From NCBI GenBank assembly GCA_964613055.1, contig CAZTGD010000005.1, positions 11,555 through 75,554 of the forward strand: a DNA stretch of 64,000 bases, given 5' to 3'. How positions within the stretch are numbered: the first letter of the stretch is position 1; each line of letters begins with the position of its first letter. The stretch is from an uncultured Caldisericales bacterium (GTDB lineage Bacteria > Caldisericota > Caldisericia > JAAYUI01). The notes beneath the pieces were generated by a model that searched no databases, had not been told where the DNA came from, and saw only the letters and a program-made list of their open reading frames with translations. The position numbers and the translations under genes were made by a program. Positions 1 through 64,000 of this stretch are shown here, piece after piece.

Positions 1-282
1 TTTTAAACCAGCGTTTACGAGGTAATCATGAATCATTTCAGCTTCTGCGATCAAACCTCTGCAGAAGGCTATCCCGATGTGACTCCATTCCATTTTTCTG
101 GTAAAAATGATGATTTCCTCAAGCCTTGTGCGCTTTGAATGATAGGTTACTTCGATATCCGCTGAAACCCTGTGGATGTTACCAATAAAACCCTCATCGT
201 ATTGTTTGATAGACTCTTCCTTGAATTCGATCCCAATTGTGCAGTTGAAGCAATCCTTTGATACACATTTGATGCAGTTCAT
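1..282 (-). CDS. DUF1847-like metal-binding protein, partial (3' end outside window)
   Basis: Manual translation from ATG at 282: MNCIKCVSKDCFNC...TRLEEIIIFTRKMEWSHIGIAFCRGLIAEA. The N-terminal Cys cluster and TRLEEI..F.....IGIAFC.GL match DUF1847. SD AAGGAG upstream. Not in the ORF track. Confidence 0.75.
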   Translation of the reverse strand, partial: MNCIKCVSKDCFNCTIGIEFKEESIKQYDEGFIGNIHRVSADIEVTYHSKRTRLEEIIIFTRKMEWSHIGIAFCRGLIAEAEMIHDYLVNAGLK

Positions 283-483
283 ATTTGCTCCTTTCGATAA
301 TAAGTGTAGTAACAGAATATCAATTTGCAACATTAAATAAGATTCATATAGATAATACATAATGTTGAAATGGTTTTTGTTAGAAGTAGAAAATATCAAC
401 TTTATTGCATATATTTATGAATTACAGTATAATGTGATGCTTCTAGTCATACCAATGACTGGAGAAATATCATCAATCGGAGG

Positions 484-906
484 ATGGCAATGTCAGATTT
501 CAAGGTAGAAGCGAGATATGATAAGGAGAAGAATATATCATTCATTAGGTTTGTCAACTCACCACAAACAAAGGAAGATGTTGAATATGCTGTAGAACAG
601 TTCTTACCCGTATGGAAAGGGGATGGTATACATAAAAGTTGGAATATAACGGATACAAGCGGCATTGGTATGGCAAAACCAAAGCTGGTAATATACTATA
701 ACAAACTTTCTAAATTCTATATCAATAAGTATCTTGAGGATTATACAGTTATCGCTAACTCAACACTGGAAAAAGTTGCCACAAGGCTGTTCAATGTATT
801 TATGGGTGAAAGACATCCGGTTGTTGGAACCATGAATGAAGCAATTAGAGTTATTGAGGATTGGCAGAAGGAAAAGGGTGTGTTGGCTTCAAAAATAGAA
901 GATTGA
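484..906 (+). CDS. hypothetical protein (possibly STAS/SEC14-like fold)
   Basis: 140 aa ORF with AGG upstream. No firm motif; the fold guess is weak. Confidence 0.6.
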   Translation: MAMSDFKVEARYDKEKNISFIRFVNSPQTKEDVEYAVEQFLPVWKGDGIHKSWNITDTSGIGMAKPKLVIYYNKLSKFYINKYLEDYTVIANSTLEKVATRLFNVFMGERHPVVGTMNEAIRVIEDWQKEKGVLASKIED

Positions 907-965
907 TTACAAGTGCGAATATAGAAGGTTTTGCCTGAGTGATATTAGTTATGTCTAGATCCGGT

Positions 966-1418
966 TTATTTGACTAATACGAGTGAATCTTCATAGTTTC
1001 TCACGCTGAGTTTCTTGCTTCTTTTTGATAAGCCAGTCCAGATTTGATGGCCTTCGGATTCCAGTAATACCTTCTGCAAGTCTGGAGCACCGGGGAACTT
1101 GTCAGATAACAAACCATCTTTCTTCAAAACCCTCCACCAAGGGAAGACCTCCTCAGCATACTCTCGATTTTCCTCGCTTGCACCAGCTATGATATTGAGA
1201 AAGATTCCAGTTACCATTGGGCAGGTATAGTCCGCACTAAATTTCTTAGAAAGTAGGTCGCGTATCTGGTTTACAGTGATCAACTCCCCTTTCTTTGGTA
1301 TTCTTAGCGCTTCTGCTACATCCATGGGAGTTGGGATGAGAAGCATCCCATTTTCTGTTTGTTTTACTTCACGCTTACGAGGCGTATAAAGTTGTTCTCT
1401 TTTAGTTTTTCTTGCCAT
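966..1418 (-). CDS. MGMT/ATL-family alkylated-DNA-binding protein
   Basis: PWWRV motif (ATL-type, Trp in place of the catalytic Cys of PCHRV) and the preceding helix-turn-helix-like segment. Confidence 0.7.
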   Translation of the reverse strand: MARKTKREQLYTPRKREVKQTENGMLLIPTPMDVAEALRIPKKGELITVNQIRDLLSKKFSADYTCPMVTGIFLNIIAGASEENREYAEEVFPWWRVLKKDGLLSDKFPGAPDLQKVLLESEGHQIWTGLSKRSKKLSVRNYEDSLVLVK

Positions 1419-1451
1419 GATGTCTCTCCGATCTTTACATAATCGATAAGT

Positions 1452-1697
1452 TTATTTCTCCTCCTTCCATGCAGGAAGTTTAGCCATCATCTTGACTGCC
1501 ATTGTATTGGCTACTTCTCTATCCAAACCTTGTGATTGAACAATAAATTGAGTCATCCCATTGAGTACCTCATCATAACTCTTCATTGTTCCGTCTTCTC
1601 TGGCACAATGAACACAGTAATCCTTTGATTCATCACCTTCTGGGAAATCCTCACTTTTATCCATGGGCATGCCACAAGCTATACACATCTTTACCAT
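1452..1697 (-). CDS. zinc-ribbon domain protein
   Basis: CIACGMP...YCVHC...G motifs and C-terminal LPAWK, typical of the putative zinc ribbon family. Confidence 0.8.
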   Translation of the reverse strand: MVKMCIACGMPMDKSEDFPEGDESKDYCVHCAREDGTMKSYDEVLNGMTQFIVQSQGLDREVANTMAVKMMAKLPAWKEEK

Positions 1698-1700
1698 AAG

Positions 1701-2336
1701 TCAGCTCCTTTCAAGTTTTATCAGGCTTATGAAATGATTCAGCAGTTTTTTACCTTTATTTTCAATCAATGACCCATCTGGGCAAAACAGATGTCTTTGA
1801 GCAAGGTAGTGGTGAAGTAAACCGATCCATGTGTTGAAAAGAAGATCCATGGGCATGTTTTTAATCTTGCCAGATTTCACTTCTTTCTGTACTGCAATGT
1901 TGAGTGTTTGTGAAATGGCTGATTGAATTGAGATGATTACTAACTCAACTTCGTCTGGCAGATTAGACTGCTCAGAGATCATACGGTAATAGATGTCCTC
2001 ATATTCAGCTAGAACCTTCAGATGAGCGTTAAGCACTTCATAAACGCCCATACCTGAATCCGTCAATTCCCTCATTCTGTACGTTGCCTGTCTACCAAAT
2101 TCACCCAGAACCTCAGCAAATAAGTCGTTCTTTGTTTTAAAATGAAGGAACACAGTACCGTGTGATACACCTGCAATCCGAGCAATATCGAGAGTTTTTG
2201 TCCCAACGAACCCATTCTTGCGGAAATTCTTTATTGCTGAATCCACTAGCTTCTTGTGGGTTACCCTCTTTGTTTCTTTTCTTGTTTTGGTTGCCGTTTT
2301 CATAACTGAGTCATAGCTCACTGAGTTATTACTCAT
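1701..2336 (-). CDS. TetR/AcrR family transcriptional regulator (true start may be ATG 2303)
   Basis: N-terminal HTH: A...F...GF..TKTLDIARIAGVSHGTVFLHFKTK.DLF. Confidence 0.9.
   Translation of the reverse strand: MSNNSVSYDSVMKTATKTRKETKRVTHKKLVDSAIKNFRKNGFVGTKTLDIARIAGVSHGTVFLHFKTKNDLFAEVLGEFGRQATYRMRELTDSGMGVYEVLNAHLKVLAEYEDIYYRMISEQSNLPDEVELVIISIQSAISQTLNIAVQKEVKSGKIKNMPMDLLFNTWIGLLHHYLAQRHLFCPDGSLIENKGKKLLNHFISLIKLERS
2302..2329. promoter_or_regulatory. candidate TetR operator, imperfect inverted repeat
   Basis: A-TAACTGAGTCA-TAGC-TCACTGAGTTA-T; 9 of 11 arm positions complementary; sits at the 5' end of the TetR gene. Confidence 0.5.
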
Positions 2337-2372
2337 AATACAAATTCAGCACAGTATATCAAGTGTGTACTG

Positions 2373-2400
2373 TTGACATAACACCAACTACCAATAGAAT
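2373..2400 (+). promoter_or_regulatory. sigma70-type promoter for tRNA-Val/hppA
   Basis: TTGACA-N16-TAGAAT, ending 12 nt before the tRNA. Confidence 0.7.
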
Positions 2401-2412
2401 AAATCAACAGTC

Positions 2413-2487
2413 GGGCGGGTGGCTCAGTGGTAGAGCATTTCCTTCACACGGAAGGGGTCGCAGGTTCGAATCCTGTCTCGCCCACCA
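2413..2487 (+). tRNA. trnV: tRNA-Val(CAC)
   Basis: Cloverleaf: acceptor GGGCGGG/CTCGCCC, D arm GCTC/GAGC, anticodon loop TTCACAC, T loop TTCGAAT, encoded CCA. Confidence 0.95.
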
Positions 2488-2519
2488 TTTATAAGAAGAC
2501 TTAGAATTAGGGGTGCAGT

Positions 2520-4511
2520 GTGCCTGTCTACTTGGTGCCGATAATCGGCGGTGTTGGTCTGCTTGTAGCTTTAGTGTTTGCAATATCTGTTGCCAGAAGT
2601 GATCCTGGTAGCAATAAGGTGATTGAGATTGCCTCTGCGATAAGAACTGGTGCATTCACATTCCTGGTCAAGGAATACCAGTATATGATTGTAGCCTCTA
2701 TCCCATTCGGGATTGCTATAGGCACAATTGTAGGTATGTGGTCGCTAGTAGCTTTTGTATGTGGCGCTTTGTTCTCTATTACAGCAGGATTTATTGGAAT
2801 GAATATTGCGACCTTGGCAAACAATCGGACAGCCCAATCAGCAAACAAGCACGGTATCTCGAAAGCACTGGATGTTGCATACTCTGGTGGCGCTGTGATG
2901 GGATTGATTGTGTCATCGTTGGGTATTATCGGAGTGTCTGTTCTATTTCTGTTATTCAGGAATGTTGCTGATCTTGATACTCTTCGAGGTGTGTTGGTTG
3001 GATTCTCGGTTGGTGCATCGTTTGTTGCTCTCTTTGCTCGTGTCGGTGGAGGGATATTTACCAAAGCCGCAGATGTTGGTGCCGATCTGGTTGGAAAGGT
3101 TGAAGCTGGCATCCCCGAAGACGATCCCAGGAACCCAGCGGTCATAGCCGATAATGTCGGTGATAATGTCGGTGATGTGGCAGGAATGGGTGCAGATCTG
3201 TATGAGTCTTATGTGGGAGCTATTGTATCAGCTATTATTCTTTCAGTGGTGACTGTTGTAAAGATTGAACAGATTCACATGGTATTGCTATTGATAGCGG
3301 GTGGCTTGCTGGCATCCATAATGGGGATCATTGTTGTAAAGCTTGGAATCAGAAGTGGCAAGATGAGTCCTTCGATGGGTCTCAATCTTGGCACGATAGT
3401 GGCTGGTTTCCTCTCCCTTGGGATCCAACTGTATCTTTCCTTGACAATAACGGGTCAGATCAATTACTTCATTGCCACGGCTGGAGGTTTGCTGGCTGGA
3501 ATAATGATTGGTATTGCGACAACATACTACACATCATCAAAACCAATAAGATATATCGCCAAGCAGAGTCAAGGTGGACCAGCGACAAATATTATATCCG
3601 GAATGGCAACTGGTATGGAGTCAGTTGTTATTCCACTTCTGATCATCGCCGGAGCCATTGTGTTAGCATACTCTTTTGCTGGTGTGTTTGGCATAGCTCT
3701 TGCCGGCATTGGTATGCTGTCAACCCTTGCAGTGACACTAACTGTTGATGCTTATGGGCCCATAGCAGATAATGCAGGTGGAATTGCTCAGATGAGTGGC
3801 ATGGATTCAAAGGTAAGGGGAATAACTGACAAACTTGATTCACTAGGCAACACGACAGCGGCAATGGGAAAAGGTTTTGCAATCGGATCCGCTGCACTCA
3901 CTGCCCTAGCTTTCTTTGTTGCCTATAGCACTAACCTTGATCTATCATCACTCAATCTCTTGAATCCCGCAGTCCTGTCGGGTGCCTTTATTGGTGTTGC
4001 CATGCCAGCATTGTTTTCTGCTTTGACAATGCGTTCTGTTGGAGAGACAGCCAATTTGGTTGTTAAGGAGGTCAGAAGGCAGTTTAAAGAAAAAGTTGGT
4101 TTGTTATCTGGCAAGACGAAGCCCGATTACAAGAGTACTGTCGGAATAGCCACGTCCGGCGCTCTCAAAGAGATGATACTCCCTTCCATCCTAATGGTAG
4201 CTACACCATTTACGGTCTTTTATATCTTTGGAGAATCTGGTAAACTAGCTCTTGGCGGTATGCTTGCAGGTGCGACACTCACAGGAGTGTTGCTTGCGAT
4301 ATTTATGGCAAACTCTGGTGGTGCCTGGGATAACGCTAAGAAATATGTTGAAGAGGGATATCTAGGTGGAAAGGGATCGCGTGTGCATAAGGCGACTGTA
4401 GTTGGAGATACTGTTGGAGACCCGTTGAAGGATACTACAGGACCTTCGATAAACATCCTGATCAAACTGATGTCGGTGATATCGTTGCTGTTTATACCGT
4501 TTCTTTTGTAA
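2520..4511 (+). CDS. hppA: membrane-bound Na+/H+-translocating pyrophosphatase, K+-dependent type
   Basis: DVGADLVGKVEAGIPEDDPRNP, DNVGDNVGD and GDTVGDPLKD motifs. GNTTAA (Ala) marks the K+-dependent class. Confidence 0.95.
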   Translation: MPVYLVPIIGGVGLLVALVFAISVARSDPGSNKVIEIASAIRTGAFTFLVKEYQYMIVASIPFGIAIGTIVGMWSLVAFVCGALFSITAGFIGMNIATLANNRTAQSANKHGISKALDVAYSGGAVMGLIVSSLGIIGVSVLFLLFRNVADLDTLRGVLVGFSVGASFVALFARVGGGIFTKAADVGADLVGKVEAGIPEDDPRNPAVIADNVGDNVGDVAGMGADLYESYVGAIVSAIILSVVTVVKIEQIHMVLLLIAGGLLASIMGIIVVKLGIRSGKMSPSMGLNLGTIVAGFLSLGIQLYLSLTITGQINYFIATAGGLLAGIMIGIATTYYTSSKPIRYIAKQSQGGPATNIISGMATGMESVVIPLLIIAGAIVLAYSFAGVFGIALAGIGMLSTLAVTLTVDAYGPIADNAGGIAQMSGMDSKVRGITDKLDSLGNTTAAMGKGFAIGSAALTALAFFVAYSTNLDLSSLNLLNPAVLSGAFIGVAMPALFSALTMRSVGETANLVVKEVRRQFKEKVGLLSGKTKPDYKSTVGIATSGALKEMILPSILMVATPFTVFYIFGESGKLALGGMLAGATLTGVLLAIFMANSGGAWDNAKKYVEEGYLGGKGSRVHKATVVGDTVGDPLKDTTGPSINILIKLMSVISLLFIPFLL

Positions 4512-4514
4512 GAA

Positions 4515-5528
4515 TTGGAGGACAATATGAGAAGAATTGGAGTCGTTACATCTGGGGCTGACTGCCCAGGTCTCAATGCCGCGATAAGGGCGGTAGCAAG
4601 AAAGGGTTTTGAGCTTGGATATGAAGTAATCGGTGTCAGGAATGGTTGGAAAGGATTGATAGAGGATGATGTCTATGTCATGCATAAAAGGCATGTTTCA
4701 GGCATACTGTTTCTTGGTGGTACTATCCTCGGTTCCGGTAGATTCGATCCTTTTAGCTCTGAAAAGGAGTTTGGGCGTTTTCAGAAAAACTTCAACAAGT
4801 ATTCACTGACATCACTCGTTGTAATCGGTGGATTCACATCCTTGAGGATTGCTTCAAGATTGAATGAAGCAGGTTATGCTTCTGTGGGTGTACCTTCTAC
4901 CATAGATAACGATGTTGCGTGTACAGAATCGTGCATCGGTTTTGATACGGCATGTAATTTTGTATCGCATTCCCTTGACCGATTGCATGCCACTGCATCC
5001 TCTCATCACCGAGTCATGGTCGTAGAAGTGATGGGAGGTGGTTCTGGCTGGATAGCCTTGATGGGTGGTTTGGCTGGTGGAGCAGATTATATCGTAACCC
5101 CTGAAAGACACACCTCCTTCAATGACATTGTAAATCATATTGAGCACAGAAGATCATCGGGAAAGAACTTTTCTATCATTGTTATAACTGACACTGCTCA
5201 GGTTGATGGAATGCCATTCAAACCAGGTGACACCCCACAGACTGGTGTTGGTGCAACACTTGCCAACGAGATAGAAAAGCGTGCAGGTATAGACTCCCGC
5301 TATACCGTTCTAGGTCATCTTCAACGAGGTGGAACACCTTCTGTAGTGGATAGGGTGCTGGCAACAAGATTCGGTTATGAAGCAGTAGAACTCTTGAAAA
5401 GGGGAGAAGTTGGTAAAATGACTGCCATTAAGGCAGGCCTTGTAGTTCCAGCCGACATGGATATAGCAACAAGAGAGCGAAGACGTCCACCAGCAAAACT
5501 GTTTGAGTACGCTCAGTTATTTTACTAA
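4515..5528 (+). CDS. pfkA: 6-phosphofructokinase family protein with atypical active-site motifs
   Basis: TSGADCPGLN, GGTILGSGR, TIDND and LGHLQRGG are present, but GGD(G/D) reads GGFT and MGR reads MGG. Confidence 0.85.
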   Translation: MEDNMRRIGVVTSGADCPGLNAAIRAVARKGFELGYEVIGVRNGWKGLIEDDVYVMHKRHVSGILFLGGTILGSGRFDPFSSEKEFGRFQKNFNKYSLTSLVVIGGFTSLRIASRLNEAGYASVGVPSTIDNDVACTESCIGFDTACNFVSHSLDRLHATASSHHRVMVVEVMGGGSGWIALMGGLAGGADYIVTPERHTSFNDIVNHIEHRRSSGKNFSIIVITDTAQVDGMPFKPGDTPQTGVGATLANEIEKRAGIDSRYTVLGHLQRGGTPSVVDRVLATRFGYEAVELLKRGEVGKMTAIKAGLVVPADMDIATRERRRPPAKLFEYAQLFY

Positions 5529-5802
5529 ACATATAGAGGATTAATTATACCAGTTGTGTCGGTGTTGATCCTTTCAACGTTTGTACTATGTACTAATGTT
5601 GCTACTAACATGTAGTCTTCGATTCTATGTGATTAGTTTCGTTGTTTTTCAACTAGGTACAGGTACTTGTGATTTGGTTGACTAGCGTTTGGTATCTAAT
5701 CTTGCAAAATTTAGAAAACAATATATATTACTAAATGAAGATAACTTCTTCAGGATATCTGTGATCATTTTGACAGATTTCAACAAGGATCGTGCAAAGG
5801 AG

Positions 5803-8800
5803 ATGCCAATTAAAGATAACATTCGCATAGACTCTAGATTCTCGCTGAAGTATCTGCTTGGAAGTGGTGGAATGGGAAGAGTGTATCTTGCCACTGATTC
5901 AGAGAATGGTAACGACGTAGCGATAAAGTTCCTATCTGCAGATAACCAGAATGCAAACAAGAGGTTTTCTCGTGAGATTGAAACACTATCTGAAATAAAT
6001 CATAAATCTGTAGTTCAATACATATGTAGTGGTTCAACCGATGATGGATACTGGTATGCAATGGATCATATCCCAGGACCAAATATAACAGATTGGTTCA
6101 GATCAAAAGGAATACTCGATTATCCATTACTTTCTGAAACGATGAGTCATATTGCCTCTGCTCTTTCTGTTGTTCATGAGAAGGGTGTTGTTCATCGTGA
6201 TGTAAAACCAGATAACATACTGATGAATGGTGATCTGCCCGTGCTGGTCGACTTCGGGATCGTGCATCTTCAATCTTCAACCCAATCAACCAAACTCACT
6301 CACGAAGGCTCTATTGTAGGTACAGCCATGTACATGTCCCCTGAGCAAGTAATGGGAGGTATTATTGATGGTCGATCTGATCTCTACTCACTGGGCACTA
6401 TTCTCTATGAAATCCTCACTTCTTGTCACCCTTTCCCAGCTGAAAATTTTCCTAGATTAGTGTCAAAAATATTACGAGAAAGACCGACAAGGCCATCCGC
6501 ACATAATCCTGGTATTCCCAAAGCACTTGAGCAAATAACCGTTAGGCTGTTGGAGAAAAACCCGGATCTGAGATATGACTCAGCCGAACAACTGGTGGAG
6601 TCATTGAACAGATTTATTCATGGAGGAGAGGTATCTAAATCAAAAAACCAATCACCCATGAAGGCTTATGAAACAAAGACTATTCCTTTTGTCGGTAGAA
6701 CTGATCAACTTGAAAAACTTAAGACTTTGTTTGATTCGGCGACTATTGGTAATGGCGGATTAGCGGTTATTACTGGAGAATCCGGATTAGGCAAATCAAG
6801 ACTTTTATCCGAGTATAAGATGATGGTCTTGGGGGGTTTTGGAAGATTCCTTGAATGCCAGAAAGCCGGTGATAGTTCCGTAAGACCTGCTATTTCGTCA
6901 GTGCTTAATCAACTTGCTGACTATGAAATTGCGTATAACCCCGACTTCATAAAAAAACATTCACACATGATTCGAAGCCTGTCACCCAAATTTGCAAATG
7001 CCATAGGGATCGTGAGTAACCCGCCCAATATCTCAGATGATGATATGATCCCAAAGGTTATTGCTCAGATACTATGTGAGTCATTTCCAGAGATACCAGT
7101 GGTTATTGCATTTGAAGATAGGTTAGACAACATAACAGAGAAAATTATTCATGAGTGTGCAAGAAAATCGATCGATTCAAAAGTGATAGTGTGCTGTCAA
7201 TCTGAGGCAGATATCCCAGAGTTTCTCAATGGTATAAAGAGAGTTAGTCATATTGAATTACAACCGTTTGATGTTGATGATATTAATCAATTAGCAAAAA
7301 GCATAATAGGGAGAGATCTAACAACTGGAGAGGGTGAGAAGATCATCAAAACCTCGGGAGGTAAACCCGGTATAGCAATACATCTTATCTCAAGCATAAA
7401 ACCTTTTGATGAAACGATATCTCTGACGTCTGTACCCGAATATAGTCATCTATTGAACCAAAGGGTTGATGAATTAAGCAATTCTGCAAGGGAAATAATT
7501 TCAACACTCTCCCTATTTGACAAACCTATTCCACTTTCAATATTAAAACCAATATCTCGTCTTAAGAGCACAAATTTTCAAAAAGCGTTTGATTCTCTTG
7601 AAAGTGGCAATATGATCCAAGTATCAAATAAGGGGTTTGAACTATTTTGTAATATTATTTCAAAGGATGTAAGGGATTTTGTATATAATTCATTAACTGA
7701 AGAAAGATTTAGGGAATTAAATCAACTAATTGCCAGCACACTTTCTATCTATTACTCAAACAGTGATGATCCAGATGTTCTTGCAATGATTGGCAAACAC
7801 TATCATCTGGCTAAAAAGCAGGATGAGTATTGTAAGCATCTTGTTAAAGCTCTGGAGCAATTAGAACAAATCGACTACCTTTCCAGTGGTTTTCATTATG
7901 TTGAGAAACTTCAGGAACACATAGATGTTGTGGATAATACTTCAATACATAAGGTGCTTCAGTGGATTATTAAAGCGAAATCTAAAACAGGTGATCTGAC
8001 AAGTTTTGAGGAATGGGTGGATCGTTCAAATCAGATAATAATCAATCGTTCAATTGATGATGTTAGAAAATCAAAGCTTTTTCTTAACATCACTGAGGGA
8101 TACACACAGTTCATGAATCATCATAAAGCTGTAGTCTATATGCAAAAGGCTTATAAAAACAAGTACCTTTTTGACAATCGTACAAAACTACATCTGGAGA
8201 TCATGCAGGCTAGAATTTATATGTTGCAGTTAGATCTCGATAAAATGAGCATGGCAATCGGTGAGATTGAGCGACTCATCAATTTAATTGATGATGATGC
8301 GATGTTGCTAGATAAAATCCAGTTCTTCAGTATTAAAGGTATTTACCTCTTTGAAAAAGGTAATAGTGGAGAGTCAATTCGCGCGTTTAAAAAAGCCCTT
8401 CAGATATCAAAGGATATAAATCACAGAGAGAATATGCTTAGGGTTATGACTAATCTCGGGAATGCATATCATCGAGAGAGTGAATTTGACAAATCTCTTT
8501 ATTACAGAAATCAAGCCTATGAAATTGCAAAGGATATGGGGATAACTCAAATCCAAATCAAACTCATTTCTGCTTTGCTCGCAACATACACAAAGATTGG
8601 TGATGTAGACAGGTTGAGAAAGAAGATGATTGATTTTAAAGCTGTTCTGGATACAGTCCCGTTCAGCAATTATCATATTGGTTGGACAAGTCACTACACA
8701 CAACTGGTTTGTCTCGAGGAAAGGTTTGAGGATGCCAGTGAAGTAATACAACGTTACAAAAGGGAAACGATTGAAAAGAATCAACCTCACTTGCTCAGAG

Positions 8801-9426
8801 ATTTGCTTGAATACGAAGCCTTTGTGTGTTTCTTTTCTGGCAAGTACAAACGTTCATTCAAACTCTTCGAACAGATTGATAATTCTTATTTACTAATGGA
8901 AAATGAAAGCATTAAAGTGAAACATATGAATATTTTATTTACCATGGTAGGTCTAATGGATCTTCTCGATTTAGATGTAAGGACAGCAGAGAAACTATAC
9001 GCAGAAGCAGTCAAACTAGAAAAAATTTTTAACACTGAGCATAATCATTTCGAATTAATGCTTGCAGAGGCACATATAAACTATATGAAATCTCTCAAAA
9101 GCAACGCTTTTGGCTCAGACAACTTCATGTCAAGCCCTTGGAGAATTGCATATAACAACTTGCTTGAATTACAGAAGTATGCTGAAAGGGACGAATGTGT
9201 TATTACAATGATTCCAACATACTCAACTCACTTGTTTGCCAGACTGGTGTTAAGAAGGATGAAATATGATAGAAATCTGGATAGTATTGAGAAAAGACAG
9301 ATATTCGATCAAGCGGTTTCGAACATCGAATGGTTGATGAAAAGGTACAAAACATGCGGATTCAAGTTGTTAAGGGATGACATTATCGGTATCAACAATG
9401 AACTTATCATAGAAATGGGTAAGTAA
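5803..9426 (+). CDS. Ser/Thr protein kinase fused to AAA/STAND-type ATPase and TPR-like repeats
   Basis: LGSGGMGRVY, HRDVKPDN, DFG, GTAMYMSPEQ; FVGR..QL and Walker A GESGLGKS; helical C-terminus. The ORF is open from 5689; 5803 gives a typical kinase N-terminus. Confidence 0.9.
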   Translation: MPIKDNIRIDSRFSLKYLLGSGGMGRVYLATDSENGNDVAIKFLSADNQNANKRFSREIETLSEINHKSVVQYICSGSTDDGYWYAMDHIPGPNITDWFRSKGILDYPLLSETMSHIASALSVVHEKGVVHRDVKPDNILMNGDLPVLVDFGIVHLQSSTQSTKLTHEGSIVGTAMYMSPEQVMGGIIDGRSDLYSLGTILYEILTSCHPFPAENFPRLVSKILRERPTRPSAHNPGIPKALEQITVRLLEKNPDLRYDSAEQLVESLNRFIHGGEVSKSKNQSPMKAYETKTIPFVGRTDQLEKLKTLFDSATIGNGGLAVITGESGLGKSRLLSEYKMMVLGGFGRFLECQKAGDSSVRPAISSVLNQLADYEIAYNPDFIKKHSHMIRSLSPKFANAIGIVSNPPNISDDDMIPKVIAQILCESFPEIPVVIAFEDRLDNITEKIIHECARKSIDSKVIVCCQSEADIPEFLNGIKRVSHIELQPFDVDDINQLAKSIIGRDLTTGEGEKIIKTSGGKPGIAIHLISSIKPFDETISLTSVPEYSHLLNQRVDELSNSAREIISTLSLFDKPIPLSILKPISRLKSTNFQKAFDSLESGNMIQVSNKGFELFCNIISKDVRDFVYNSLTEERFRELNQLIASTLSIYYSNSDDPDVLAMIGKHYHLAKKQDEYCKHLVKALEQLEQIDYLSSGFHYVEKLQEHIDVVDNTSIHKVLQWIIKAKSKTGDLTSFEEWVDRSNQIIINRSIDDVRKSKLFLNITEGYTQFMNHHKAVVYMQKAYKNKYLFDNRTKLHLEIMQARIYMLQLDLDKMSMAIGEIERLINLIDDDAMLLDKIQFFSIKGIYLFEKGNSGESIRAFKKALQISKDINHRENMLRVMTNLGNAYHRESEFDKSLYYRNQAYEIAKDMGITQIQIKLISALLATYTKIGDVDRLRKKMIDFKAVLDTVPFSNYHIGWTSHYTQLVCLEERFEDASEVIQRYKRETIEKNQPHLLRDLLEYEAFVCFFSGKYKRSFKLFEQIDNSYLLMENESIKVKHMNILFTMVGLMDLLDLDVRTAEKLYAEAVKLEKIFNTEHNHFELMLAEAHINYMKSLKSNAFGSDNFMSSPWRIAYNNLLELQKYAERDECVITMIPTYSTHLFARLVLRRMKYDRNLDSIEKRQIFDQAVSNIEWLMKRYKTCGFKLLRDDIIGINNELIIEMGK

Positions 9427-9596
9427 AGATTGCAATGTTCCCTTAAAGGGCTAGAATATTTGTATTCATGAAAGGAGGTAGTAACACATCACCTTTCTTG
9501 TATGTAACTTGACAATCCATACATTGTGGCTGAACGGTGGTAGCTCCCCTGTGTTGAAAAATGAGTTAGTTAGACAAGCAAAGTTCGATTAGAACA

Positions 9597-9714
9597 TTAC
9601 TTCTGTCTTAGAGTTCGAATATGTTTACGGACGACTGTGCCGTCAGCTCTTACGTATTCATCGACTATAACTAGCTCCAAATTCAGTGATTTTAGATCAA
9701 GTTGTTTTGCTCAT
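9597..9714 (-). pseudogene. small ORF with one extra base after codon 3 (restored: MSKQLDLKSLNLELVIVDEYVRADGTVVRKHIRTLRQK)
   Basis: SD AGGAGGAGG 8 nt before ATG 9714. Frame 0 stops after 5 codons; the +1 frame is open to TAA at 9597. The span is 118 nt, i.e. 39 codons plus 1. Confidence 0.45.
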
Positions 9715-9763
9715 ATTAGCGCCTCCTCCTTACATGGGGGGGGTTAGCCACCTCCATCATGTA

Positions 9764-9792
9764 TTATAATACAGCCAATAAAGGTGTGCAAA
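9764..9792 (-). promoter_or_regulatory. sigma70-type promoter with overlapping palindrome
   Basis: Minus strand TTGCAC-N17-TATAAT. The perfect 14-bp palindrome TGTATTATAATACA (9760-9773) covers the -10 box. Confidence 0.55.
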
Positions 9793-9839
9793 TGCTAGTT
9801 TATCGGCACTTTGTATCCCAACTCTGTATTTATAGTTGT

Positions 9840-12800
9840 TTACTGTTTCAAAGAGTCTTCAACAATCTGTATTTCTTCTGGTGTAAGCTCATAGAGTTCA
9901 TATACCAAATCATCAATCATTTTATCTGTCATTTCTATTTGTCTGTTTAACAGGTCTTTTTCATGTGAAGTCTTTGTTTTAGCAAGTTGTTTGTTTAGCT
10001 CAAGCATAGTTTCTACAAGTTGCACAATTTTGTCGTGTTTTTTCTTTTCGTTTGGGCTTTTGAGGTCGAGGATTTTGATTGGGATACTTTTAAGATACGT
10101 TGTCTTGTAAATATAATACCCTCCGGCTTTTGGGACTGTAGATTTTTTATAATAAAACTCAACAAGCTTAGAATTTAGGACACCTAAAACAAAAGGCATC
10201 GAGTAAACTTCTGAAGGTTTTAAAATAATCCCACATGTCGTATCTCCATACAGACAACCATCTTCAGCAACAGAGAATCTATTACAATCTGCCATCTCTG
10301 GTACGACAATCTTTTTTCCTGAGATTACATCAAATTTTCTTGGACACCACAATTCATACCATTTCTTTTTTGATTTTTTAAAATATTCTCTTCCATCAAG
10401 ATCTTTTCTTCTGGCTGACAAATAATTGTAAATATTTTTATATCCTTGTAGTTCTTCTTCAGATAAAAAAATTGTTTTATCATCAGAAAACTTGTATGGG
10501 TAAATAATGTGATCTTCTACATCACCAATATGGTATCTCTGAATATTTTTTCCTCTCAACTGTGGAAATATAATTGATTCTTCTAGCAACTTATCTCTTA
10601 TTTCTTGTTTTGAGATGACAAAAACTGAATTGTTCCCAGAAACAATACCCTCAGAAATTGCCTTTGTAATAACATCAAGTTTTATGGAATTCTTTCTCAT
10701 TTTTTCAAGTAACTCATTATGCTTTTTCGGTCTAATCACCCAAACATCAGATGAAAGGGAATTTTGATTTCCATGGATAGACCTTGAGTTTAGGCTTCTC
10801 ACTCTGTAGTTGAATTTTAGATTAGAATCAATTGTTTTACATTTTTGAAAGATAAAAATTCCAGTATAATTTGTTGCACCTTTGAAAACTTGAACATCTT
10901 CGAAATCACATATACTTTCAATCTGAACATTTTCTAAAAGATATTTTCTTATATCTTTTCCATGTGTCCGTTTCATAAAATTTGTTGGACAAATAAAACC
11001 GAACTCCCCATCATTATCCAGAAGGTCTACCGATCTTTCAATAAATGGAATATACAGATCAAATCTACCTTTTGCAGACTTATACACAAGTGTTAGGTGT
11101 TTTTTTACATCTTTAAATCCATGAAAACCTAAATACGGTGGATTACCAATCACAGCGTCAAAACCATAACCTTTTTCAAGCTCTCGAGAGGGAGATTCCA
11201 AATCAAGTTTGGAATGACGTGAGTTTTTCCATTTGATGATTTTTGGAAACTCTTTATCCCAATCAAAAGCATTGATTTTTCTCAAATGATCTAAATCATT
11301 TCTCTTGACAGGGTTTAGATCGTAGAAATCACTTTCAATAAGGCTGTTACCACACTTGATGTTTTCACCGAGGTCGGGTAATGCTCTTTTCATTCCTAGG
11401 TCTGGGCTGTTTTCCTCTTCCAGCACTTTTAATAAAAGGTTTAGCTTTGCCACTTCCACCGCTTGTGTGTCTATGTCTACGCCATAGATATTATTCAAAA
11501 GAATTTCTTTTTTCTTTTCGGTTGAGAGTCTCCAACCGCCTTTTATTTCATAGATTGGTTGATTCTTTTTCTTTGCATATTTTTCTGGATCATTATTACT
11601 GTAGTAGTCAAGATGCCAGTCAATAAGATGTTGGAATGCTCCGAGTAAAAATGAACCTGAACCACAAGCTGGGTCAAGAATCTTTAATTTTGAGGCTTGT
11701 TTTGGTGTTTTCCCTTCAAGCAATTTACCAACAGTGTTGCTAACGATGTAATCAACAATGTATTTTGGCGTATAATAAACACCTCCAGCTTTCCTAACCT
11801 CTGGTTTTTCCTCAATTGTTGCTTGATGTGAATCATCTAATGTGATTACCCTTCCCAAAAATTTTTCATAGACATGACCAAGAATATCCACAGGTAGTAT
11901 TGAAAAATCGAAATTATAATATGGAGGGTAAAGATTATCGATTATCTCTTTTAGAACCGTGTCGTCAATTTTAATATTTTTTGAGTAATTATCAAAATCT
12001 GGTCTTCCATCCTCTTTTTTAAAATGAAACAAGCCTGAGTTATATTTTGTATCAGCATGATCGTAGATAGCTATGAGTTTCGAGTAAACATTTTTACCCT
12101 TCATAGCTTCATCAAGTTTAAACTCTTTTCTATTCTCAATCCCTCTATCTTCAGCAATTCTCAGGAACAGGATTCTATCAATAGTTCTTTGTACAACACT
12201 GTTTAGAAGGTAAACATCAAGACCTTTGTTTTTAAGTGCAATGTTTGTTGCTAGTTTTTCTCTCCAACCTTCTATCATTTTCAAAAGTGTTTCATCAACA
12301 GGTTCTCTTTTCCCTTTGACTAGGTGCTGATAGTCATCAAGTAATTTATCCAAAGAACCTCTCGCTACATTCTCACGTCCTAGATAGCCTTCAATCTCAT
12401 CCCATTTTTTTATGTAATCCTCAAAGTGGTATTTCCTTAATAATCCAACATGCGGTCTATCTGACTTATCTTTTGGCTGAACACGTACATCATATAAACT
12501 GAGATACTCAAAATTTGATAAGATCGAAACGTATATCGTATCATTGTTCCACCCATAACGTCTAAGCTGATATGCAGAATCTTTATCATCTAAAATATTT
12601 ACTGATGGCTTTTTTGTTTCAAGAAAAAAAGCTGGAGCTCCGCCAATTCTGAACAAATAATCGGGTTTTTTTGTCCCAGAACCTTGCATACGCTGGCTAT
12701 ACTGCTGTTCAACATCTCTGTATCTCTCAGGTTTTCCATCCTTATTTGAAATATCCCAACCAAGTGCTTCAAACAAAGGATCAATAAAATCTGTACAAAG

Positions 12801-12890
12801 TGATGTTTCTTTATAACTGGTTTCTTTGTAAGTATCGATGTAGTTTCTAAATGTAGCGACACGTTCAACAACAGTCTTTGGTATGCTCAT
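9840..12890 (-). CDS. Type IIG restriction-modification enzyme (nuclease + N6-adenine MTase + TaqI-like TRD)
   Basis: N-terminal PDY...LETK (PD-(D/E)xK), GGVYYTP, motif I DPACGSGSFL, motif IV GNPPY, C-terminal specificity region. Confidence 0.92.
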   Translation of the reverse strand: MSIPKTVVERVATFRNYIDTYKETSYKETSLCTDFIDPLFEALGWDISNKDGKPERYRDVEQQYSQRMQGSGTKKPDYLFRIGGAPAFFLETKKPSVNILDDKDSAYQLRRYGWNNDTIYVSILSNFEYLSLYDVRVQPKDKSDRPHVGLLRKYHFEDYIKKWDEIEGYLGRENVARGSLDKLLDDYQHLVKGKREPVDETLLKMIEGWREKLATNIALKNKGLDVYLLNSVVQRTIDRILFLRIAEDRGIENRKEFKLDEAMKGKNVYSKLIAIYDHADTKYNSGLFHFKKEDGRPDFDNYSKNIKIDDTVLKEIIDNLYPPYYNFDFSILPVDILGHVYEKFLGRVITLDDSHQATIEEKPEVRKAGGVYYTPKYIVDYIVSNTVGKLLEGKTPKQASKLKILDPACGSGSFLLGAFQHLIDWHLDYYSNNDPEKYAKKKNQPIYEIKGGWRLSTEKKKEILLNNIYGVDIDTQAVEVAKLNLLLKVLEEENSPDLGMKRALPDLGENIKCGNSLIESDFYDLNPVKRNDLDHLRKINAFDWDKEFPKIIKWKNSRHSKLDLESPSRELEKGYGFDAVIGNPPYLGFHGFKDVKKHLTLVYKSAKGRFDLYIPFIERSVDLLDNDGEFGFICPTNFMKRTHGKDIRKYLLENVQIESICDFEDVQVFKGATNYTGIFIFQKCKTIDSNLKFNYRVRSLNSRSIHGNQNSLSSDVWVIRPKKHNELLEKMRKNSIKLDVITKAISEGIVSGNNSVFVISKQEIRDKLLEESIIFPQLRGKNIQRYHIGDVEDHIIYPYKFSDDKTIFLSEEELQGYKNIYNYLSARRKDLDGREYFKKSKKKWYELWCPRKFDVISGKKIVVPEMADCNRFSVAEDGCLYGDTTCGIILKPSEVYSMPFVLGVLNSKLVEFYYKKSTVPKAGGYYIYKTTYLKSIPIKILDLKSPNEKKKHDKIVQLVETMLELNKQLAKTKTSHEKDLLNRQIEMTDKMIDDLVYELYELTPEEIQIVEDSLKQ

Positions 12891-12996
12891 CTGAACTCCT
12901 AGCCTCTAAATAATTACCATTCACACATCAAATCATCTATTCTAGTGTAATACGTCTTAATAGCTTTGATAGCTGGTTTAAGTTGTAGGTTTTTAC

Positions 12997-13539
12997 TCAC
13001 GCACACACCATCCTCTTCAGCATATCACCAAAGATGAAAGCAGGTTTCCTTACAGGGGTTTTCTTTGACTTGGCTCTTGGTTTGTTGCCGTGGTGTTCAT
13101 TATCCTTTTTTGGCTGTCCACCGACATAGGCTTCATCCATTTCAACAATACCCCTTAAAAGGCTTTTATCAGGTTCAAGTAATGCTTTTCTAATCTGAAC
13201 CGATATTCTGTAGCCTGTCTTAACAGTAACACCGATATCCCTTGAAAGTTGACGGCTAGATATAGACTTCTTTGCGTTGGCAATAAGGAATATAGCCATA
13301 AACCATTTGGGTAAAGGTAAACGAGTGTGATGAAACATCGTTTTAGTAAGTACCGTGAATGACTTATGACAGTCCTTACACTGCCAACGTTTGGTGGTTC
13401 TTGAAGGGTCGTGATGTGTTGTTGTGGAATAAGAACCGCAATAAGGACAGTAGACACCCTTTGCAAACCTTATTGCTTCAAGCTTTTCTACACATTTTTC
13501 GTGTGTCCCGAATTGGTTTGTTATGTCTAATAAGTTCAT
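12997..13539 (-). pseudogene. IS1595-family transposase with internal deletion
   Basis: Zn ribbon CPYC...QCKDC, HTH (SSRQLSRDIGVT..T.YR), VEMDEAYVGG and KTPV, then directly a C-terminal-like tail. The remaining DDE residues are absent. Confidence 0.85.
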
Positions 13540-13545
13540 AACTAT

Positions 13546-13573
13546 ATATTAGCAGGTTTTGTTGAGTTGTCAA
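13546..13573 (-). promoter_or_regulatory. transposase promoter, probably leaderless transcript
   Basis: Minus strand TTGACA-N16-TAATAT; the ATG is 6 nt after the -10 box and there is no SD. Confidence 0.55.
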
Positions 13574-13611
13574 GTCCTTAGAGGGAACAATATTGTGAAG
13601 ATGCTGCTAAC

Positions 13612-13639
13612 TTGATATTCATATTATCGATGTTATTAT
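13612..13639 (+). promoter_or_regulatory. candidate promoter of the leader/ABC/selD operon
   Basis: TTGATA-N16-TATTAT with TGn extended -10. Confidence 0.45.
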
Positions 13640-13664
13640 GTTTGTCAGTATGAAGGAGGACCAA

Positions 13665-13766
13665 GTGTCTAAACAGAGATCACTTTGAGCTTGTAGAGAC
13701 GGGCAGTTAGCCTGTCAGGTTCAGGTGATCTACCGCTTCAAGCCGATCACCTGAGAATTCAAATAG
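13665..13766 (+). CDS. putative selenocysteine-containing leader peptide MSKQRSL-U-ACRDGQLACQVQVIYRFKPIT-U-EFK
   Basis: SD AAGGAGG at 13653-13659, GTG at 13665, in-frame TGA at 13686 and 13752, TAG at 13764. SECIS-like hairpin loops start 16 nt after each TGA. Confidence 0.6.
13698..13716 (+). promoter_or_regulatory. bacterial SECIS-like hairpin of leader UGA1
   Basis: Stem GACGGGC/GCCTGTC, loop AGTTA with G at position 2, loop 16 nt after the UGA. A lower stem 13686-13692/13717-13723 can include the UGA. Confidence 0.6.
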
Positions 13767-13779
13767 ACTTAGGAGGTCT
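13765..13779 (+). promoter_or_regulatory. SD-sequestering hairpin, possible second SECIS
   Basis: AGACTT-AGG-AGGTCT contains the AGGAGG SD of the gene at 13783. Its loop begins 16 nt after UGA2. Confidence 0.5.
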
Positions 13780-13782
13780 GAT

Positions 13783-14937
13783 ATGAAGCGATTTGTTGTG
13801 TTTACTCTTTTAGTTGTGTTGTCTTTTGGGTTGTTTGTCTCGTGTGGTGGAGAAGCTACAACTGATAATTCTAATAATGATTTGAATGAACAACTGCCGT
13901 TACTGAAGGTAGGTCACGTTAACCAGGATCATCACCTTGCTCTCTATGTTGCGGCATTGAAGGGTGATTTCTTTAAAAAAGACGGCGTCTGGATGACTGA
14001 GATTAAACCCAAGGAAAGATACACCCTGCACACCAATGATGGTCCGATTGCTGAGATTCAGTTGATTGTAACCAAGGGCGGAGCTGAGATGCCAAACAAC
14101 CTGTTGGCTGGACTGTTTGATATTGGTTTTGGTGGTCTTCCTGCAGTAATGGGTGTTGTCGACAAAGGCAAGGATGTTCGTGTCTTGATGCCACTTCAAA
14201 ATGAAGGAGATCAGTTGATCGTTGAAAAAGAGATGCCCGTTGAAAACTGGGATGAATTTGTTGAATACGTCAAGAACTCCGATGAACAAATTGTTTTAGG
14301 CTACAAAGCACCTACTGCCGTGCAGTATATAATTGCGCAAAAAGCATTCTCTGAAGTAGGCATATCATACACAGAAGATCCAACTGATACTGAAGCAATG
14401 GTTTTATGGGTTAACCAAAAGGGTCAGAAGAATATGACTTCGAACCTAGCCGCTGGCCAGATTGACGGTTTTGTGGCAAACCAACCCACTCCAGCTCAAG
14501 CAATCATATCAGATGTAGGCAAATTCATCACAGAGTTAACCGTCTTACCGCCCGAAGGTATGTGGGCACAACACCCATGTTGTGTGGTCTGCAGTAACGA
14601 GAGGGTAAAGACAGAGCACCCAGAAGCGGTAAAACAGTTTCTCAAGCTCATCATGCTTGCCACTGATCATATCAATGATGATATGAATGATGCCATTAAT
14701 ACTGCTTATGAATTCCTTGGACAAAAAGAGGGTGTTGAAGATCTGTCAATTCCAACCGTTTCTTTCAGTAATGAAGACGACGAAATCTGGAGAGGTGGAT
14801 TGGTTACCTGGGTTAATGTCATGAATGAGATAGGCAAGTACAGTGGAGACCTAATGGGTGTAAACGATGAAACCGCTGTTGATATGTGTGTTGACTTCAC
14901 ATTTCTGGAAGAGCTTAAAAAGGAGCTTGGAAAATAG
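13783..14937 (+). CDS. NitT/TauT-family ABC transporter substrate-binding lipoprotein
   Basis: Lipobox FVSC, AGLFDIGFGG, IDGFVANQP and HPCC motifs; SD AGGAGG. Confidence 0.9.
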   Translation: MKRFVVFTLLVVLSFGLFVSCGGEATTDNSNNDLNEQLPLLKVGHVNQDHHLALYVAALKGDFFKKDGVWMTEIKPKERYTLHTNDGPIAEIQLIVTKGGAEMPNNLLAGLFDIGFGGLPAVMGVVDKGKDVRVLMPLQNEGDQLIVEKEMPVENWDEFVEYVKNSDEQIVLGYKAPTAVQYIIAQKAFSEVGISYTEDPTDTEAMVLWVNQKGQKNMTSNLAAGQIDGFVANQPTPAQAIISDVGKFITELTVLPPEGMWAQHPCCVVCSNERVKTEHPEAVKQFLKLIMLATDHINDDMNDAINTAYEFLGQKEGVEDLSIPTVSFSNEDDEIWRGGLVTWVNVMNEIGKYSGDLMGVNDETAVDMCVDFTFLEELKKELGK

Positions 14938-15779
14938 ACAGGGAAAGACTTAAAACAATCATATGGAGTATTGCAGGTGCGATAATCTTACCTGCAATAC
15001 TCTTCCTTGTGTGGGATTATTCAGCAATGAGGATGGGATCATCGACACTTCTTCCAAGGGTTGGCGATGTATTCGATGTATTGATTCATCCAACACGTGA
15101 TCTTATCAGACAAGGATCCCTTCTGTATCATGTGTATATCTCTTCGATTCGTGTTCTAACTGGTTTTCTAATAGGTTCCCTCCTTGCGGTAATAATCGGT
15201 ATGATGATGGGCATGTGGGAAAGAGTAAGGGATTTTATCACTCCGTTTATTGAACTAATGAGACCACTTTGCCCAGTAGCTTGGATACCATTCGCTATCA
15301 TCATCTTTGGTGGTTCGACACTATCGAATGTCTTTGGTTATAGATTCACTGAGAGCATACTAGACTACATACAGACTGCTCAGTTGTTCATAATTGCTTG
15401 GGGTGCTTTCTTTCCCGTATTGATAAACACCATTGATGGCGTAATGGGTGTTAGAAAAATATGGATTGAAACAGCAAAAACAATGAGTGCCGCACCTCAC
15501 CAGATATGGGCAAAGGTGATACTGCCGGGAAGCTTCCCAAGGATTTTAACTGGGCTGAAGGTAGGACTTGGCATCTCATGGATGGTAGTTATAGCTGCAG
15601 AGATGTTCCCAGGACCTCCAGGTGGTATTGGATACTTGATGATGGAGGCGTATGCCCAAACTGAAATACACATCCTTGCGGCAGGATTGATAGCCGTTGG
15701 ATTGGTGGGTGCATTGCTCAATGGTATCCTAAGTGCAATATACCGCATTTTTGCTAACTGGCAGGCAAAGGAGCGCTGA
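14934..15779 (+). CDS. NitT/TauT-family ABC permease (probable ATA start at 14934; first conventional start GTG 15009)
   Basis: RPLCPVAW, EAA-like ETAKTMSA, PGSFPRILTGLKVGLG.SW.VVIAAE. The frame is open upstream of 15009 and encodes a plausible N-terminal TM helix. Confidence 0.88.
   Translation: MDRERLKTIIWSIAGAIILPAILFLVWDYSAMRMGSSTLLPRVGDVFDVLIHPTRDLIRQGSLLYHVYISSIRVLTGFLIGSLLAVIIGMMMGMWERVRDFITPFIELMRPLCPVAWIPFAIIIFGGSTLSNVFGYRFTESILDYIQTAQLFIIAWGAFFPVLINTIDGVMGVRKIWIETAKTMSAAPHQIWAKVILPGSFPRILTGLKVGLGISWMVVIAAEMFPGPPGGIGYLMMEAYAQTEIHILAAGLIAVGLVGALLNGILSAIYRIFANWQAKER
14966..15002. repeat. perfect 13-bp inverted repeat just after the SBP stop codon
   Basis: GAGTATTGCAGGT-N11-ACCTGCAATACTC; no U-tract. 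Confidence 0.75.
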
Positions 15780-15781
15780 TT

Positions 15782-16573
15782 ATGGTAAAGATAAGTGGTG
15801 TATTCAAGCGTTTCGACGAAACCGAGGTGCTGAAGAATATTAACCTCAAGTTTCTACCTGGTGAGTTCAATTGTCTACTCGGTCCAACTGGATGTGGGAA
15901 AACCACTCTTTTGAGGATTATTGCAGGGTTGCTCAAACCTGATCTGGGTGTTGTAAAGATTGATAAACCGACAATATCAATGATCTTTCAACAGCAAACG
16001 CTATTCCCGTGGAGGAATGCACTTTCAAATGTGTGTCTTCCTCTCGAGTTTATGGGCTATCCAAAGAAAGAGCGAATTGAGATGGCCTACAGACGGCTAG
16101 AAGAGGTAGGGATGGTTGACCAAGCCAGAAAGAAAGTATTCCATTTATCTGGTGGTATGCAACAGCGTGTACAGATAGCAAGAGCGTTGGTATCAAACCC
16201 GAGTGTCTTGCTTGCTGATGAACCCTTCGGAGCGCTCGATGAAAAAACAAGATATAACCTCCAACGTCAGATTCGAGATGTCGCAACTCGCAACAATATG
16301 AGTGTGATCTTTGTTACTCACAACGTCTCTGAGGCTATTTATCTTGGTGATCGCATCGTTGTCATCGGTAACCATCGGGTGAAAGCAGACTATGACCTCA
16401 CGGAACCACACCCAAGAAACAGAATCTCAGAGTGGTTTTCTGATCGAATTATTGAAGTTCGACAAGTGTTTGAGAACCTGATCATCTCGAATGAAGCAAA
16501 TGATGAAATTGAGAATGTAGAAAGAGATGATTTTAAGACAGTTAAAATGGATGTGCAAAATGAAGATGAATAA
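15782..16573 (+). CDS. NitT/TauT-family ABC ATP-binding protein
   Basis: Walker A GPTGCGKTT, signature LSGGMQQR, Walker B LLADEPFGALD, H-loop VTH. Confidence 0.95.
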   Translation: MVKISGVFKRFDETEVLKNINLKFLPGEFNCLLGPTGCGKTTLLRIIAGLLKPDLGVVKIDKPTISMIFQQQTLFPWRNALSNVCLPLEFMGYPKKERIEMAYRRLEEVGMVDQARKKVFHLSGGMQQRVQIARALVSNPSVLLADEPFGALDEKTRYNLQRQIRDVATRNNMSVIFVTHNVSEAIYLGDRIVVIGNHRVKADYDLTEPHPRNRISEWFSDRIIEVRQVFENLIISNEANDEIENVERDDFKTVKMDVQNEDE

Positions 16574-17600
16574 AGAGGAGGAGTTCCGACTGACAAAGTT
16601 TGCCGGTTGTGCTGGTTGAGAAAGCAAGTGGGGGCCGGGTGCTCTCAAAGAACTCCTTCGTGATCTACCCAGATTTGATTCTAAGGATTTGATAACACGC
16701 GATGTCACAAAAGCAGATGCTGTTGTATTCAGGTTGGACAAAGATCGATATGGCATCTACTCAGTCGATGTATTCTCACCAATAGTCGAAGACCCAGAGT
16801 CATTTGGCAGAGTAGTCTTTGCCAACAGTATTTCTGACATATGTGCAATGGGCGGTAAACCTTTGGTTGCTTTGAACGTGTGTATGTTTCCCCTTCAGGT
16901 ACCCGTTGACAAACTGAATAGCATACTCCTCGGTGCATCAAAGGCCGCAATTGAGAATGGTGTGTTCATCGCTGGTGGTCACACCACAAAGAATGACGAG
17001 CTGCATTATGGGTTGTCTGTGTTTGGCGAATGCAAACCGGAAAATCTGAGAATGGCGAATAATGCTCGGGATGGTGATCACATAATCCTTACAAAAGCAA
17101 TAGGTACGGGCATCATGTTTGCCGCTAAAGACAAGGTGGATAGTTTGGAATGGGACAGTGCAGTGCAATCCATGATGCAAACGTCTATCAAAGCATCAGA
17201 AATTTTGACCCACTTTGGATGCCGATGTAGCACTGATATAACGGGTTTTGGTCTTGTCCCACACCTGTTTGAGGTGTTGGAGGAATCAAAGCTTTCAGCG
17301 GATATCATTCCAGAGAATATACCTTTACTGCCAGGTGTTTTTGACTTGGCTAATATATATCTCTGCCCTGTTCTATCTGATAACATGGGATTGGTAGGTA
17401 ACAATTTCATTGCAGGTGATTCAGACCCGAGGTGGATGAATATCTGTTTTGATGCGCAGACCTCAGGAGGTTTACTCGCTTTTCTCTCGCCGGACAAATC
17501 AGATGAGTGTGTCATAGAGCTTAAAAAGGCAGGATATCCTGCAAGTGTAATTGGAAGTGTGTCAAAAGGCAAACCTCAAGTTAGATTGGTTACAAAATAA
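16566..17600 (+). CDS. selD: selenide, water dikinase; itself a selenoprotein (Sec at codon 18)
   Basis: ATG 16566 gives MNKEEEFRLTKFAGCAG-U(TGA 16617)-ESKWGP, in frame with the 16689 ORF. SelD motifs ANSISDICAMGG, GGHT, TDITGFGL and DAQTSGGLL are present. Confidence 0.93.
16630..16646 (+). promoter_or_regulatory. bacterial SECIS element of selD
   Basis: Stem GGGGGC/GCTCTC, loop CGGGT with G at position 2, loop 16 nt after the UGA. Confidence 0.7.
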
Positions 17601-17794
17601 AAGCTAGTGTTTTTGTTGACGGTTTAGCACTGTTAAATTGGTACTTAGATAATTGGTACTTTGATGTATTTACATCCTTATTAATTCATAACAATAATAA
17701 TTAGCTATATATCTAAATATATAGATAGTGGTCAAATATAAAATTTTCAACCTTAAATGCCATTATCATTATCTATGAAATATTGTTATCAATG

Positions 17795-17820
17795 AAAAAA
17801 CCTCCGAAGGGTTCGGAGGT
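17795..17820 (-). terminator. rho-independent terminator downstream of 16S
   Basis: Perfect 9-bp stem ACCTCCGAA/TTCGGAGGT, 3-nt loop, followed by a U-tract on the minus strand. Confidence 0.85.
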
Positions 17821-17916
17821 CATCACTGGTGACAGAAAGAAAACTAGATAGCAATTTTTTATGAAAGTCTTGTCCAACGGATTGTGTCTCTGCATTCCTG
17901 CAGAGAAAAGCTCCTT

Positions 17917-19455
<1,539 letters not shown>

Positions 19456-19582
19456 TCTTATTGTTAGGTGCTCTCACACCTATTGTCATTCATGGAATTG
19501 TATCGGATCATGACTTTCTTTATGAACTGCTATCTAGTTTTCAAACTGCCACATCTCCCAGAGATCGTCCCAGGGAAAAAGC

Positions 19583-19611
19583 ATTCTACCACAAACGGAA
19601 TGCGATGTCAA
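19583..19611 (-). promoter_or_regulatory. rRNA promoter
   Basis: Minus strand TTGACA-N17-TAGAAT; boxA-like TTTGAAAACT at 19536-19545. Confidence 0.8.
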
Positions 19612-19805
19612 TCGCTGACCTATTCGGTCAACGGTTTATGAAATATAACCTGAAAAGGATAACAGTCAAGGATGCATCTTAATAGATGACAAAAGTAGTG
19701 AATATCGCATCTATCAGTCATTAGCAAATTCTGTTTACTTATACCTTTAACCATAATAGAATCAAATCAATGATTAAGTCGGATTCAAGAAGATTATTCA
19801 ATTAC

Positions 19806-19852
19806 TTGACAAATGAAATGAGGTGGATATATTTATTGCAACAATCTTGCAA
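19806..19852 (+). promoter_or_regulatory. feo promoter and candidate operator
   Basis: TTGACA-N16-TATATT followed by the palindrome TTGCAA-N5-TTGCAA (19836-19852) abutting the SD. Confidence 0.55.
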
Positions 19853-19864
19853 AAGGAGATGATC

Positions 19865-20185
19865 ATGAATGATTTCAGTAATAGAAGACACGGTCGCGGT
19901 GGACGTTGGCACAGATCACCCAGGCACAGATTTGTAGATTGTCCTGAATCTCAAAAGCCACTATGTGAATTCTCAGTGGGTTCGCATTGCAGAGTAGCTT
20001 CACTATGTGGATTTATGATGAAGAAAAGGTTAGCTAACATGGGACTTGGCGTTGGTTCGGTATTAGAGATACTAAAAAATGACCGGACGGGAGGTCCAAT
20101 GATAGTTTTTGTTGACTCAGTCAGGATAGCCCTTGGCAGGGGTATGGCTATGCATGTATGTTGTGAGGAGGTTGATGGTGACTAA
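19865..20185 (+). CDS. feoA: ferrous iron transport protein A
   Basis: KRLANMGLGVGSVLEI...GGPMIV.V...RIALGRGMA. SD AAGGAG 6 nt before ATG 19865. Arg/His-rich N-terminal extension. Confidence 0.9.
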   Translation: MNDFSNRRHGRGGRWHRSPRHRFVDCPESQKPLCEFSVGSHCRVASLCGFMMKKRLANMGLGVGSVLEILKNDRTGGPMIVFVDSVRIALGRGMAMHVCCEEVDGD

Positions 20186-22403
20186 AGAAATACAGGTAGG
20201 AGTTGCTGGAAATCCCAATTCTGGGAAAACGTCAATCTTTAACCATATTACTGGCGCTATGCAAACAACGGGTAATTGGCCAGGCGTTACCGTTTCAAAG
20301 ATAACCGGTGGATGTAAGGTAAAAGGCGTTAAAATGAATGTAGTTGACTTGCCAGGTACATACTCATTGTCGGCTCATTCAGAAGACGAACTCGTTGCAA
20401 GAGAGTATATCGTTAAAGAAAAACCAGATGTTGTAGTCAATGTTGTTGATGCAACAGCACTCGAACACAACCTATTTTTGACACTTCAGATCGTTGAACT
20501 GGGTGTACCAATGGTTATTGCACTTAATATGTCAGATCAAGCAAAGAAGAGGGATATTGAGGTAGATGCAAAAAGGCTTTCAAAGATACTCGGCGTACCT
20601 GTAATCCCAACGGTTGGCACGTCTGGCAAGGGTGTTGATGAATTAATGTGCGCTTTCCTTGAAGTAGCACAATCAAGAAAAAGAAGCGAGTATCTGGTTG
20701 ACTATGGACCTGAGATAGAACGTTCAACGAGGAGAATACAAGAAGCACTATCAGAGACAGAGATAGCAAAGACGAGTTATCCACCTCACTTCTTTGCACA
20801 TAAGTTGCTTGAAAAGGACAGGAAGATTGAAGAAGAGGTAGAAACAATAGATCACCCGGATATTGTTCACTCGATCGTTGACGAAGAGATGAGTCGGTTG
20901 AAGGAGATATTTGGTGATGACGTTGAAACGATGGTCATAGACAGGCGTTATGAGCAAGCTAGGATTATTACCAAGGAGGTAGTTAAAGGGATTGTTCGGA
21001 GACAACGATTTGTTGACTTAATAGACCGATACCTAGCCAACCGATTCTTTGGTTTGCCAATATTTGGTTTTGTTATGTATGCAATTTTTTATGCCACTTT
21101 CACATGGGGAGCGCCTGTCGGAGATTGGGTTGCTCAAGGACTTGAGTGGGTTGACACTGTACTGTTTGGAGCGCTCGTTAACCCATCATCAACGTTGATT
21201 TCAAACATAGGCAACTTCCTCAGTGGTGTCATTAATGATGGAATTGGAGGAGTTCTAGTTCTTTTTCCATCGATAATGATTTTGTTCTTATTTCTTAGCT
21301 TTCTCGAAGACAGTGGATACATGGCAAGAATTGCCTATGTGATGGATGGAATCATGTCTCGCGTTGGGTTATCTGGTAAGGCTTTTATCCCCTTTGTAGT
21401 TAGCTTCGGGTGTTCTGTTCCTGGTGTAATGGCTACGAGAACGCTAGACTCAAAGCGAGAACGAATACTGACTATACTAACAGCTCCCTTGGTTTCATGT
21501 GTTGCGAGAATGGAGGTATTCTTCTTTCTTGCTACCATATTTTTCTCAACTGCTTTAGCACAATCTCTAGTCGTTTGGTCTGTGTTTGCATTTGGGATTA
21601 TATTGGCAGTTATTCTAGTTTCAGTCTTTGGTAGAGTATTCTTCAAGGATGAACCACCCACACCATTGCTAATAGAGCTTCCCCCATATCGTTGGCCAAC
21701 TGTACGCTCAGTACTCATTCATACATGGGACAGAACAAAGCATTTCCTTGAGAAAGCTGGTGGTGTAATCCTGATAGGCGCTATTGTATTCTGGACGCTT
21801 TCGAATACTCCAACGAGCAACCCAGGTGGGGCTAATGTAGCTGTTTGGATTTGGTTGATGATAGCTATAGCATTAATCGCTATTATACATTCTATTTTTG
21901 CTGGTAAGATTTATGGCAATCCAAAGCAAAGAACAGCAATCTCTAGGACGGTTGGAATCGGTTCTTTCGTTGCAATCGTTGCAATATTTGTCCTAGGCGT
22001 GATGCCGGAAGTTGCATTGAGTGTTGAGTCGATTGAGCAATCGCTGGTTGGTCGAATTGGTCACTCACTCGAGTGGCTGGTGAAACCGCTGGGACTAGAT
22101 TGGAGAGCAGTGATAGCCTTGATTGCAGGATTTGTCGCCAAAGAACTTATAATATCTATCTTTGGTGTATTAGGCAACTTTGGTGAAGATGGTGATAGTT
22201 CGATAATTGCGTCATGGTACACAGCACCTGCGGCACTTGGTATGATGGTATTTTTTAATCTCTATGCTCCTTGTCTTGCAACCATAGGTGCGATTAAAGC
22301 CGAAGCTGGATGGAAGTGGATGTGGTTTTCAATAGCATATGGTATCTCACTTGGTTGGGCAATGTCTTTCGTCGTTTATCAAATAGGTTCCTTGGTTATG
22401 TAG
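20175..22403 (+). CDS. feoB: ferrous iron transport protein B
   Basis: G1 GNPNSGKTS, GNWPGVTV, DLPGTYSL, LNMSD, FGCSVPG, YAPCLATI. Confidence 0.97.
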   Translation: MVTKEIQVGVAGNPNSGKTSIFNHITGAMQTTGNWPGVTVSKITGGCKVKGVKMNVVDLPGTYSLSAHSEDELVAREYIVKEKPDVVVNVVDATALEHNLFLTLQIVELGVPMVIALNMSDQAKKRDIEVDAKRLSKILGVPVIPTVGTSGKGVDELMCAFLEVAQSRKRSEYLVDYGPEIERSTRRIQEALSETEIAKTSYPPHFFAHKLLEKDRKIEEEVETIDHPDIVHSIVDEEMSRLKEIFGDDVETMVIDRRYEQARIITKEVVKGIVRRQRFVDLIDRYLANRFFGLPIFGFVMYAIFYATFTWGAPVGDWVAQGLEWVDTVLFGALVNPSSTLISNIGNFLSGVINDGIGGVLVLFPSIMILFLFLSFLEDSGYMARIAYVMDGIMSRVGLSGKAFIPFVVSFGCSVPGVMATRTLDSKRERILTILTAPLVSCVARMEVFFFLATIFFSTALAQSLVVWSVFAFGIILAVILVSVFGRVFFKDEPPTPLLIELPPYRWPTVRSVLIHTWDRTKHFLEKAGGVILIGAIVFWTLSNTPTSNPGGANVAVWIWLMIAIALIAIIHSIFAGKIYGNPKQRTAISRTVGIGSFVAIVAIFVLGVMPEVALSVESIEQSLVGRIGHSLEWLVKPLGLDWRAVIALIAGFVAKELIISIFGVLGNFGEDGDSSIIASWYTAPAALGMMVFFNLYAPCLATIGAIKAEAGWKWMWFSIAYGISLGWAMSFVVYQIGSLVM

Positions 22404-22420
22404 GCTGTGGCGGTGAATAA

Positions 22421-22726
22421 ATGATAATTGGTAAAGTGCTTAAACTCATAAAAACCGGGAAATTCAGAACGATGATGGATATTCAAAAAGAGCTTCGTCT
22501 AACGACTGATGAGCTTAAAGGGATACTTGATATTCTTGTGGTAACAGGAAAACTGAAGAAAACTGATAGTAATAGTATTCCTAAAAAGAACTACCCGTCA
22601 TGTTCGATGTGTAAGCAGAATTCAGCGTGTTTGAGTTATTCTGAATGTAAAGTCATCTCGGTATCACAGAGTGGTAACGTTTCAAATGGAGCAACTTTCT
22701 ATCAGCCTATAGGAAAGCCGGTATGA
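22421..22726 (+). CDS. FeoC-like winged-helix protein with Cys cluster
   Basis: wHTH-like N-terminus plus CSMC...C....C; lies directly after feoB. Confidence 0.65.
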   Translation: MIIGKVLKLIKTGKFRTMMDIQKELRLTTDELKGILDILVVTGKLKKTDSNSIPKKNYPSCSMCKQNSACLSYSECKVISVSQSGNVSNGATFYQPIGKPV

Positions 22727-22853
22727 CGGACAACGTTAAGACAATAAATACAAGAATAGTTCTTTGTTTTATCGATGATGCGTTTGAAATCAATTCGTCT
22801 GTTTATGACGATTTGCTAGTCAGAGAATAATAAATTCAAAAAAAGGAGAAGAA

Positions 22854-23762
22854 ATGAATACTGCGATACATTATAACTGCAAAATAGTTGCGATAATAAC
22901 TCTACTCTTTACTGTGGTTGGTTTATCGGGACTCACTTTATCCGTTTCTGCTCATAACCCTGGAGCTAAACCCGTCCCAGAGTTTGAGCTTGAAGCCATT
23001 CAGATAAGGGATGGTGGCAAACTAACCGAACTCACCCCTAAGATACTGGGTAAGTATCACAATGAAAGGTCTATGGAGTCAACACGTGAAAGGTTCGTTA
23101 GTCAGGGTATGACTAAAAGCGAGATAGAGAAGACAATCGATGCTCAGTATGGTGGAGCAACAGGCATAGGTCCCTGTGGATTGGGTGTCTACAGAGCTGT
23201 GCTATACGCATCTGATATTCTCTGGGATGATGGAATAATCAATCGATCTGAGCTCTGCGTAGAAAACAATTGGAACGGTGGTGGTTCAAGAGACTACAGT
23301 CTGTATATGACAGGCACTTCCGATGATGTACCTGGTGTAACTGAGTCTGGAAAATTCACTTTCGTCAGCAATAATGCAATTATCCCCATTGATATAGATT
23401 ACCCTCAGATAAAAAAACTCTCCAAAGATATTGGAATAGGCTCAATGAGTTACATTATTTCTAACTTATCGACAGGTGAGAGCGTTGAACTCAGCTTGTC
23501 CGCTGATATCATACCGTTGAATTACTTTGAAAACAGAAGGGTTGTGAAGTTTACTCAGAACCCAGATAAACAGATAGTTGACGAATTCAATGTTCAATGG
23601 GAACAGATTCGAGATAATCTGCTTTTGCTAAACGACTATGAGTTATTTAATGAAGTTGATGAACCACCACCCGAAGTGCCAGTGATCCCAATAATAGTTT
23701 TAGGTGGTTTGCTATTGATAATACTCATCATGTGGCTTGTCAGCAAATACAGGCGTTTCTAG
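22854..23762 (+). CDS. exported, C-terminally membrane-anchored protein (weak FmdE-like similarity)
   Basis: Signal peptide, PCGLGVYRA..A...W segment, Pro linker, TM helix and basic tail. Confidence 0.55.
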   Translation: MNTAIHYNCKIVAIITLLFTVVGLSGLTLSVSAHNPGAKPVPEFELEAIQIRDGGKLTELTPKILGKYHNERSMESTRERFVSQGMTKSEIEKTIDAQYGGATGIGPCGLGVYRAVLYASDILWDDGIINRSELCVENNWNGGGSRDYSLYMTGTSDDVPGVTESGKFTFVSNNAIIPIDIDYPQIKKLSKDIGIGSMSYIISNLSTGESVELSLSADIIPLNYFENRRVVKFTQNPDKQIVDEFNVQWEQIRDNLLLLNDYELFNEVDEPPPEVPVIPIIVLGGLLLIILIMWLVSKYRRF

Positions 23763-23835
23763 TATCATTCACAAATAACTCCTTTCTACATAAGGGGATC
23801 GATAATCACAACAAATGTATCCCCACCTTTTCAAT

Positions 23836-23871
23836 CGAGAGCCTGTCACCCCCACATCTGACAGGCTCTCG
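23836..23871. repeat. perfect 13-bp intergenic inverted repeat
   Basis: CGAGAGCCTGTCA-N10-TGACAGGCTCTCG. Confidence 0.7.
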
Positions 23872-23973
23872 CCCCCTTTGCAGTTTGTTTGATTTGGTGC
23901 TATTATATCTGACATGAGCTATTTGTTTCTGTATTTAATGGATATGCAGAGGACAGGGTATGGATGTAAATAA

Positions 23974-24240
23974 ATGAAACCGGGTGATCTGATAGAATTT
24001 ATTAAGGAAAAGAGATTCACAACAATATCAGAAGCATCCGTTGTTTTGGGAGTAGAACCTGATTATATCAGAAAAATTATTGATAAACTGAGGATAAAGC
24101 GTCACCTGAGACGACTGGACATGTCAAGGGGGTCTGGTTGTGATTCGGGAGATTGTACAGGATGCAAGGGTTGTTCAACCGCTTTTGCAATACAAGAAGA
24201 CGGAACGCCGATTGTTTATGTCCTTTCACCGTTTATTTGA
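23974..24240 (+). CDS. second FeoC-like wHTH protein
   Basis: HTH followed by GCDSGDCTGCKGC. Confidence 0.65.
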   Translation: MKPGDLIEFIKEKRFTTISEASVVLGVEPDYIRKIIDKLRIKRHLRRLDMSRGSGCDSGDCTGCKGCSTAFAIQEDGTPIVYVLSPFI

Positions 24241-24315
24241 GACAATTCTTGACAATTTCGTTCATTAAACCTGTTACGTTCTGAGTCAGTATATTGCAGT
24301 ATAGGAAGGGTGTTT

Positions 24316-24846
24316 ATGCGAAGTGGAGTGCTGTGTGTCGCTGTCATCGCAATAGTGCTATTAACCACTTCAATTCCTTGTGTTGCGTTTGTTGATGCTG
24401 TCTCAGTTGGATTTACCATTGAATCGTATGTAATCGATGTCGAAGTAGATTACAAAACTTTTGATTTTGTAAGCACATGTAGCTTTGATGTTTCAAAAGA
24501 TGTAGAAGAGGTGACCTGGATAATTGTATCTCGTAATCTAGAGGTAACAAACGTAAAACTCGATGGTAACATTCCCGACTAGAAATATGCTGGTTTCGAA
24601 ACTTACGAGGATTACAAGCGAGACCAGGAAATAGATGAAAGAATGAAACTGTTGGCCGCATGGTGGAAACATCGTGATAGAGTAAATTATAGACGAAGAA
24701 GGGCTGGGACAAACATGGGAGGAAATCACTTTATATACGAAGAAGGGTATGGACCAGGTGAACGTATTGGTGGGGTATGGGTACCATGGATTGTTGAAGT
24801 TGATCCAGATCCAATCCATCCACCGTTTGGGTTGGAAGAATGGTAA
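24316..24846 (+). pseudogene. secreted-protein remnant interrupted by in-frame TAG at 24580
   Basis: Signal peptide and beta-rich N-terminus. The frame stays open after the TAG and runs into the 24643..24846 ORF. Confidence 0.4.
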
Positions 24847-24879
24847 ACCAGAGTGTATGATACTATAACGTTAACGGTA

Positions 24880-24924
24880 TATTCTGTGTTCTTTTGTGCG
24901 GTAAGTGCGAGAGGACACAGAATA
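24880..24924. repeat. 17-bp hairpin with G-U pairs
   Basis: TATTCTGTGTTCTTTTG-N11-CGAGAGGACACAGAATA. Confidence 0.6.
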
Positions 24925-25138
24925 CTTGAAACGTATAGGTGTGAAACAAATGCAGGTTGTTACATGATGATACTTGTATCACAGTACACAAATGCTTGTA
25001 TACTGTGATCAACTTGCTATGATGTTTACCGTAAAGGAGTTGGATATGAAAGGGATATTGATGTTCGATCCTTGTTGCCAGGAAGGATGTGTATCAAGGT
25101 AATCCTGACACCGCATAGAATAAAGAAGGAGGAGTGCA

Positions 25139-25594
25139 ATGAACAGAATGGTGTTAATTTCAGTCATATTGGTGATTGTAGTAACTGTATTAGTGTTATT
25201 TTCATCATGTGGAACCAATAGTTTAGATAACGATGTAAAATCGGAATTACATGAGTTTGCTGAGAAAAGGTTGAACCATTTATTATCAAATTATAGGACT
25301 GCAGGTTGGGAACTAGGTGAAGATATTACAAAAGAGATAGCAATCGATGGTATGTGTAACATGATTAACAGTTTTTGTGATATCTTTGGATTGGATTCAC
25401 ATAAGAGTGGGTGTTACAAGCCAATATTTGATGATTGGATACAGTACAAATTATATCAAACCAGTATATTGGATGATAGTAGTGGTAGTGATGACATAGG
25501 TTTAGAGAGACTTAGCAGTCTTCATCCTGAATGGTATGATAGCGACAGTTGTAATGATTGGATCAGTTTATCAGGTTTGTTTCCTAATAAATGA
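25139..25594 (+). CDS. hypothetical lipoprotein
   Basis: SD AAGGAGGAG, hydrophobic signal, lipobox FSSC. Confidence 0.7.
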   Translation: MNRMVLISVILVIVVTVLVLFSSCGTNSLDNDVKSELHEFAEKRLNHLLSNYRTAGWELGEDITKEIAIDGMCNMINSFCDIFGLDSHKSGCYKPIFDDWIQYKLYQTSILDDSSGSDDIGLERLSSLHPEWYDSDSCNDWISLSGLFPNK

Positions 25595-26760
25595 TTCCAT
25601 GCAGACAAAATCTGATATATAGCATACATGACGCCAGAGGAAACAGGACAGACATAGACGTAGGAGGAACAGACAACACAGACCTCACCTTCAACCTTGC
25701 AGACCAGCTGACTAGAGTAGACTATGAAGACAACTCCTACAGGGTATTCACCTATGATGATAATGGTAACTGTACAAAGGAAGAGTACTACTCAGGCACA
25801 TACCTAGTATCCACTGTTGTTGTACCACAGCTATCCACACCCCCCTGTCAAGGGGGAATAAAGGGGGGTTTACACACTGGACAGGGGGGTTGCCAGACTG
25901 GACAGGGGGATTCAGATTCCTCACCCTCTTCAAACTTTCCTTCTGAAGACACACTCCATTCCACACCCCCCTGTCAAGGGGGGATGTCCTGCAACGCAGG
26001 ACAGGGGGGTTTACTGAATGAACATGACTGGAACACCCTCTCAAGGGAAGAACAACAGACCCTCAAGAAGCAAATGCTTGAAGACAATGAGAGACTACAG
26101 GCAACAAGGGAACACTACCCCTACACCAAGGCACCACCCTCCCTTCTAAGGTCAAGGTATCTGTCACCCTACACCCCAGAGATAACCAGTGAGGATGTGT
26201 TTGAATTCAGAACCCTACAACTCACCAACCCAGAGCTAGCTGAGTATATGAGGAACCTTATGTGGAACCCTCACACCCAAGCCCCCCTCTTCAAGGGGGG
26301 ATACAGGGGGGTTTCAGACAGCCTTCAGATGGTAACAAACCTTTATCTGTTAATGGTCAGTCATATACAGCAACAACACTCTCTGACACCTACTACTACC
26401 ACTATGACATACATGGCAATGTCATCAAGGTAACAGACTCTTCTGCTACTACAAAGATATCCTATGAGTATGATGTACTGGGGGAGATATCATCTGTTAC
26501 AAACCTACCAATCCGTTTACTTTGGGAGGTTCAACACAGGGTATTTATGACATTAAGTTAGGATTACACCCTTCCAGCTTTGCACATATATTTGCATCCA
26601 AGCAATTGCCCTCAGATGAGACAACCTTTACAAGAGGTGTGTTGCCAATGGCACTCGTTATACTCATAGCGAAGAAGACTAGCAAATATACTGACTGTGT
26701 CAATGGCTTATGATCCAGCCATAAGGTATAATCCAGCCATAGGGTACAACCTAATCCCCA
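25591..26760 (+). pseudogene. RHS/YD-repeat protein remnant, frameshifted
   Basis: HDARGNRT, FNLADQLTRV, YDDNGNCT in one frame; YYHYDIHGNV...YEYDVLGEI in a second; GG..QGIYD...GL in a third. Confidence 0.75.
25834..26313. repeat. three REP-like CCCCCCT-N-AAGGGGG palindromes with AGGGGGG half-sites
   Basis: TCCACACCCCCCTGTCAAGGGGG at 25834 and 25960; CCCCCCTCTTCAAGGGGGGATACAGGGGGGTT at 26282. Confidence 0.8.
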
Positions 26761-27358
26761 AAGACTGCCAATAGTCGGACATAAAGCAAACCATAGCCGA
26801 GAACATAAAAAGACACAGGACACAGCGAAGAAGACAAAGAATATATCAGTCAAGACAAAGAATCATTGCATAGAAGATAGAGCTAAGACAAGAATACAGT
26901 TGAGCAGGGAACTGGTTAGGCAGTAGATAACACAATCAAGCACATACCCGAACATATTATCGGCAAAATATCTGTTAAAGACACTCAATAATCATTGATA
27001 CATGTTTACAAGTTAACCGACAATATGCAGGTGAATGTCAGAGTAATACAGGTGTGCAAACAGATAGATGCGAATATCTTGAGATGTTAATTATATAATG
27101 TAATAGTCATATATATGTAATATTTAGCAGTCTGAAGGTGTGACTGACAGCATATCCAGCTCTCAGTGTTATATCTACCTTATTCATAATGATTCCTAAT
27201 AATATCATATTTCACTTAAAAGATTACCACTATCAGAGAGATTGTATGGTCTATTCCATAAATGTTAACTATGTGCAATAGTAACAACATGAAGCACGTT
27301 CAAATTAACATATATAATGATCTTTTAGATATATTTGAGTTTTTATAACTGATAAACA

Positions 27359-27387
27359 TTGACAGTAACCAATGAATCTAATATTAT
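27359..27387 (+). promoter_or_regulatory. sigma70-type promoter
   Basis: TTGACA-N17-TATTAT about 100 nt upstream of ATG 27488. Confidence 0.6.
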
Positions 27388-27487
27388 TTGAGTGTGAGTT
27401 GCTTCGAAATTAGATTCAATTTACATACTACGCACAGATGCTTGATGCAAATGGGTTACTACAACTTCAACTGCTTGGAGGATTCGA

Positions 27488-30427
27488 ATGACAAATCAAT
27501 CAAAAACATATAAGCTGTGTTTCACTACCATTCTAGTTTTATCATTAGCATTAACAATGATTTCAATATCCATAGTAAACGCAAAATGCCCTTGTGATAA
27601 AACTGATGAAAGATATTCGATGAATTCGACCAGTATCGTAGAACCTCAAACACCTGTATGCTGGCATTGGAATTGTGAAGATATCTTCCCTGAAGCGAAC
27701 CCATCTAACCTTGAAATGTTTTCTGTTATGGCTCCATTCTCGCTTAGAATTGGGATAAAAGAACCTGGAGATACAGATCGCGATGTAGTATGGTATGCAT
27801 GTGACGACCCCAATGCAGTTTTCACCCCTTACGATGACTACGAACTACTGCTAAAAGTACAAACAGAATTCCCTCAATCATTTCTAGAAACAAGATTTGG
27901 AGTAAGCAGTCCTGATGCATGTGGAACAGAATTCCTTTCTTGGTTACAGGGTGGTCAAGAACACCAGAATGCTAAAATCATAGTTAATGAAGACGGATGG
28001 GTAAAAGAAAACATTATATGGCAGAACTTTGTCAACTACATGGCTGAAAACTTTGACAACAACCAGTTGATCGTACCATCGAGTGCAAATATCGCCGTTA
28101 TCTATGAAATATGGGATAAATCAAATATGAAAGAAGATGAAAGTCCACCTGGCAACGCAGGATGTCAACTTGAAGGCGATCACGATGATGGTTTATTGTT
28201 TCGATACACTGGTGGAGAATTTATATCCTTAAATCATGCTCTTGAAGGTTGGGATGCTGGAGCGCCAGACCTGACAAAACTCACTGGGAATTGTTACATC
28301 AGAGCAAAATTCTGCTACACATACTACATGCTAGATTATGACAGCGGCGGAAGCATCGTTTCAAATACATTCTGTGGTCCCTGGGTCGATTGCTGTGATG
28401 GGTGCCCTGCTGATGATGGACAGACAACATACCAAACACAAGCTATTAACTATACACGCACAGAAGATGCCTGTGCAGTAATTCTTCAGCGACCAACAGT
28501 ACCTGCTCGAATACGATTAAGCAACTATGGTGATAAACATTGTATAAAAGATAATCAACTAGATTACTGCTGGCCTGACCCAGATACTTGGAAAAATGAT
28601 GGTAGAATAGATGTAAATCCAATGCTACTGAAAACTAGATATTACATACCACCAATTTCAAATGTTCTTGCTCCATATGATTTAGGGTTAGAAGATCCTG
28701 TCTTAAAACCTTGTGAACCTGGTGATTCTGATGTTTTTTACTCAAAATGTTCAGGTATGAGTAAAAGTGAATGGATGAGGGAATATAGTTTCGAAGATCC
28801 TCCACCTCCCCTTCCTGAAATGACAGGACTAGGTGGAGGTTGTGTATATATTGAAGCGCAAGCATTCTTTGACAATTTTTGTACTCTTGGTTACAACCCC
28901 GGTTATTACGGTCGTTTAAGTTCAGTAGCAGAAAAAGAACTTATTAACGATCGAATAATTGGTGGAGTAAATTGCGGTGCTGCGTTGATTACTCGTAATG
29001 GTGTTACTGCTTATTTTATGGTTGGGATGGAACATGCTATTGTCGAAATTCCTCAGTACGAAATACCAATAAAAAAAATGAGGATAAAAGAGAATCAATA
29101 TAATAAAATTGAGTATTATAACACCCTCACATTCCCAAGAATACAGTATTACAAAAAAGGTGCAAGTAGTTGGGAAAATGAAAAATATCCAGGATTTGTC
29201 GCAAAAATATGTTATTGGAAACTTGAAGGAACACCGTTTTTAAGACATGATGTTGAAGATGGTGGAGGTTTTAAACTTTGTATTCCTGTACGAGATGCGG
29301 CTTTAATATTTGGCTCAACATATGCGTATAATACATGGGATAAAATGTTCAACGGTTATGAAATAGATTCAAATGATTGCTGGGAAGATGTTGATGGTAG
29401 TATAGCCAATCCAAATGGACCACTTTGTCATAATGATTTCTCACGTTTTGCTCGTGTAGGTGTAATTATTTATGATCAGCGTGTTAATGATAATGGAAAA
29501 AGCGGAGAAAATAAAAATGATCCTTTCCTTAGTTTTACAACAGACATTGACCCAACGAGGATGAATTTATTATCTCTCAGAAGCAATAAAGTTTCTTTTC
29601 AACATACTAATTCACAGGGTGAAAGTAAAACGTATGCGAATATGTCGTATTTATGGATTAATGAGATCTACTCAGCATCTGCGTTTCCATGTAAGAATAG
29701 TAATATGGGCGATGATAATCGGTACACATCAGCAATTGATTTAGAGAATAATACTCCTATTGGATATGATGGAAGACCAATATTGATCAGGGTAGGCCCG
29801 TGTGGAGGTTTACCCAGAACACTACAATATATTCATGAATTATGGGGGAAATTAGGAATCAGCAACACAACTCGTATGACTCAGCTTAGAACCCCAAACC
29901 TTAATTATTATATCTCGCCTAGTACTCCTTATTCAACACATCTATACGGTGGAGCTCTGGATCTCTCATTTAAAGCAACTCGTTTAAAAACTGACGCGAT
30001 ATATTATCCAACAAAAGCTATGCATGCATTGATGGTCGACAGTATACCAGAAGCAGTCGACTTCCACAGTGTAACAATTGAAGAAAATGTTTATTTCGTG
30101 CCATATGACAAAAGAGGTAATGGATTTGATGGGTTAAGTTTATACGGTTTGTTTATGCACGAACCATCTACACATGAGTGGTATCAAGGTAACAGACATC
30201 CATATTATAGGGCTTGTGAAGAAAACGATGATGGTTTCAATTCTTGTGTTATAAATAAAAATACTGGTTTTTATCATGATGTTCCTACAAGTCGAACCGT
30301 TATGGATTTCCCTGGTGATGTTTATCAACTTGAAAGAATGCCTGTTTTCCCCCCATATACAACTGACCCTGGTCAATGGATCCATATGGATGTAGGAGAA
30401 AACAGTACAAATACAACAAGACAGTAG
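27488..30427 (+). CDS. large secreted Cys-rich protein with C-terminal M15-like Zn peptidase motifs
   Basis: Signal peptide; R...S.HLYGGALD and WIHMD motifs; SD GGAGG. Confidence 0.7.
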   Translation: MTNQSKTYKLCFTTILVLSLALTMISISIVNAKCPCDKTDERYSMNSTSIVEPQTPVCWHWNCEDIFPEANPSNLEMFSVMAPFSLRIGIKEPGDTDRDVVWYACDDPNAVFTPYDDYELLLKVQTEFPQSFLETRFGVSSPDACGTEFLSWLQGGQEHQNAKIIVNEDGWVKENIIWQNFVNYMAENFDNNQLIVPSSANIAVIYEIWDKSNMKEDESPPGNAGCQLEGDHDDGLLFRYTGGEFISLNHALEGWDAGAPDLTKLTGNCYIRAKFCYTYYMLDYDSGGSIVSNTFCGPWVDCCDGCPADDGQTTYQTQAINYTRTEDACAVILQRPTVPARIRLSNYGDKHCIKDNQLDYCWPDPDTWKNDGRIDVNPMLLKTRYYIPPISNVLAPYDLGLEDPVLKPCEPGDSDVFYSKCSGMSKSEWMREYSFEDPPPPLPEMTGLGGGCVYIEAQAFFDNFCTLGYNPGYYGRLSSVAEKELINDRIIGGVNCGAALITRNGVTAYFMVGMEHAIVEIPQYEIPIKKMRIKENQYNKIEYYNTLTFPRIQYYKKGASSWENEKYPGFVAKICYWKLEGTPFLRHDVEDGGGFKLCIPVRDAALIFGSTYAYNTWDKMFNGYEIDSNDCWEDVDGSIANPNGPLCHNDFSRFARVGVIIYDQRVNDNGKSGENKNDPFLSFTTDIDPTRMNLLSLRSNKVSFQHTNSQGESKTYANMSYLWINEIYSASAFPCKNSNMGDDNRYTSAIDLENNTPIGYDGRPILIRVGPCGGLPRTLQYIHELWGKLGISNTTRMTQLRTPNLNYYISPSTPYSTHLYGGALDLSFKATRLKTDAIYYPTKAMHALMVDSIPEAVDFHSVTIEENVYFVPYDKRGNGFDGLSLYGLFMHEPSTHEWYQGNRHPYYRACEENDDGFNSCVINKNTGFYHDVPTSRTVMDFPGDVYQLERMPVFPPYTTDPGQWIHMDVGENSTNTTRQ

Positions 30428-30448
30428 TTTGTAAATAAAGGAGTCTTA

Positions 30449-32431
30449 ATGAAAATATACAGCCTATATAATCTTTTAATTACTATAGTAATAATCTCAA
30501 TTGTCGTAATTGGGTGTGCTTCTGTAGACAGTGACATTTCGTCAGACACACAGAATCAAGGTAAACAGAATATTGAAAGAAGTATCACCCAAGAAAATAA
30601 CTCAAGTAGGGAAGCGTCTATAAGTGGTGATACTAACGGCATTACTATCACCCTTTCAGAAAGGTACATGTACTCTGGTACAGATGTTCATGTGTCAGTG
30701 GAAAGTGAGGATGAGATTGAGAGTGTTTATTATTACCCAGTCTTTTCAGACACATCTGTCGAGAAGCCATATTATGCCAGGTACTGGGATAGAGATCGTT
30801 CGATAAACATACTAACACCTGATAAAGACAAACACACCATTAACTTTACAATACCTGCAGACAGTCTGTACGCTCAAAGCTATGATTTACCTATTGCAGT
30901 AAAGCTTGCTGGGCAAGAGAAAACAAGGGGTGTCGTAGCAAGATTTGATGTCTTAGAAGAGCCAAAGGTTTTACTGGACTACGACAGACACAACTGGGAA
31001 AGTGAACAGACCATACGCGTAACCCCAAAACCAGATGTGATAGAAAGTGTTGTATATGTTGACCCACAGGGTAACAAGCAATCCCTTGAACTTCAAAGAT
31101 CATCTCAAGGTGCTATGTTTAAGCTGAACACACAACTTCCCCCACCTGATATGAATGGAGCACTCATACTAACAAGTACTTTTGGTCTAACAAGCACCAT
31201 TGATCTAAGCACATATGAAGACGATGGACAACGTATCTATTTTTGTGGAAAGAAAACACAAAAGGTTAATGGTAAAACATCTGTTATAGGGTACTTCATC
31301 TATTCAAACAGTCTGGATTGCAACGACCCAAGGGTAGAATTCGAGATTCCCGCATTTGAGTTTGAAGATGAGTATTTTTCGAGCCTGGTTGATGATAGTG
31401 GAATTACGAAACACGAGGTACACCCAGGAATACTTCACTTACATGCTATCTCTCCTGATAAAAGATACTATGTATTCGCTTGTTCATACGAAAAACCTGT
31501 AATTGGAGATAAACACTTTGAAGGTAGAACAATAAAAAATATCTCTATCTCATTCTCTATTGTATACGATAATCAAACCAAGAACTATAAACATTTCAAT
31601 AGTGGCTACTACTACACAATGAATCCCAGACAAAAAGAAGGCTCACTGAATTGGGATGATTTTAAACGTACAAGACCACTCTACTGGAAATCAGACACAG
31701 AGCTTATAATGCTTAAGACAATACCAGAAGACAGGTTCTGGTCTCAATATGAAGCTGAGAATGACCCCAGGATTAAACACAGATGGAGCTTATCCCCTCC
31801 AGATCCAGAGACTGTAATAATCTGTTTTAATGTCGAAGACCTTTCTACCGAAGTGCTTGAAGATCACTATGCTGTGAGACCGAGAGTTCAGGTAACAGAT
31901 CACGTAACAGGAATAACAAGTTGGTATGGACCTTATGATGATTTTCGAAGTGAAATTGGTTATGTGGGATGGAATAATGTCTATTCATATGCCATAAGCG
32001 ATAAAACTGGCAAACATATATGGACAGCTGAAGATTTATGTGAAAAGTTGGGGATATCAATTGAAAATGCCTTAAAGAGTAATGTAGTTGGTTACCTTGG
32101 AGCGACCATTTACCAGAATAAACCGAGAGCAATCATAAAGACTTCTAACTCTGCTTGTGAATACATATACTACCTTTTCCATCCAATCACTGGAGATGTT
32201 GAAATAATAAGGAAAGAGAAACCTCACTTTGATGACAGAGATCCAGAATATCTTACAGGAGAGGTAAAAGCACTTAGATCATGCTCTGCCAATCCAGAGA
32301 CACCACCACTGATTATCATTGAAAACCATCTATACAAACTGGGTGAAGACGGGTCGATTACTCTATACTCTGGTAACTCAATTCTACCAGAGGATGTAAA
32401 TGAATGTCGCAGTGGTTATTTCATTAGATAA
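30449..32431 (+). CDS. hypothetical lipoprotein
   Basis: SD AAGGAG, lipobox VIGC, 660 aa. Confidence 0.75.
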   Translation: MKIYSLYNLLITIVIISIVVIGCASVDSDISSDTQNQGKQNIERSITQENNSSREASISGDTNGITITLSERYMYSGTDVHVSVESEDEIESVYYYPVFSDTSVEKPYYARYWDRDRSINILTPDKDKHTINFTIPADSLYAQSYDLPIAVKLAGQEKTRGVVARFDVLEEPKVLLDYDRHNWESEQTIRVTPKPDVIESVVYVDPQGNKQSLELQRSSQGAMFKLNTQLPPPDMNGALILTSTFGLTSTIDLSTYEDDGQRIYFCGKKTQKVNGKTSVIGYFIYSNSLDCNDPRVEFEIPAFEFEDEYFSSLVDDSGITKHEVHPGILHLHAISPDKRYYVFACSYEKPVIGDKHFEGRTIKNISISFSIVYDNQTKNYKHFNSGYYYTMNPRQKEGSLNWDDFKRTRPLYWKSDTELIMLKTIPEDRFWSQYEAENDPRIKHRWSLSPPDPETVIICFNVEDLSTEVLEDHYAVRPRVQVTDHVTGITSWYGPYDDFRSEIGYVGWNNVYSYAISDKTGKHIWTAEDLCEKLGISIENALKSNVVGYLGATIYQNKPRAIIKTSNSACEYIYYLFHPITGDVEIIRKEKPHFDDRDPEYLTGEVKALRSCSANPETPPLIIIENHLYKLGEDGSITLYSGNSILPEDVNECRSGYFIR

Positions 32432-32461
32432 GACTAGTTGGTTTTGAGAGGAGAATAGAGA

Positions 32462-33274
32462 GTGGATAACAGTTTTATAAAATTCCTTGTCTTGGCTGTG
32501 TTAGTAGCGTCACTTGGATTATTCAATGGATGTGACAATGGCAACCAGGTCGATGATGAAACGCCAGATAAACAAATTCTAGAATACTCTGAAAATGTCG
32601 ATGGATTTATAGATATCAACATTTTTTCAGATGATCCGTCTTTTGAAGGCAACGGAAAGATCCCAAAGAACCAAGAAGTTTGGTACCATATCGATAGTGA
32701 AATAGCAGGTTGGGGCGATCCAATATCACTTGCCATCGACCTTCTTGATTTCATAAAAGAAAGGGACATCGATGGATTTTTAAGCTGTATCAATCCTGAT
32801 ACATTACAAAGTGAAACACTTTCAACGGGGTCTTCTCTAGAGTACTACGCGAAATATACTAAACCAGATGAGTTTCGACTCGATAAAATAGCAATCATAA
32901 AATCACTCTACTATGATGAGTTTGGTAATGAGATTACTAAGAATGAATACTGGCAGATCAGGGCTGACATGATCAGTGAAATAACAAAAAATCATGAGGA
33001 TTATTATGAATTATCATCTGAAGAATTAACAGATGAAGATGCAATTGATTATATGACAATGTTAGATGAGATAAACGCAGAAGCCAGAGAAGAAGTGAAT
33101 CAACGCATGCCACCGGTAAAAGAAGTTTATGAGGACAGATACTTTGTGTATTTATTTGTTACAATAAACGAATATGAGTATTCTTATTTGACAATAGAGA
33201 TAATTAAAACCAAAGAGGGTTATTTTGTGAATAAATACTATCTTTCCGAGGAGTATACCGGTGGTGATGTATAG
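32462..33274 (+). CDS. acidic hypothetical lipoprotein
   Basis: GTG start, lipobox FNGC, Asp/Glu-rich. Confidence 0.7.
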   Translation: MDNSFIKFLVLAVLVASLGLFNGCDNGNQVDDETPDKQILEYSENVDGFIDINIFSDDPSFEGNGKIPKNQEVWYHIDSEIAGWGDPISLAIDLLDFIKERDIDGFLSCINPDTLQSETLSTGSSLEYYAKYTKPDEFRLDKIAIIKSLYYDEFGNEITKNEYWQIRADMISEITKNHEDYYELSSEELTDEDAIDYMTMLDEINAEAREEVNQRMPPVKEVYEDRYFVYLFVTINEYEYSYLTIEIIKTKEGYFVNKYYLSEEYTGGDV

Positions 33275-33324
33275 GTTGTTCATTGATATAATACATGTTC
33301 AGTATTAAGAAATGAGGATTAAAT

Positions 33325-36300
33325 ATGAAGAAGATTGCACTTGTAATAGTACTGCTGATGATTGCTAACCTTACGGGTTGCTCGATCGCAGACACAAACC
33401 CTTTTGAAGTAAAAGAAGCAAGGGCAGACCAAGACTACACCTACTCATATTATGAAAGGCTTGATGGTAGCGAAGGAATAGAAGTTTTTGATTGGTCGAA
33501 TGACATACCAATGGGATCATTGGTAATCGAGTATGATAATGGATATCTGGTTACATGGTTGTCTAAGAAGAATTACTCTGATACAACAGGAACGTTGTAT
33601 GCAGGCATACTCAGATTTGACGATGAAAGTGGTGAGTCATACTGGGACGGTGGTGGTTCTAGCGATTTCCCATTTGTAATTTCTCCCGAAGTATCCAGTC
33701 ATTATATGAGAGTTAGTCAAGATGCTTACGGTAATGACATTGCTTACATAGCGTATTCACTTAGTACTGGCCCGACACTTAGCATAATACAGTTGATAAC
33801 TCTGTCAGATGATGGTTGGGGTTTAATTGCTGATGATGTTGACTCACTGCCAAATGCAGGTGCATTCAATTCATCTCCATACATTACCTTTGATCAAAAC
33901 AATAATCCAGTTTGTGCATGGGCAAGTAGTACAGGTGGTATATCTCAAATTGCACTTAGTTCATGGAATGGTCTTGAATGGACTGATCTAAATGGACAAC
34001 CGGGATTCGAATATGTGACAATACAACCTCCCTCCGGTGGTCAAGCAGATTTTCCAAGTATTGGTTATCTAGACAGTGGTGAATTGGTACTAATTTGGGA
34101 AGATCTGGGTTTAGGTAGTGTAAATCTATTTGTCGCAAAGAGAACGCCAACTGGTTGGACAAGCCTAAATGGTGGTCCAATAACAGATATATATGATTAT
34201 CCAGGTAATGCACGCTTTTCGAGACTCAAAATAGATGATTTAACGGGCAACCCATATGTCATATGGGCAGAAGGATCTTATACGGATGGTGTTCTTCTCT
34301 ATGGAGAGTACAATCTAGCTATGAGCCAATGGGAAGGATTTAATGGGTTATCTTTCCCATCAGATATTCCATACTTGAAAGCAATTGATTCACCAAATAG
34401 TGATGATGAGGATCCTCCGGAAGAAATATTTCCTCCAGATCCTATACTCCCACCATGGCCAACACCAGAACCTCCCCCTATACCTCCACCAGCTCCAGAA
34501 CCAAGACCGCCAGGCAATATAATCAAACCTGAACCTCCCGACACAGGTGTGATTATTGAATGGGAACAAGATAAAGTTAAATTCTGGGGACCTGATATAG
34601 AAACTGACATCGTTAACATACCATACATTTTTTATTTTTCAGATGGGACACGTATCGACTCAATTTATGGATGTTCGCGGATGATACCTGACAATGATGA
34701 AGAATCACCTAGTGTGTTACAGGGTAAAGCTCTCATGTTTAAAAAACCAGCTAAAGCAAAAATTGAATGTAGCGAGTGCTGTGTTTACATGGGACCTGAT
34801 GAAAGCAAAGATATTGATGTTACAATTACAGGGTTAAGAGGTATTCTGGATAAATCATCTGTAGATCTTGTGGTTACATCTGCAGATCCAACCAAAGTTT
34901 CTGCATCCATAGTGCCATCAATAGGATACTTCTCTGGTGGCACCGGCTTTACATCTACTCTTACTCTTCAGACAACAAGTCAATTGATTAATACTAGTAT
35001 TGTTGTGACAATTAATGCTTATGATGAACTAAGTAATGTAATTGGGACAAAGACGGTTACAGTAAACATAAGAAGCTATACAATTGATGCTCCAAACAGA
35101 GATGTTGTAATCTTGCCTCCTGGAAAATCATACAGAAGTGTTAGTTTTACTTTCGTGGATAACTATGCAAGCGACATATCAGCAACTATTCTCTCCAATA
35201 TTCCCGACGGTTTGACAATTACGATAGACCCAAATCCTATGACCCCTGATGAAGAAGAGGAATTACCAGGTGACCTGGGAACAGAATCAAACATAATTGA
35301 CATCACTTTTGATGCAGATGAAACAATAGAATCCGGCAAATACAAGATTGAGATAAGTTTTGGGAATGGTATTATCATTGAATATAATTTGAAGGTTATA
35401 GATTACGATTTTACTTGCTACGACACAATTCGACGCATATCATCAAGTGAAAACTCTGCGACTTGGAGAGTCGAGATAGTTCCACGTGACAGCTTCACAG
35501 GTGAAGTGGATCTTTCTATTATCAATCTTCCTGATAATGCGATGGTGAGTTACGATGTCAACAATCCCGTTCAAATCGATGGTGAATCGGTTGTAGTGAA
35601 TGTAACAATCACGTTCACTGATAACGAACAAGACATATTCACTTTTGCGTTGAATGCTGAGTCATCATTGAATCCATACAGTGTTATACTAACAGTCTAC
35701 CGAGGTAATTATAATGTAGATTCATACCACATAATTGGCAACATGATACCTGGAGATTTGGTTACATATGGAATAAATATCTACAACTTTGGTGATACTG
35801 AACTTATATTTTCTCTTACGGATTCAGGTGTACCAACAAATTGGGAGACTGAATTTGCCACAACCTCAATTACGATTCCAGCAATGACATCTGATTCAGT
35901 ATTATACGAAATTGATATCCCAAGAGACACCACAGTTAGTGAAGACACCATTACCATTACAGTATCAAGTGGTACAATGTCTGAGAGTACAGTGATTGAT
36001 ATTAAAGAGCAAGGATGCGACATAACAGTGTATTGCTCGCAAACTCTCGAAATAGAAAGAGGTGATTCTAGATACGTTTCTATTGCTCTAACATCTAATA
36101 ATGGATATACCGGTGATGTAAAAATCAAAGTGAATGTTAATCCACCTTTACCTTGGTTGAGAGTGAATATTGACCCAAACATAGTAACAGTAATCCCCGG
36201 AAAAACTGTATACACTGGGGCAAAAATAACAGTTGACGGGGGTGCTTCACAGCTTGGGTTCGGTGATCTCAATGGGAATATACCAATATCAGATTTGGAG

Positions 36301-39024
36301 GTAAGCTTTGTTTCTGAGATTCCAAAGACTGGTGTAAAACTCATGATTCCATTGTCTTATCAAAGCCAATATTCCTTGCAATCTACAGATGGTACTGAAA
36401 CTACTAATGTAATAAAAATCGAGGTGCCTGAAGATAGTGATTCTGGGATACTTTTTGAATGCCAACCACATAAGTTGTTACGCCAGATTAAACAAAAGAT
36501 GGGACCAGCAAATGCAACAATGGATGCAGATGCTACCACATCTTATTCGGTAATTATTCCATATATTGCCATGAACGTTAAGGGAGAAGGGTGGACAGTT
36601 AGTTTTGATAAGCTTGAAGTCTTATACCCGCATAACATGACTGGTTGTTATGGAGAGGGATTCAACTACTTCGACTTCGATAATATGCAACTATATGATA
36701 GCTTTGAAATAGACGAATCATTGGATAATGTCAAAAATACAACTACAGATTATTACTGTGATGTTGGAAATGGTGCTGAACAAATATCGGATGTAGTAGA
36801 TGCAAAAAAGGCTATAGGTATGCCGGTAATTGATACGATTCACCCTGAGTATGCAGATTCAGTTTTTAGCAAACTGTTTGACTCTGAGATGTGTGAACTT
36901 GGTGAACAACCAAAGAATTGCAACATATGCATCGAAGATATTAGATATTTATATTATGGTATTGAGTACAATTCAAGAGGAGATGATGTTGCAGACATTC
37001 CTGATCTTGATCCTCCAGCGACAATAAAAATACCCATAAGAGCAACATTTAATGCCACAAATAGCTCTATACCTGGAACAGAAAAAATTCAAGTGACAAA
37101 GATATGCACAATACATTATGAAAAACCGTTACCAATACATTCTGTAGGTTCAGAGAGACTGGCAACTGATTGGTATGTCGGTGATACGCATGTTCACTCT
37201 ACATGTTCAAAACTAAGATTATCTGGTCCGTCAAATGACAACGATGACGATCGAGAATGGTGTGGGTGCACTCATTCTAATACAGGATGTGGTAATATTG
37301 ATGAAGCAGGAGGTCCCTCTTTCACTCAGAGAACTGAAGAGGCAAGGGAAATGAACTTTGATTTTATCTATGTCGCAGATCATTCAAATGGTTCTGGAGG
37401 TAGGATTATGTGCTCTGATGATGCAGACTCTGCGTATAATAATGTTATTACTGATATAGCAGGTAGTCCTTGTGGTGACGATATCTTACCTTGCCCAAAT
37501 GCTATTAAATGCTCATGTGATAGGCAAGAAAAGTATGTAGAGGCATTAGAAAGAGATGTTGTTGTTGTTGGGAAAACTGATAATGTTGATGACACTCATT
37601 CACAAGAAATAGCCAACAAACCATATATAATCCCCAGTATGACTTGCGGTGAACAATTTCGAACTAGTCGTTTGGTTGCTAACTATAGACATAATTGGAT
37701 AGATAACTTCGAACATGATAAACTCAATCTATTAAACACTGTTAATTCATATGATGATAGTGGTGCATTACATAAATACGTTTCCTCGATATTAGCTCAT
37801 CCACACGAACCAATTTGTGAAAGTTCTGGAGATGCGGAAGTTACATACATAGATGACATGATGCACGGAATAGCAGAGGAATACTAACCTTTTACTTGGG
37901 AAGCAAGAAATAATGTTTATGGAGATTCATGGGGTTTCCCATGGCAATATCCTGGATCACCAGACGAAGATCCTTGGGGATTGTGGCCAGAAGGTTGTGA
38001 GTCAATCTGTCCTTACCAAAAAGGAATGAGACACAGAGTAGGTTCTGGTGGTTGTGGTTGTACTGTGGGTGCATGTGAAAGCAACTGGGGTTATGATGGT
38101 ATGGAGTTAATTTATGGGTCATACGGTGATTATCGACATAATCATAAGACTCTTGAAAGATGGAAGGATGAATTAGAGGATGAAAAGCTACTTGTTACTG
38201 AAGCACATCCCCCAGATTTCACGTGGACAACTGACGGTCCGCCGGATTTAGTTGGTAGGGATTGTCTACACCCATTTGTTGTTGGTGCGTCTAATGTTCT
38301 CCGCTGGTGGATGGGTCCTTACAATAGATACTATGGCAAAAATGTTACATATATTAGAGCAAGAGAATTTAATGCATACAAAAATGATTATAATGAATCA
38401 GGTTCAGGGTTAATTCATCCTCTTGGGTATTTCCTTAAAACAGGCAAGACTGTTGCCTCTGGTAGAGGAAGTTTTGCTACATTCTGGCTTTCTACAACAT
38501 GTGATCGGGAGTATCCAGGTGAAACAAGTTATTATGGAGGGGGTCTTCATCGAAAGTGCCAAGATAATTGGTATTGCGGTGATCACCTTACATCAATTGG
38601 TCCTGGTGATATTATTGCTTGGAAAAAGGGTTGTTGTGATTACCAATATCGAAAAACTGAAGATGATGTAAGAATTCGTATTCTTGCAAAATCTGCATTT
38701 TCTTTTGGATATCCAATAAAAGCAAAACTCTACATCAATAACGAAGATCTCCCTGAAGAACAATTACTGAAAGAATATGGGTCTTTTAGCTCCTGGGATC
38801 TAAGTACTGAGTGCCCTGAAGCCGGCGATCCATGTAGCACCAACAATACAGAAAATATAAAAATAAATGATAGTGACGAGGTTTGGTATTATATTGATGA
38901 AGATTTTGATGAAGATGATCTCGGGGATCCACCTTGGTACATCAGATTAGAGGTTGAATTCTACGTGCCAGGCATGCATCCAAATGAGAAGGTGTTTACA
39001 TCGCCAGTATATTCAAAATATTAA
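33325..39024 (+). pseudogene. giant lipoprotein (propeller-like region, Pro linker, Ig-like repeats, PHP/CehA-like hydrolase) split by in-frame TAA at 37885
   Basis: Lipobox LTGC; GDTHVHS, ADH and AHPH motifs. ORFs 33325..37887 and 37981..39024 share a frame with only one stop between them. Confidence 0.7.
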
Positions 39025-39039
39025 AATCATAAGAGTTTA

Positions 39040-39092
39040 AAGCCAGTAGTGCTGAATACACTAAGCTAAAGGTGCAAAAGTGCTACTGGCTT
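39040..39092. repeat. inverted repeat between convergent genes (possible terminator or mobile-element scar)
   Basis: AAGCCAGTAG...CTACTGGCTT with a long loop. Confidence 0.4.
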
Positions 39093-39217
39093 CTAAATGC
39101 CAATAGAGTTCAAAATTGCACCTGCAGAAAAAAGGTGATATGAGGTAAATATACCCCACCCCTACCGTATAAAAAAATACACCTATCAAAAATATATCAA
39201 GCTCTAAGTTTTCTATT

Positions 39218-39796
39218 CTAGATTATGCTACTCTCATTGATCACAAACCACCGGGCAAATTTAGCAAGAGCCTCACCTCGATGTGAGATTCTATTCTTTT
39301 CTTCCTTGCTGATCTGAGCTGTGGTGTGTTCGCCGTCAAACAGAAAGATAGGATCATAACCAAAACCATTCTCACCTACAGGCTCAAACCCAATCGAACC
39401 CTCCATCGACCCAACAAACAACCTTTGACCTCCTTGCCATGTAAAGCACAGTGCGCAGACAAACCTTGCTGACCTGTCTGTAACGCCATTCATCTCGTCC
39501 AACACCTTGAGATAAGCCTGTACCGGATCATCAGCATATCTGGAGGAGTATATACCAGGTCTACCACTCAAGGCATCAACCACCAGTCCAGAATCCTCAG
39601 CCATCGTGGGTATACCACACTGCTCAAACACTCCCTCAGACTTGATTATCGCATTCTCTTCGAATGTGGTGCCTGTTTCATCTGGCATAGTCATGGGCAT
39701 GTTTTTCGGTGTTAGGATATCGACATAATCAGGAAGCAAAGCCCTTACTTCATTGACCTTTCCCTTGTTACTCGTGGCAAACATCAGCTTTCTCAT
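39218..39796 (-). CDS. rdgB: non-canonical purine NTP pyrophosphatase (dITP/XTP)
   Basis: ATSNKGK, ETGTTFEENA, EDSGL, PGIYS, GFGYDP, SHRG. Confidence 0.95.
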   Translation of the reverse strand: MRKLMFATSNKGKVNEVRALLPDYVDILTPKNMPMTMPDETGTTFEENAIIKSEGVFEQCGIPTMAEDSGLVVDALSGRPGIYSSRYADDPVQAYLKVLDEMNGVTDRSARFVCALCFTWQGGQRLFVGSMEGSIGFEPVGENGFGYDPIFLFDGEHTTAQISKEEKNRISHRGEALAKFARWFVINESSII

Positions 39797-39837
39797 TACA
39801 ATAAAAAATAGCACAATCCGAATCATCTTTAAGGGCA

Positions 39838-39866
39838 TTACAATGAAAGCGTTTTTATCGTATAAT
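39838..39866 (+). promoter_or_regulatory. sigma70-type promoter
   Basis: TTACAA-N17-TATAAT, followed by SD AGGAGG. Confidence 0.6.
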
Positions 39867-39886
39867 AGTTTAAACAGGAGGATCGA

Positions 39887-42472
39887 ATGAAATCGATAAT
39901 TACGTTTGGACTTGTATTAGTTCTTGTGATTGGTTTGACAACAGTGATGCTGGTGGATTCAAAGACTATATATTCTGTTGGGATAAACAAAGATTCAATC
40001 ATACATGATGGACTTAGCAGAACATTTCATCTCTATCTTCCTAAAAACTATGACGGAAAAACCACACTACCCCTAGTATTTGTTCTTCATGGCGGGGGTG
40101 GAAATGCTGACCACATAGAAGAGGCAACAGGATTCTCGAAGTTGGCAGAAAAGGAAGGATTCATATGTGTTTATCCGAATGGGACTAGTAGGTTAGGTGA
40201 CAGGTTGTTGACGTGGAACGCAGGAGGTGACTGCTGTGGATATGCACTTGATCATAACATTGATGATGTTGGCTTTATAAGCACTTTGATTGATCATTTG
40301 ACAGAACACCTTGCCATAGATGAAAGACGAATATACTCGTGTGGTTTTAGTAATGGTGCGTTTATGAGCTACCGTGTTGCTTGTGAGATTCCTCATAAAC
40401 TCGCTGGGGTTGGAATTGTTGCGGGTGCACTTAACTGTAATTGTGAACCTAGTGAACCTATTTCGATAATCCACATCCACGGTAAGGATGAAAAGCATGT
40501 TCCGTATGGAGGTGGAATTGGAGAGAAGGCTGGAGTAGAAAGAGTAGACAAGTCAGTGTTCTTTGCACGGGATTTCTGGATAGAATGCAATGGATGCAGT
40601 CGAACACCCGACACGCATACGATTAACGAGGTTGCCATTGACAGTTTCGGAGGTGGCAGGTTGGGGGCAGATTTCAAACTCATCAGCATTAAGGGATTCG
40701 GGCATGCCTGGCCGGGTGGTAACTACATACCGGCAACGGGTGTAGATCCAACATGCTCGATCAATGCAACTGAGGAGCTGTGGCATTTCTTTGAAGCCCA
40801 TCCCAAGCTAACAAACCCTTTAGAGGAGATTGCTAACTGGGCCTACCAGATAGACGACCTTTCCGATGAGAAACTGGATAGGTTGGCTGAATCTTCCTAT
40901 GATCTGCTTGTTGTTGATAGGAATGGTAGTTTAAAGGGGGAAGAAAATAACAATGACGTTGATGATGTGTCAAAACTGAGAAAAGGTAGAGATGATCGAA
41001 TCATAATCGCATATATAGATGTAGGTCAGGCGGAAAGTTACAGAAAATATTGGCAGGATGACTGGGATATAGGCAACCCAGAATGGATTGTTGGTGCTGA
41101 TCCTGATGGTTGGGATGATAACTACTGTGTGAAGTTCTGGGATAACCAGTGGAAGAATATCATGTTGGCACAATTTGATGAGTTGCTAAAGGCCGGGTAT
41201 GATGGAGCATATCTGGATTGGCTGGAGGTGTATGACTATGAGCTACTGATCAGTATTGCCGAGGATGAAGGTGTAAATCTGGAGGATGAAATCACTGAGT
41301 TTGTAAGGATTTTAGCGAGTCATTGCAGGAAGCACAATCCAGGTTTCCTGCTCATTGCCCAGAACGCTTCCGAGATGGGCAGAATCCCCAGTTATAGAAA
41401 CCTTTTCGATGGTATTGCTCAGGAGGCAATATGGTTGGATGGAGGTGGTGATCCGGAGACATCTGATGCTATAGCGGACATGTCAGTTGATGCTCAGTGG
41501 ACATCAGAACTCATCAAGGATTTGAGAGTGTGGCAATATTTTGGATTGCCAGTTTTCAACTGCGAATATGCGGTTGACAAGTCGAATGAAGCCTACAGGT
41601 TGGGCAAGAGTCACGGATTTATCACTTACTGTACAACCAGATCGCTTGATGAATTGAGTACGACTCCCCCAGATTTCAAAGATTATTTCAGGGCTGTGAA
41701 TATAAATCATGAAGGTGAGTTGAGACCATACTATCTGTATGCTCCCTCTGGAGAAGGTGAAATAATGCCTTTGGTGCTGATGCTTCATGGTGGAGGAGGA
41801 AGAGCTCTGAATGTCATACAAAGCTCTGGATTCCTTGACTTATACAGGCAAGAGGAATTTGCGATTGCCTTTCCAAACGGAGGACTGAACTCATATTTGG
41901 GTGAGAGAGATATGAGAACTTGGCACTGTGGTGATTGTTTCAGTGAGGTTCATGGTGACGACAGAGACATTGAGTATATTGCCAAGGTAATCGACAGTAT
42001 AAGCGAGAGGTTATCTATCGACCCTGACCATGTATATGTGTGTGGTCATTCAATGGGTGGGATGATGAGTCATCGTCTGGCTTGCCAGTTATCAGACAGA
42101 CTAACCGGTGTCGCATCAGTTGCGGGTCCCCTTGTAAACAGTGAGTGTTTACCCTTCGAACCCATTCCAATACTCCACATACATGGGACAGATGATCTAA
42201 CCGTTCCCTTTAATGGTGGTGAAAATCTAAGGGGTACCTGTCACTACCCAGATGTGAGTGCCATGATAGATGATATTGCAGTCAGGAATCACAATTATTC
42301 TGATCCGATTGAAAGAATTTTAAGCGAGAACGTCACTTCATTTTTCTGGGATGGATTTTACCCAGTTGAGTTGGTCGTTGTTGATGATCACGATCATACC
42401 TGGCCAAACAAACAGGACCATGGATTTTCAGCGTCAGAGTATATCTGGTGCTTCTTCAGTGGGATAAATTAG
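39887..42472 (+). CDS. secreted fusion: PHB-depolymerase-like esterase / GH114-like (TM1410-type) domain / second esterase
   Basis: LHGGGG and GFSNG; WAYQ, AYIDVGQAESYR.YW, GYDGAYLD, QNA; LHGGGG and GHSMGG, HGTDD. Confidence 0.82.
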   Translation: MKSIITFGLVLVLVIGLTTVMLVDSKTIYSVGINKDSIIHDGLSRTFHLYLPKNYDGKTTLPLVFVLHGGGGNADHIEEATGFSKLAEKEGFICVYPNGTSRLGDRLLTWNAGGDCCGYALDHNIDDVGFISTLIDHLTEHLAIDERRIYSCGFSNGAFMSYRVACEIPHKLAGVGIVAGALNCNCEPSEPISIIHIHGKDEKHVPYGGGIGEKAGVERVDKSVFFARDFWIECNGCSRTPDTHTINEVAIDSFGGGRLGADFKLISIKGFGHAWPGGNYIPATGVDPTCSINATEELWHFFEAHPKLTNPLEEIANWAYQIDDLSDEKLDRLAESSYDLLVVDRNGSLKGEENNNDVDDVSKLRKGRDDRIIIAYIDVGQAESYRKYWQDDWDIGNPEWIVGADPDGWDDNYCVKFWDNQWKNIMLAQFDELLKAGYDGAYLDWLEVYDYELLISIAEDEGVNLEDEITEFVRILASHCRKHNPGFLLIAQNASEMGRIPSYRNLFDGIAQEAIWLDGGGDPETSDAIADMSVDAQWTSELIKDLRVWQYFGLPVFNCEYAVDKSNEAYRLGKSHGFITYCTTRSLDELSTTPPDFKDYFRAVNINHEGELRPYYLYAPSGEGEIMPLVLMLHGGGGRALNVIQSSGFLDLYRQEEFAIAFPNGGLNSYLGERDMRTWHCGDCFSEVHGDDRDIEYIAKVIDSISERLSIDPDHVYVCGHSMGGMMSHRLACQLSDRLTGVASVAGPLVNSECLPFEPIPILHIHGTDDLTVPFNGGENLRGTCHYPDVSAMIDDIAVRNHNYSDPIERILSENVTSFFWDGFYPVELVVVDDHDHTWPNKQDHGFSASEYIWCFFSGIN

Positions 42473-42501
42473 ACATGTGATAATGTTTTTCATTGTATTC
42501 G

Positions 42502-42520
42502 TACAGATGTTACATCTGTA
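42502..42520. promoter_or_regulatory. perfect 9-1-9 palindrome, candidate operator
   Basis: TACAGATGT-T-ACATCTGTA upstream of promoter TTGACT-N16-TACAAT (42634-42661). Confidence 0.45.
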
Positions 42521-42683
42521 TCCATTCATTGGATACTGTGATTATGAATATTTGTGCCGATTGTCTGGCGGGTAGAATAAAAGACAGCTAACTCGATAGA
42601 ACAATAATCACCAGATTTAATATTCCAAAGCAATTGACTATACAAGATAATCCTTTACAATAAACGCACAAATGGAGGTTGAT

Positions 42684-44987
42684 ATGAGACGTATATCGAC
42701 AATAGTGCTGGTTTTACTCATTCTACTGAGTGTGCAACCCATGGTTTCTGCTGACACACCAACTGTTTCTGTTATCATGGAGGAGCCTTCCACCTCCCCA
42801 ACAGTCCCCGCAGGAGAGAAGGTTACGGGGATTGTAAAGTTCTTTGTGTCAGGCGAAGGAAAAACCTCCATCTCTGGCAGGTTCATGGTTGATGGTGTGC
42901 CTGGACCTAGCTATTACCGAACAATAACAGCTCCGATTGACAGCCAGTATCTTGTATTCGAAACGGATCTGCCAACCTACTACACCGGTGAACACGAGGT
43001 CTACTTTGAGGTATTGTACCCGAACGTCACCAAAACGCGCACCGCCAGGTATACTGTTACCGCTCGTGAGGTCAAGAGGATCAGTATCAAATCCCCGAAG
43101 GATGGTATGAGTGTTGAGTCTGGAGAAATGCTAACCGCTAACGCTGAGGTGAAACTGACTGGGTTCGGAAGCAAGGTGGTTGATGGGTACTGGTTGATTG
43201 ATGGTGAACGTCACGAGTTCAGCGAAACGGCATTTGTTGCCGGCGATGCCTATATAAAACTGAGTCAAAGCCTTCCAACAAATATTCCCGGTAGCCACAC
43301 TTATAAACTGGTTCTCAAGTCTCCCTACACCGAGGAATCAAAGGAGCTGAGTTACACTGTAGAGGGAACAGAAGGCACGGTAGTCAAGATAGATCCGATT
43401 ATTGAAGGCACAACAATTCACCTGGACAGCCCCCTCTCGATTGTACTTAGAATCACAATAGCAAAGGATGGAGTAACACCGTTGCTTGGGCATCTCTTTG
43501 TTGATGGAGAGCTGTATCATACTCTCAATGAGACTATAACTCAATCTGGTGTTTACAGTTATACATTGACAGTACCAACTTCAGGCCTTGGAGAACACAG
43601 CGTTTACTTCAGGTTGACCAGCCCAGTGACTGCCGCTTCAAATATCATCACATATCGCGTTGTCGGGACATCGTGGGTATGGCCAAGACTCATATACCCC
43701 GCCGATGGCACAACTGTCAAACAGGGAGATCCCCTCATTGCACAGCTCGGATTACATGTAGGTGGAGTTGGAACCGTAAAAATTGTCGGTCAATGGTTGA
43801 TTGATGACAACCCGTATTCCGATGTGGAGCAGTTACTGTCAGCGAGTAGTTCGACCGTGATATATGAATCTCTTAACCTGCCCACCGACTCGCCTGGATG
43901 GCACAGGCTCAAGTTCAGACAGACCTGGCCTCAGTGGGAAGAGACCAGAGAGATATGGTACCGTGTATGGGGTAGAGAACAGCCTCCAAGTTTTATAGAC
44001 ATAACCGCCATCCCTCAACCCCCTTATCCACAACAGGAAACGTTCCAATTGCATATAAGGGCAAACGATGACAGGGGTATCAGCCAGGTCAAAGTGCAGT
44101 TGGACAGTCAGCTGATGTACACAGCCGACATGGGTGGACTGCAGGTTATCGATTATGTCACTCCAGCCATTGGCCCATTGACAGCAGGTGACCACTGGTG
44201 GAGAGTACTTCTCGCTGATCTTGACGGACTCGAAACTGACTATATCGGTCGCTTCACAGTTACCTCAGGTGACGGTTCGCTCATCGGTTCAGTCATTGAG
44301 AAGGGGACCAATATGCCCATTGAAGGTGCGGTTGTATCCTGTGCCGGTCATACGGCATTGACTGACGAGTACGGTAAATACACGATTACGGAACTGGGTG
44401 TTGGAGAGCAGGTTGTGAGTGCTACTCACTCTGGGTTTGGATCTGCTGAGGCAAGGGTGACTATCTTCTCTGGAATGACCACCACAGCACCGGTATTAGA
44501 GTTGTCAGAGGCAGGACCTCAACCAGCTGTTTATCTCATTGAGACATATCCCCCGAACCCTATCCCAGGTCAGCCCTTTCTGATAAGTGTATATGTGAGG
44601 AACGATGGTGATCAGGCTGGACTCTCAGAAGTGGTTGTCTCAAGCCCTGACAACGCAAACCTTGAGATTGACCCCGACACCGGAGCGCAGTATCCCAGTT
44701 TCTCACACGTATACAACATTGGCTCGTTTCTTGAGCACAGAGATGGTCAGCAGATAAGGGCGATTCATCAGTGTGCGGTAGTCAAGTGGAACGTTTGGGG
44801 CAGGGGTACGACAAGAAAGGTATTGCTGAAAGCAACTGCACCCAGTGAAGGTAAGTATCAGTTCTGGGTACGAGCAACCATGAACATTGATGATCGCCAA
44901 AACCGAGTTAACTCACCCCGAACATCGACGATACTCGATCAGACTGGATGGTCCTGCAAGATAGTTGAGATTGAAACAAAACAGTAA
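42684..44987 (+). CDS. secreted Ig-like repeat protein with carboxypeptidase-regulatory-like domain
   Basis: Signal peptide, repeated ~100 aa beta modules, G.V......PIEGA.V.......TDEYGKY.I. Confidence 0.75.
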   Translation: MRRISTIVLVLLILLSVQPMVSADTPTVSVIMEEPSTSPTVPAGEKVTGIVKFFVSGEGKTSISGRFMVDGVPGPSYYRTITAPIDSQYLVFETDLPTYYTGEHEVYFEVLYPNVTKTRTARYTVTAREVKRISIKSPKDGMSVESGEMLTANAEVKLTGFGSKVVDGYWLIDGERHEFSETAFVAGDAYIKLSQSLPTNIPGSHTYKLVLKSPYTEESKELSYTVEGTEGTVVKIDPIIEGTTIHLDSPLSIVLRITIAKDGVTPLLGHLFVDGELYHTLNETITQSGVYSYTLTVPTSGLGEHSVYFRLTSPVTAASNIITYRVVGTSWVWPRLIYPADGTTVKQGDPLIAQLGLHVGGVGTVKIVGQWLIDDNPYSDVEQLLSASSSTVIYESLNLPTDSPGWHRLKFRQTWPQWEETREIWYRVWGREQPPSFIDITAIPQPPYPQQETFQLHIRANDDRGISQVKVQLDSQLMYTADMGGLQVIDYVTPAIGPLTAGDHWWRVLLADLDGLETDYIGRFTVTSGDGSLIGSVIEKGTNMPIEGAVVSCAGHTALTDEYGKYTITELGVGEQVVSATHSGFGSAEARVTIFSGMTTTAPVLELSEAGPQPAVYLIETYPPNPIPGQPFLISVYVRNDGDQAGLSEVVVSSPDNANLEIDPDTGAQYPSFSHVYNIGSFLEHRDGQQIRAIHQCAVVKWNVWGRGTTRKVLLKATAPSEGKYQFWVRATMNIDDRQNRVNSPRTSTILDQTGWSCKIVEIETKQ

Positions 44988-45001
44988 TATAATATGTTTC
45001 A

Positions 45002-47203
45002 ATGGTTTTGAATAGAACGTTTCTTTCTATTGCTTTGGTTATCGCCTTAGTTGTAGTACCAGTCAAAGGTGGGTCTATCGATGCAGAGAATCGACACGGT
45101 GACCCGGGCAATGCAGGTCGGGCAAACTTCATAGGCACAAATCCAATGACAATGCACTGGTCTGTTCCAATCAAACCAACTGCAAGGGGAAGGCTGTCTG
45201 CATCCAATGATAAACAGGCGATTGTCATCAGCGATCATCAATCGGTCATGTGCGTTGATACTGAAACCGGAGACAATATCTGGGACAGTCATCTGACTAC
45301 GCCAAGGTACATTGCTGACTCACCAACCATAACCGATAATCTCGGCATAGTGACCTGTAATGGTGGATATGTAATAGCTTATGATTTGAAGAGAGGATGT
45401 GAGTTCTTCCGGTTGGGAACAGGGTGGGCGCTCATGTCCAGCCCTAAGTGCTCTGAGAATTTCATACTGGCTATTGGTGCTAATGAGGAATTAACAAGTG
45501 CTGAAATAATGGCTGTAAATCCTGATACGGGTCGAATCAGCTGGAGGAAGTGGTGTCAGCCAAAGCTTCATTCACCAACGCTTGGTCCTGGATATGTTGT
45601 AATCCCATCACAGTCAAACGGACAGTTTCAGGTCCTAAACGAGAGTGATGGTTCTGTTTTATGGCAGAGCACCGTTGATGGTGAGATTAACCACACTTCA
45701 ACGAGATTCGGTTTGGTGGCTGTCGAAACCAAGAATTCTCTTACAATCTTTGATTACAAGACAGGCGATAAGAGGTGGTCGTGGATAAGTGGAGATGAAA
45801 CTCCAATCACATGGCCAGCAACTATCTCTGATGACACCATATTTGTATGTACAGATGAGGGTAAAAAACTGTATGCGATTGACGTGGAGACCGGAGAGAC
45901 AAGCTGGCAAAAAAAACTGGAGTCGAGTACCAAACAACCCATTGTGGGAAGGGATTATCTCATTCTCACTTTAGAAAGAGCCGTTTCCATAAGAAGCGAA
46001 TCTGATGGCAACGAGATATGGGGAATAGATACGGTTGGCTCAACAGTTGGAAACGCTTTGGCGGTCAGCGACAATATGATGATAGCGACATCTCTTTCAA
46101 AGATAATCTCTATGAAGACGGCAGGCTACGAAATATCGAGTGATATCGAAAGCCTGAATCTAGGAGAAGTGACAGCCGATAATCCTCATTTATTCAATTC
46201 CGACATAACGCTGACCAACCACTCAATATCTGAAACACATCTGATCATAACATCAAACGCTGATTGGCTGAGTGTTGGACCCGAGAGTTCAGGTTTTGTT
46301 GGGGGTGGGCAGATGGATGTATCTGCCTCTGCAGACCTTGAAGGGAAACCAGACGGTGTTTACGAATCAATAATCACTGTAGCATGGGAGTATGGCGAAC
46401 TGTCAATACCCGTCACAGCCACAAAGGTTACAGCTATACCAAAGCCACCGCGTCCGGGTTTTATTACGGTTGACAGTTCGAAGCTAAATCTCACAAGCGC
46501 GCTAAACGTTTTCACAAAACCGACACCGATAACACTCACAAACACCGGTGAGATGACTGTTGGTTACAGTGTGGAGACCAATGTACCCTGGCTTTTCTTT
46601 TCTAGAAACAACGGTACTCTGAAACCTGGTCAAAAACAAACGGTTGGGATAACATGTATAACCCAAAATGCTTCTATGGGCATGAATCATGGAGTAGTAA
46701 AAGTCTCGAGTGAAAGTGGTCAGTTATCTACCATTTCTGTTGATTTAGAGCGGGTACCGGGGCATGATCTGATAATTATGAAGGTCACTGATGGAAAGGA
46801 TTGGATCGATGTAAACGGTATTCGAATCCGATGTAGACCTTCTCCGGAGATAGTTAATGGTAGTTTATATCTACCTCTGAGGGTAATAGCAGTTGCGCTG
46901 GATGCAGGGCTTGAGAGGTGGGAAGGCAACGAAGACGCTCCGTGCAAAACGGAGTTTAATCAACTCAAGAGGAATGGAATAACGGTCGGGAATTGTGTTG
47001 GTTCAGACATAATATCCATCGATGAAGTTTCTGAATCATCGACCACTATAGAGATCCCATTGCCTTCAAAATATGTAGACAACCATGTGATGTTACCCGT
47101 ACAACCGGTTCTTGAAGCGTTTGATGATGAGATGGAAACAAGGAATGACGAAGATTCAATCTTCTTTGAGCTTCGTTTCCCTGAGATTGTGAAAAAGCCG
47201 TAG
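45002..47203 (+). CDS. PQQ-like beta-propeller / BACON-like / stalk domain surface protein
   Basis: HGDP.N.G, repeated D..TG...W units, WLSV.P.SG, C-terminal GSLYLPLRVIA. Confidence 0.8.
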   Translation: MVLNRTFLSIALVIALVVVPVKGGSIDAENRHGDPGNAGRANFIGTNPMTMHWSVPIKPTARGRLSASNDKQAIVISDHQSVMCVDTETGDNIWDSHLTTPRYIADSPTITDNLGIVTCNGGYVIAYDLKRGCEFFRLGTGWALMSSPKCSENFILAIGANEELTSAEIMAVNPDTGRISWRKWCQPKLHSPTLGPGYVVIPSQSNGQFQVLNESDGSVLWQSTVDGEINHTSTRFGLVAVETKNSLTIFDYKTGDKRWSWISGDETPITWPATISDDTIFVCTDEGKKLYAIDVETGETSWQKKLESSTKQPIVGRDYLILTLERAVSIRSESDGNEIWGIDTVGSTVGNALAVSDNMMIATSLSKIISMKTAGYEISSDIESLNLGEVTADNPHLFNSDITLTNHSISETHLIITSNADWLSVGPESSGFVGGGQMDVSASADLEGKPDGVYESIITVAWEYGELSIPVTATKVTAIPKPPRPGFITVDSSKLNLTSALNVFTKPTPITLTNTGEMTVGYSVETNVPWLFFSRNNGTLKPGQKQTVGITCITQNASMGMNHGVVKVSSESGQLSTISVDLERVPGHDLIIMKVTDGKDWIDVNGIRIRCRPSPEIVNGSLYLPLRVIAVALDAGLERWEGNEDAPCKTEFNQLKRNGITVGNCVGSDIISIDEVSESSTTIEIPLPSKYVDNHVMLPVQPVLEAFDDEMETRNDEDSIFFELRFPEIVKKP

Positions 47204-47297
47204 ACGCTAAATTGGGGTATCTACACAGTTCAATTGATTATTATGATGTAATAGTAGTGATCCTTCCTTGAAACCGCTGATATAATGTGAGAAAATT

Positions 47298-48341
47298 TTG
47301 CGTATGGAAGAGATTCTTGAGAGTCCTAATTATGTTCGATTGAGTCAGGCGGCCGCGATGACGTTGGACCTGATGGGTGGCAGTTTCTACCGAGACGCCA
47401 AGCTTTACTGCATCAACATTCTATTGACCTACCATGAAGGCTGTTCAGCCAACTGTGCATACTGCGGTCTCCAATCAAGGCGAGAGGGAGAGTATGAAAA
47501 AAAATCCTTCATCCGCGTAGCCTGGCCACTGCATTCAACCGATGAGGTTGTTGAGAGGATAGCGTCTGCATCAGAGGAATCTGTAAAAAGGGTATGCATA
47601 TCCATGATCACCCGAAGAAAGTCTGTTCCAGACACCATCGATATAACAAAGAGGATTCGCAAGAAAAGCGATGTACCCATATCGGGTCTCGTATCACCAA
47701 CAGTGATGTTCCCAAAGGATTTTCAGGCATTCAAGGATGCTGGAATAGACAAGGTTGGAATCGCTGTAGACACTGCCACACCTGCGTTGTTTGACAAGCA
47801 TCGGGGTAAGGGTGTGAAAGGACCTCACAGCTGGGATAAGTACTGGAATATGATCGAATCAGCGCTTGAGGTTTATGGTGAGGGTAACGTCGGCAGTCAT
47901 TTTGTTGTTGGTCTGGGAGAGACAGAGAAACAGATGATCGAGTCCATCCAGCGAGTCAAGGATATGGGAGGAGAGACTCATCTCTTCTCGTTTTACCCAG
48001 AGCCAAACTCAAAGCTGAAGGATCATCCAAGACCCACAATTCCAACATACAGGCGCATTCAACTCGCCAGGTATCTCATTGACGAGGGCTTGACACATGC
48101 CAGCAAGATGTCATTTGATGAAAATGACCGTGTGGTTGACTTGGGAGTTGATACTGATAAATGCGTATCCATTGGCAAACCTTTCATGACATCAGGCTGT
48201 ACGGGCAACGATGGCGAGGTGGCATGCAACAGACCGTATGCAAACGAGCGACCCTCCGATGAATTGAGGAATTTCCCGTTTCCGCCTACACAGCCAGAGA
48301 TAGATGCAATCAGAGATGAGTTGAAGGATTATTCTGATTAG
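47298..48341 (+). CDS. radical SAM protein, LipS2-like lipoate synthase candidate
   Basis: CSANCAYC (CxxxCxxC) and C-terminal TSGC...CNRP. Confidence 0.8.
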   Translation: MRMEEILESPNYVRLSQAAAMTLDLMGGSFYRDAKLYCINILLTYHEGCSANCAYCGLQSRREGEYEKKSFIRVAWPLHSTDEVVERIASASEESVKRVCISMITRRKSVPDTIDITKRIRKKSDVPISGLVSPTVMFPKDFQAFKDAGIDKVGIAVDTATPALFDKHRGKGVKGPHSWDKYWNMIESALEVYGEGNVGSHFVVGLGETEKQMIESIQRVKDMGGETHLFSFYPEPNSKLKDHPRPTIPTYRRIQLARYLIDEGLTHASKMSFDENDRVVDLGVDTDKCVSIGKPFMTSGCTGNDGEVACNRPYANERPSDELRNFPFPPTQPEIDAIRDELKDYSD

Positions 48342-48343
48342 CC

Positions 48344-49306
48344 ATGTATGATGTAGCAATTATAGGCGCTGGTCCTGCAGGATTGACGCTGGCAAATCTG
48401 CTTGACGAATCCTTTTCGATACTACTCATTGATGCAAAAACACATCCCCATAAACACATCGCATGTGCCGAGTGGGTACCTGTATTGTTCCCAGTGAAGC
48501 CTTTCAGCTCAACTCGATCCATGATCACCAGCTATGATGATGTTACGACTGAGATGCCTTTTCCAGGCAAGATCATTGACCGAGAGGGTTGGCAAAGGGA
48601 TATGCTGAAAGGATTGAATCACGTTGACGTTCGTATTGGTGAACGTGTGGTTCATGTCGGTCACGAGCATATCGACACAATCAATGACACCTACAAAGCG
48701 AGATTGATTGTGGGTGCTGATGGTCCCAGATCAATCGTTCGCAGAAGCTTCAACATGCCTGTATCTCCTGTCTTGCCAGCGGTTAATGTTAGAATGAAAG
48801 CGAGTAAATCATTCAACTCCACTCACATTTACTTCATGCCAGAGATAGAAAAGGGTTACGGATGGGTTTTCCCCAAAGCCAATTATGCGAACGTGGGTAT
48901 TGGTACTACCGGCAACATTCAGGGATCATTGACATTCTTTACAGATTATCTCAAGGATAAGGGTATGGTTGTCGGACAACCGGATAACCTGTCAGCTGGT
49001 TTGATTCCAATGTATGGTGTAACTGGTTATATCAGCGATAATGTGGTTTTGATAGGTGACTGTGCTGGGCTGACTGATCCACTTACGGGCGCCGGGATAA
49101 ACTCTGCTTATGATTCTGCGACCGCTTTGTCAAGAGTAATAAACAATCGTTTACCGATGACGGCTTACAGAAAAACCATAGACAGGACATATCGCTCATT
49201 CATAGAAAGACGACTAGCTAGAAGAAAGCTATTTGAAGATAAGTGGGGCAACCTTGCAGAAGCTGTCGAATCCTCCTGGATTGGCATGAAACGAAAACAA
49301 GGATGA
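48344..49306 (+). CDS. geranylgeranyl-reductase-family FAD oxidoreductase (LipT-like)
   Basis: GAGPAG, GADG, GYGWVFPK, GDCAGL.DPLTGAGI. Confidence 0.85.
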   Translation: MYDVAIIGAGPAGLTLANLLDESFSILLIDAKTHPHKHIACAEWVPVLFPVKPFSSTRSMITSYDDVTTEMPFPGKIIDREGWQRDMLKGLNHVDVRIGERVVHVGHEHIDTINDTYKARLIVGADGPRSIVRRSFNMPVSPVLPAVNVRMKASKSFNSTHIYFMPEIEKGYGWVFPKANYANVGIGTTGNIQGSLTFFTDYLKDKGMVVGQPDNLSAGLIPMYGVTGYISDNVVLIGDCAGLTDPLTGAGINSAYDSATALSRVINNRLPMTAYRKTIDRTYRSFIERRLARRKLFEDKWGNLAEAVESSWIGMKRKQG

Positions 49307-50859
49307 GTGACATGCAACCGTTTCGCGAGATAGACACAGGCGTGAAGTCTGCCAGCTGGAACATGGCGTGTGACGACACACTACTGAAGATCCACGAAAA
49401 GGGCAATCAACCAGTGATGAGGTTCCTGTCATTTGAGCGATGTGTGATGGTGGGTTATTTCCAGTCGGTTGCACAAGAGATTCGGGTAGATTATTGCCGT
49501 AAGCAGGGTATTGATATCAACAGACGTATCACTGGTGGTGGTACTATTTACTTTGATCCATCACAGGTGGGATGGGAGATAGTCGCCCCGCTGTCTATGT
49601 TTGGAGGAAAGCCTGGTCAGTTCTACGAGGTGTTTGGCACTGCTGTTGCTCTTGGATTAAGGAAACTTGGCATTGACGCTGAATTCAAACCTCGTAATGA
49701 CATAGAGGTTGGAGGCAAAAAGATAACCGGTATGGGTGGCATCACCCACGGTGACTGCTTCCTGTTTCAGGGAACACTGCTCGTGGCTGACCGGATAGAG
49801 GAGATGCTCTACAGCCTGAAGGTGCCAGTTGAGAAGCTGAAGCCAAAGGAGATCGACTCGGTTCGAGAGCGTGTCACATGCATCGAGCATGAGATAGGGA
49901 GGATTCCTTCCAGGGAAGAGCTGATGCATGCCATGAAACTCGGTTTCAGGGAGAGACTTGGCATTGAAACAGAGCCTTCCACTCTGACAGATGATGAGTT
50001 GTCAACAATTGAAAAATCGCACCCTTATTTTAAATCAGACAGCTGGGTCAATCGAATCGAGTTGCCAGAGGACACCCAGGGTCTGCTGACCGGCTCTTTC
50101 CGTAGCCCAGATTTTGGCACCATAAAGGTCAGCTCTCAGATAAACACCAAGCAGAAAATGATCCGCTCAACGCTGATCACAGGAGATTTCTTCATCGAAA
50201 ATCCAACACTTCTTTATGACATGGAGAGGATGCTCAAGAACATCCACACCAGTCAGGACACTATACATGCAATCATCGATGATTTTCTGGGCAGTCATCC
50301 AGATATACCAGAAGGCGACTTCAAGTCCGCCTTTGAGGAGCTGTTCAAGAAACTGGCTTGGATTGACGAAGGTTTCACGCCCAACGAAGCCAACAACCTC
50401 TATGCCGTCAACTTTCATCCGGCAGACGGTATAAACCCGAGGCATTTCCTTTTTCCCTACTGCGCTAAGGGTGCCAAATGCGCCTTCCGATATGAAGACG
50501 AATGTCCCAAGTGCATGCAGTGTACAGTCGGGGATGGCTACGCCATGGCAGAGGAGATGGGGTTGATACCCATCACGGTCACCAGCTTTGAGGATCTGCT
50601 GGTGAAGTTTGACTTCATCAAGGGTGAGGGTGGTGTATCATACGTTGGGAGCTGTTGCGAGCCGTTCTACATCAAGCATCAGGAGGAGTTTATTTCAAGC
50701 GGGTTGGCTGGTCTGCTGGTCAACGTTCGCGACTCCACCTGCTATGACCTGGGCAAGGCGCACGAGGCGTATCTGGGCACATTTGAAAACCAGACAAACC
50801 TTGAGATCGACCTGATTGATAAGGTGCTTGCCTACGTGAGACGTAAGAGCAACCTGTAG
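49303..50859 (+). CDS. lplA: lipoate-protein ligase fused to Cys-rich DUF116-like domain
   Basis: NMACD, RRITGGGTIY, KPRNDI...GKKI.G; C-terminal PYC...C...C..C..C and GSCC. ATGA overlap with the upstream gene. Confidence 0.85.
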   Translation: MSDMQPFREIDTGVKSASWNMACDDTLLKIHEKGNQPVMRFLSFERCVMVGYFQSVAQEIRVDYCRKQGIDINRRITGGGTIYFDPSQVGWEIVAPLSMFGGKPGQFYEVFGTAVALGLRKLGIDAEFKPRNDIEVGGKKITGMGGITHGDCFLFQGTLLVADRIEEMLYSLKVPVEKLKPKEIDSVRERVTCIEHEIGRIPSREELMHAMKLGFRERLGIETEPSTLTDDELSTIEKSHPYFKSDSWVNRIELPEDTQGLLTGSFRSPDFGTIKVSSQINTKQKMIRSTLITGDFFIENPTLLYDMERMLKNIHTSQDTIHAIIDDFLGSHPDIPEGDFKSAFEELFKKLAWIDEGFTPNEANNLYAVNFHPADGINPRHFLFPYCAKGAKCAFRYEDECPKCMQCTVGDGYAMAEEMGLIPITVTSFEDLLVKFDFIKGEGGVSYVGSCCEPFYIKHQEEFISSGLAGLLVNVRDSTCYDLGKAHEAYLGTFENQTNLEIDLIDKVLAYVRRKSNL

Positions 50860-50968
50860 GGTAAAGGGCATTATGCTCCTGACGCACACAATAAGTTCTC
50901 CATCCTTGGCTCCTCCTCTCTTCCCTTAAAAGGAAGATGATCCTCCTCATCATTTCCATTTTCCCCAA

Positions 50969-51310
50969 CGTTATTCCCGTTTCTACTTTGTTAATCCTGT
51001 TGTTTTTCTTCGTCATTCCCATTATCCTTTACGTCATTCCCGTTTCTACTTCGTCATTCCCGTTATCCTCTACGTCATTCCCGCGCAAGCGGGAATCCAG
51101 TGGGAGTTCCGACTGCGTTTATCCTTTAATGAAGGCTTTGAATAACTCATACGTAGTTGGTCTCGAACCCTGGATTCCTGGTCAAGCCAGGAATGACATA
51201 AGAAGGGTATGGAATTCAAGTAGACGGATTTCAATTCAGGGCCAGGAATGACGAAGAAAAGATTCCCCATCAAGCCTGAATGACAAAGGGTATCGTCTTC
51301 CGGGGATGAT
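50969..51310. repeat. cluster of REP-like GTCATTCCCG/GGAATGAC palindromic units
   Basis: CGTCATTCCC at 51011, 51032, 51052 and 51073; GTCATTCCCGCGCAAGCGGGAATCCAG; CTGGATTCCTGGTCAAGCCAGGAATGAC. Confidence 0.85.
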
Positions 51311-51342
51311 AAAAGCAAGGTACCCTAGGGCAGGTTAGATTG

Positions 51343-54300
51343 TCAGACGTCTGCAATGGCGTGCTGGATGGCGGACAGCTCTGTTTGGTTTATGCCCCAC
51401 AGGCTTGATGCGAGCATGTCTATCTGCGCCTCAAGCTCAACCACCGCGTCTGTGATCCCCTTGGCAGTCTCGCCGTGGCAACGCTTTGAGAGGTCTGCCA
51501 GTGCGAGATGTGTTTTGTCCTCTGGGTTGAATTTAGGAATCCTACCTTTTTTTAAAATATTGGGTGGTGCAAATCCCCCTGTTCCTGCAACACTTGTACA
51601 TATTATCAATAGCCTGAATGGGTTTGAGTTAATAACAGAGCAGAAGTAATGTGATTCAATTTCATTTTCGAAGGGTACCATAGTAGCTGTTTCAACGGGT
51701 AGCGAACACTTGTGTTTTGAGCCAACAATTGATTCTTTCATAAGACCAGCTTTTACGTCATTGGCTACCCTTGTCCAAACTACTTTATACGGTGACATGG
51801 TGTATGGACCAACGTTATATATGGAATAGAATGGGTCGGTGTATCCGTTTGCATCTGGTTTGTGTTTGAAATAGGCTTTGTAACCAGAGCGACCCCTCAG
51901 CATTACCTCATGCTCCTTGAAGTAGGCATATGTTTTGGGGTACTCACGCTTCATTATCGACTCTTCAATACCCGTTCGAGTTTCTGGATCCTGAGATAGA
52001 ATAATGTGACAGGATGGTTCTGCGCTCCACCGCTGGACATCCCTACCCCTGAGCAGTGGATACACCAGGTCACCCTCCACACGCCTCTGAATGGTCTTCA
52101 CCTTCTTCTTGCCAACGTTTCCCAGGTTCTCTATGAGCAGGTCACCATCTGGGAACTCCCTGAGAACATTAACCCAATAGACACCATTTAACCAAGTGCA
52201 ACTCCCTGCATACCCCTTGTAGTCACTCTTACCGATAACCTTCTTTATGCCAGCAAGCGCTTTTGCCGGCGCCGTCAGCCAGGGGGAGGTGGGCTTGCCA
52301 CTGTCCACTGGTTCTGCCGATATCTCGACTCGGTTGACCTTCTGTTCAATCTCCTCAAGCTTTGCCCTCGTGTCCAGCCTGCCCCTGGCAGTCTTCCTCC
52401 ACACCGTGTATGGCACGGGATAGTCAAAGGCTTTATCACTCTTTCTGCCGATGAAGATAGACGACCTATTGGTAGCCCCCTCAAAGCACTGGAAGTCTGA
52501 CAGGTCGTGTATTATGAGTGGTTTGATATATGTTGTCTTCTTCTTGTTTTCATCACCCTTTTCATACTCGAATCTGCGGAAGCCATCACCAGCCCCTTTG
52601 GTTTTAAAAATTGATTGGGTGATTATGAATCCAATCTTTCCACCATCCCTCAGATATTTATCAATGGCGACATATGTCATCAGCATAGACAGGTCTTTTT
52701 TACCACCACCCAATCTGGCTTGCGAAGCCTTCAGCGTGAATAACCCGTAATCATTCCAAAGTTTATGATGGTTTGCTTTTGACCTGTAGCTTACGGGCAA
52801 TGACTCCCAGTTTATCCAAGGAGGATTGCCGATAACAAAGTCTACGGGACGCACAAACAGCGGCGCAAAGGCGTTTTTGAGTATCCTCGCCCATATGCCG
52901 TTCATGCCTTTGTTGTGCAGTTCCTGCATCTGTTTGTAGAGCGCATTGAAATCCAGCTCCTTTTCAACGCTGAATCCCTTGTCTTTGCATCGGTTTACAA
53001 ACTCATCGCTGGTGTAGCCGTTTTTCACGCACTCCTCAATGAGGGTTGAGAAGGTCTCGATGTCCTGCAGACTGCCCACAACCTCCTTCGGTACCCTGAA
53101 GCTGACACCCTCGATTGCCGTTTCAAACACTATTTCACCCTCGAAAAGCTGTCTGTCCCCTTCGCTGGGTCTCATGATGGAGTCGCACAGGTAGACGGGT
53201 ATCTCAATACTGCCAACCCGGTGCACCAGATCCGCCAGTGCAAACAGGTAATTGGCGCGCGAGGCGATGACCGCCATGGGGTTGAGGTCAAAGCCGATGA
53301 TGTTGTTTGTTATCTTCTCCAGCAGTTCTCGTTCGCCATATTCCACCTCGAATCTATGCTGGCTGAACCAGCGCTTGGCTCGATTGATGGCACAGACGAG
53401 GAATGTGCCTGACCCGCAGGCGGGATCCAGCAGTCTCTTGTCGGGGTTGCCATCATAACCAATTTCGTTGAGCAGGAACTCAGCCATCCAATCTGGGGTG
53501 TAGTACTCGCCCATGTCGTGCCTGAGTGTTTTGGGGAAGAGACGCTGGAACAGAGACTTGAGCAGGTCCTGCTTTTCACTGGACTCGCCTGACAGCGAGG
53601 AGATGTCGTATCTGTCAAGTTTTGATGCAATCCTGTGAATCAACTCCGCGATACCATCATTCCAATCCGCCAGGTACCACAGAAACAGGTCACCCTCCAG
53701 GAAGTTCCTGATGCCCAGCTCTTTCCACAGACCACCGGACTCCATTTTCCTGACAGTTTCATAAACGCCTTTTAGGTCTGCATGGGCGAGTTTGCCTATT
53801 ATTGACCCAGCGAAGCTCTCGCTTGATGTTGCCATCTCAGAGGTGATTAGTTTGATGATTATGTCGTAGTAGGTGTGGATGGAGAAGATGAGTATTGAGT
53901 AGTCAATCTCATCTTTATTGATATCGTAGTACTTGCCTAGGTCCTTGAATTTGGCGGCTTTGATGGTGTCGTTCAGACCTCCGACCTGTGAGAAGAGAAG
54001 CTTCCACTGTTTGAAGAAGGTTTTGACTTTGTTCTCTTCTGTTGCCGACAGCGAATCGTATAGATTGCTTATGGCGAAGTTGGCAACAGCCGTGTCCCCG
54101 CCGAAGTCCTCAGCCAGATTATCAGGTGTCAGACTCCTGCCTATGGCTCCGCTTGCTACGAGTGCTCTGAGTAACTTTTCCACTACACTGGAGTTTGTAT
54201 CTACTGGATCACTCACTACAACCTTGCCATTTCTATTGCGCACAAAGATAAACGTTGAAGCATCTGTGCCAACACCGAATATCTTTTCTGGGTCAACCTT

Positions 54301-54630
54301 CTCCTGTTCTTTGAAATCCTTGAAACGTTTTTTCAGTTGATTGATCACAGCCTGGGTGTTTTTGCTATGTTCAATGGTGATTGTGTCAGCTTTTTTGTAT
54401 TCGATTATCACACCACCATATTTAGAGTCGATTCTGCCCTTTGCAAGTTCGTACTCGTGATTTCCTTCAATATCTATTTCGGATTTCTTAATGAATTGGC
54501 TGATGAGTTCACTGAATCCCAAACGAATATTTTCCTCTGATCCGCCTTTTTTGGCAATCTTGAGTAGTTCATCGGAAATCCTTATGGATTCTTCGTGTAT
54601 AAGCTTTTCCAGCTCAATTAGTCTAAGCAT
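51343..54630 (-). CDS. Type IIG restriction-modification enzyme (nuclease + N6-MTase)
   Basis: GRIDSKY..VIIEYK, GEYYTPDW, DPACGSGTF, GNPPW. ORF open to 54666. Confidence 0.9.
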   Translation of the reverse strand: MLRLIELEKLIHEESIRISDELLKIAKKGGSEENIRLGFSELISQFIKKSEIDIEGNHEYELAKGRIDSKYGGVIIEYKKADTITIEHSKNTQAVINQLKKRFKDFKEQEKVDPEKIFGVGTDASTFIFVRNRNGKVVVSDPVDTNSSVVEKLLRALVASGAIGRSLTPDNLAEDFGGDTAVANFAISNLYDSLSATEENKVKTFFKQWKLLFSQVGGLNDTIKAAKFKDLGKYYDINKDEIDYSILIFSIHTYYDIIIKLITSEMATSSESFAGSIIGKLAHADLKGVYETVRKMESGGLWKELGIRNFLEGDLFLWYLADWNDGIAELIHRIASKLDRYDISSLSGESSEKQDLLKSLFQRLFPKTLRHDMGEYYTPDWMAEFLLNEIGYDGNPDKRLLDPACGSGTFLVCAINRAKRWFSQHRFEVEYGERELLEKITNNIIGFDLNPMAVIASRANYLFALADLVHRVGSIEIPVYLCDSIMRPSEGDRQLFEGEIVFETAIEGVSFRVPKEVVGSLQDIETFSTLIEECVKNGYTSDEFVNRCKDKGFSVEKELDFNALYKQMQELHNKGMNGIWARILKNAFAPLFVRPVDFVIGNPPWINWESLPVSYRSKANHHKLWNDYGLFTLKASQARLGGGKKDLSMLMTYVAIDKYLRDGGKIGFIITQSIFKTKGAGDGFRRFEYEKGDENKKKTTYIKPLIIHDLSDFQCFEGATNRSSIFIGRKSDKAFDYPVPYTVWRKTARGRLDTRAKLEEIEQKVNRVEISAEPVDSGKPTSPWLTAPAKALAGIKKVIGKSDYKGYAGSCTWLNGVYWVNVLREFPDGDLLIENLGNVGKKKVKTIQRRVEGDLVYPLLRGRDVQRWSAEPSCHIILSQDPETRTGIEESIMKREYPKTYAYFKEHEVMLRGRSGYKAYFKHKPDANGYTDPFYSIYNVGPYTMSPYKVVWTRVANDVKAGLMKESIVGSKHKCSLPVETATMVPFENEIESHYFCSVINSNPFRLLIICTSVAGTGGFAPPNILKKGRIPKFNPEDKTHLALADLSKRCHGETAKGITDAVVELEAQIDMLASSLWGINQTELSAIQHAIADV

Positions 54631-54707
54631 AACTCCGGCACCCCCATGGCAATCTCTCTCCAGCATTGTGGATTCAATGTTTGAGTATCAGGTAATTTGA
54701 TTGCAGG

Positions 54708-55241
54708 CTACTCCTCTACAACAACCTCCAGGGTGAACTCCTCCAGCACATCCTCCTCGTCTGCAACGTGCGTTTGAACCGCTGTTAGTTTTGTCTTGCC
54801 TGGGGCGATTGCGGCAATCTCATAAACCCTATGACCGCCAACACCCATCATCTTCTCAGGATTATCATCGCACACGTACTCGTCGAAGTTGACGTTAAGT
54901 ATTGACTTGTCATCGATTCTCAATTCGCTCCAGTGATAGGGTGTGGTCTGGTTTGCAGGGAGTATGATGAGTTGAATCTGATTCAAGACGAGGTTGATGG
55001 TTTCGCCGTTGTTTACCTGGTCAAGATAGGACACCTCATAACCAGAACCCTTGGCTGGCATGCCCTTCGACACAGCTTGCCTTATGCCCGAGTAGGGGTC
55101 TTTGGACATTGGAACCATCATCTTCTTCATGTTTGCGTTGATTATATCATGGTCATTTTCCGGTTGTTTCTGTTCGCCACATCCGATAACGACACCAATC
55201 GCAAGGATAACAATAAGACACAGAACTAGACACTTTCTCAT
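54708..55241 (-). CDS. lipoprotein with chagasin/I42 protease-inhibitor domain
   Basis: Lipobox VIGC; NQTTPYHW (cf. NPTTGY.W) and GVGG...Y...A..PG. Confidence 0.75.
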   Translation of the reverse strand: MRKCLVLCLIVILAIGVVIGCGEQKQPENDHDIINANMKKMMVPMSKDPYSGIRQAVSKGMPAKGSGYEVSYLDQVNNGETINLVLNQIQLIILPANQTTPYHWSELRIDDKSILNVNFDEYVCDDNPEKMMGVGGHRVYEIAAIAPGKTKLTAVQTHVADEEDVLEEFTLEVVVEE

Positions 55242-55306
55242 ATACGCACCTTCTTTCATCTTGGTGTATCAAATGATACACTACTTTGATGATTGCGCAA
55301 ATGTCG

Positions 55307-58300
55307 CTAAGGCTCTGGGTCAGGTTCGGGTTCGGGATCTGGCTCTGGTGTTGGGTTGGGCTCTGGAGTCGTGTCCCACATTATAACCACTCTAGCATTT
55401 ACGATATTATGCTCTATCTCTTCGCCATCACTGTTGAATAGGTTGACGCTAGAGAAATCCAACACCGCTTCGCCGTCTTTTTTTGCCTTGAATTTGAGAA
55501 CAAGCAGTGTCCCACTGCCTTCAACGCCAGGAATATCACCCAATAGGACGGGGCCAGCTATGTTGATTTCACCTTTACCAACCTGTCGCCAGGAGAATAT
55601 CTTTTTTGTGATTCCTTCAAACATGTCACCCTGATAAACACCTATCAGTTCTATCTTGTTTGGATTGTAAATGAACTTCGCAGTAAGGGCGTTCAGATCA
55701 AAGACATCTTCAGCCCTCAACAACACATCAAATGTTTCGCCAACATCAACATCCTTGGGAGCGGCGATCTCCAGCTTTGTTTCACCAATCTCTCTTCCAG
55801 TTACGTTTACCTTCAGAGGAAACCTGAATTGCCACGAGTTGAAATCCTTTGACATAACAACAATTTCTGCGTTGAGTTCATCGCCTGGGGATATCCAGTT
55901 GTTGGTTTTTACAGACACTGCATACGCAAGGGACTCACCTGGTGCTATGCATGGAGTGTCATGGGTAATTGATTGACCCAAAGCGGTCTCAACGGTAACG
56001 CTTTCAAAACCGATTGGAAGCCCATCAGGGCACTCAATTGTGAATGCCTGAGGTACCTGCATCTGGTTTATGAGTTTGACGTTGAATTTTAGTTCACTGT
56101 CGTAGTTACAATCTATTTCACCGGTATATGATGTCGGCTTCATCAACGTTGACAATCGCTCCTCGTCATCGCTGAAATCAATATCAAAGACCATCTCCTC
56201 ACCGGCAAGGCAGACTATCTGCTCAACGTGAGCTGGGTGTTCAGCATGTGCTACCCTGAGCGTCTGATACCCTGGTTCAACTTCAATCTCACAGGGGGTT
56301 TTAGCATAGGGTGTGTCACCAATATATACATATGCTCCCTCAGGATTGCTGTTTACTGTCAATAGCGTGTGGGTTGGCACGACTCGCTCAAGAAAGTATA
56401 GAAGGTGACCCTTTTCTTTGTCTTTCATCGGCAATTCAATTACAGTTGAATAGGGCTTGTATCCTTCCTTGCTTACTTCAACCATATACCTTCCCCGTTT
56501 CATGTGCTTGAGTGTCAGTGGCGCTATGCCTTTATTGTCATAGTTTACAGTCACACTAGCAACTGCTGGTATGCCCTCGACAGTGAGTGACTCCCTGCCC
56601 CACACTGGCTGGGGGAATGACATGAGGATTGAGCGTGATTCACCGAACCACTTTATCTGAGCGTCAAACGCTTCGGTGACCAATCTCAGTGGGATAAATG
56701 TTTGACCATTCTTTATGACTGCAGGTGTGCTGACTTCTACAGGATCACTGCCAATGATGCAGTAATCTTCTCCAATCCCTATCTCAAAATGATAATCCTG
56801 ATAATCAATTGTAGCTTTCATATTCTCAGCATCCCACACAAAATCACATGGCAACATATCGATGATGAACCTCAGCGGAACCATAGTTATTGCGTTTTGG
56901 AGGAACGGTGAAACCTGCAGTTTAACCTTCTCAGTTGATATCCATGCCGTTGTTCTATCCAGACCAACTCTAGCAAGTAATTGGTCGGGATTGTTGATAG
57001 TGAGGATCATTGGAACTTCCAGTAATCCTGCATTGGAGTTTAGTATGATAGTTCTTTCATATGTAAAGCCTTCACCAAGGGATTCGGTATTCCCGTATAC
57101 GACAAGATCGGTGATGTTTGTGAATTCGACAGATTCCTTACCGGAGAGCTGAAAAGGGTTAAATCCCTGCCTGCTTTCAATCCTGGCTTCTCCTGTAAGA
57201 AGCGTCCCCGAGGTGTTTTGAATATCAAGTTTTACAGTTTGGTCATCCTCAATGATACCAAAGTCGCACACAGACGGCACCACTTTCAACTGAGATTTCT
57301 TTAGAACAGGAAGTTGTGTCAGCCCAATAAAGTATACCTGACCCTTTGATGTGATGTCAGTTTCTGAAAGAGCGAGATATCCGAATGGATTTACAGAAAC
57401 ATTGTCCCTGGGGGTACACGAACCTCCATCGTTATTCAGATCAAAAGTGGCAGGATAGTCAGCATCATCCGCTTTGATAATGGTGAATGAGTTTCCTCCT
57501 ACTGTGAATTCAAACCCAAAACCCGATTCATCCTGGAAGAAAGAATACATGCCATCATCGGATAACCCTTTGCAATTATGAGATAGGTATGCCACAATCT
57601 GACCATTCTCGGTATCTATGGTAACCGCGTGTTCATGATTGATGTTGTGGTCATTCAGGATGATGTATTCGCCATTGTCTGCGGCGTAGTCCAGTGAACA
57701 TGCTTTGTAACCACTAATCGTGTTTGTGTATGTCCCGATGGTTTTATTTATGAGTCTGAGATTGCTTCCATCATGTTTGCATGTGTATATGCCGTGATCA
57801 CCACTATTGCCAACCTCAGCTTTGAAAAACAACTCTCCACTTCTTCTACTCATGCCAATCGGTGCAACCAGATCACCGACATCATTATCCCCGTGGTAGA
57901 AGTTCTCTCCATCCCACTTTGGTGTTACGAGTATCTTAAACCCTTCGCCCTTGGTACTCAATGTGACTAACCCTGTGCAGTAAGCGTTCTTGTCTCCCGA
58001 TATGGTTTTTCCACTCACCACCGACATGAATCTGTCACCGGTCAGAGACAGCTGAAACCAGACGGGACTCCACCTGATCTTAACGTCTCCGATCTGTGTG
58101 TCTGGAATACGGTAATACTTAGCACCACCGCCGGTCACGTGGATACTCATTATGTACCTGATTCCATCCGACCGTGCTATCATGTACACCCAATCTCCAT
58201 ACCTCGGGAGTCGAGGTTCAGACAAAACCTCCACTGTGCCGGGTGCCCATGAAGGCCCCTTTAGAGACCCGGGGCTATATATATTTACCAGTTTCTTCAC

Positions 58301-58522
58301 CTGCAGAGTGGCGGGTTCTATCCTGATTGCTGTTATCTGCCCTCCGACACCTTCAACAACCAGGTTTCTTAAACCTGCAGTTGCTGTAGCTGACTTCTTT
58401 TCCATGTTCCAGGCGGTCAATCTCTTCACTGAAATGTTGGTCGCTTCAACATCCATCTTCAATGGCATACTGATCAAGACCAGACCCATGATTACAGCTA
58501 CTAGAGACCTGAGTATTCTCAT
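55307..58522 (-). CDS. surface protein: stalk domain, PEGA repeats, cohesin-like domain, Pro/Glu tail
   Basis: TMVPLRFI, TFIPLRLVTEAF, VNSNPEGA.VY, GSGTL..LKFKAK, C-terminal PEPNPTPEPDPEPEPDPEP. Confidence 0.82.
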   Translation of the reverse strand: MRILRSLVAVIMGLVLISMPLKMDVEATNISVKRLTAWNMEKKSATATAGLRNLVVEGVGGQITAIRIEPATLQVKKLVNIYSPGSLKGPSWAPGTVEVLSEPRLPRYGDWVYMIARSDGIRYIMSIHVTGGGAKYYRIPDTQIGDVKIRWSPVWFQLSLTGDRFMSVVSGKTISGDKNAYCTGLVTLSTKGEGFKILVTPKWDGENFYHGDNDVGDLVAPIGMSRRSGELFFKAEVGNSGDHGIYTCKHDGSNLRLINKTIGTYTNTISGYKACSLDYAADNGEYIILNDHNINHEHAVTIDTENGQIVAYLSHNCKGLSDDGMYSFFQDESGFGFEFTVGGNSFTIIKADDADYPATFDLNNDGGSCTPRDNVSVNPFGYLALSETDITSKGQVYFIGLTQLPVLKKSQLKVVPSVCDFGIIEDDQTVKLDIQNTSGTLLTGEARIESRQGFNPFQLSGKESVEFTNITDLVVYGNTESLGEGFTYERTIILNSNAGLLEVPMILTINNPDQLLARVGLDRTTAWISTEKVKLQVSPFLQNAITMVPLRFIIDMLPCDFVWDAENMKATIDYQDYHFEIGIGEDYCIIGSDPVEVSTPAVIKNGQTFIPLRLVTEAFDAQIKWFGESRSILMSFPQPVWGRESLTVEGIPAVASVTVNYDNKGIAPLTLKHMKRGRYMVEVSKEGYKPYSTVIELPMKDKEKGHLLYFLERVVPTHTLLTVNSNPEGAYVYIGDTPYAKTPCEIEVEPGYQTLRVAHAEHPAHVEQIVCLAGEEMVFDIDFSDDEERLSTLMKPTSYTGEIDCNYDSELKFNVKLINQMQVPQAFTIECPDGLPIGFESVTVETALGQSITHDTPCIAPGESLAYAVSVKTNNWISPGDELNAEIVVMSKDFNSWQFRFPLKVNVTGREIGETKLEIAAPKDVDVGETFDVLLRAEDVFDLNALTAKFIYNPNKIELIGVYQGDMFEGITKKIFSWRQVGKGEINIAGPVLLGDIPGVEGSGTLLVLKFKAKKDGEAVLDFSSVNLFNSDGEEIEHNIVNARVVIMWDTTPEPNPTPEPDPEPEPDPEP

Positions 58523-58660
58523 AGTAATCGATTTTATGCATTATCATACTGCGTTCAATATCATTTTATTGATAATTAGGGAACAGTTTATCCAATACAC
58601 AATATACATTAGCAAACATAATGTGTTGAATTGTGTGAATCAGATTATACAATACACTCA

Positions 58661-60028
58661 GTGAAGAGATTGATACGGAGAAAACTCGCAAAAATTGTGT
58701 TCAGGTTGGTTCTGTTGACAGTTATTCTCATAATGGTCGTCTGGGGTTTGTGGTCAGCGGCGAGTTGTATGTTTGGGGGTAGAAGCAGAACCGAGAATGT
58801 CAATTTGTTTTTTTATGACGACATTATTGGTTCGCTAACAGCTGTACCTTCAGAGATAGACAGTGGTAACCTTTATCGAAACATTATCGAAGCTCTTATC
58901 GGTGGACCCAGCTCAGATACTTTCACTCAACCGACACTCAATCCCAAGACGAGACTCATTTCACTAGAGATAGAAGAGAAGAACGCTGTGGTGAATCTCA
59001 GTGATAACGTGAAGGAATTAATAAGCAGTATGGTAAGTGAAAAGAACACTGCATACTCAATAATAAACACACTGCTTCTTCTACCAGGTATAGACAGCGT
59101 AACCTTTCAGATTGAGGGCAAGAAACCGACTGTACTGAGTGAATCCTTTGATATTTCTGGTGTATTCACAGAACCCCTTGATTCAGATGTGGCTATTCAG
59201 ACATGCCGCCTTTACTTCCCCGAGAAACGTGGCAGGTTTTTAGCCATAGAGTACACTCTGGTAAGAGAGACAACCGACACTGCAGAAACAGCAAAACTCT
59301 TGGCGAGAAGATTCATCCAGGGTCCAATCAGCAAGGACTTGTACTCATATATCAATCATGAGACGAAGGTGCTCGAAGCCAAACTCAACCAGTCTTTACT
59401 CACCCTGGACCTGTCTGCCCAGATACTTCAATCAAACATGAGTGCTTCTGCCGAAACAATGTTTTTGCGATCGCTGACCTTGACCATGACAGAACTGACA
59501 GGCGTAAGGAGTGTTCAGTTGCTCATCAATGGGGAAAAAGTGGATGAGTTGTTTGGGCATCACAGCTATAACAATCCTTTTACACGATGGGATGAGTCAA
59601 GGTTATTTGAATTGCAAGGCATAGGCAACCCGACACTGGTGTATTTCGCGTGTGAGTCTGAAGATGGTGAATACCATATAGTACCCTGTTCGAGGATGCT
59701 GTCGGTTGCAGGTGAGGTATTGCCACAACTATTAAATTATCTCCTAGACGGTCCAACCCCTACCGAGCTGGAGAATACAATAGTGTCATGTATTCCTGAT
59801 GGAACTGAGGCTACACTCAAACGGGAGGGCAATGAAGTTAAGCTCAACCTGATGGTGGATACAAAGCTGATGAAAAACCGTGCTTATGAACAGGCGTTTA
59901 TTCAACAGATACTGATGACACTCACTGAGACAAACCGAGATTCTGGGATACTAACTATAACGATAAATGATATGATTCAGGAAACGCTTCCCTATGGAAC
60001 AGCCATACAGGGTGGGTTGACGAGGTGA
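58661..60028 (+). CDS. triple GerMN-domain membrane protein
   Basis: N-terminal TM helix; three repeats L..GP (LIGGPS, FIQGPI, LLDGPT); SVTFQIEG and SVQLLING. Confidence 0.8.
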   Translation: MKRLIRRKLAKIVFRLVLLTVILIMVVWGLWSAASCMFGGRSRTENVNLFFYDDIIGSLTAVPSEIDSGNLYRNIIEALIGGPSSDTFTQPTLNPKTRLISLEIEEKNAVVNLSDNVKELISSMVSEKNTAYSIINTLLLLPGIDSVTFQIEGKKPTVLSESFDISGVFTEPLDSDVAIQTCRLYFPEKRGRFLAIEYTLVRETTDTAETAKLLARRFIQGPISKDLYSYINHETKVLEAKLNQSLLTLDLSAQILQSNMSASAETMFLRSLTLTMTELTGVRSVQLLINGEKVDELFGHHSYNNPFTRWDESRLFELQGIGNPTLVYFACESEDGEYHIVPCSRMLSVAGEVLPQLLNYLLDGPTPTELENTIVSCIPDGTEATLKREGNEVKLNLMVDTKLMKNRAYEQAFIQQILMTLTETNRDSGILTITINDMIQETLPYGTAIQGGLTR

Positions 60029-61659
60029 AAATCCATAAATCTCTATTGCTGATCTTTGTTTTATCATTGTCATTAATCCTTTTAGCACCGACCCCAGATA
60101 CTTTCACGATGTACATAAACACCACAGAGCCAGCTGGTGAGGTGGTGTTTCATATAAGTGGTGATGACGAGTACTACTGTCTGTGCAAACAAAATGAGGT
60201 ACCCACTGATGCAGTCGTTCTGAACAAGATATACAGTCGAACTGAACCGGGTCTGTTTCACACCTGGAAAGAGATAGAGCAGGAATTGAAGGAGCTGGCA
60301 GAAAAATACCCAGAAAGATGCGAGTTCAGGACAATAGGACACACCCATGAGAATAGACCGATACACGCACTTCGATTCTATCCCGGAAAGCCTTCCCCCG
60401 GCTTTCTTTTCATCGGAACACATCATGCGCGAGAATGGATGAGCGCTGAGATTCCGCTCGAGCTGTGTCACTATCTGGCTGAGAATTATGACAATGATCC
60501 CAGGGTAGACAGATGGCTAGAATCTTTTGATATATGGATAATCCCAATGCTCAACCCTGACGGTCACCAATACACAGTTGATTTTGACCGCATGTGGAGG
60601 AAGAACAGGAAGCCATTGATCATAGGGTATGGGGTTGATCCCAATAGAAACTATGGGTACATGTGGGGAGGCGATGGGTCATCAGGCGATCCCACCTCAG
60701 AGATCTACAGGGGCGAGTCTCCATTCTCAGAGCTGGAAACACAAGTGATAAGAGATTTGTCAGAGAAGATACCTTTTATTGGATGCCTGACATACCACAC
60801 ATTCGGTGACCTTGTTCTGTATCCTTGGGGTTATCATGATAGCAGATCTGCCTGGAACAATGAACTTGAGGGTATCGCCATTGGGTTGGCTGAAAAGACA
60901 GGACCCCCTGATGATGACGATAACAAAAAGAAGAGTATCCCATACGCTGACAAGTATGATTATTTACCAATGAGATCAGCCAGTTTCTATGTAGCCTCAG
61001 GTGATTGCACCGATTACCTATATTCTCAACATGGCACTGCCGCATATACCATAGAGATTGGAGATCGACAGACGGGTTTCACACCGGGGGACGACCTCAT
61101 TGAGCCAACCATTGAGCAGATACTCGATATGAATTTCTTCTTCCTGGAGAGGGTGCCTGAAGTTTTCTGCATTGTTCAGGGTTATGTTAAAAACGCTATA
61201 GGTAAAGTGCCGGATGCTCATATATACTTGGGTAAGAGCGGATTAGAACTCACCCCCGATCCTGTGACAGGTTATTATCATCGAATTATTCCACCTGGCA
61301 GACATGTACTAAAGGCAGAATGGACGGTTGATGAAACCCAACGCGAGATCGTTGACTTTGTAAAGGGCATCAATCACCTCGATATAACGTGGATAAGGGA
61401 AGAAGGATTAAGCATAAGTGGAGCTGTCGTAAACGAATCAGGTGAACCGGCATCGACTACTATATCTCTGGTGGATGAGAATAAAAATGTTGTAGCAAAA
61501 AAATACTTTTCAGATCAGTATTCTTTTGAAGAACTGACTAAGGGCAGATACCAGCTCATTGTTGATCAGATAGAAACTGGACCAAAGACCTTGGATGTAA
61601 ATGTAGTTTGGGACATTACTGTAAATCTGACTGTTGCAAACACCGGAACCTGTTGGTAG
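60025..61659 (+). CDS. secreted M14 zinc carboxypeptidase
   Basis: HHAREW, RMWRKNR, GVDPNRN, YHTFG, YTIEI; GTGA overlap with the GerMN gene. Confidence 0.92.
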   Translation: MKIHKSLLLIFVLSLSLILLAPTPDTFTMYINTTEPAGEVVFHISGDDEYYCLCKQNEVPTDAVVLNKIYSRTEPGLFHTWKEIEQELKELAEKYPERCEFRTIGHTHENRPIHALRFYPGKPSPGFLFIGTHHAREWMSAEIPLELCHYLAENYDNDPRVDRWLESFDIWIIPMLNPDGHQYTVDFDRMWRKNRKPLIIGYGVDPNRNYGYMWGGDGSSGDPTSEIYRGESPFSELETQVIRDLSEKIPFIGCLTYHTFGDLVLYPWGYHDSRSAWNNELEGIAIGLAEKTGPPDDDDNKKKSIPYADKYDYLPMRSASFYVASGDCTDYLYSQHGTAAYTIEIGDRQTGFTPGDDLIEPTIEQILDMNFFFLERVPEVFCIVQGYVKNAIGKVPDAHIYLGKSGLELTPDPVTGYYHRIIPPGRHVLKAEWTVDETQREIVDFVKGINHLDITWIREEGLSISGAVVNESGEPASTTISLVDENKNVVAKKYFSDQYSFEELTKGRYQLIVDQIETGPKTLDVNVVWDITVNLTVANTGTCW

Positions 61660-61818
61660 ATCAGATTTTTTTTATCCAACATACATCATCTCAATGGTTA
61701 TAGGTAATAAATCTTGTTGATGGTTTATGGACTGATATCCTGGGAATACTACAGAAATATTATAATCAGTTCTTGTTATAAAAGATCATGAAATTACATA
61801 AATACTTTTCAGCATCTG

Positions 61819-61847
61819 TTGACACAATATTTGATCAAGGCTACAAT
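61819..61847 (+). promoter_or_regulatory. sigma70 promoter, near-leaderless transcript
   Basis: TTGACA-N17-TACAAT, 9 nt before ATG 61857; no SD. Confidence 0.7.
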
Positions 61848-61856
61848 TGTTCTACA

Positions 61857-62255
61857 ATGACAAACCAAGGTTTCAACTATCGAATCGTGATATCTTTGAT
61901 GAGATGGATAACCAGAATAGCCGGTTCATTACTCTTTCTACTAATGTTTCTGATTTTGATAGGCAGTTTATTTTCAGAAGATAAGAGTGCCAACATACCA
62001 CTGACTATATATGATATGGTCATGTTTATTGGTATGTTTTCTATGAATGCGGGATTCGTCATAGGTTGGTTTAGAGAATTGATTGCATCGATTCTTATCA
62101 TAGGTGGTTATCTAGTATTTACGCTAACTCATCTGATTGAATCTGGTAGATATGTTTCGGGTTGGGTGTTTACAACATTTGTGATAGTTGGTCTGGCATA
62201 CATGCTGGTGTGGTATTTGGATGGAAAGAATGTGAAGGAAGGTAACAATGAATAG
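61857..62255 (+). CDS. small four-helix membrane protein
   Basis: Hydrophobic segments, IRWITR-like start. ORF open from 61788. Confidence 0.7.
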   Translation: MTNQGFNYRIVISLMRWITRIAGSLLFLLMFLILIGSLFSEDKSANIPLTIYDMVMFIGMFSMNAGFVIGWFRELIASILIIGGYLVFTLTHLIESGRYVSGWVFTTFVIVGLAYMLVWYLDGKNVKEGNNE

Positions 62256-62613
62256 AGTAGTGCACTTTGAGTTGACAGCCGACAAACCAGAGAGGGCTGT
62301 AAGGTTCTATGAGGAAGCATTTGGTTGGAAGATTGAGCCTTGGGAAGGGGATGTACCCTACTGGCTGTGTACAACCGGTGATAGTGATAATCCGGGTATA
62401 GATGGCGCAATCATGAAGCGTGAGCAGGGTACTCAGAACAATTTCAGCATCAGCACAGACAACATCGATCAGTCAATTGAGAAGATAAAGAAGGCCGGTG
62501 GTACGATACTTTCAGAGATAATCACAATACCCACAATCGGTTACTCGGTGTATTTCAAGGATACCGAAGACAACCTGTTGAACCTGTTTAAATGGGACTG
62601 TAACGCTGAATAA
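62248..62613 (+). CDS. VOC/glyoxalase family protein
   Basis: VVHFEL....ERA..FY..AFGW, GIDGAI, DTEDN. Confidence 0.92.
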   Translation: MNRVVHFELTADKPERAVRFYEEAFGWKIEPWEGDVPYWLCTTGDSDNPGIDGAIMKREQGTQNNFSISTDNIDQSIEKIKKAGGTILSEIITIPTIGYSVYFKDTEDNLLNLFKWDCNAE

Positions 62614-62761
62614 AATAAACTAAATAACTATCAATCTTCCAGGATTAACAACCTCGATGCTCAGTTCATTTAAGTGTTAATAGTCATCATTTAGTAGAAA
62701 TACCATAACAGGATTGAATTGAGTGGGTATGACTGAGGTTGTGATATCTCGAGTTAATGAA

Positions 62762-64000
62762 TCATGGTGTATAGATTATGATTACTTCTCTGTTTGTCTG
62801 ATTCCATTCAACACTGGCTCCAAAGGCTTCACCTATGAACCTTACCGGTACAAGGGTTCTTCCTGAATCAATAATAGGGGGTGAGTCGAGGCTAACTTGA
62901 ATACCGTCTACTTCAGCTGTTTCTATGCCAATCCACATGGCAACATGTTTTTCGATGCCATCAACCCCACTGAAATGTATATCTATGCGTCTTTCTTCTC
63001 CATTCCAATCGACTGTCGCCCCGAAGGCTTCGCTTATTACGCGTATGGGAACCATGGTTCTACCTGAGACGATGTTGGGTGGTACATCAAGACCAAACGC
63101 ATTACCGTCAATAACGGCGTTCGTGTCATCAATCCTTAGCTTAAGAGTCGTGTTCTCGAGTTTCTCTACTGTAACCGTCACTTCCTGACTCAATCCAAAC
63201 TGAGGTTTGATTTTAATTATACTCGTCAGCGACTGACCCGGTAAAACCTTGTTAGCCTTGCAACTGACGGTGAAGTCACCACCTTCTGGTTTGACCGTTG
63301 TACCTCTTGGATTCACATCAAGCCAGGTGTCTTCTGTTATCATGTCACAACCGATGGATTCATCAACGAGGTTCTCAAGGTGTAGTGTTAGATCGTGTTT
63401 GTCTGTGTCCCAGCAAGTCAGCTTACCGAAATCTATTCTATCAGAAGACACCTTAAAAGCTGGAATATCTGTATTCATTACGTTTACGCTGACGTTGAGT
63501 AAAAGTTCTCCGCCTACCCATTTAAAAACCACGTAATCTGCATACTCACCAGGATCTAATTCACTCGCATCTGCTGTGATACTTAATGTCACGATCTCTG
63601 TAAGGGGATCCAAAGTAAATGAACACTCAGAAATCCACGCCGGATGTTCCTTGACATCAACATTGCATCTACAGTATCTATTCATATTTGTATTAATGGT
63701 TAATGTCTTTTTATCGCCCTCAGCTATCAATCCAAAATCAATCGTATCTGATTCAAGCTCTGGTTCATCACAGATATTTACAACAGCAACACCAGCTATC
63801 TCTCCATGGTGAGCCTGGATAATGCCACGCTTGATATCTCCATTGCCTGCTGTAAAAAAACCATCTTTCGTAATCTGACCAAGTCCAGGTGGATTTACTG
63901 TCCATCTTACATCAATATTGTCCAGCTCCTGTTTTCGCATGTCATAGTTTATGAACGTAAAGTCCTGTGATTGACCTGGAACCAGAAAGGATTCAGAGGG
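62762..64000 (-). CDS. stalk-domain (copper amine oxidase N-like) surface protein, 5' end outside window
   Basis: GRTMVPIRVISEAFGA.V.W and GRTLVPVRFIGEAFGA. The frame is open to the window edge. Confidence 0.85.
   Translation of the reverse strand, partial: PSESFLVPGQSQDFTFINYDMRKQELDNIDVRWTVNPPGLGQITKDGFFTAGNGDIKRGIIQAHHGEIAGVAVVNICDEPELESDTIDFGLIAEGDKKTLTINTNMNRYCRCNVDVKEHPAWISECSFTLDPLTEIVTLSITADASELDPGEYADYVVFKWVGGELLLNVSVNVMNTDIPAFKVSSDRIDFGKLTCWDTDKHDLTLHLENLVDESIGCDMITEDTWLDVNPRGTTVKPEGGDFTVSCKANKVLPGQSLTSIIKIKPQFGLSQEVTVTVEKLENTTLKLRIDDTNAVIDGNAFGLDVPPNIVSGRTMVPIRVISEAFGATVDWNGEERRIDIHFSGVDGIEKHVAMWIGIETAEVDGIQVSLDSPPIIDSGRTLVPVRFIGEAFGASVEWNQTNREVIIIYTP

Follow-up and report, generated by a model that had tools for sequence, protein, structure and literature searches.

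A 64,000-nt stretch of DNA from an uncultured Caldisericales bacterium (contig CAZTGD010000005.1; hereafter the window) contains, upstream of an ABC transporter-selD operon, a short leader that is a strong candidate for the first natural switch reading selenocysteine (Sec) decoding. Judged from sequence and modelled folding, the leader probably acts as a ribosome-dependent translational attenuator of the ermC/cat type, in which the sensing position is a SECIS-programmed UGA codon (probability about 0.6). Slightly better than even is the broader proposal of a natural attenuator for the 21st amino acid, in which the SECIS lower stem would double as segment 1:2 and which would be ancient, rewired in different lineages and used to set translation of the importer and selD. 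To our knowledge, bacterial sensing of selenium or selenocysteine status is largely uncharted, the Escherichia coli selAB operator being the only established RNA-level example, and literature searches, including one on the bacterial SECIS consensus, found no published description of such a leader. The features of the region are listed in Table 1; the coordinates given for the leader in a first-pass annotation agree base for base with the window sequence.

Table 1. Features predicted in the leader and operon (window coordinates)
Feature	Position	Strand	Remarks
Promoter-like element	13612..13639	+	TTGATA, 16-nt spacer, TATTAT, TG upstream; 10/12 matches
Leader ORF up to UGA1	13650..13688	+	ATG 13650 (MKEDQVSKQRSL), or internal GTG 13665
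Region 1, 5' strand of P1 ("SECIS lower stem")	13677..13692	+	pairs with 13717-13731
H1, SECIS-type upper hairpin	13698..13716	+	7 bp, loop AGUUA
Region 2	13717..13731	+	3' strand of P1, alternatively 5' arm of H2 (13720-13730)
Region 3, anti-SD/anti-AUG	13734..13755	+	H2 loop segment and H2 3' arm
Stop 2 (UGA)	13752..13754	+	ends read-through frame 21 codons after UGA1
Region 4	13765..13790	+	H3, SD2 AGGAGG (13771-13776), AUG2 (13783) and first codons
Lipoprotein-type substrate-binding protein	13783..14937	+	NMT1_2 / SsuA-TauA-NitT class, invariant P-C-C motif
ABC permease	15009-15779	+	best NCBIfam similarity SaoP/SaoA, below cut-offs
ABC ATPase	15782-16573	+	best NCBIfam similarity SaoP/SaoA, below cut-offs
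selD (selenide, water dikinase)	16560..17600	+	Sec codon UGA 16617-16619, SECIS hairpin 16629-16647

The leader recurs upstream of the orthologous substrate-binding protein (SBP) gene as nine distinct sequences, found in Caldisericia MAGs and in two more distant metagenomic lineages. The SBPs encoded next to it are 70-98% identical within the Caldisericia (window/L004, L007, L001/L013, L002, and L003/L005), 51-55% identical in one outgroup (L006/L011) and 52% identical in the other (L008-L010). In LCP-89 and Hatepunaea-type bacteria a recognisably homologous form also stands upstream of orthologues that are more distant; L012 and L017 share the homologous core AAUCCAYYUGAGG ... hairpin ... CAGGUGGAUU, and L018 and L021 possess analogous UGA-hairpin leaders. 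The sample comprises about 7 independent clade-1 lineages and 4 clade-2 sequences, the latter being all that the clade-2 comparison covers, with 509 SBP relatives counted. No leader was found directly 5' of the SBP gene in relatives at 35-38% identity (L014-L016) or in WOR-3 (L019/L020).

The leader stop is UGA in all 13 sequences, clade 2 included, although TGA is the rarest stop in these genomes (∼20% of long-ORF stops), and the sequence CUUUGA is invariant in the nine clade-1 leaders. In-frame starts are present in 13/13, and in each of the nine clade-1 leaders the AUG/GUG nearest the 5' end shares the frame of UGA1, with no stop in between. The ORF spans 4-15 codons before UGA1 and encodes a peptide end that is only loosely conserved ([R/K/G]-[S/L]-L in clade 1). 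A second, SD-preceded start, likewise in frame, is present in the six Caldisericia leaders; in the window it consists of the SD AAGGAGG (13653-13659) and GTG 13665, giving the peptide MSKQRSL followed by UGA1 (13686-13688, context CUU-UGA-G). The additional in-frame ATG at 13650, absent from the first-pass annotation, lies 10 nt past the end of the -10-like box and is the likelier first start of the leader. The promoter-like element is located 10-13 nt upstream of the leader ORF, a position from which the transcript is predicted to begin at about the first AUG, a few bases 5' of the ORF. Equivalent promoter hexamers are found at the same distance in L001, L007, and L003, and in L006, L011, and L008 inspection by eye places -10-like boxes 6-10 nt ahead of the leader start. 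These last three outgroup leaders have no SD, and leaderless initiation must therefore be assumed for them. In L021 the leader ATG and the selD stop share bases in the sequence ATGA.

Downstream of UGA1 lies the hairpin H1, in which GACGGGC (13698-13704) pairs with GCCUGUC (13710-13716) around the loop AGUUA (13705-13709). The loop is separated from UGA1 by 16 nt and has G at position 2 (G21, followed by U22, numbering from the U of UGA1). Counted from the U of UGA1, the stem starts 12 nt downstream in the window and at +12 to +14 among the nine clade-1 leaders, and its length across the conserved leaders is 6-8 bp; in the alignment, compensatory changes are seen at four of its seven pairs, and 98% of cells are paired. 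All 13 sequences have the loop G, and the UU after it is conserved to at least 90%; the loops seen are AGUUA, AGUUU, GGUUC, AGUU, AGUUUG, GGACUU, GGAUC, and AGUUC. With its small apical loop and a G in the first or second position, H1 fits the published bacterial SECIS consensus (PMC1088965; PMC13582414). Its geometry is identical to that of the SECIS of selD in the same genome, which has a 7-bp stem at +13..+19/+25..+31 after UGA 16617 and a 5-nt loop (CGGGU) at +20..+24, so that the spacing of H1 is compatible with the organism's own SelB. The loop sequences differ, RGUUN in H1 versus CGGGU or CGGGA in selD of the same genomes. On the proposed reading SelB would bind H1, and Sec would be inserted at UGA1.

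Such an arrangement is rare in the window. A perfect 7-bp stem (at most one G-U) starting at +12..+14, with a 4-5 nt loop and G at position 2, follows only 2 of 3121 TGA trinucleotides on both strands; one is UGA1 and the other, at 23087, is out of frame within an ORF. Together with 44705, considered as a second copy or selenoprotein candidate, 23087 was discarded, these sites being out of frame or antisense to long ORFs, and a search of the window for further selenoprotein genes or motif copies found selD alone. In Rfam, whose models cover only some bacterial SECIS types, no bacterial SECIS family matched positions 13400-13900 at E <= 10, and no known RNA family was detected for the leader, either at gathering thresholds on the whole window or in L008, L011, L012, and L014. 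A minus-strand terminator reading of H1 was possible in L001 only and is unconserved. A SECIS element is ordinarily recognized by a conserved protein after the UGA that has Cys homologues; here the frame remains open for only 8-38 codons and encodes an unconserved peptide, and the UGA/Cys exchange that had been suggested as a check was not seen, there being no UGC/UGU at the UGA1 position in the 13 sequences.

The segment 13640-13800 has a minimum free energy of -50.7 kcal/mol (z = -2.98), and none of 200 shuffles was as stable. Region 1 runs from the last leader codons through UGA1 to 4 nt past it. H2, a hairpin of 10-11 bp (13720-13730/13745-13755), includes UGA2; its loop segment CGCUUCA (13734-13740) complements UGAAGCG (13784-13790), and its 3' arm GAUCACCUGAG (13745-13755) can pair either with region 2, forming H2, or with CUUAGGAGGUC (13768-13778). 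The SD of the binding-protein gene is also held in the local hairpin H3 (AGACUU-AGG-AGGUCU, 13765-13779), but the main predicted sequestration of SD and AUG goes beyond this small element: they pair over a long range with the loop and 3' arm of H2. P1, H2, and the anti-SD pairing P4 are mutually exclusive helices with compensatory changes, including a three-way covariation at alignment columns 39/84/107 (A-U-A versus G-C-G); such changes affect 4 of the 11 pairs of H2, and P4 is 92-99% paired over two helices in 7 sequences. For the pairing scores of P1/P4 versus H2, none of 500 shuffles was as high and all slid controls were lower. Equivalent helices are built from unrelated sequence in L006, L011, and L008. 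Predicted pairings thus take the form of an ermC-type leader, 1:2 and 3:4 being exclusive of 2:3, with SD and AUG in segment 4. Comparison of orthologous loci supports the architecture proposed in the first-pass annotation: conservation with covariation extends to the upstream ORF, UGA1 and fixed-distance hairpin, to the lower stem that holds UGA1 and competes with a downstream hairpin, and to the sequestration of the transporter SD.

Opening SD2-AUG2 is predicted to cost 11-16 kcal/mol in the free RNA versus 4-7 kcal/mol with a ribosome footprint at UGA1. Masking of the footprint lowers the cost by 3.9-9.4 kcal/mol in 7 of 9 leaders, a drop matched by 0-5 of 150 shuffles; no effect of a ribosome at UGA1 is predicted for L002 and L008. 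Read-through is predicted to leave the SD open in the Caldisericia and closed in L006, L011, and L008.

In the window the frame continues past UGA1 for 21 codons (ACRDGQLACQVQVIYRFKPIT) to a second UGA, which is located inside region 3 and is followed by EFK-UAG. The suggestion that this UGA2 is a second Sec codon equipped with its own SECIS had to be abandoned: stop 2 is UGA in five Caldisericia leaders but UAA at the same position in L003, and it moves in the distant relatives, where the read-through frame ends in UAG after 11 codons (L006/L011) or UAA after 8 codons (L008). Stop 2 and the SD hairpin do not lie a fixed distance apart (25-31 nt from stop 2 to AUG2), so the '+16' spacing that follows UGA2 is peculiar to the window sequence and coincidental; on this comparison UGA2 does no more than end the read-through frame. 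The prfB shift site is CUU-UGA as well, and a prfB-like +1 frameshift was considered and rejected, the +1 frames ending, by eye, after 4 to ∼20 codons at unrelated places. A T-box-like sensor of tRNA-Sec, for which GGUGG in region 2 might speak, was likewise set aside, with no Rfam T-box match and no Stem I architecture.

The selD UGA and its flanking sequence (AGCAG-U-ESKWGPGAL) are conserved in the window, L001, L002, L004, L007, and L013, and this conserved in-frame UGA implies the Sec trait. Genes selA, selB, and selC are absent from the window; for selA and selB tblastn with the L014 proteins was used, and the sole find with these SelA/SelB queries was a SelA fragment in L008. Orthologues of the SBP gene adjoin selA/selB/tRNA-Sec in L014, selD-TusA-YedE in L015, selD in L021 and selA in L008, and lie near selD...selA-selB in L019/L020. 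With neighbours that include selA, selB, selD, tRNA-Sec, YedE, and TusA, the link to selenium that had been drawn for this transporter operon extends to its family in several phyla.

It is proposed that in the free RNA region 1, with the last leader codons and UGA1, would pair with region 2, so that P1 and H1 would together form a complete SECIS-like stem-loop (lower stem, upper stem and G-containing apical loop), and region 3 would be free to pair with the SD and start codon of the binding-protein gene in region 4 (OFF state). A ribosome with UGA1 in its A site would melt the lower stem and keep H1 at the mRNA entrance, a situation like that on a selenoprotein mRNA; the released region 2 would capture region 3 in H2, and region 4 would hold just a weak local hairpin (ON state). 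RF2 and SelB-GTP-Sec-tRNA(Sec) docked on H1 would compete at UGA1, and the outcome would set both the time for which region 1 stays covered and the passage to stop 2. In this way Sec-decoding capacity would govern translation of the selenium-linked ABC importer and, via coupling, selD. The UGA of E. coli fdhF is located in the SECIS lower stem, and Suppmann and colleagues reportedly found, in 1999, a translational pause at UGA that depends on SelB and the SECIS.

We infer leader translation, the involvement of Sec and SelB, and the direction of control from sequence and modelling, and the earlier caution that the direction of regulation cannot be read from the sequence holds. For the clade of the window there is a slight lean towards activation when Sec-tRNA is available, since the SD is predicted to open both when SelB causes a pause at UGA1 and when the ribosome reads through to stop 2. 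The same direction does not suit every clade, because the predicted effect of read-through in the Caldisericia differs from that in L006, L011, and L008.

Other readings explain parts of these observations. UGA1 could be an ordinary stop and H1 a structural spacer, the upstream ORF providing constitutive translational coupling or sensing general translation or RF2 status independently of selenium. The logic of 1:2/3:4 versus 2:3 is compatible with any ribosome pause, and the partial pairing of UGA1 in P1 could be in part the cause of its conservation. We nevertheless consider this unlikely: UGA1 never varies although UGA is the rarest stop, while stop 2 drifts, H1 has the SECIS geometry of selD with an invariant loop G and a nearly invariant UU, every occurrence of the element is with a transporter family set in sel gene neighbourhoods, and the leader offers no other conserved codon for sensing. 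An operator resembling that of E. coli selAB, in which a regulator (SelB with or without Sec-tRNA, or another protein) would bind H1 and stabilize P1/H1 and hence the P4 anti-SD pairing, leader translation being irrelevant or incidental, is also unlikely. It would account for a loop sequence conserved without constraint from a conserved protein and for outgroup leaders that have no SD, and it has a precedent in selAB, which is described as repressed by a SelB quaternary complex on a SECIS-like 5'UTR hairpin (PMC13449736). It would not account for the in-frame start, open frame and UGA at fixed distance kept in 13 of 13 sequences, the pair of in-frame starts in the Caldisericia, the ATGA overlap in L021, or the coincidence of region 1 with the footprint of a ribosome at UGA1; moreover, H1 follows an ORF and its UGA and lies about 65-75 nt from SD2 (55 nt upstream of it in the window), unlike the adjacent selAB hairpin.

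Stalling or read-through at UGA1 might instead be read out in transcription, through Rho-dependent or intrinsic termination as in tnaC. This could suit clade 2 especially, where the leader and the SBP gene are 215-340 nt apart, and the spacer 3' of the L012 and L017 leaders is C-rich and G-poor; weak terminator-like hairpins (H1 3' arm/region 2) with U-rich tracts are present in L008, L007, and L003, and selenium-dependent transcription through a UGA is known from Treponema primitia fdhF (PMC3892789). We consider this reading improbable: in the window, positions 13300-14000 contain no terminator-like site of the kind a trpL-type leader would have, and the covarying anti-SD pairing already explains the conserved downstream sequence; Rho sites, for their part, are not reliably predictable. 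Least probable is that the product itself is functional, as a stand-alone small selenoprotein of ∼22-35 aa with U-x-C or CC motifs, the alternative that the first-pass annotation had raised in its U-x-C form. All sequences are open for 8-38 codons past UGA1, the six Caldisericia leaders for exactly 21 codons despite compensating indels in L003, and four of these six encode a CC dipeptide. Against this, the peptide after U varies in sequence and length and no NCBIfam family matches the leader peptides, the 'CC' codons belong to the part of the H2 loop that pairs with AUG2, and substitutions track base-pairing rather than amino-acid similarity.

If the attenuator reading is correct, the fate of the ribosome at the leader UGA, RF2 release versus SelB-dependent pause or Sec insertion, would tune the importer and selD, in a device common to Caldisericota and FCB-group candidate phyla (LCP-89, Hatepunaea and probably Stahlbacteria, L021) and rewired by lineage, with stop 2 at differing places and spacers that may be of Rho type. 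Classical attenuation would be extended to a recoded stop codon, SECIS-directed UGA decoding being the sensing event, and the Sec machinery would have a regulatory, non-coding use. It would also provide a compact natural sensor of Sec-tRNA/SelB activity useful for selenoprotein engineering, assign a previously uncharacterised ABC importer family with an invariant P-C-C motif to selenium metabolism, and give annotators reason to keep tiny UGA-terminated upstream ORFs beside sel genes.

Among known systems, ermC/cat/cmlA attenuation shares with the leader a short ORF and four segments in which 1:2 and 3:4, with SD/AUG in 4, alternate with 2:3, and in both a ribosome held on segment 1 would free the downstream SD. 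Those systems stall on a drug-dependent arrest peptide. The leader instead has its presumed stall site at a UGA, with a SECIS-type hairpin placed between segments 1 and 2; Sec decoding would be the signal, and control would fall on a transporter and selD. The trpL/hisL leaders resemble the proposal in that decoding of one amino acid's codons reports charged tRNA via alternative structures, but they control an intrinsic terminator rather than an SD, and the sensing codon proposed here would be a recoded stop, dependent on a cis hairpin and a dedicated elongation factor and contested by a release factor. In tnaC and prfB the regulatory decision is likewise made by a ribosome with UGA in the A site; here, however, the peptide before UGA is short and loosely conserved, a SECIS-type hairpin is present and there is no conserved +1 frame. 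Decoding of a Sec UGA, or its failure, controls downstream expression in T. primitia fdhF(Sec), although in that case the UGA is part of the structural gene, not of a dedicated separate leader, and exerts its effect by uncoupling transcription from translation, and a rare-amino-acid attenuator has, according to the same paper, been built only synthetically (PMC3892789). E. coli selAB, a selenium-pathway operon, likewise carries a SECIS-like hairpin in its mRNA leader, and this hairpin is believed to signal SelB-GTP-Sec-tRNA levels to translation initiation (PMC13449736, summarising Thanbichler and Bock 2002). As summarised there, the selAB hairpin is untranslated, has no UGA, is located 3 nt from the SD and blocks initiation directly (PMC13449736), in contrast to the hairpin described here, which follows a UGA-ended upstream ORF, is distant from the SD and would act via alternative pairings.

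The leader elements described in the first-pass annotation were all found again on reading positions 13300-14100 of the window (see table). The GTG at 13665 does have a Shine-Dalgarno (SD) sequence, although the true beginning of the leader ORF is probably an ATG at 13650. The leader fold (-50.7 kcal/mol, z = -3.0) beats 200 of 200 dinucleotide shuffles, and only two of the 3121 TGAs in the window carry a hairpin of the SECIS type (H1) that follows the leader stop, UGA1; the second, at 23087, lies inside an ORF and out of frame.

Features of the leader and of the operon downstream
Feature	Position	Strand	Remarks
SD AAGGAGG	13653	+	sequence reading
GTG start	13665	+	opens MSKQRSL, then UGA1 at 13686
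H1: 7 bp GACGGGC/GCCUGUC, loop AGUUA	13698-13716	+	16 nt from UGA to loop; loop position 2 = G
H2 hairpin, 10-11 bp	13720-13730/13745-13755	+	3' arm includes UGA2
UGA2	13752	+	21 codons beyond UGA1; within 3' arm of H2
AGACUU-AGG-AGGUCU hairpin		+	sequesters SD of gene starting 13783
Substrate-binding protein (SBP)	13783 (start)	+	NMT1_2-type lipoprotein, signal ...LFVSCGG, NitT/TauT/SsuA class
Permease and ATPase	downstream of SBP, cassette 13783-16573	+	closest to SaoP and SaoA, below their cut-offs
selD	16560 (ATG, MKMNK...)	+	in-frame UGA at 16617

A metagenome scan, protein searches and contig inspection yielded nine distinct leaders in clade 1, which comprises Caldisericia and two distant lineages: W (the window's own, with near-identical copy L004), L007, L001, L013, L002, L003 (=L005), L006, L011 and L008 (=L009, L010). 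The window belongs to a Caldisericia bacterium, and its SBP shares 70-76% identity with the SBPs of three Caldisericia MAGs, 51-55% with those of L006/L011 and 52% with those of L008-L010. The expected recurrence upstream of orthologous SBP genes was borne out, a UGA and hairpin being present in all nine. Each also has a -10-like box 6-13 nt 5' of an in-frame AUG or GUG, a frame running from that start to UGA1 without an intervening stop, and the invariant hexamer CUUUGA (coding [R/K/G]-[S/L]-L-UGA), followed by H1 with an onset at +12 to +14 and an RGUU(N) loop; a second start after an internal SD, in the same frame, is found in 6/6 Caldisericia leaders. In these genomes fewer ORFs end in TGA than in either other stop (∼20% of long ORFs), and nonetheless every leader ends in UGA. 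The read-through frame, by contrast, closes with UGA, UAA or UAG, at three different places, and UGA2 is not the second sensing codon that had been proposed; the hairpin placed at +16 after it is merely the SD hairpin, which lies at a variable distance.

Two mutually exclusive sets of helices are each supported by an alignment of seven Caldisericia leaders. Region 2 (13717-13731) can pair either with region 1 (the last leader codons and UGA1), forming P1, or with region 3 (13734-13755), forming H2; region 3 can alternatively pair with region 4, the SD and AUG of the SBP gene (SD2 and AUG2), forming P4, and SD2 can also fold into a local hairpin, H3. The set P1 + H1 + P4 has 91.5% of cells paired and a covariation of 0.284 (0.20 shuffled, reached by 0/500; slid controls ≤0.11), and the set H1 + H2 + H3 has 94.6% and 0.399 (0.22 shuffled, 0/500). 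Compensatory changes affect four of the seven pairs of H1 and four of the 11 of H2, and column 84 (region 2) covaries with both column 39 (region 1) and column 107 (region 3), as predicted for one strand common to alternative helices. L006, L011 and L008 form equivalent helices from unrelated sequence, e.g., P1 UUUUUUGAGG:CCUCAAAAAA and P4 CAUGAGGCC:GGCUUCAUG. Burial of the SD by a local hairpin, as first described, is real, but the main anti-SD element is the long-range pairing.

Accessibility was measured as the computed energy required to make a 19-nt SD2-AUG2 window single-stranded. The predicted cost is 11-16 kcal/mol in the free RNA of seven of the nine leaders and 4-7 kcal/mol in all leaders when the footprint of a ribosome with UGA1 in its A site is masked; the drop, 3.9-9.4 kcal/mol, is matched by 0-5 of 150 dinucleotide shuffles, and among the nine leaders computed L002 and L008 show none. 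Upon read-through in Caldisericia, stop 2 falls within the anti-SD strand and the SD is predicted to be opened (2-8.6 kcal/mol); in L006/L011 the ribosome would stop on region 2 with the SD closed (16 kcal/mol), and in L008 H2 would be disrupted and the SD less accessible (8.6 vs 4.7). That the read-through frame encodes a small selenoprotein might be suggested by its recurrent 'CC' codons, but these codons belong to the stretch of the H2 loop complementary to AUG2, and since the peptide following the U is unconserved and has no family match, this reading is unlikely.

Downstream of its own UGA, selD has a hairpin that matches the leader's exactly in geometry, with a stem of 7 bp (+13..+19/+25..+31) and a loop of 5 nt. 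Because the selD ATG lies 5' of the ATPase stop codon (16571-16573), so that the two genes overlap, translation of selD probably depends on that of the transporter genes and hence on the leader. A P-C-C motif in the SBP (P265 C266 C267, in HPCCMVCS), invariant across 11 homologues down to 35% identity, recalls the CC motifs noted in SaoX and SaoB of the Sao system (Haft and Gwadz, bioRxiv 10.1101/2022.07.06.499078). The SBP-permease-ATPase cassette may represent a family of ABC importers for selenium compounds, akin to the Sao system though below its cut-offs. Orthologous cassettes are located among sel genes (L008, L014, L015, L019-L021), adjoining selA, selB, selD, tRNA-Sec, YedE and TusA across several phyla. 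The L014 cassette is flanked by selB-selA and a SelD-CMD fusion gene, with tRNA-Sec (9603-9695; Rfam, 76 bits) directly 3' of the latter; the selA and selB genes and the SBP operon are transcribed divergently, and a complete sel island surrounds the transporter. The cassette precedes selD-TusA-YedE in L015, sits between selD and selA-selB in WOR-3 loci L019/L020, is immediately 3' of selD in L021 and has selA nearby in L008. In L003, from an AnMBR Caldisericia MAG, a 376-aa protein without a Pfam match (6934-8064) replaces selD after the ATPase gene, and stop 2 is UAA.

Directly next to the leader promoter lies a truncated IS1595-family transposase gene (12997-13539, minus strand), whose 180 aa comprise a zinc ribbon and no more than the first part of the DDE domain. 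The upstream gene differs in relatives (in L013 it is a kinase/AAA_16-TPR gene, and by eye the sequence upstream in L001 is near-identical), so that synteny breaks exactly at the leader. Farther upstream (9840-12890, minus strand) is a gene for an adenine methyltransferase of 1016 aa, either of the fused restriction-modification kind (Eco57I/MmeI type) or BREX PglX-like, with HSDR_N, N6_Mtase, Eco57I and TaqI_C domains. A 16S rRNA gene (17919-19455, minus strand) is convergent with selD; since the 64-kb window holds neither a 23S nor a 5S gene, rRNA genes appear to be unlinked in the source genome. Read by eye, 20133-24240 holds a 756-aa FeoB-like GTPase/permease ORF and then a pair of short ORFs, at 22421-22726 and 23974-24240, whose products are rich in Cys and resemble winged helices.

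In the more distant and much larger SBP clade 2 (509 proteins, including LCP-89, WOR-3, Hatepunaea and Stahlbacteria), leaders were also seen at some loci, 215-340 nt 5' of the SBP start (L012 1395-1760; L017 4649-5002; L018 4655-5002). L012 and L017 share a recognisably homologous core, AAUCCAYYUGAGG, a hairpin with its loop from +20 including G21, and then CAGGUGGAUU, the window counterparts being GAUCACUUUGAG ... CAGGUGAUC; analogous leaders with a UGA plus hairpin occur in L018 and L021. The L012/L017 spacers are C-rich and G-poor, with an anti-SD-like run CCUCCUC in L012, and could mediate Rho-dependent or long-range control in place of the window's compact switch. In L021 (4740-4830) the leader ORF, MKLSNLTWINSGGKL-UGA, has an ATG overlapping the selD stop as ATGA, and is followed by a hairpin GGACC-AGUUC-GGUCC and a 24-bp perfect inverted repeat enclosing ∼90 nt before the SBP gene. 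A TGA at 613 on the plus strand of L021, antisense to an LplA-like gene, precedes CGGCCU-GGUUC-AGGUCG with the loop at +20 and identical to that of H1 in L001/L002; this is probably chance.

The E. coli fdhF SECIS consists of a lower stem containing the UGA, an upper stem and a G-loop, and P1 and H1 together look like such a full SECIS. If so, region 2 would be freed when the ribosome melts the lower stem, as on any selenoprotein mRNA. Opening of the transporter SD by a ribosome at UGA1 is, as modelled, common to most leaders, and for this reason ribosome dwell time at UGA1 may be the variable read by the switch. The UGA, the SECIS-geometry hairpin and the surrounding genes suggest that SelB-Sec-tRNA, competing with RF2, would set that dwell time; we infer that the leader is translated, that SelB binds H1 and that Sec is inserted. 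For the window's clade we lean towards activation by Sec availability, since a SelB-dependent pause and read-through would both favour SD opening. Negative feedback, with slow termination without Sec-tRNA and quick passage with it, is also possible.

No published description of such a leader was found in the searchable literature, and we classify it as a form of ribosome-mediated attenuation not described before, which would be of high specialist interest if experiments confirm it. An attenuator for a rare amino acid is recorded as engineered only and unseen in nature in a study of Treponema primitia (PMC3892789). Among the nearest known systems are the SECIS-like operator of E. coli selAB (PMC13449736) and T. 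primitia fdhF, in which transcription through the UGA is selenium-dependent (PMC3892789).

Follow-up and report, generated by a model that had tools for sequence, protein, structure and literature searches.

A candidate selenium importer of the NitT/TauT ABC family overlapping selD, with a conserved UGA-hairpin leader, in an uncultured Caldisericales bacterium

What does a NitT/TauT-type ABC transporter import when its genes run directly into selD? We addressed this question in a 64,000-nt stretch of contig CAZTGD010000005.1 (the window), in which all features given below lie on the plus strand. According to the ORF listing and the translation of the window, the genes for a substrate-binding protein (SBP), a permease, an ATPase and SelD are tightly packed or overlapping, as a sequence-only reading of the same DNA had described them. 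The SBP gene (13783-14937) encodes a probable lipoprotein (LFVSC) of 384 aa and is followed by the permease gene (about 14934-15779, probably beginning at an AUA that shares nucleotides with the SBP stop), the ABC ATPase gene (15782-16573) and selD (16560-17600, starting at 16560 or 16566). A gap of 2 nt separates the permease stop (15777-15779) from the ATPase ATG at 15782, and because both candidate selD starts (ATG 16566, which the earlier reading had correctly placed inside the ATPase gene, and a second in-frame ATG at 16560) fall within the ATPase gene, which ends with TAA at 16571-16573, the two genes share 8 or 14 nt. The family assignments made earlier for the four genes agree with Pfam (NMT1_2 for the SBP, BPD_transp_1 for the permease, ABC_tran for the ATPase, AIRS and AIRS_C for SelD) and with TIGR00476, which SelD matches with 260.4 bits (cutoff 125). 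A promoter-like site found by consensus scan only (13612-13639; TTGATA, 16 nt, TATTAT, TG-extended, 10 of 12 consensus matches) would place the transcript start just 5' of the leader described below.

Translation of 16566-17600 yields SelD in one reading frame, interrupted only by an in-frame TGA at 16617-16619 (MNKEEEFRLTKFAGCAG*ESKWGPG...), and selD is therefore itself a selenoprotein gene; the ORF listing broke it at this codon and gave the C-terminal ORF as 16689-17600. The N-terminal Gly-rich loop reads GCAG-U-ESK, with U from the TGA and Lys three residues on, a motif expected from E. coli SelD (Cys17/Lys20), and this Sec-type N-terminus is shared with loci L001, L002 and L132. A predicted selD SECIS hairpin (16629-16647; 7 bp, CGGGU loop) starts 9 nt after the UGA; it is a geometric prediction only, because its fold energy is no better than that of shuffles (z = +1.45).

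The SBP belongs to a small and discrete family, for which 102 matches at E<=1e-30 were counted among 1.84 billion representatives. The sequence-only reading had staked its proposal on conservation of the selD linkage, which held when examined in 80 species-level loci: selD, selA or selB lies within 10 kb of the transporter in 37 of them, in several phyla and in at least seven gene orders, which differ between phyla, compared with a chance expectation of about 1-3 of 80 (binomial P about 3e-32, taking chance p<=0.035), and the 37 loci are not independent events, because about half of the loci are Planctomycetota. Among loci with full flanks, 14 of 24 have a sel gene within 10 kb and the other 10 have none in that range; ten loci have a same-strand sel gene directly downstream of the transporter. 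The order is ABC>selD in Caldisericia and ABC>selA>selB in Planctomycetales, WOR-3 has selD upstream, Pirellulales and Phycisphaerae have selB<selA<>OM barrel>ABC>(MTase>DCCP x3>activase, or PNPOx)>SelD-CMD, and Anaerolineales and one PVC-group MAG show further, different orders. In an unbiased clustering of the genes around the 80 loci, the most frequent neighbours without a transport role were SelD-CMD (24 loci), SelB (20) and SelA (19).

We propose, with a probability of roughly 0.6, that the transporter is a candidate binding-protein-dependent ABC importer dedicated to selenium acquisition for selenophosphate synthesis. The earlier reading had suggested selenite, selenate or another selenium species as substrate, by analogy with oxyanion and sulfonate importers of this class. 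The selenium role is supported as a candidate by the linkage, the HPCC motif of the SBP and the leader, but the oxyanion and sulfonate analogy is weak, and selenate and selenite are not favoured because conserved His, Asp and Cys residues and the Zn-bound structure 3UN6 point to a soft-ligand or metal-assisted site. Another selenium species is more likely: our best guess from sequence is a reduced or soft form (hydroselenide, thiol- or metal-bound Se) rather than selenate. The surface lipoprotein would bind it in a cleft of His/Asp (GHVxxDHH) and vicinal Cys (HPCC), probably on a Zn-like metal as in Cys2-His sites of the 3UN6 type; the permease dimer, with a family Cys in RPLCPxAW, and the ATPase would move it inward; and SelD, translated from the overlapping start and presumably coupled translationally, would turn the resulting selenide into selenophosphate for Sec-tRNA and other uses of Se. 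Reviews published in 2022 and 2026 describe specific Se transporters as not known, and this transporter is a strong, testable candidate for the dedicated prokaryotic Se importer that has so far not been identified. The routes currently known or suggested for Se entry in prokaryotes are YedE/YedF and the sulfate/phosphate permeases through which Se oxyanions pass. The proposal for YedE, too, came from sel genes in its vicinity, but these protein families are unrelated to the window transporter, non-specific or uncharacterised, and none of them is an ABC system that relies on an SBP with a thiol/imidazole site.

Operons of the Caldisericia clade carry a conserved 5' leader upstream of the SBP gene, which is new here. 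It opens with a mini-ORF (13653-13688; SD AAGGAGG at 13653-13659, GTG at 13665, S-K-Q-R-S-L, CUU-UGA with the TGA at 13686-13688), and this design (SD, 4-7 codons, ...S/L-L, CUU-UGA-G/A) occurs in eight distinct loci plus near-duplicates; the SBPs of the eight are 51-83% identical to that of the window. Hairpin 1 (13698-13716; 7-bp stem, AGUUA loop) is SECIS-like and starts 9 nt after the UGA. Across the eight distinct loci it starts 8-10 nt past the UGA, with a stem of 5-8 bp and GUU in every loop; compensatory changes occur at 4 of 7 pairs, the observed score was reached by 0 of 500 shuffles, and a covariance model finds a single match per genome, only at the transporter operon. As far as sequence can tell, its geometry is that of a bacterial SECIS (a start some 10 nt past an in-frame UGA and a small G(U)-containing loop at the apex). 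Hairpin 2 (13720-13755; 11 bp, 4 of the 11 pairs compensatory) is not an intrinsic terminator, because no U-tract lies 3' of it, and in the five closest loci its 3' arm contains the stop codon at which reading through the leader UGA would end (TGA 13752-13754 in the window). Hairpin 3 (13766-13778; GACUU-AGG-AGGUC) is folded around the SBP Shine-Dalgarno and has one compensatory change (GAC/GUC vs AAC/GUU). The MFE fold of 13690-13790 has z = -3.06. One genome keeps transporter and leader without an adjacent selD, and its Sec-type selD is located elsewhere. We regard the leader as an independent line of support for the selenium link of the transporter. Ribosome fate at its UGA (Sec insertion vs termination) may report the availability of Sec-tRNA(Sec)/SelB, i.e. 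Se status, and the outcome could refold the hairpins that lie further 3', around the ribosome-binding site of the SBP gene, with a response in either direction.

It is somewhat short of an even bet that the leader is instead a conventional structured 5' UTR, leader peptide or riboswitch, in which the UGA is a plain stop and hairpin 1 is unrelated to SelB. Hairpins 2 and 3 could be enough to gate the RBS, the length of the read-through frame varies between loci (21 codons in the five closest, 8-11 in the others), and searches in most other phyla yielded no such leader: it was found in one clade and one WOR-3 locus only, and a generic search for uORF, UGA and hairpin elsewhere gave no enrichment (9 regions vs about 5-6 expected). 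However, the stop is UGA in every instance, within an invariant CUUUGA; the geometry of hairpin 1, with its constant GUU loop, is the same as that of the predicted selD SECIS of the operon; the gene that the leader would control is fused to selD; and the WOR-3 locus has two tandem ACU-UGA-GCC and hairpin units, with GUU and GGUC loops. There is also a precedent in E. coli, where a SECIS-like element in the 5' UTR and SelB control selAB. In that leader a SelB-recognised hairpin ties an Se-pathway operon to Sec-tRNA(Sec) status, as the putatively recognised hairpin of the window would. The E. coli leader has neither upstream ORF nor UGA and its hairpin lies 3 nt from the SD of selAB, whereas here the mini-ORF UGA precedes hairpin 1 by 9 nt and the hairpin lies 60-95 nt upstream of the transporter gene start, with two hairpins between. 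Taken jointly, a high-affinity importer of reduced Se on a Cys2-His(-Asp) metal site and a 'selenocysteine attenuator' that sets importer and selD expression, with the mini-ORF UGA decoded via the SECIS hairpin as a gauge of the Sec-tRNA(Sec)/SelB capacity of the cell, make a reading that we offer only tentatively; if true, it would bring two firsts, a dedicated prokaryotic Se importer and a Sec attenuator.

In diderm phyla the module is extended by an outer-membrane channel, and many Planctomycetota loci have, on one strand, genes for a SAM methyltransferase, three DCCP-type subunits and an activase inserted between the ABC genes and selD. With 419 bits (cutoff 350), the reductase beside the transporter is a genuine member of the double-cubane family NF040772, which according to Haft is almost confined to SelD-containing genomes. 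In this extended version of the proposed Se importer the methyltransferase and the ATP-dependent double-cubane reductase may pre-process the imported Se compound; if true, the Planctomycetota importer feeds an ATP-driven reductase that releases selenide for SelD, and the enigmatic DCCP family would gain a physiological role. The same enzymes would suit an organic or organometal(loid) Se cargo (methylated selenides, selenoamino acids or an SAO-type organometallic) that is processed in the cytoplasm before SelD. DCCP has been provisionally linked to Se compounds, NMT1-fold SBPs also bind organics (thiamine, pyrimidines, PQQ), and the permease has SaoP as its top NCBIfam match, but we consider such a cargo unlikely: in the minimal Caldisericia operon the ATPase is followed directly by selD, without a processing enzyme, and the Sao comparison below also stands against it.

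The SAO transporter (SaoX/SaoB-SaoP-SaoA; Haft and Gwadz 2022/2023) is similarly a NitT/TauT-like importer of strict anaerobes, with an NMT1-fold lipoprotein SBP, conserved CC motifs converging on the binding pocket, and co-occurrence with selenium traits and NF040772 double-cubane reductases. The window transporter is related to it, not a member: every Sao model stays below cutoff (SaoX, NF040735, 29.6 of 300; SaoP, NF040733, 140.6 of 295; SaoA, NF040729, 174.8 of 360), and SaoB, SaoL, SaoC, SaoE, SaoT and SaoD of the nine-gene SAO neighbourhood are absent from the window and from the neighbour clusters of the 80 loci. SAO permeases have Sec (or Cys) at the gating position and SAO SBPs are CU/CC selenoproteins; the window SBP and permease contain no selenocysteine (no TGA falls in the frame of the permease). 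The window transporter further differs in that its conserved permease Cys stands in another motif, the family's neighbours are selD, selA and selB, and the probable cargo is Se rather than the organometallic fermentative substrate of SAO.

The SBP matches NMT1_2 with 87.4 bits (cutoff 24.7) and has the type II PBP fold of the NMT1/SsuA class. HPCC, which the earlier reading had picked out as a vicinal-Cys motif, occupies residues 264-267 (nt 14572-14583) and is found in 81 of 81 SBP copies examined, with C-TGA never seen in place of the CC; most of these copies also have GHV[GN][HQ]DHH (GHVNQDHH in the window, nt 13912-13935). D49, H50, P265, C266 and C267 are invariant in 104 sequences, and from alignment and secondary structure we infer that the conserved residues cluster in the cleft. 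For the AF2 model (pLDDT 93), the best Foldseek match is 3UN6, a Zn-bound Cys/His SBP of S. aureus (TM 0.86 on target), followed by CmpC/NrtC regulatory domains, TauA, SsuA, NrtA, CmpA and Thi5 (probability 1.0 for TauA, SsuA, NrtA and CmpA). In the alignments, HPCC falls on the CC of 3UN6 and on the CCCFC motif of Thi5, and H50 on the His after strand 1 of 3UN6. The site looks soft-ligand or metal-assisted, not oxyanion-type, because of its conserved His, Asp and Cys residues and the Zn-bound closest fold. His-Cys-Cys Zn sites favour S/Se ligands, and relatives of 3UN6 have been modelled with Zn on two Cys and one or two His. Identity to 3UN6 is only about 14%; the window family adds a GHVGHDHH cluster and a conserved His-Pro before the CC, and its genomic partners are Sec genes, whereas 3UN6-type ABC systems lie beside clade B CODHs.

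A soft metal cation (Zn, Ni, Co, Fe or similar) would suit this Cys/His/Asp site, with its invariant D49, H50, C266 and C267, equally well, and sel adjacency would then reflect co-regulation or the fact that the main selenoenzymes are metalloenzymes. The top structural neighbour was crystallised with Zn, the 3UN6-like SBPs beside CODHs were first proposed as Ni importers, and some loci without a sel gene have a metal-type context (L005 has a DtxR-type repressor, CbiX and a TonB-dependent receptor). We nevertheless judge a metal cargo quite unlikely: the neighbours are Sec machinery (selD, selA, selB), not selenoenzymes or metallochaperones, the leader has a UGA and a SECIS-like hairpin, the permease is nearest to small-anion and sulfonate carriers of the NrtB, CmpB, TauC and SsuC type, and the authors of the 2026 CODH paper doubt Ni and suggest that the metal belongs to the site.

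By fold, permease relationship (NrtB/TauC/SsuC) and gene set, the transporter is a NitT/TauT-family ABC importer, with the three-component architecture and folds of NrtABCD/CmpABCD and TauABC/SsuABC. Among these, CmpA is an NMT1-class SBP that uses bound Ca2+ to hold its anion. The window SBP differs in its Cys/His/Asp site, and the permease in having RPLCPxAW vs RxxPPLAW, followed by an insertion of about 18 residues; its family-specific Cys (RPLCPVAW, nt 15270-15272) is kept in 53 of 62 sequences, and the nearest solved structures, NrtB and CmpB, have PP vs CP. All equivalog models score below cutoff, both for the permease (ntrB 108.5 of 209, TauC 100.4 of 342, SsuC 87.5 of 347) and for the SBP (SsuA_fam 48.5 of 163.5). 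NCBIfam/TIGRFAM also includes a PhnD-like 'putative selenate ABC transporter' SBP model, which the window SBP did not match in the NCBIfam scan at E<=0.01 (SsuA_fam and SaoX only). An ordinary importer of an S or N compound (sulfonate, thiosulfate, nitrate or pyrimidine) with incidental selD adjacency would account for the weak SsuA-family, TauC, SsuC and NrtB similarity and the fold matches to TauA, SsuA and NrtA, but is very improbable, as those models are all far below cutoff, sel linkage recurs across phyla in varied arrangements, the family's His/Cys motifs are missing from the oxyanion binders that the SBP resembles, and the permease has Cys where NrtB/CmpB have Pro.

For the ATPase, the SaoA, TauB, PotA and PhnT2 models score alike, each below its own cutoff. 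In the permease frame the first ATG, GTG or TTG is GTG 15009, but the same frame encodes a conserved N-terminal transmembrane segment 5' of it. The likely start is a conserved ATA at 14934, which shares nucleotides with the SBP TAG and follows AAGGAG at a distance of 8 nt. The window genes around the operon are a restriction-modification gene, a transposase fragment, 16S rRNA and FeoB.

According to the ORF listing and translations, the SBP gene (13783–14937), the permease ORF (ending at 15779), the ATPase gene (15782–16573, stop codon at 16571–16573) and selD (C-terminal ORF at 16689–17600) all lie on the plus strand where the sequence-only reading had placed them. Translated from the ATG at 16566, selD encodes a continuous SelD protein (260 bits on TIGR00476; cutoff 125) that is interrupted only by one in-frame TGA at 16617–16619 (...FAGCAG*ESKWGPG...), so this SelD is a selenocysteine (Sec)-containing protein. 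The proposed start of selD within the ATPase gene was also borne out: there is an additional in-frame ATG at 16560, and both candidate starts are found inside the ATPase gene, which suggests that the two genes are translationally coupled. The SBP has a lipoprotein-type signal at its N-terminus (…LFVSC). In the region at the permease start (14919–15011), there is no ATG, GTG or TTG before the GTG at 15009, and the same frame upstream of this codon encodes a conserved first transmembrane segment; because four Caldisericia loci conserve an ATA that follows an AAGGAG by 8 nt and overlaps or adjoins the stop codon of the SBP gene, the permease probably starts at an AUA at 14934. In two more distant relatives (loci L087 and L086), the permease begins at a canonical start codon, and its frame differs with respect to that of the SBP gene.

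Caldisericia MAGs encode the closest homologues of the SBP, and a profile search identified 109 relatives. When 1.84 billion representatives were searched exhaustively, only 102 reached an E-value ≤1e-30 and 300 an E-value ≤1e-10, so the family is small and discrete. An alignment of 104 SBP sequences shows no variation at V46, D49, H50, P265, C266 and C267 and next to none at H45, H48 and H264. The HPCC motif (residues 264–267), already noted from the sequence, is present in all 81 genomic copies, none of which has a TGA in place of either Cys; GHVGHDHH is found in 70 of the 81, and GHVNQDHH in the 4 copies of the Caldisericia clade. The AF2 model of the SBP is confident (pLDDT 93), and the best match in the structure search is 3UN6, an SBP from S. 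aureus crystallised with zinc, followed by the regulatory domains of NrtC/CmpC, TauA, SsuA, NrtA, CmpA and Thi5. At the sequence level, HPCC aligns to the CC of 3UN6 and to the CCCFC motif of Thi5/Thi13. Published 3UN6-like SBPs of unknown cargo are encoded next to clade B CODHs and have been modelled with zinc coordinated by two Cys plus one or two His; His-Cys-Cys zinc sites are reported to prefer sulfur or selenium ligands. From its invariance, these alignments and the published zinc sites, we consider the vicinal-Cys motif real and family-defining, and the SBP belongs with the 3UN6-type Cys/His binders. The conserved Cys, His and Asp residues are predicted to make up the binding site, possibly around a bound metal, and the motif points to a soft-ligand or metal-assisted site and not to a classical oxyanion pocket. 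In one homologue (P0012) the two halves of the SBP are swapped, with the C-terminal one, which includes HPCC, coming first; this is either a permuted or tandem arrangement or the result of misassembly on a short contig.

By fold and architecture the importer is a member of the NitT/TauT superfamily, and it is an equivalog of no characterised member. The best NCBIfam match of the permease is SaoP (140.6 bits; cutoff 295), the selenoprotein permease of the SAO system described by Haft. The two transporters are related; however, the SaoA and SaoX models are also below their cutoffs and the SAO companion genes are absent, so membership in SAO was rejected. Among solved permeases, NrtB and CmpB come closest; they carry RTVPPLAW at the place where this permease family has RPLCPxAW followed by an insertion of about 18 residues. 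The Cys of RPLCPxAW (found in 53 of 62 permease sequences) may line the translocation path. GHV[GN][HQ]DHH and HPCC in the SBP together with RPLCPxAW in the permease make up the sequence signature of the transporter family.

The sequence-only reading had staked its proposal of a selenium importer on a conserved linkage to selD. We examined 80 loci that represent as many species-level genomes, drawn from Caldisericia, WOR-3, Planctomycetota, Anaerolineales, Verrucomicrobiota, Calditrichota, Omnitrophota, Lentisphaerae and others, and located selD, selA and selB by tblastn. At least one of these genes is found within 10 kb of the transporter in 37 of the 80 loci, many of which are on short contigs; among the 24 loci with full flanks, 14 have a sel gene near the transporter and 10 do not. 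In 10 loci a sel gene is directly downstream on the same strand. With the chance rate set generously at 3.5%, the linkage still has a binomial P of about 3e-32. The arrangements vary between phyla: the ABC genes are followed by an overlapping selD in Caldisericia and by selA and selB in Planctomycetales; selD is upstream of the SBP gene in WOR-3; a PVC-group MAG has the sel genes downstream on the other strand; and in Anaerolineales the order is selD…selB<selA< >AlgE-type porin>ABC. In Pirellulales, Phycisphaerae and Sedimentisphaerales, selA and selB diverge from a run of a gene for an unknown protein, an outer membrane (OM) barrel, SBP, permease, ATPase, then either PNPOx or a set made up of a methyltransferase, two double-cubane proteins, a double-cubane-like protein and an activase, and finally SelD-CMD. 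Such varied gene orders argue for selection and against the inheritance of one ancestral order. One family member from candidate division LCP-89 (L005:5731–10889, same as L010; 41% identity) has no sel genes nearby, and downstream of it are genes for an OM barrel, a DtxR-family repressor, CbiX, DUF2249, FmdE and a TonB-dependent receptor, a metal-type context that is at odds with the selenium reading.

Unbiased clustering of every ORF flanking the transporter across the loci gave the frequent neighbors: OM barrels of the Phenol_MetA_deg type (two clusters, 25 and 16 loci), SelD-CMD fusions (24 loci), SelB (20), SelA (19), HGD-D proteins (two clusters, 14 and 8), SAM methyltransferases (11), OM porins of the Alginate_exp type (10), PNPOx-like proteins (8), NapH-like proteins (8) and BcrAD-type activases (7). 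The representative HGD-D protein qualifies as a genuine double-cubane reductase (419 bits on NF040772; cutoff 350), a family that, according to Haft, occurs in SelD-containing genomes in 955 of 970 cases. Six loci (L062, L066, L071, L079, L039 and L019) have a same-strand cassette between the ABC importer and selD, which encodes a SAM methyltransferase (with weak ArsM/DVU_1556 similarity), two NF040772-type double-cubane reductases, a divergent third HGD-D protein and an acyl-CoA-dehydratase-type activase; in L066, the ABC genes are followed by the methyltransferase, three HGD-D genes, the activase and SelD-CMD. This cassette may be the physiological setting in which double-cubane proteins act. 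The SelD of Planctomycetota and relatives (L085:13373–14962, L004:10955–12586 and 22 other loci) fuses three parts: a Cys-rich stretch at the N-terminus (CICDHRLPCPCDVFKEKNICSC), a SelD of the Cys type and, at the C-terminus, an AhpD/CMD domain with CxxC. Small Cys-rich proteins adjoin the transporter in WOR-3 loci (L026, about 9400–9940; cluster c22 in L028, L033, L034 and L041), including an FtrB-like protein of 104 aa with a weak match to the 'FtrB family double-selenoprotein' model and a CxxC-rich peptide ending in CCC.

We observed a conserved structured leader ahead of the SBP gene, which the window shares with seven further distinct loci (their SBPs are 51–83% identical to the window's SBP), plus near-duplicates. 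It contains, in order, a Shine-Dalgarno (SD) sequence, a uORF of 4–7 codons ending in ...(R/K)-S-L or ...L-L with an invariant CUU-UGA, hairpin 1, hairpin 2 and a small hairpin 3 around the ribosome-binding site of the SBP gene. In the window, a promoter-like site (13612–13639) precedes the uORF (13665–13688; CUU-UGA region at 13683–13689) and hairpins 1 (13698–13716), 2 (13720–13755) and 3 (13766–13778). Hairpin 1 starts 8–10 nt past the UGA and has a stem of 5–8 bp and a GUU in every loop; compensatory changes are found at 4 of its 7 pairs (seven sequences), and at 9 of the 23 pairs of the whole leader (five sequences), and in neither case was the observed score reached by any of 500 shuffles. 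A covariance model built from seven sequences retrieved the eighth as an independent instance (L125, 51 bits). The leader model matches this position only, once per Caldisericia genome, and Rfam has no family matching the leader. A pattern scan of the genome contigs gave 34 matches, of which those in three known Caldisericia operons score 54–58 bits and the rest, which we attribute to chance, at most 35 bits; with high-scoring matches limited to the three known operons, the leader is not a dispersed regulon element. The metagenome scan found three loci only.

A hairpin predicted downstream of the selD Sec codon, within this operon, has the same geometry as hairpin 1 (UGA, 9 nt, 7 bp and a 5-nt loop). 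A precedent is found in E. coli, where a SECIS-like hairpin in the selAB 5' UTR is bound by SelB·GTP·Sec-tRNA and represses selAB. Hairpin 1 would bind SelB and the leader would sense selenium status; the direction of control is not readable from the sequence and could be activation by coupling or repression through release of an anti-SD. In AnMBR.bin236 (Caldisericia; L003/L008) the transporter and leader are kept without an adjacent selD, and the Sec-type selD that Sec sensing predicts was found elsewhere on the same 2.17-Mb contig. In five loci, ribosomes reading through the UGA would stop within the 3' arm of hairpin 2, some 30 nt short of the start codon; in the remaining ones they would stop just past hairpin 1. 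By inspection, the 3' arm of hairpin 2 is partially complementary to the real SD.

CUU-UGA is also the codon pair of the prfB +1 frameshift site. Frameshifting seems unlikely here, since the downstream +1 frames are not conserved, and inspection found no SD-like stimulator 3 nt upstream. Three further readings were set aside: a lower SECIS stem including the UGA forms in some sequences, but its registers differ; pairing of the hairpin-2 loop with the SBP start codon (6–7 nt of complementarity in four loci) is absent in L008, a copy from AnMBR.bin236; and no U-tract follows hairpin 2 to make it an intrinsic terminator. Covariance model R1 found no leader beyond the Caldisericia clade, and a generic scan for uORF-UGA-hairpin in other phyla was not enriched (9 of 69 regions versus about 5–6 in reverse-complement and shuffle controls). 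The sole similar locus in other phyla is from WOR-3 (L035:6722–6868): in the interval from selD to the SBP gene it carries two ACU-UGA-GCC units in tandem, 184 and 86 nt ahead of the SBP gene. A hairpin follows each unit, with GUU in one loop and GGUC in the other, and the whole may be a second, independent version of a UGA-SECIS leader.

Comparative genomics thus supports the proposal that the transporter imports selenium, to which the Sec-linked leader adds independent support, whereas the simple oxyanion cargo that had been suggested is argued against by the chemistry of the site. Reduced inorganic selenium (hydroselenide, or thiol- or metal-bound selenium) would be the favored cargo, followed by selenite, organoselenium and, last, a non-selenium substrate. 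According to reviews of 2022 and 2026, prokaryotes have no known selenium transport system that is specific and of high affinity, and all that a 2016 survey reported in the vicinity of orphan selD genes was an unspecified 'ABC transporter-related ATPase'; our literature search found no description of the HPCC SBP transporter family or its link to sel genes. The family is, on sequence grounds, a concrete candidate for such a transporter, which makes this long-standing question directly testable and joins three puzzles: the cargo of 3UN6-type SBPs, the SAO transporter, and the near-restriction of double-cubane reductases to SelD-containing genomes. If it works as proposed, the leader would be a compact genetic selenium sensor and could explain how anaerobes of sulfidic habitats scavenge trace selenium.

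Downstream of the operon, a complete 16S rRNA gene (17919–19455, minus strand) lies 318 nt after selD and is convergent with it. We found no 23S or 5S rRNA gene in the whole 64-kb window, so the rRNA genes of this genome appear unlinked; at the gathering threshold, Rfam matches only the 16S rRNA and one tRNA in the window. Genes for an H+-pyrophosphatase, PFK and a 1245-aa Ser/Thr kinase-AAA-TPR protein are found upstream, and a type IIG restriction-methylase gene (Eco57I/MmeI-like, 1016 aa) with an IS1595-type transposase fragment (9840–13539, minus strand) separates the kinase gene from the SBP operon. In the syntenic relatives L001 and L003, the SBP leader directly follows the kinase gene without either element; judging from this comparison, the segment is a low-GC insertion specific to the window's genome.
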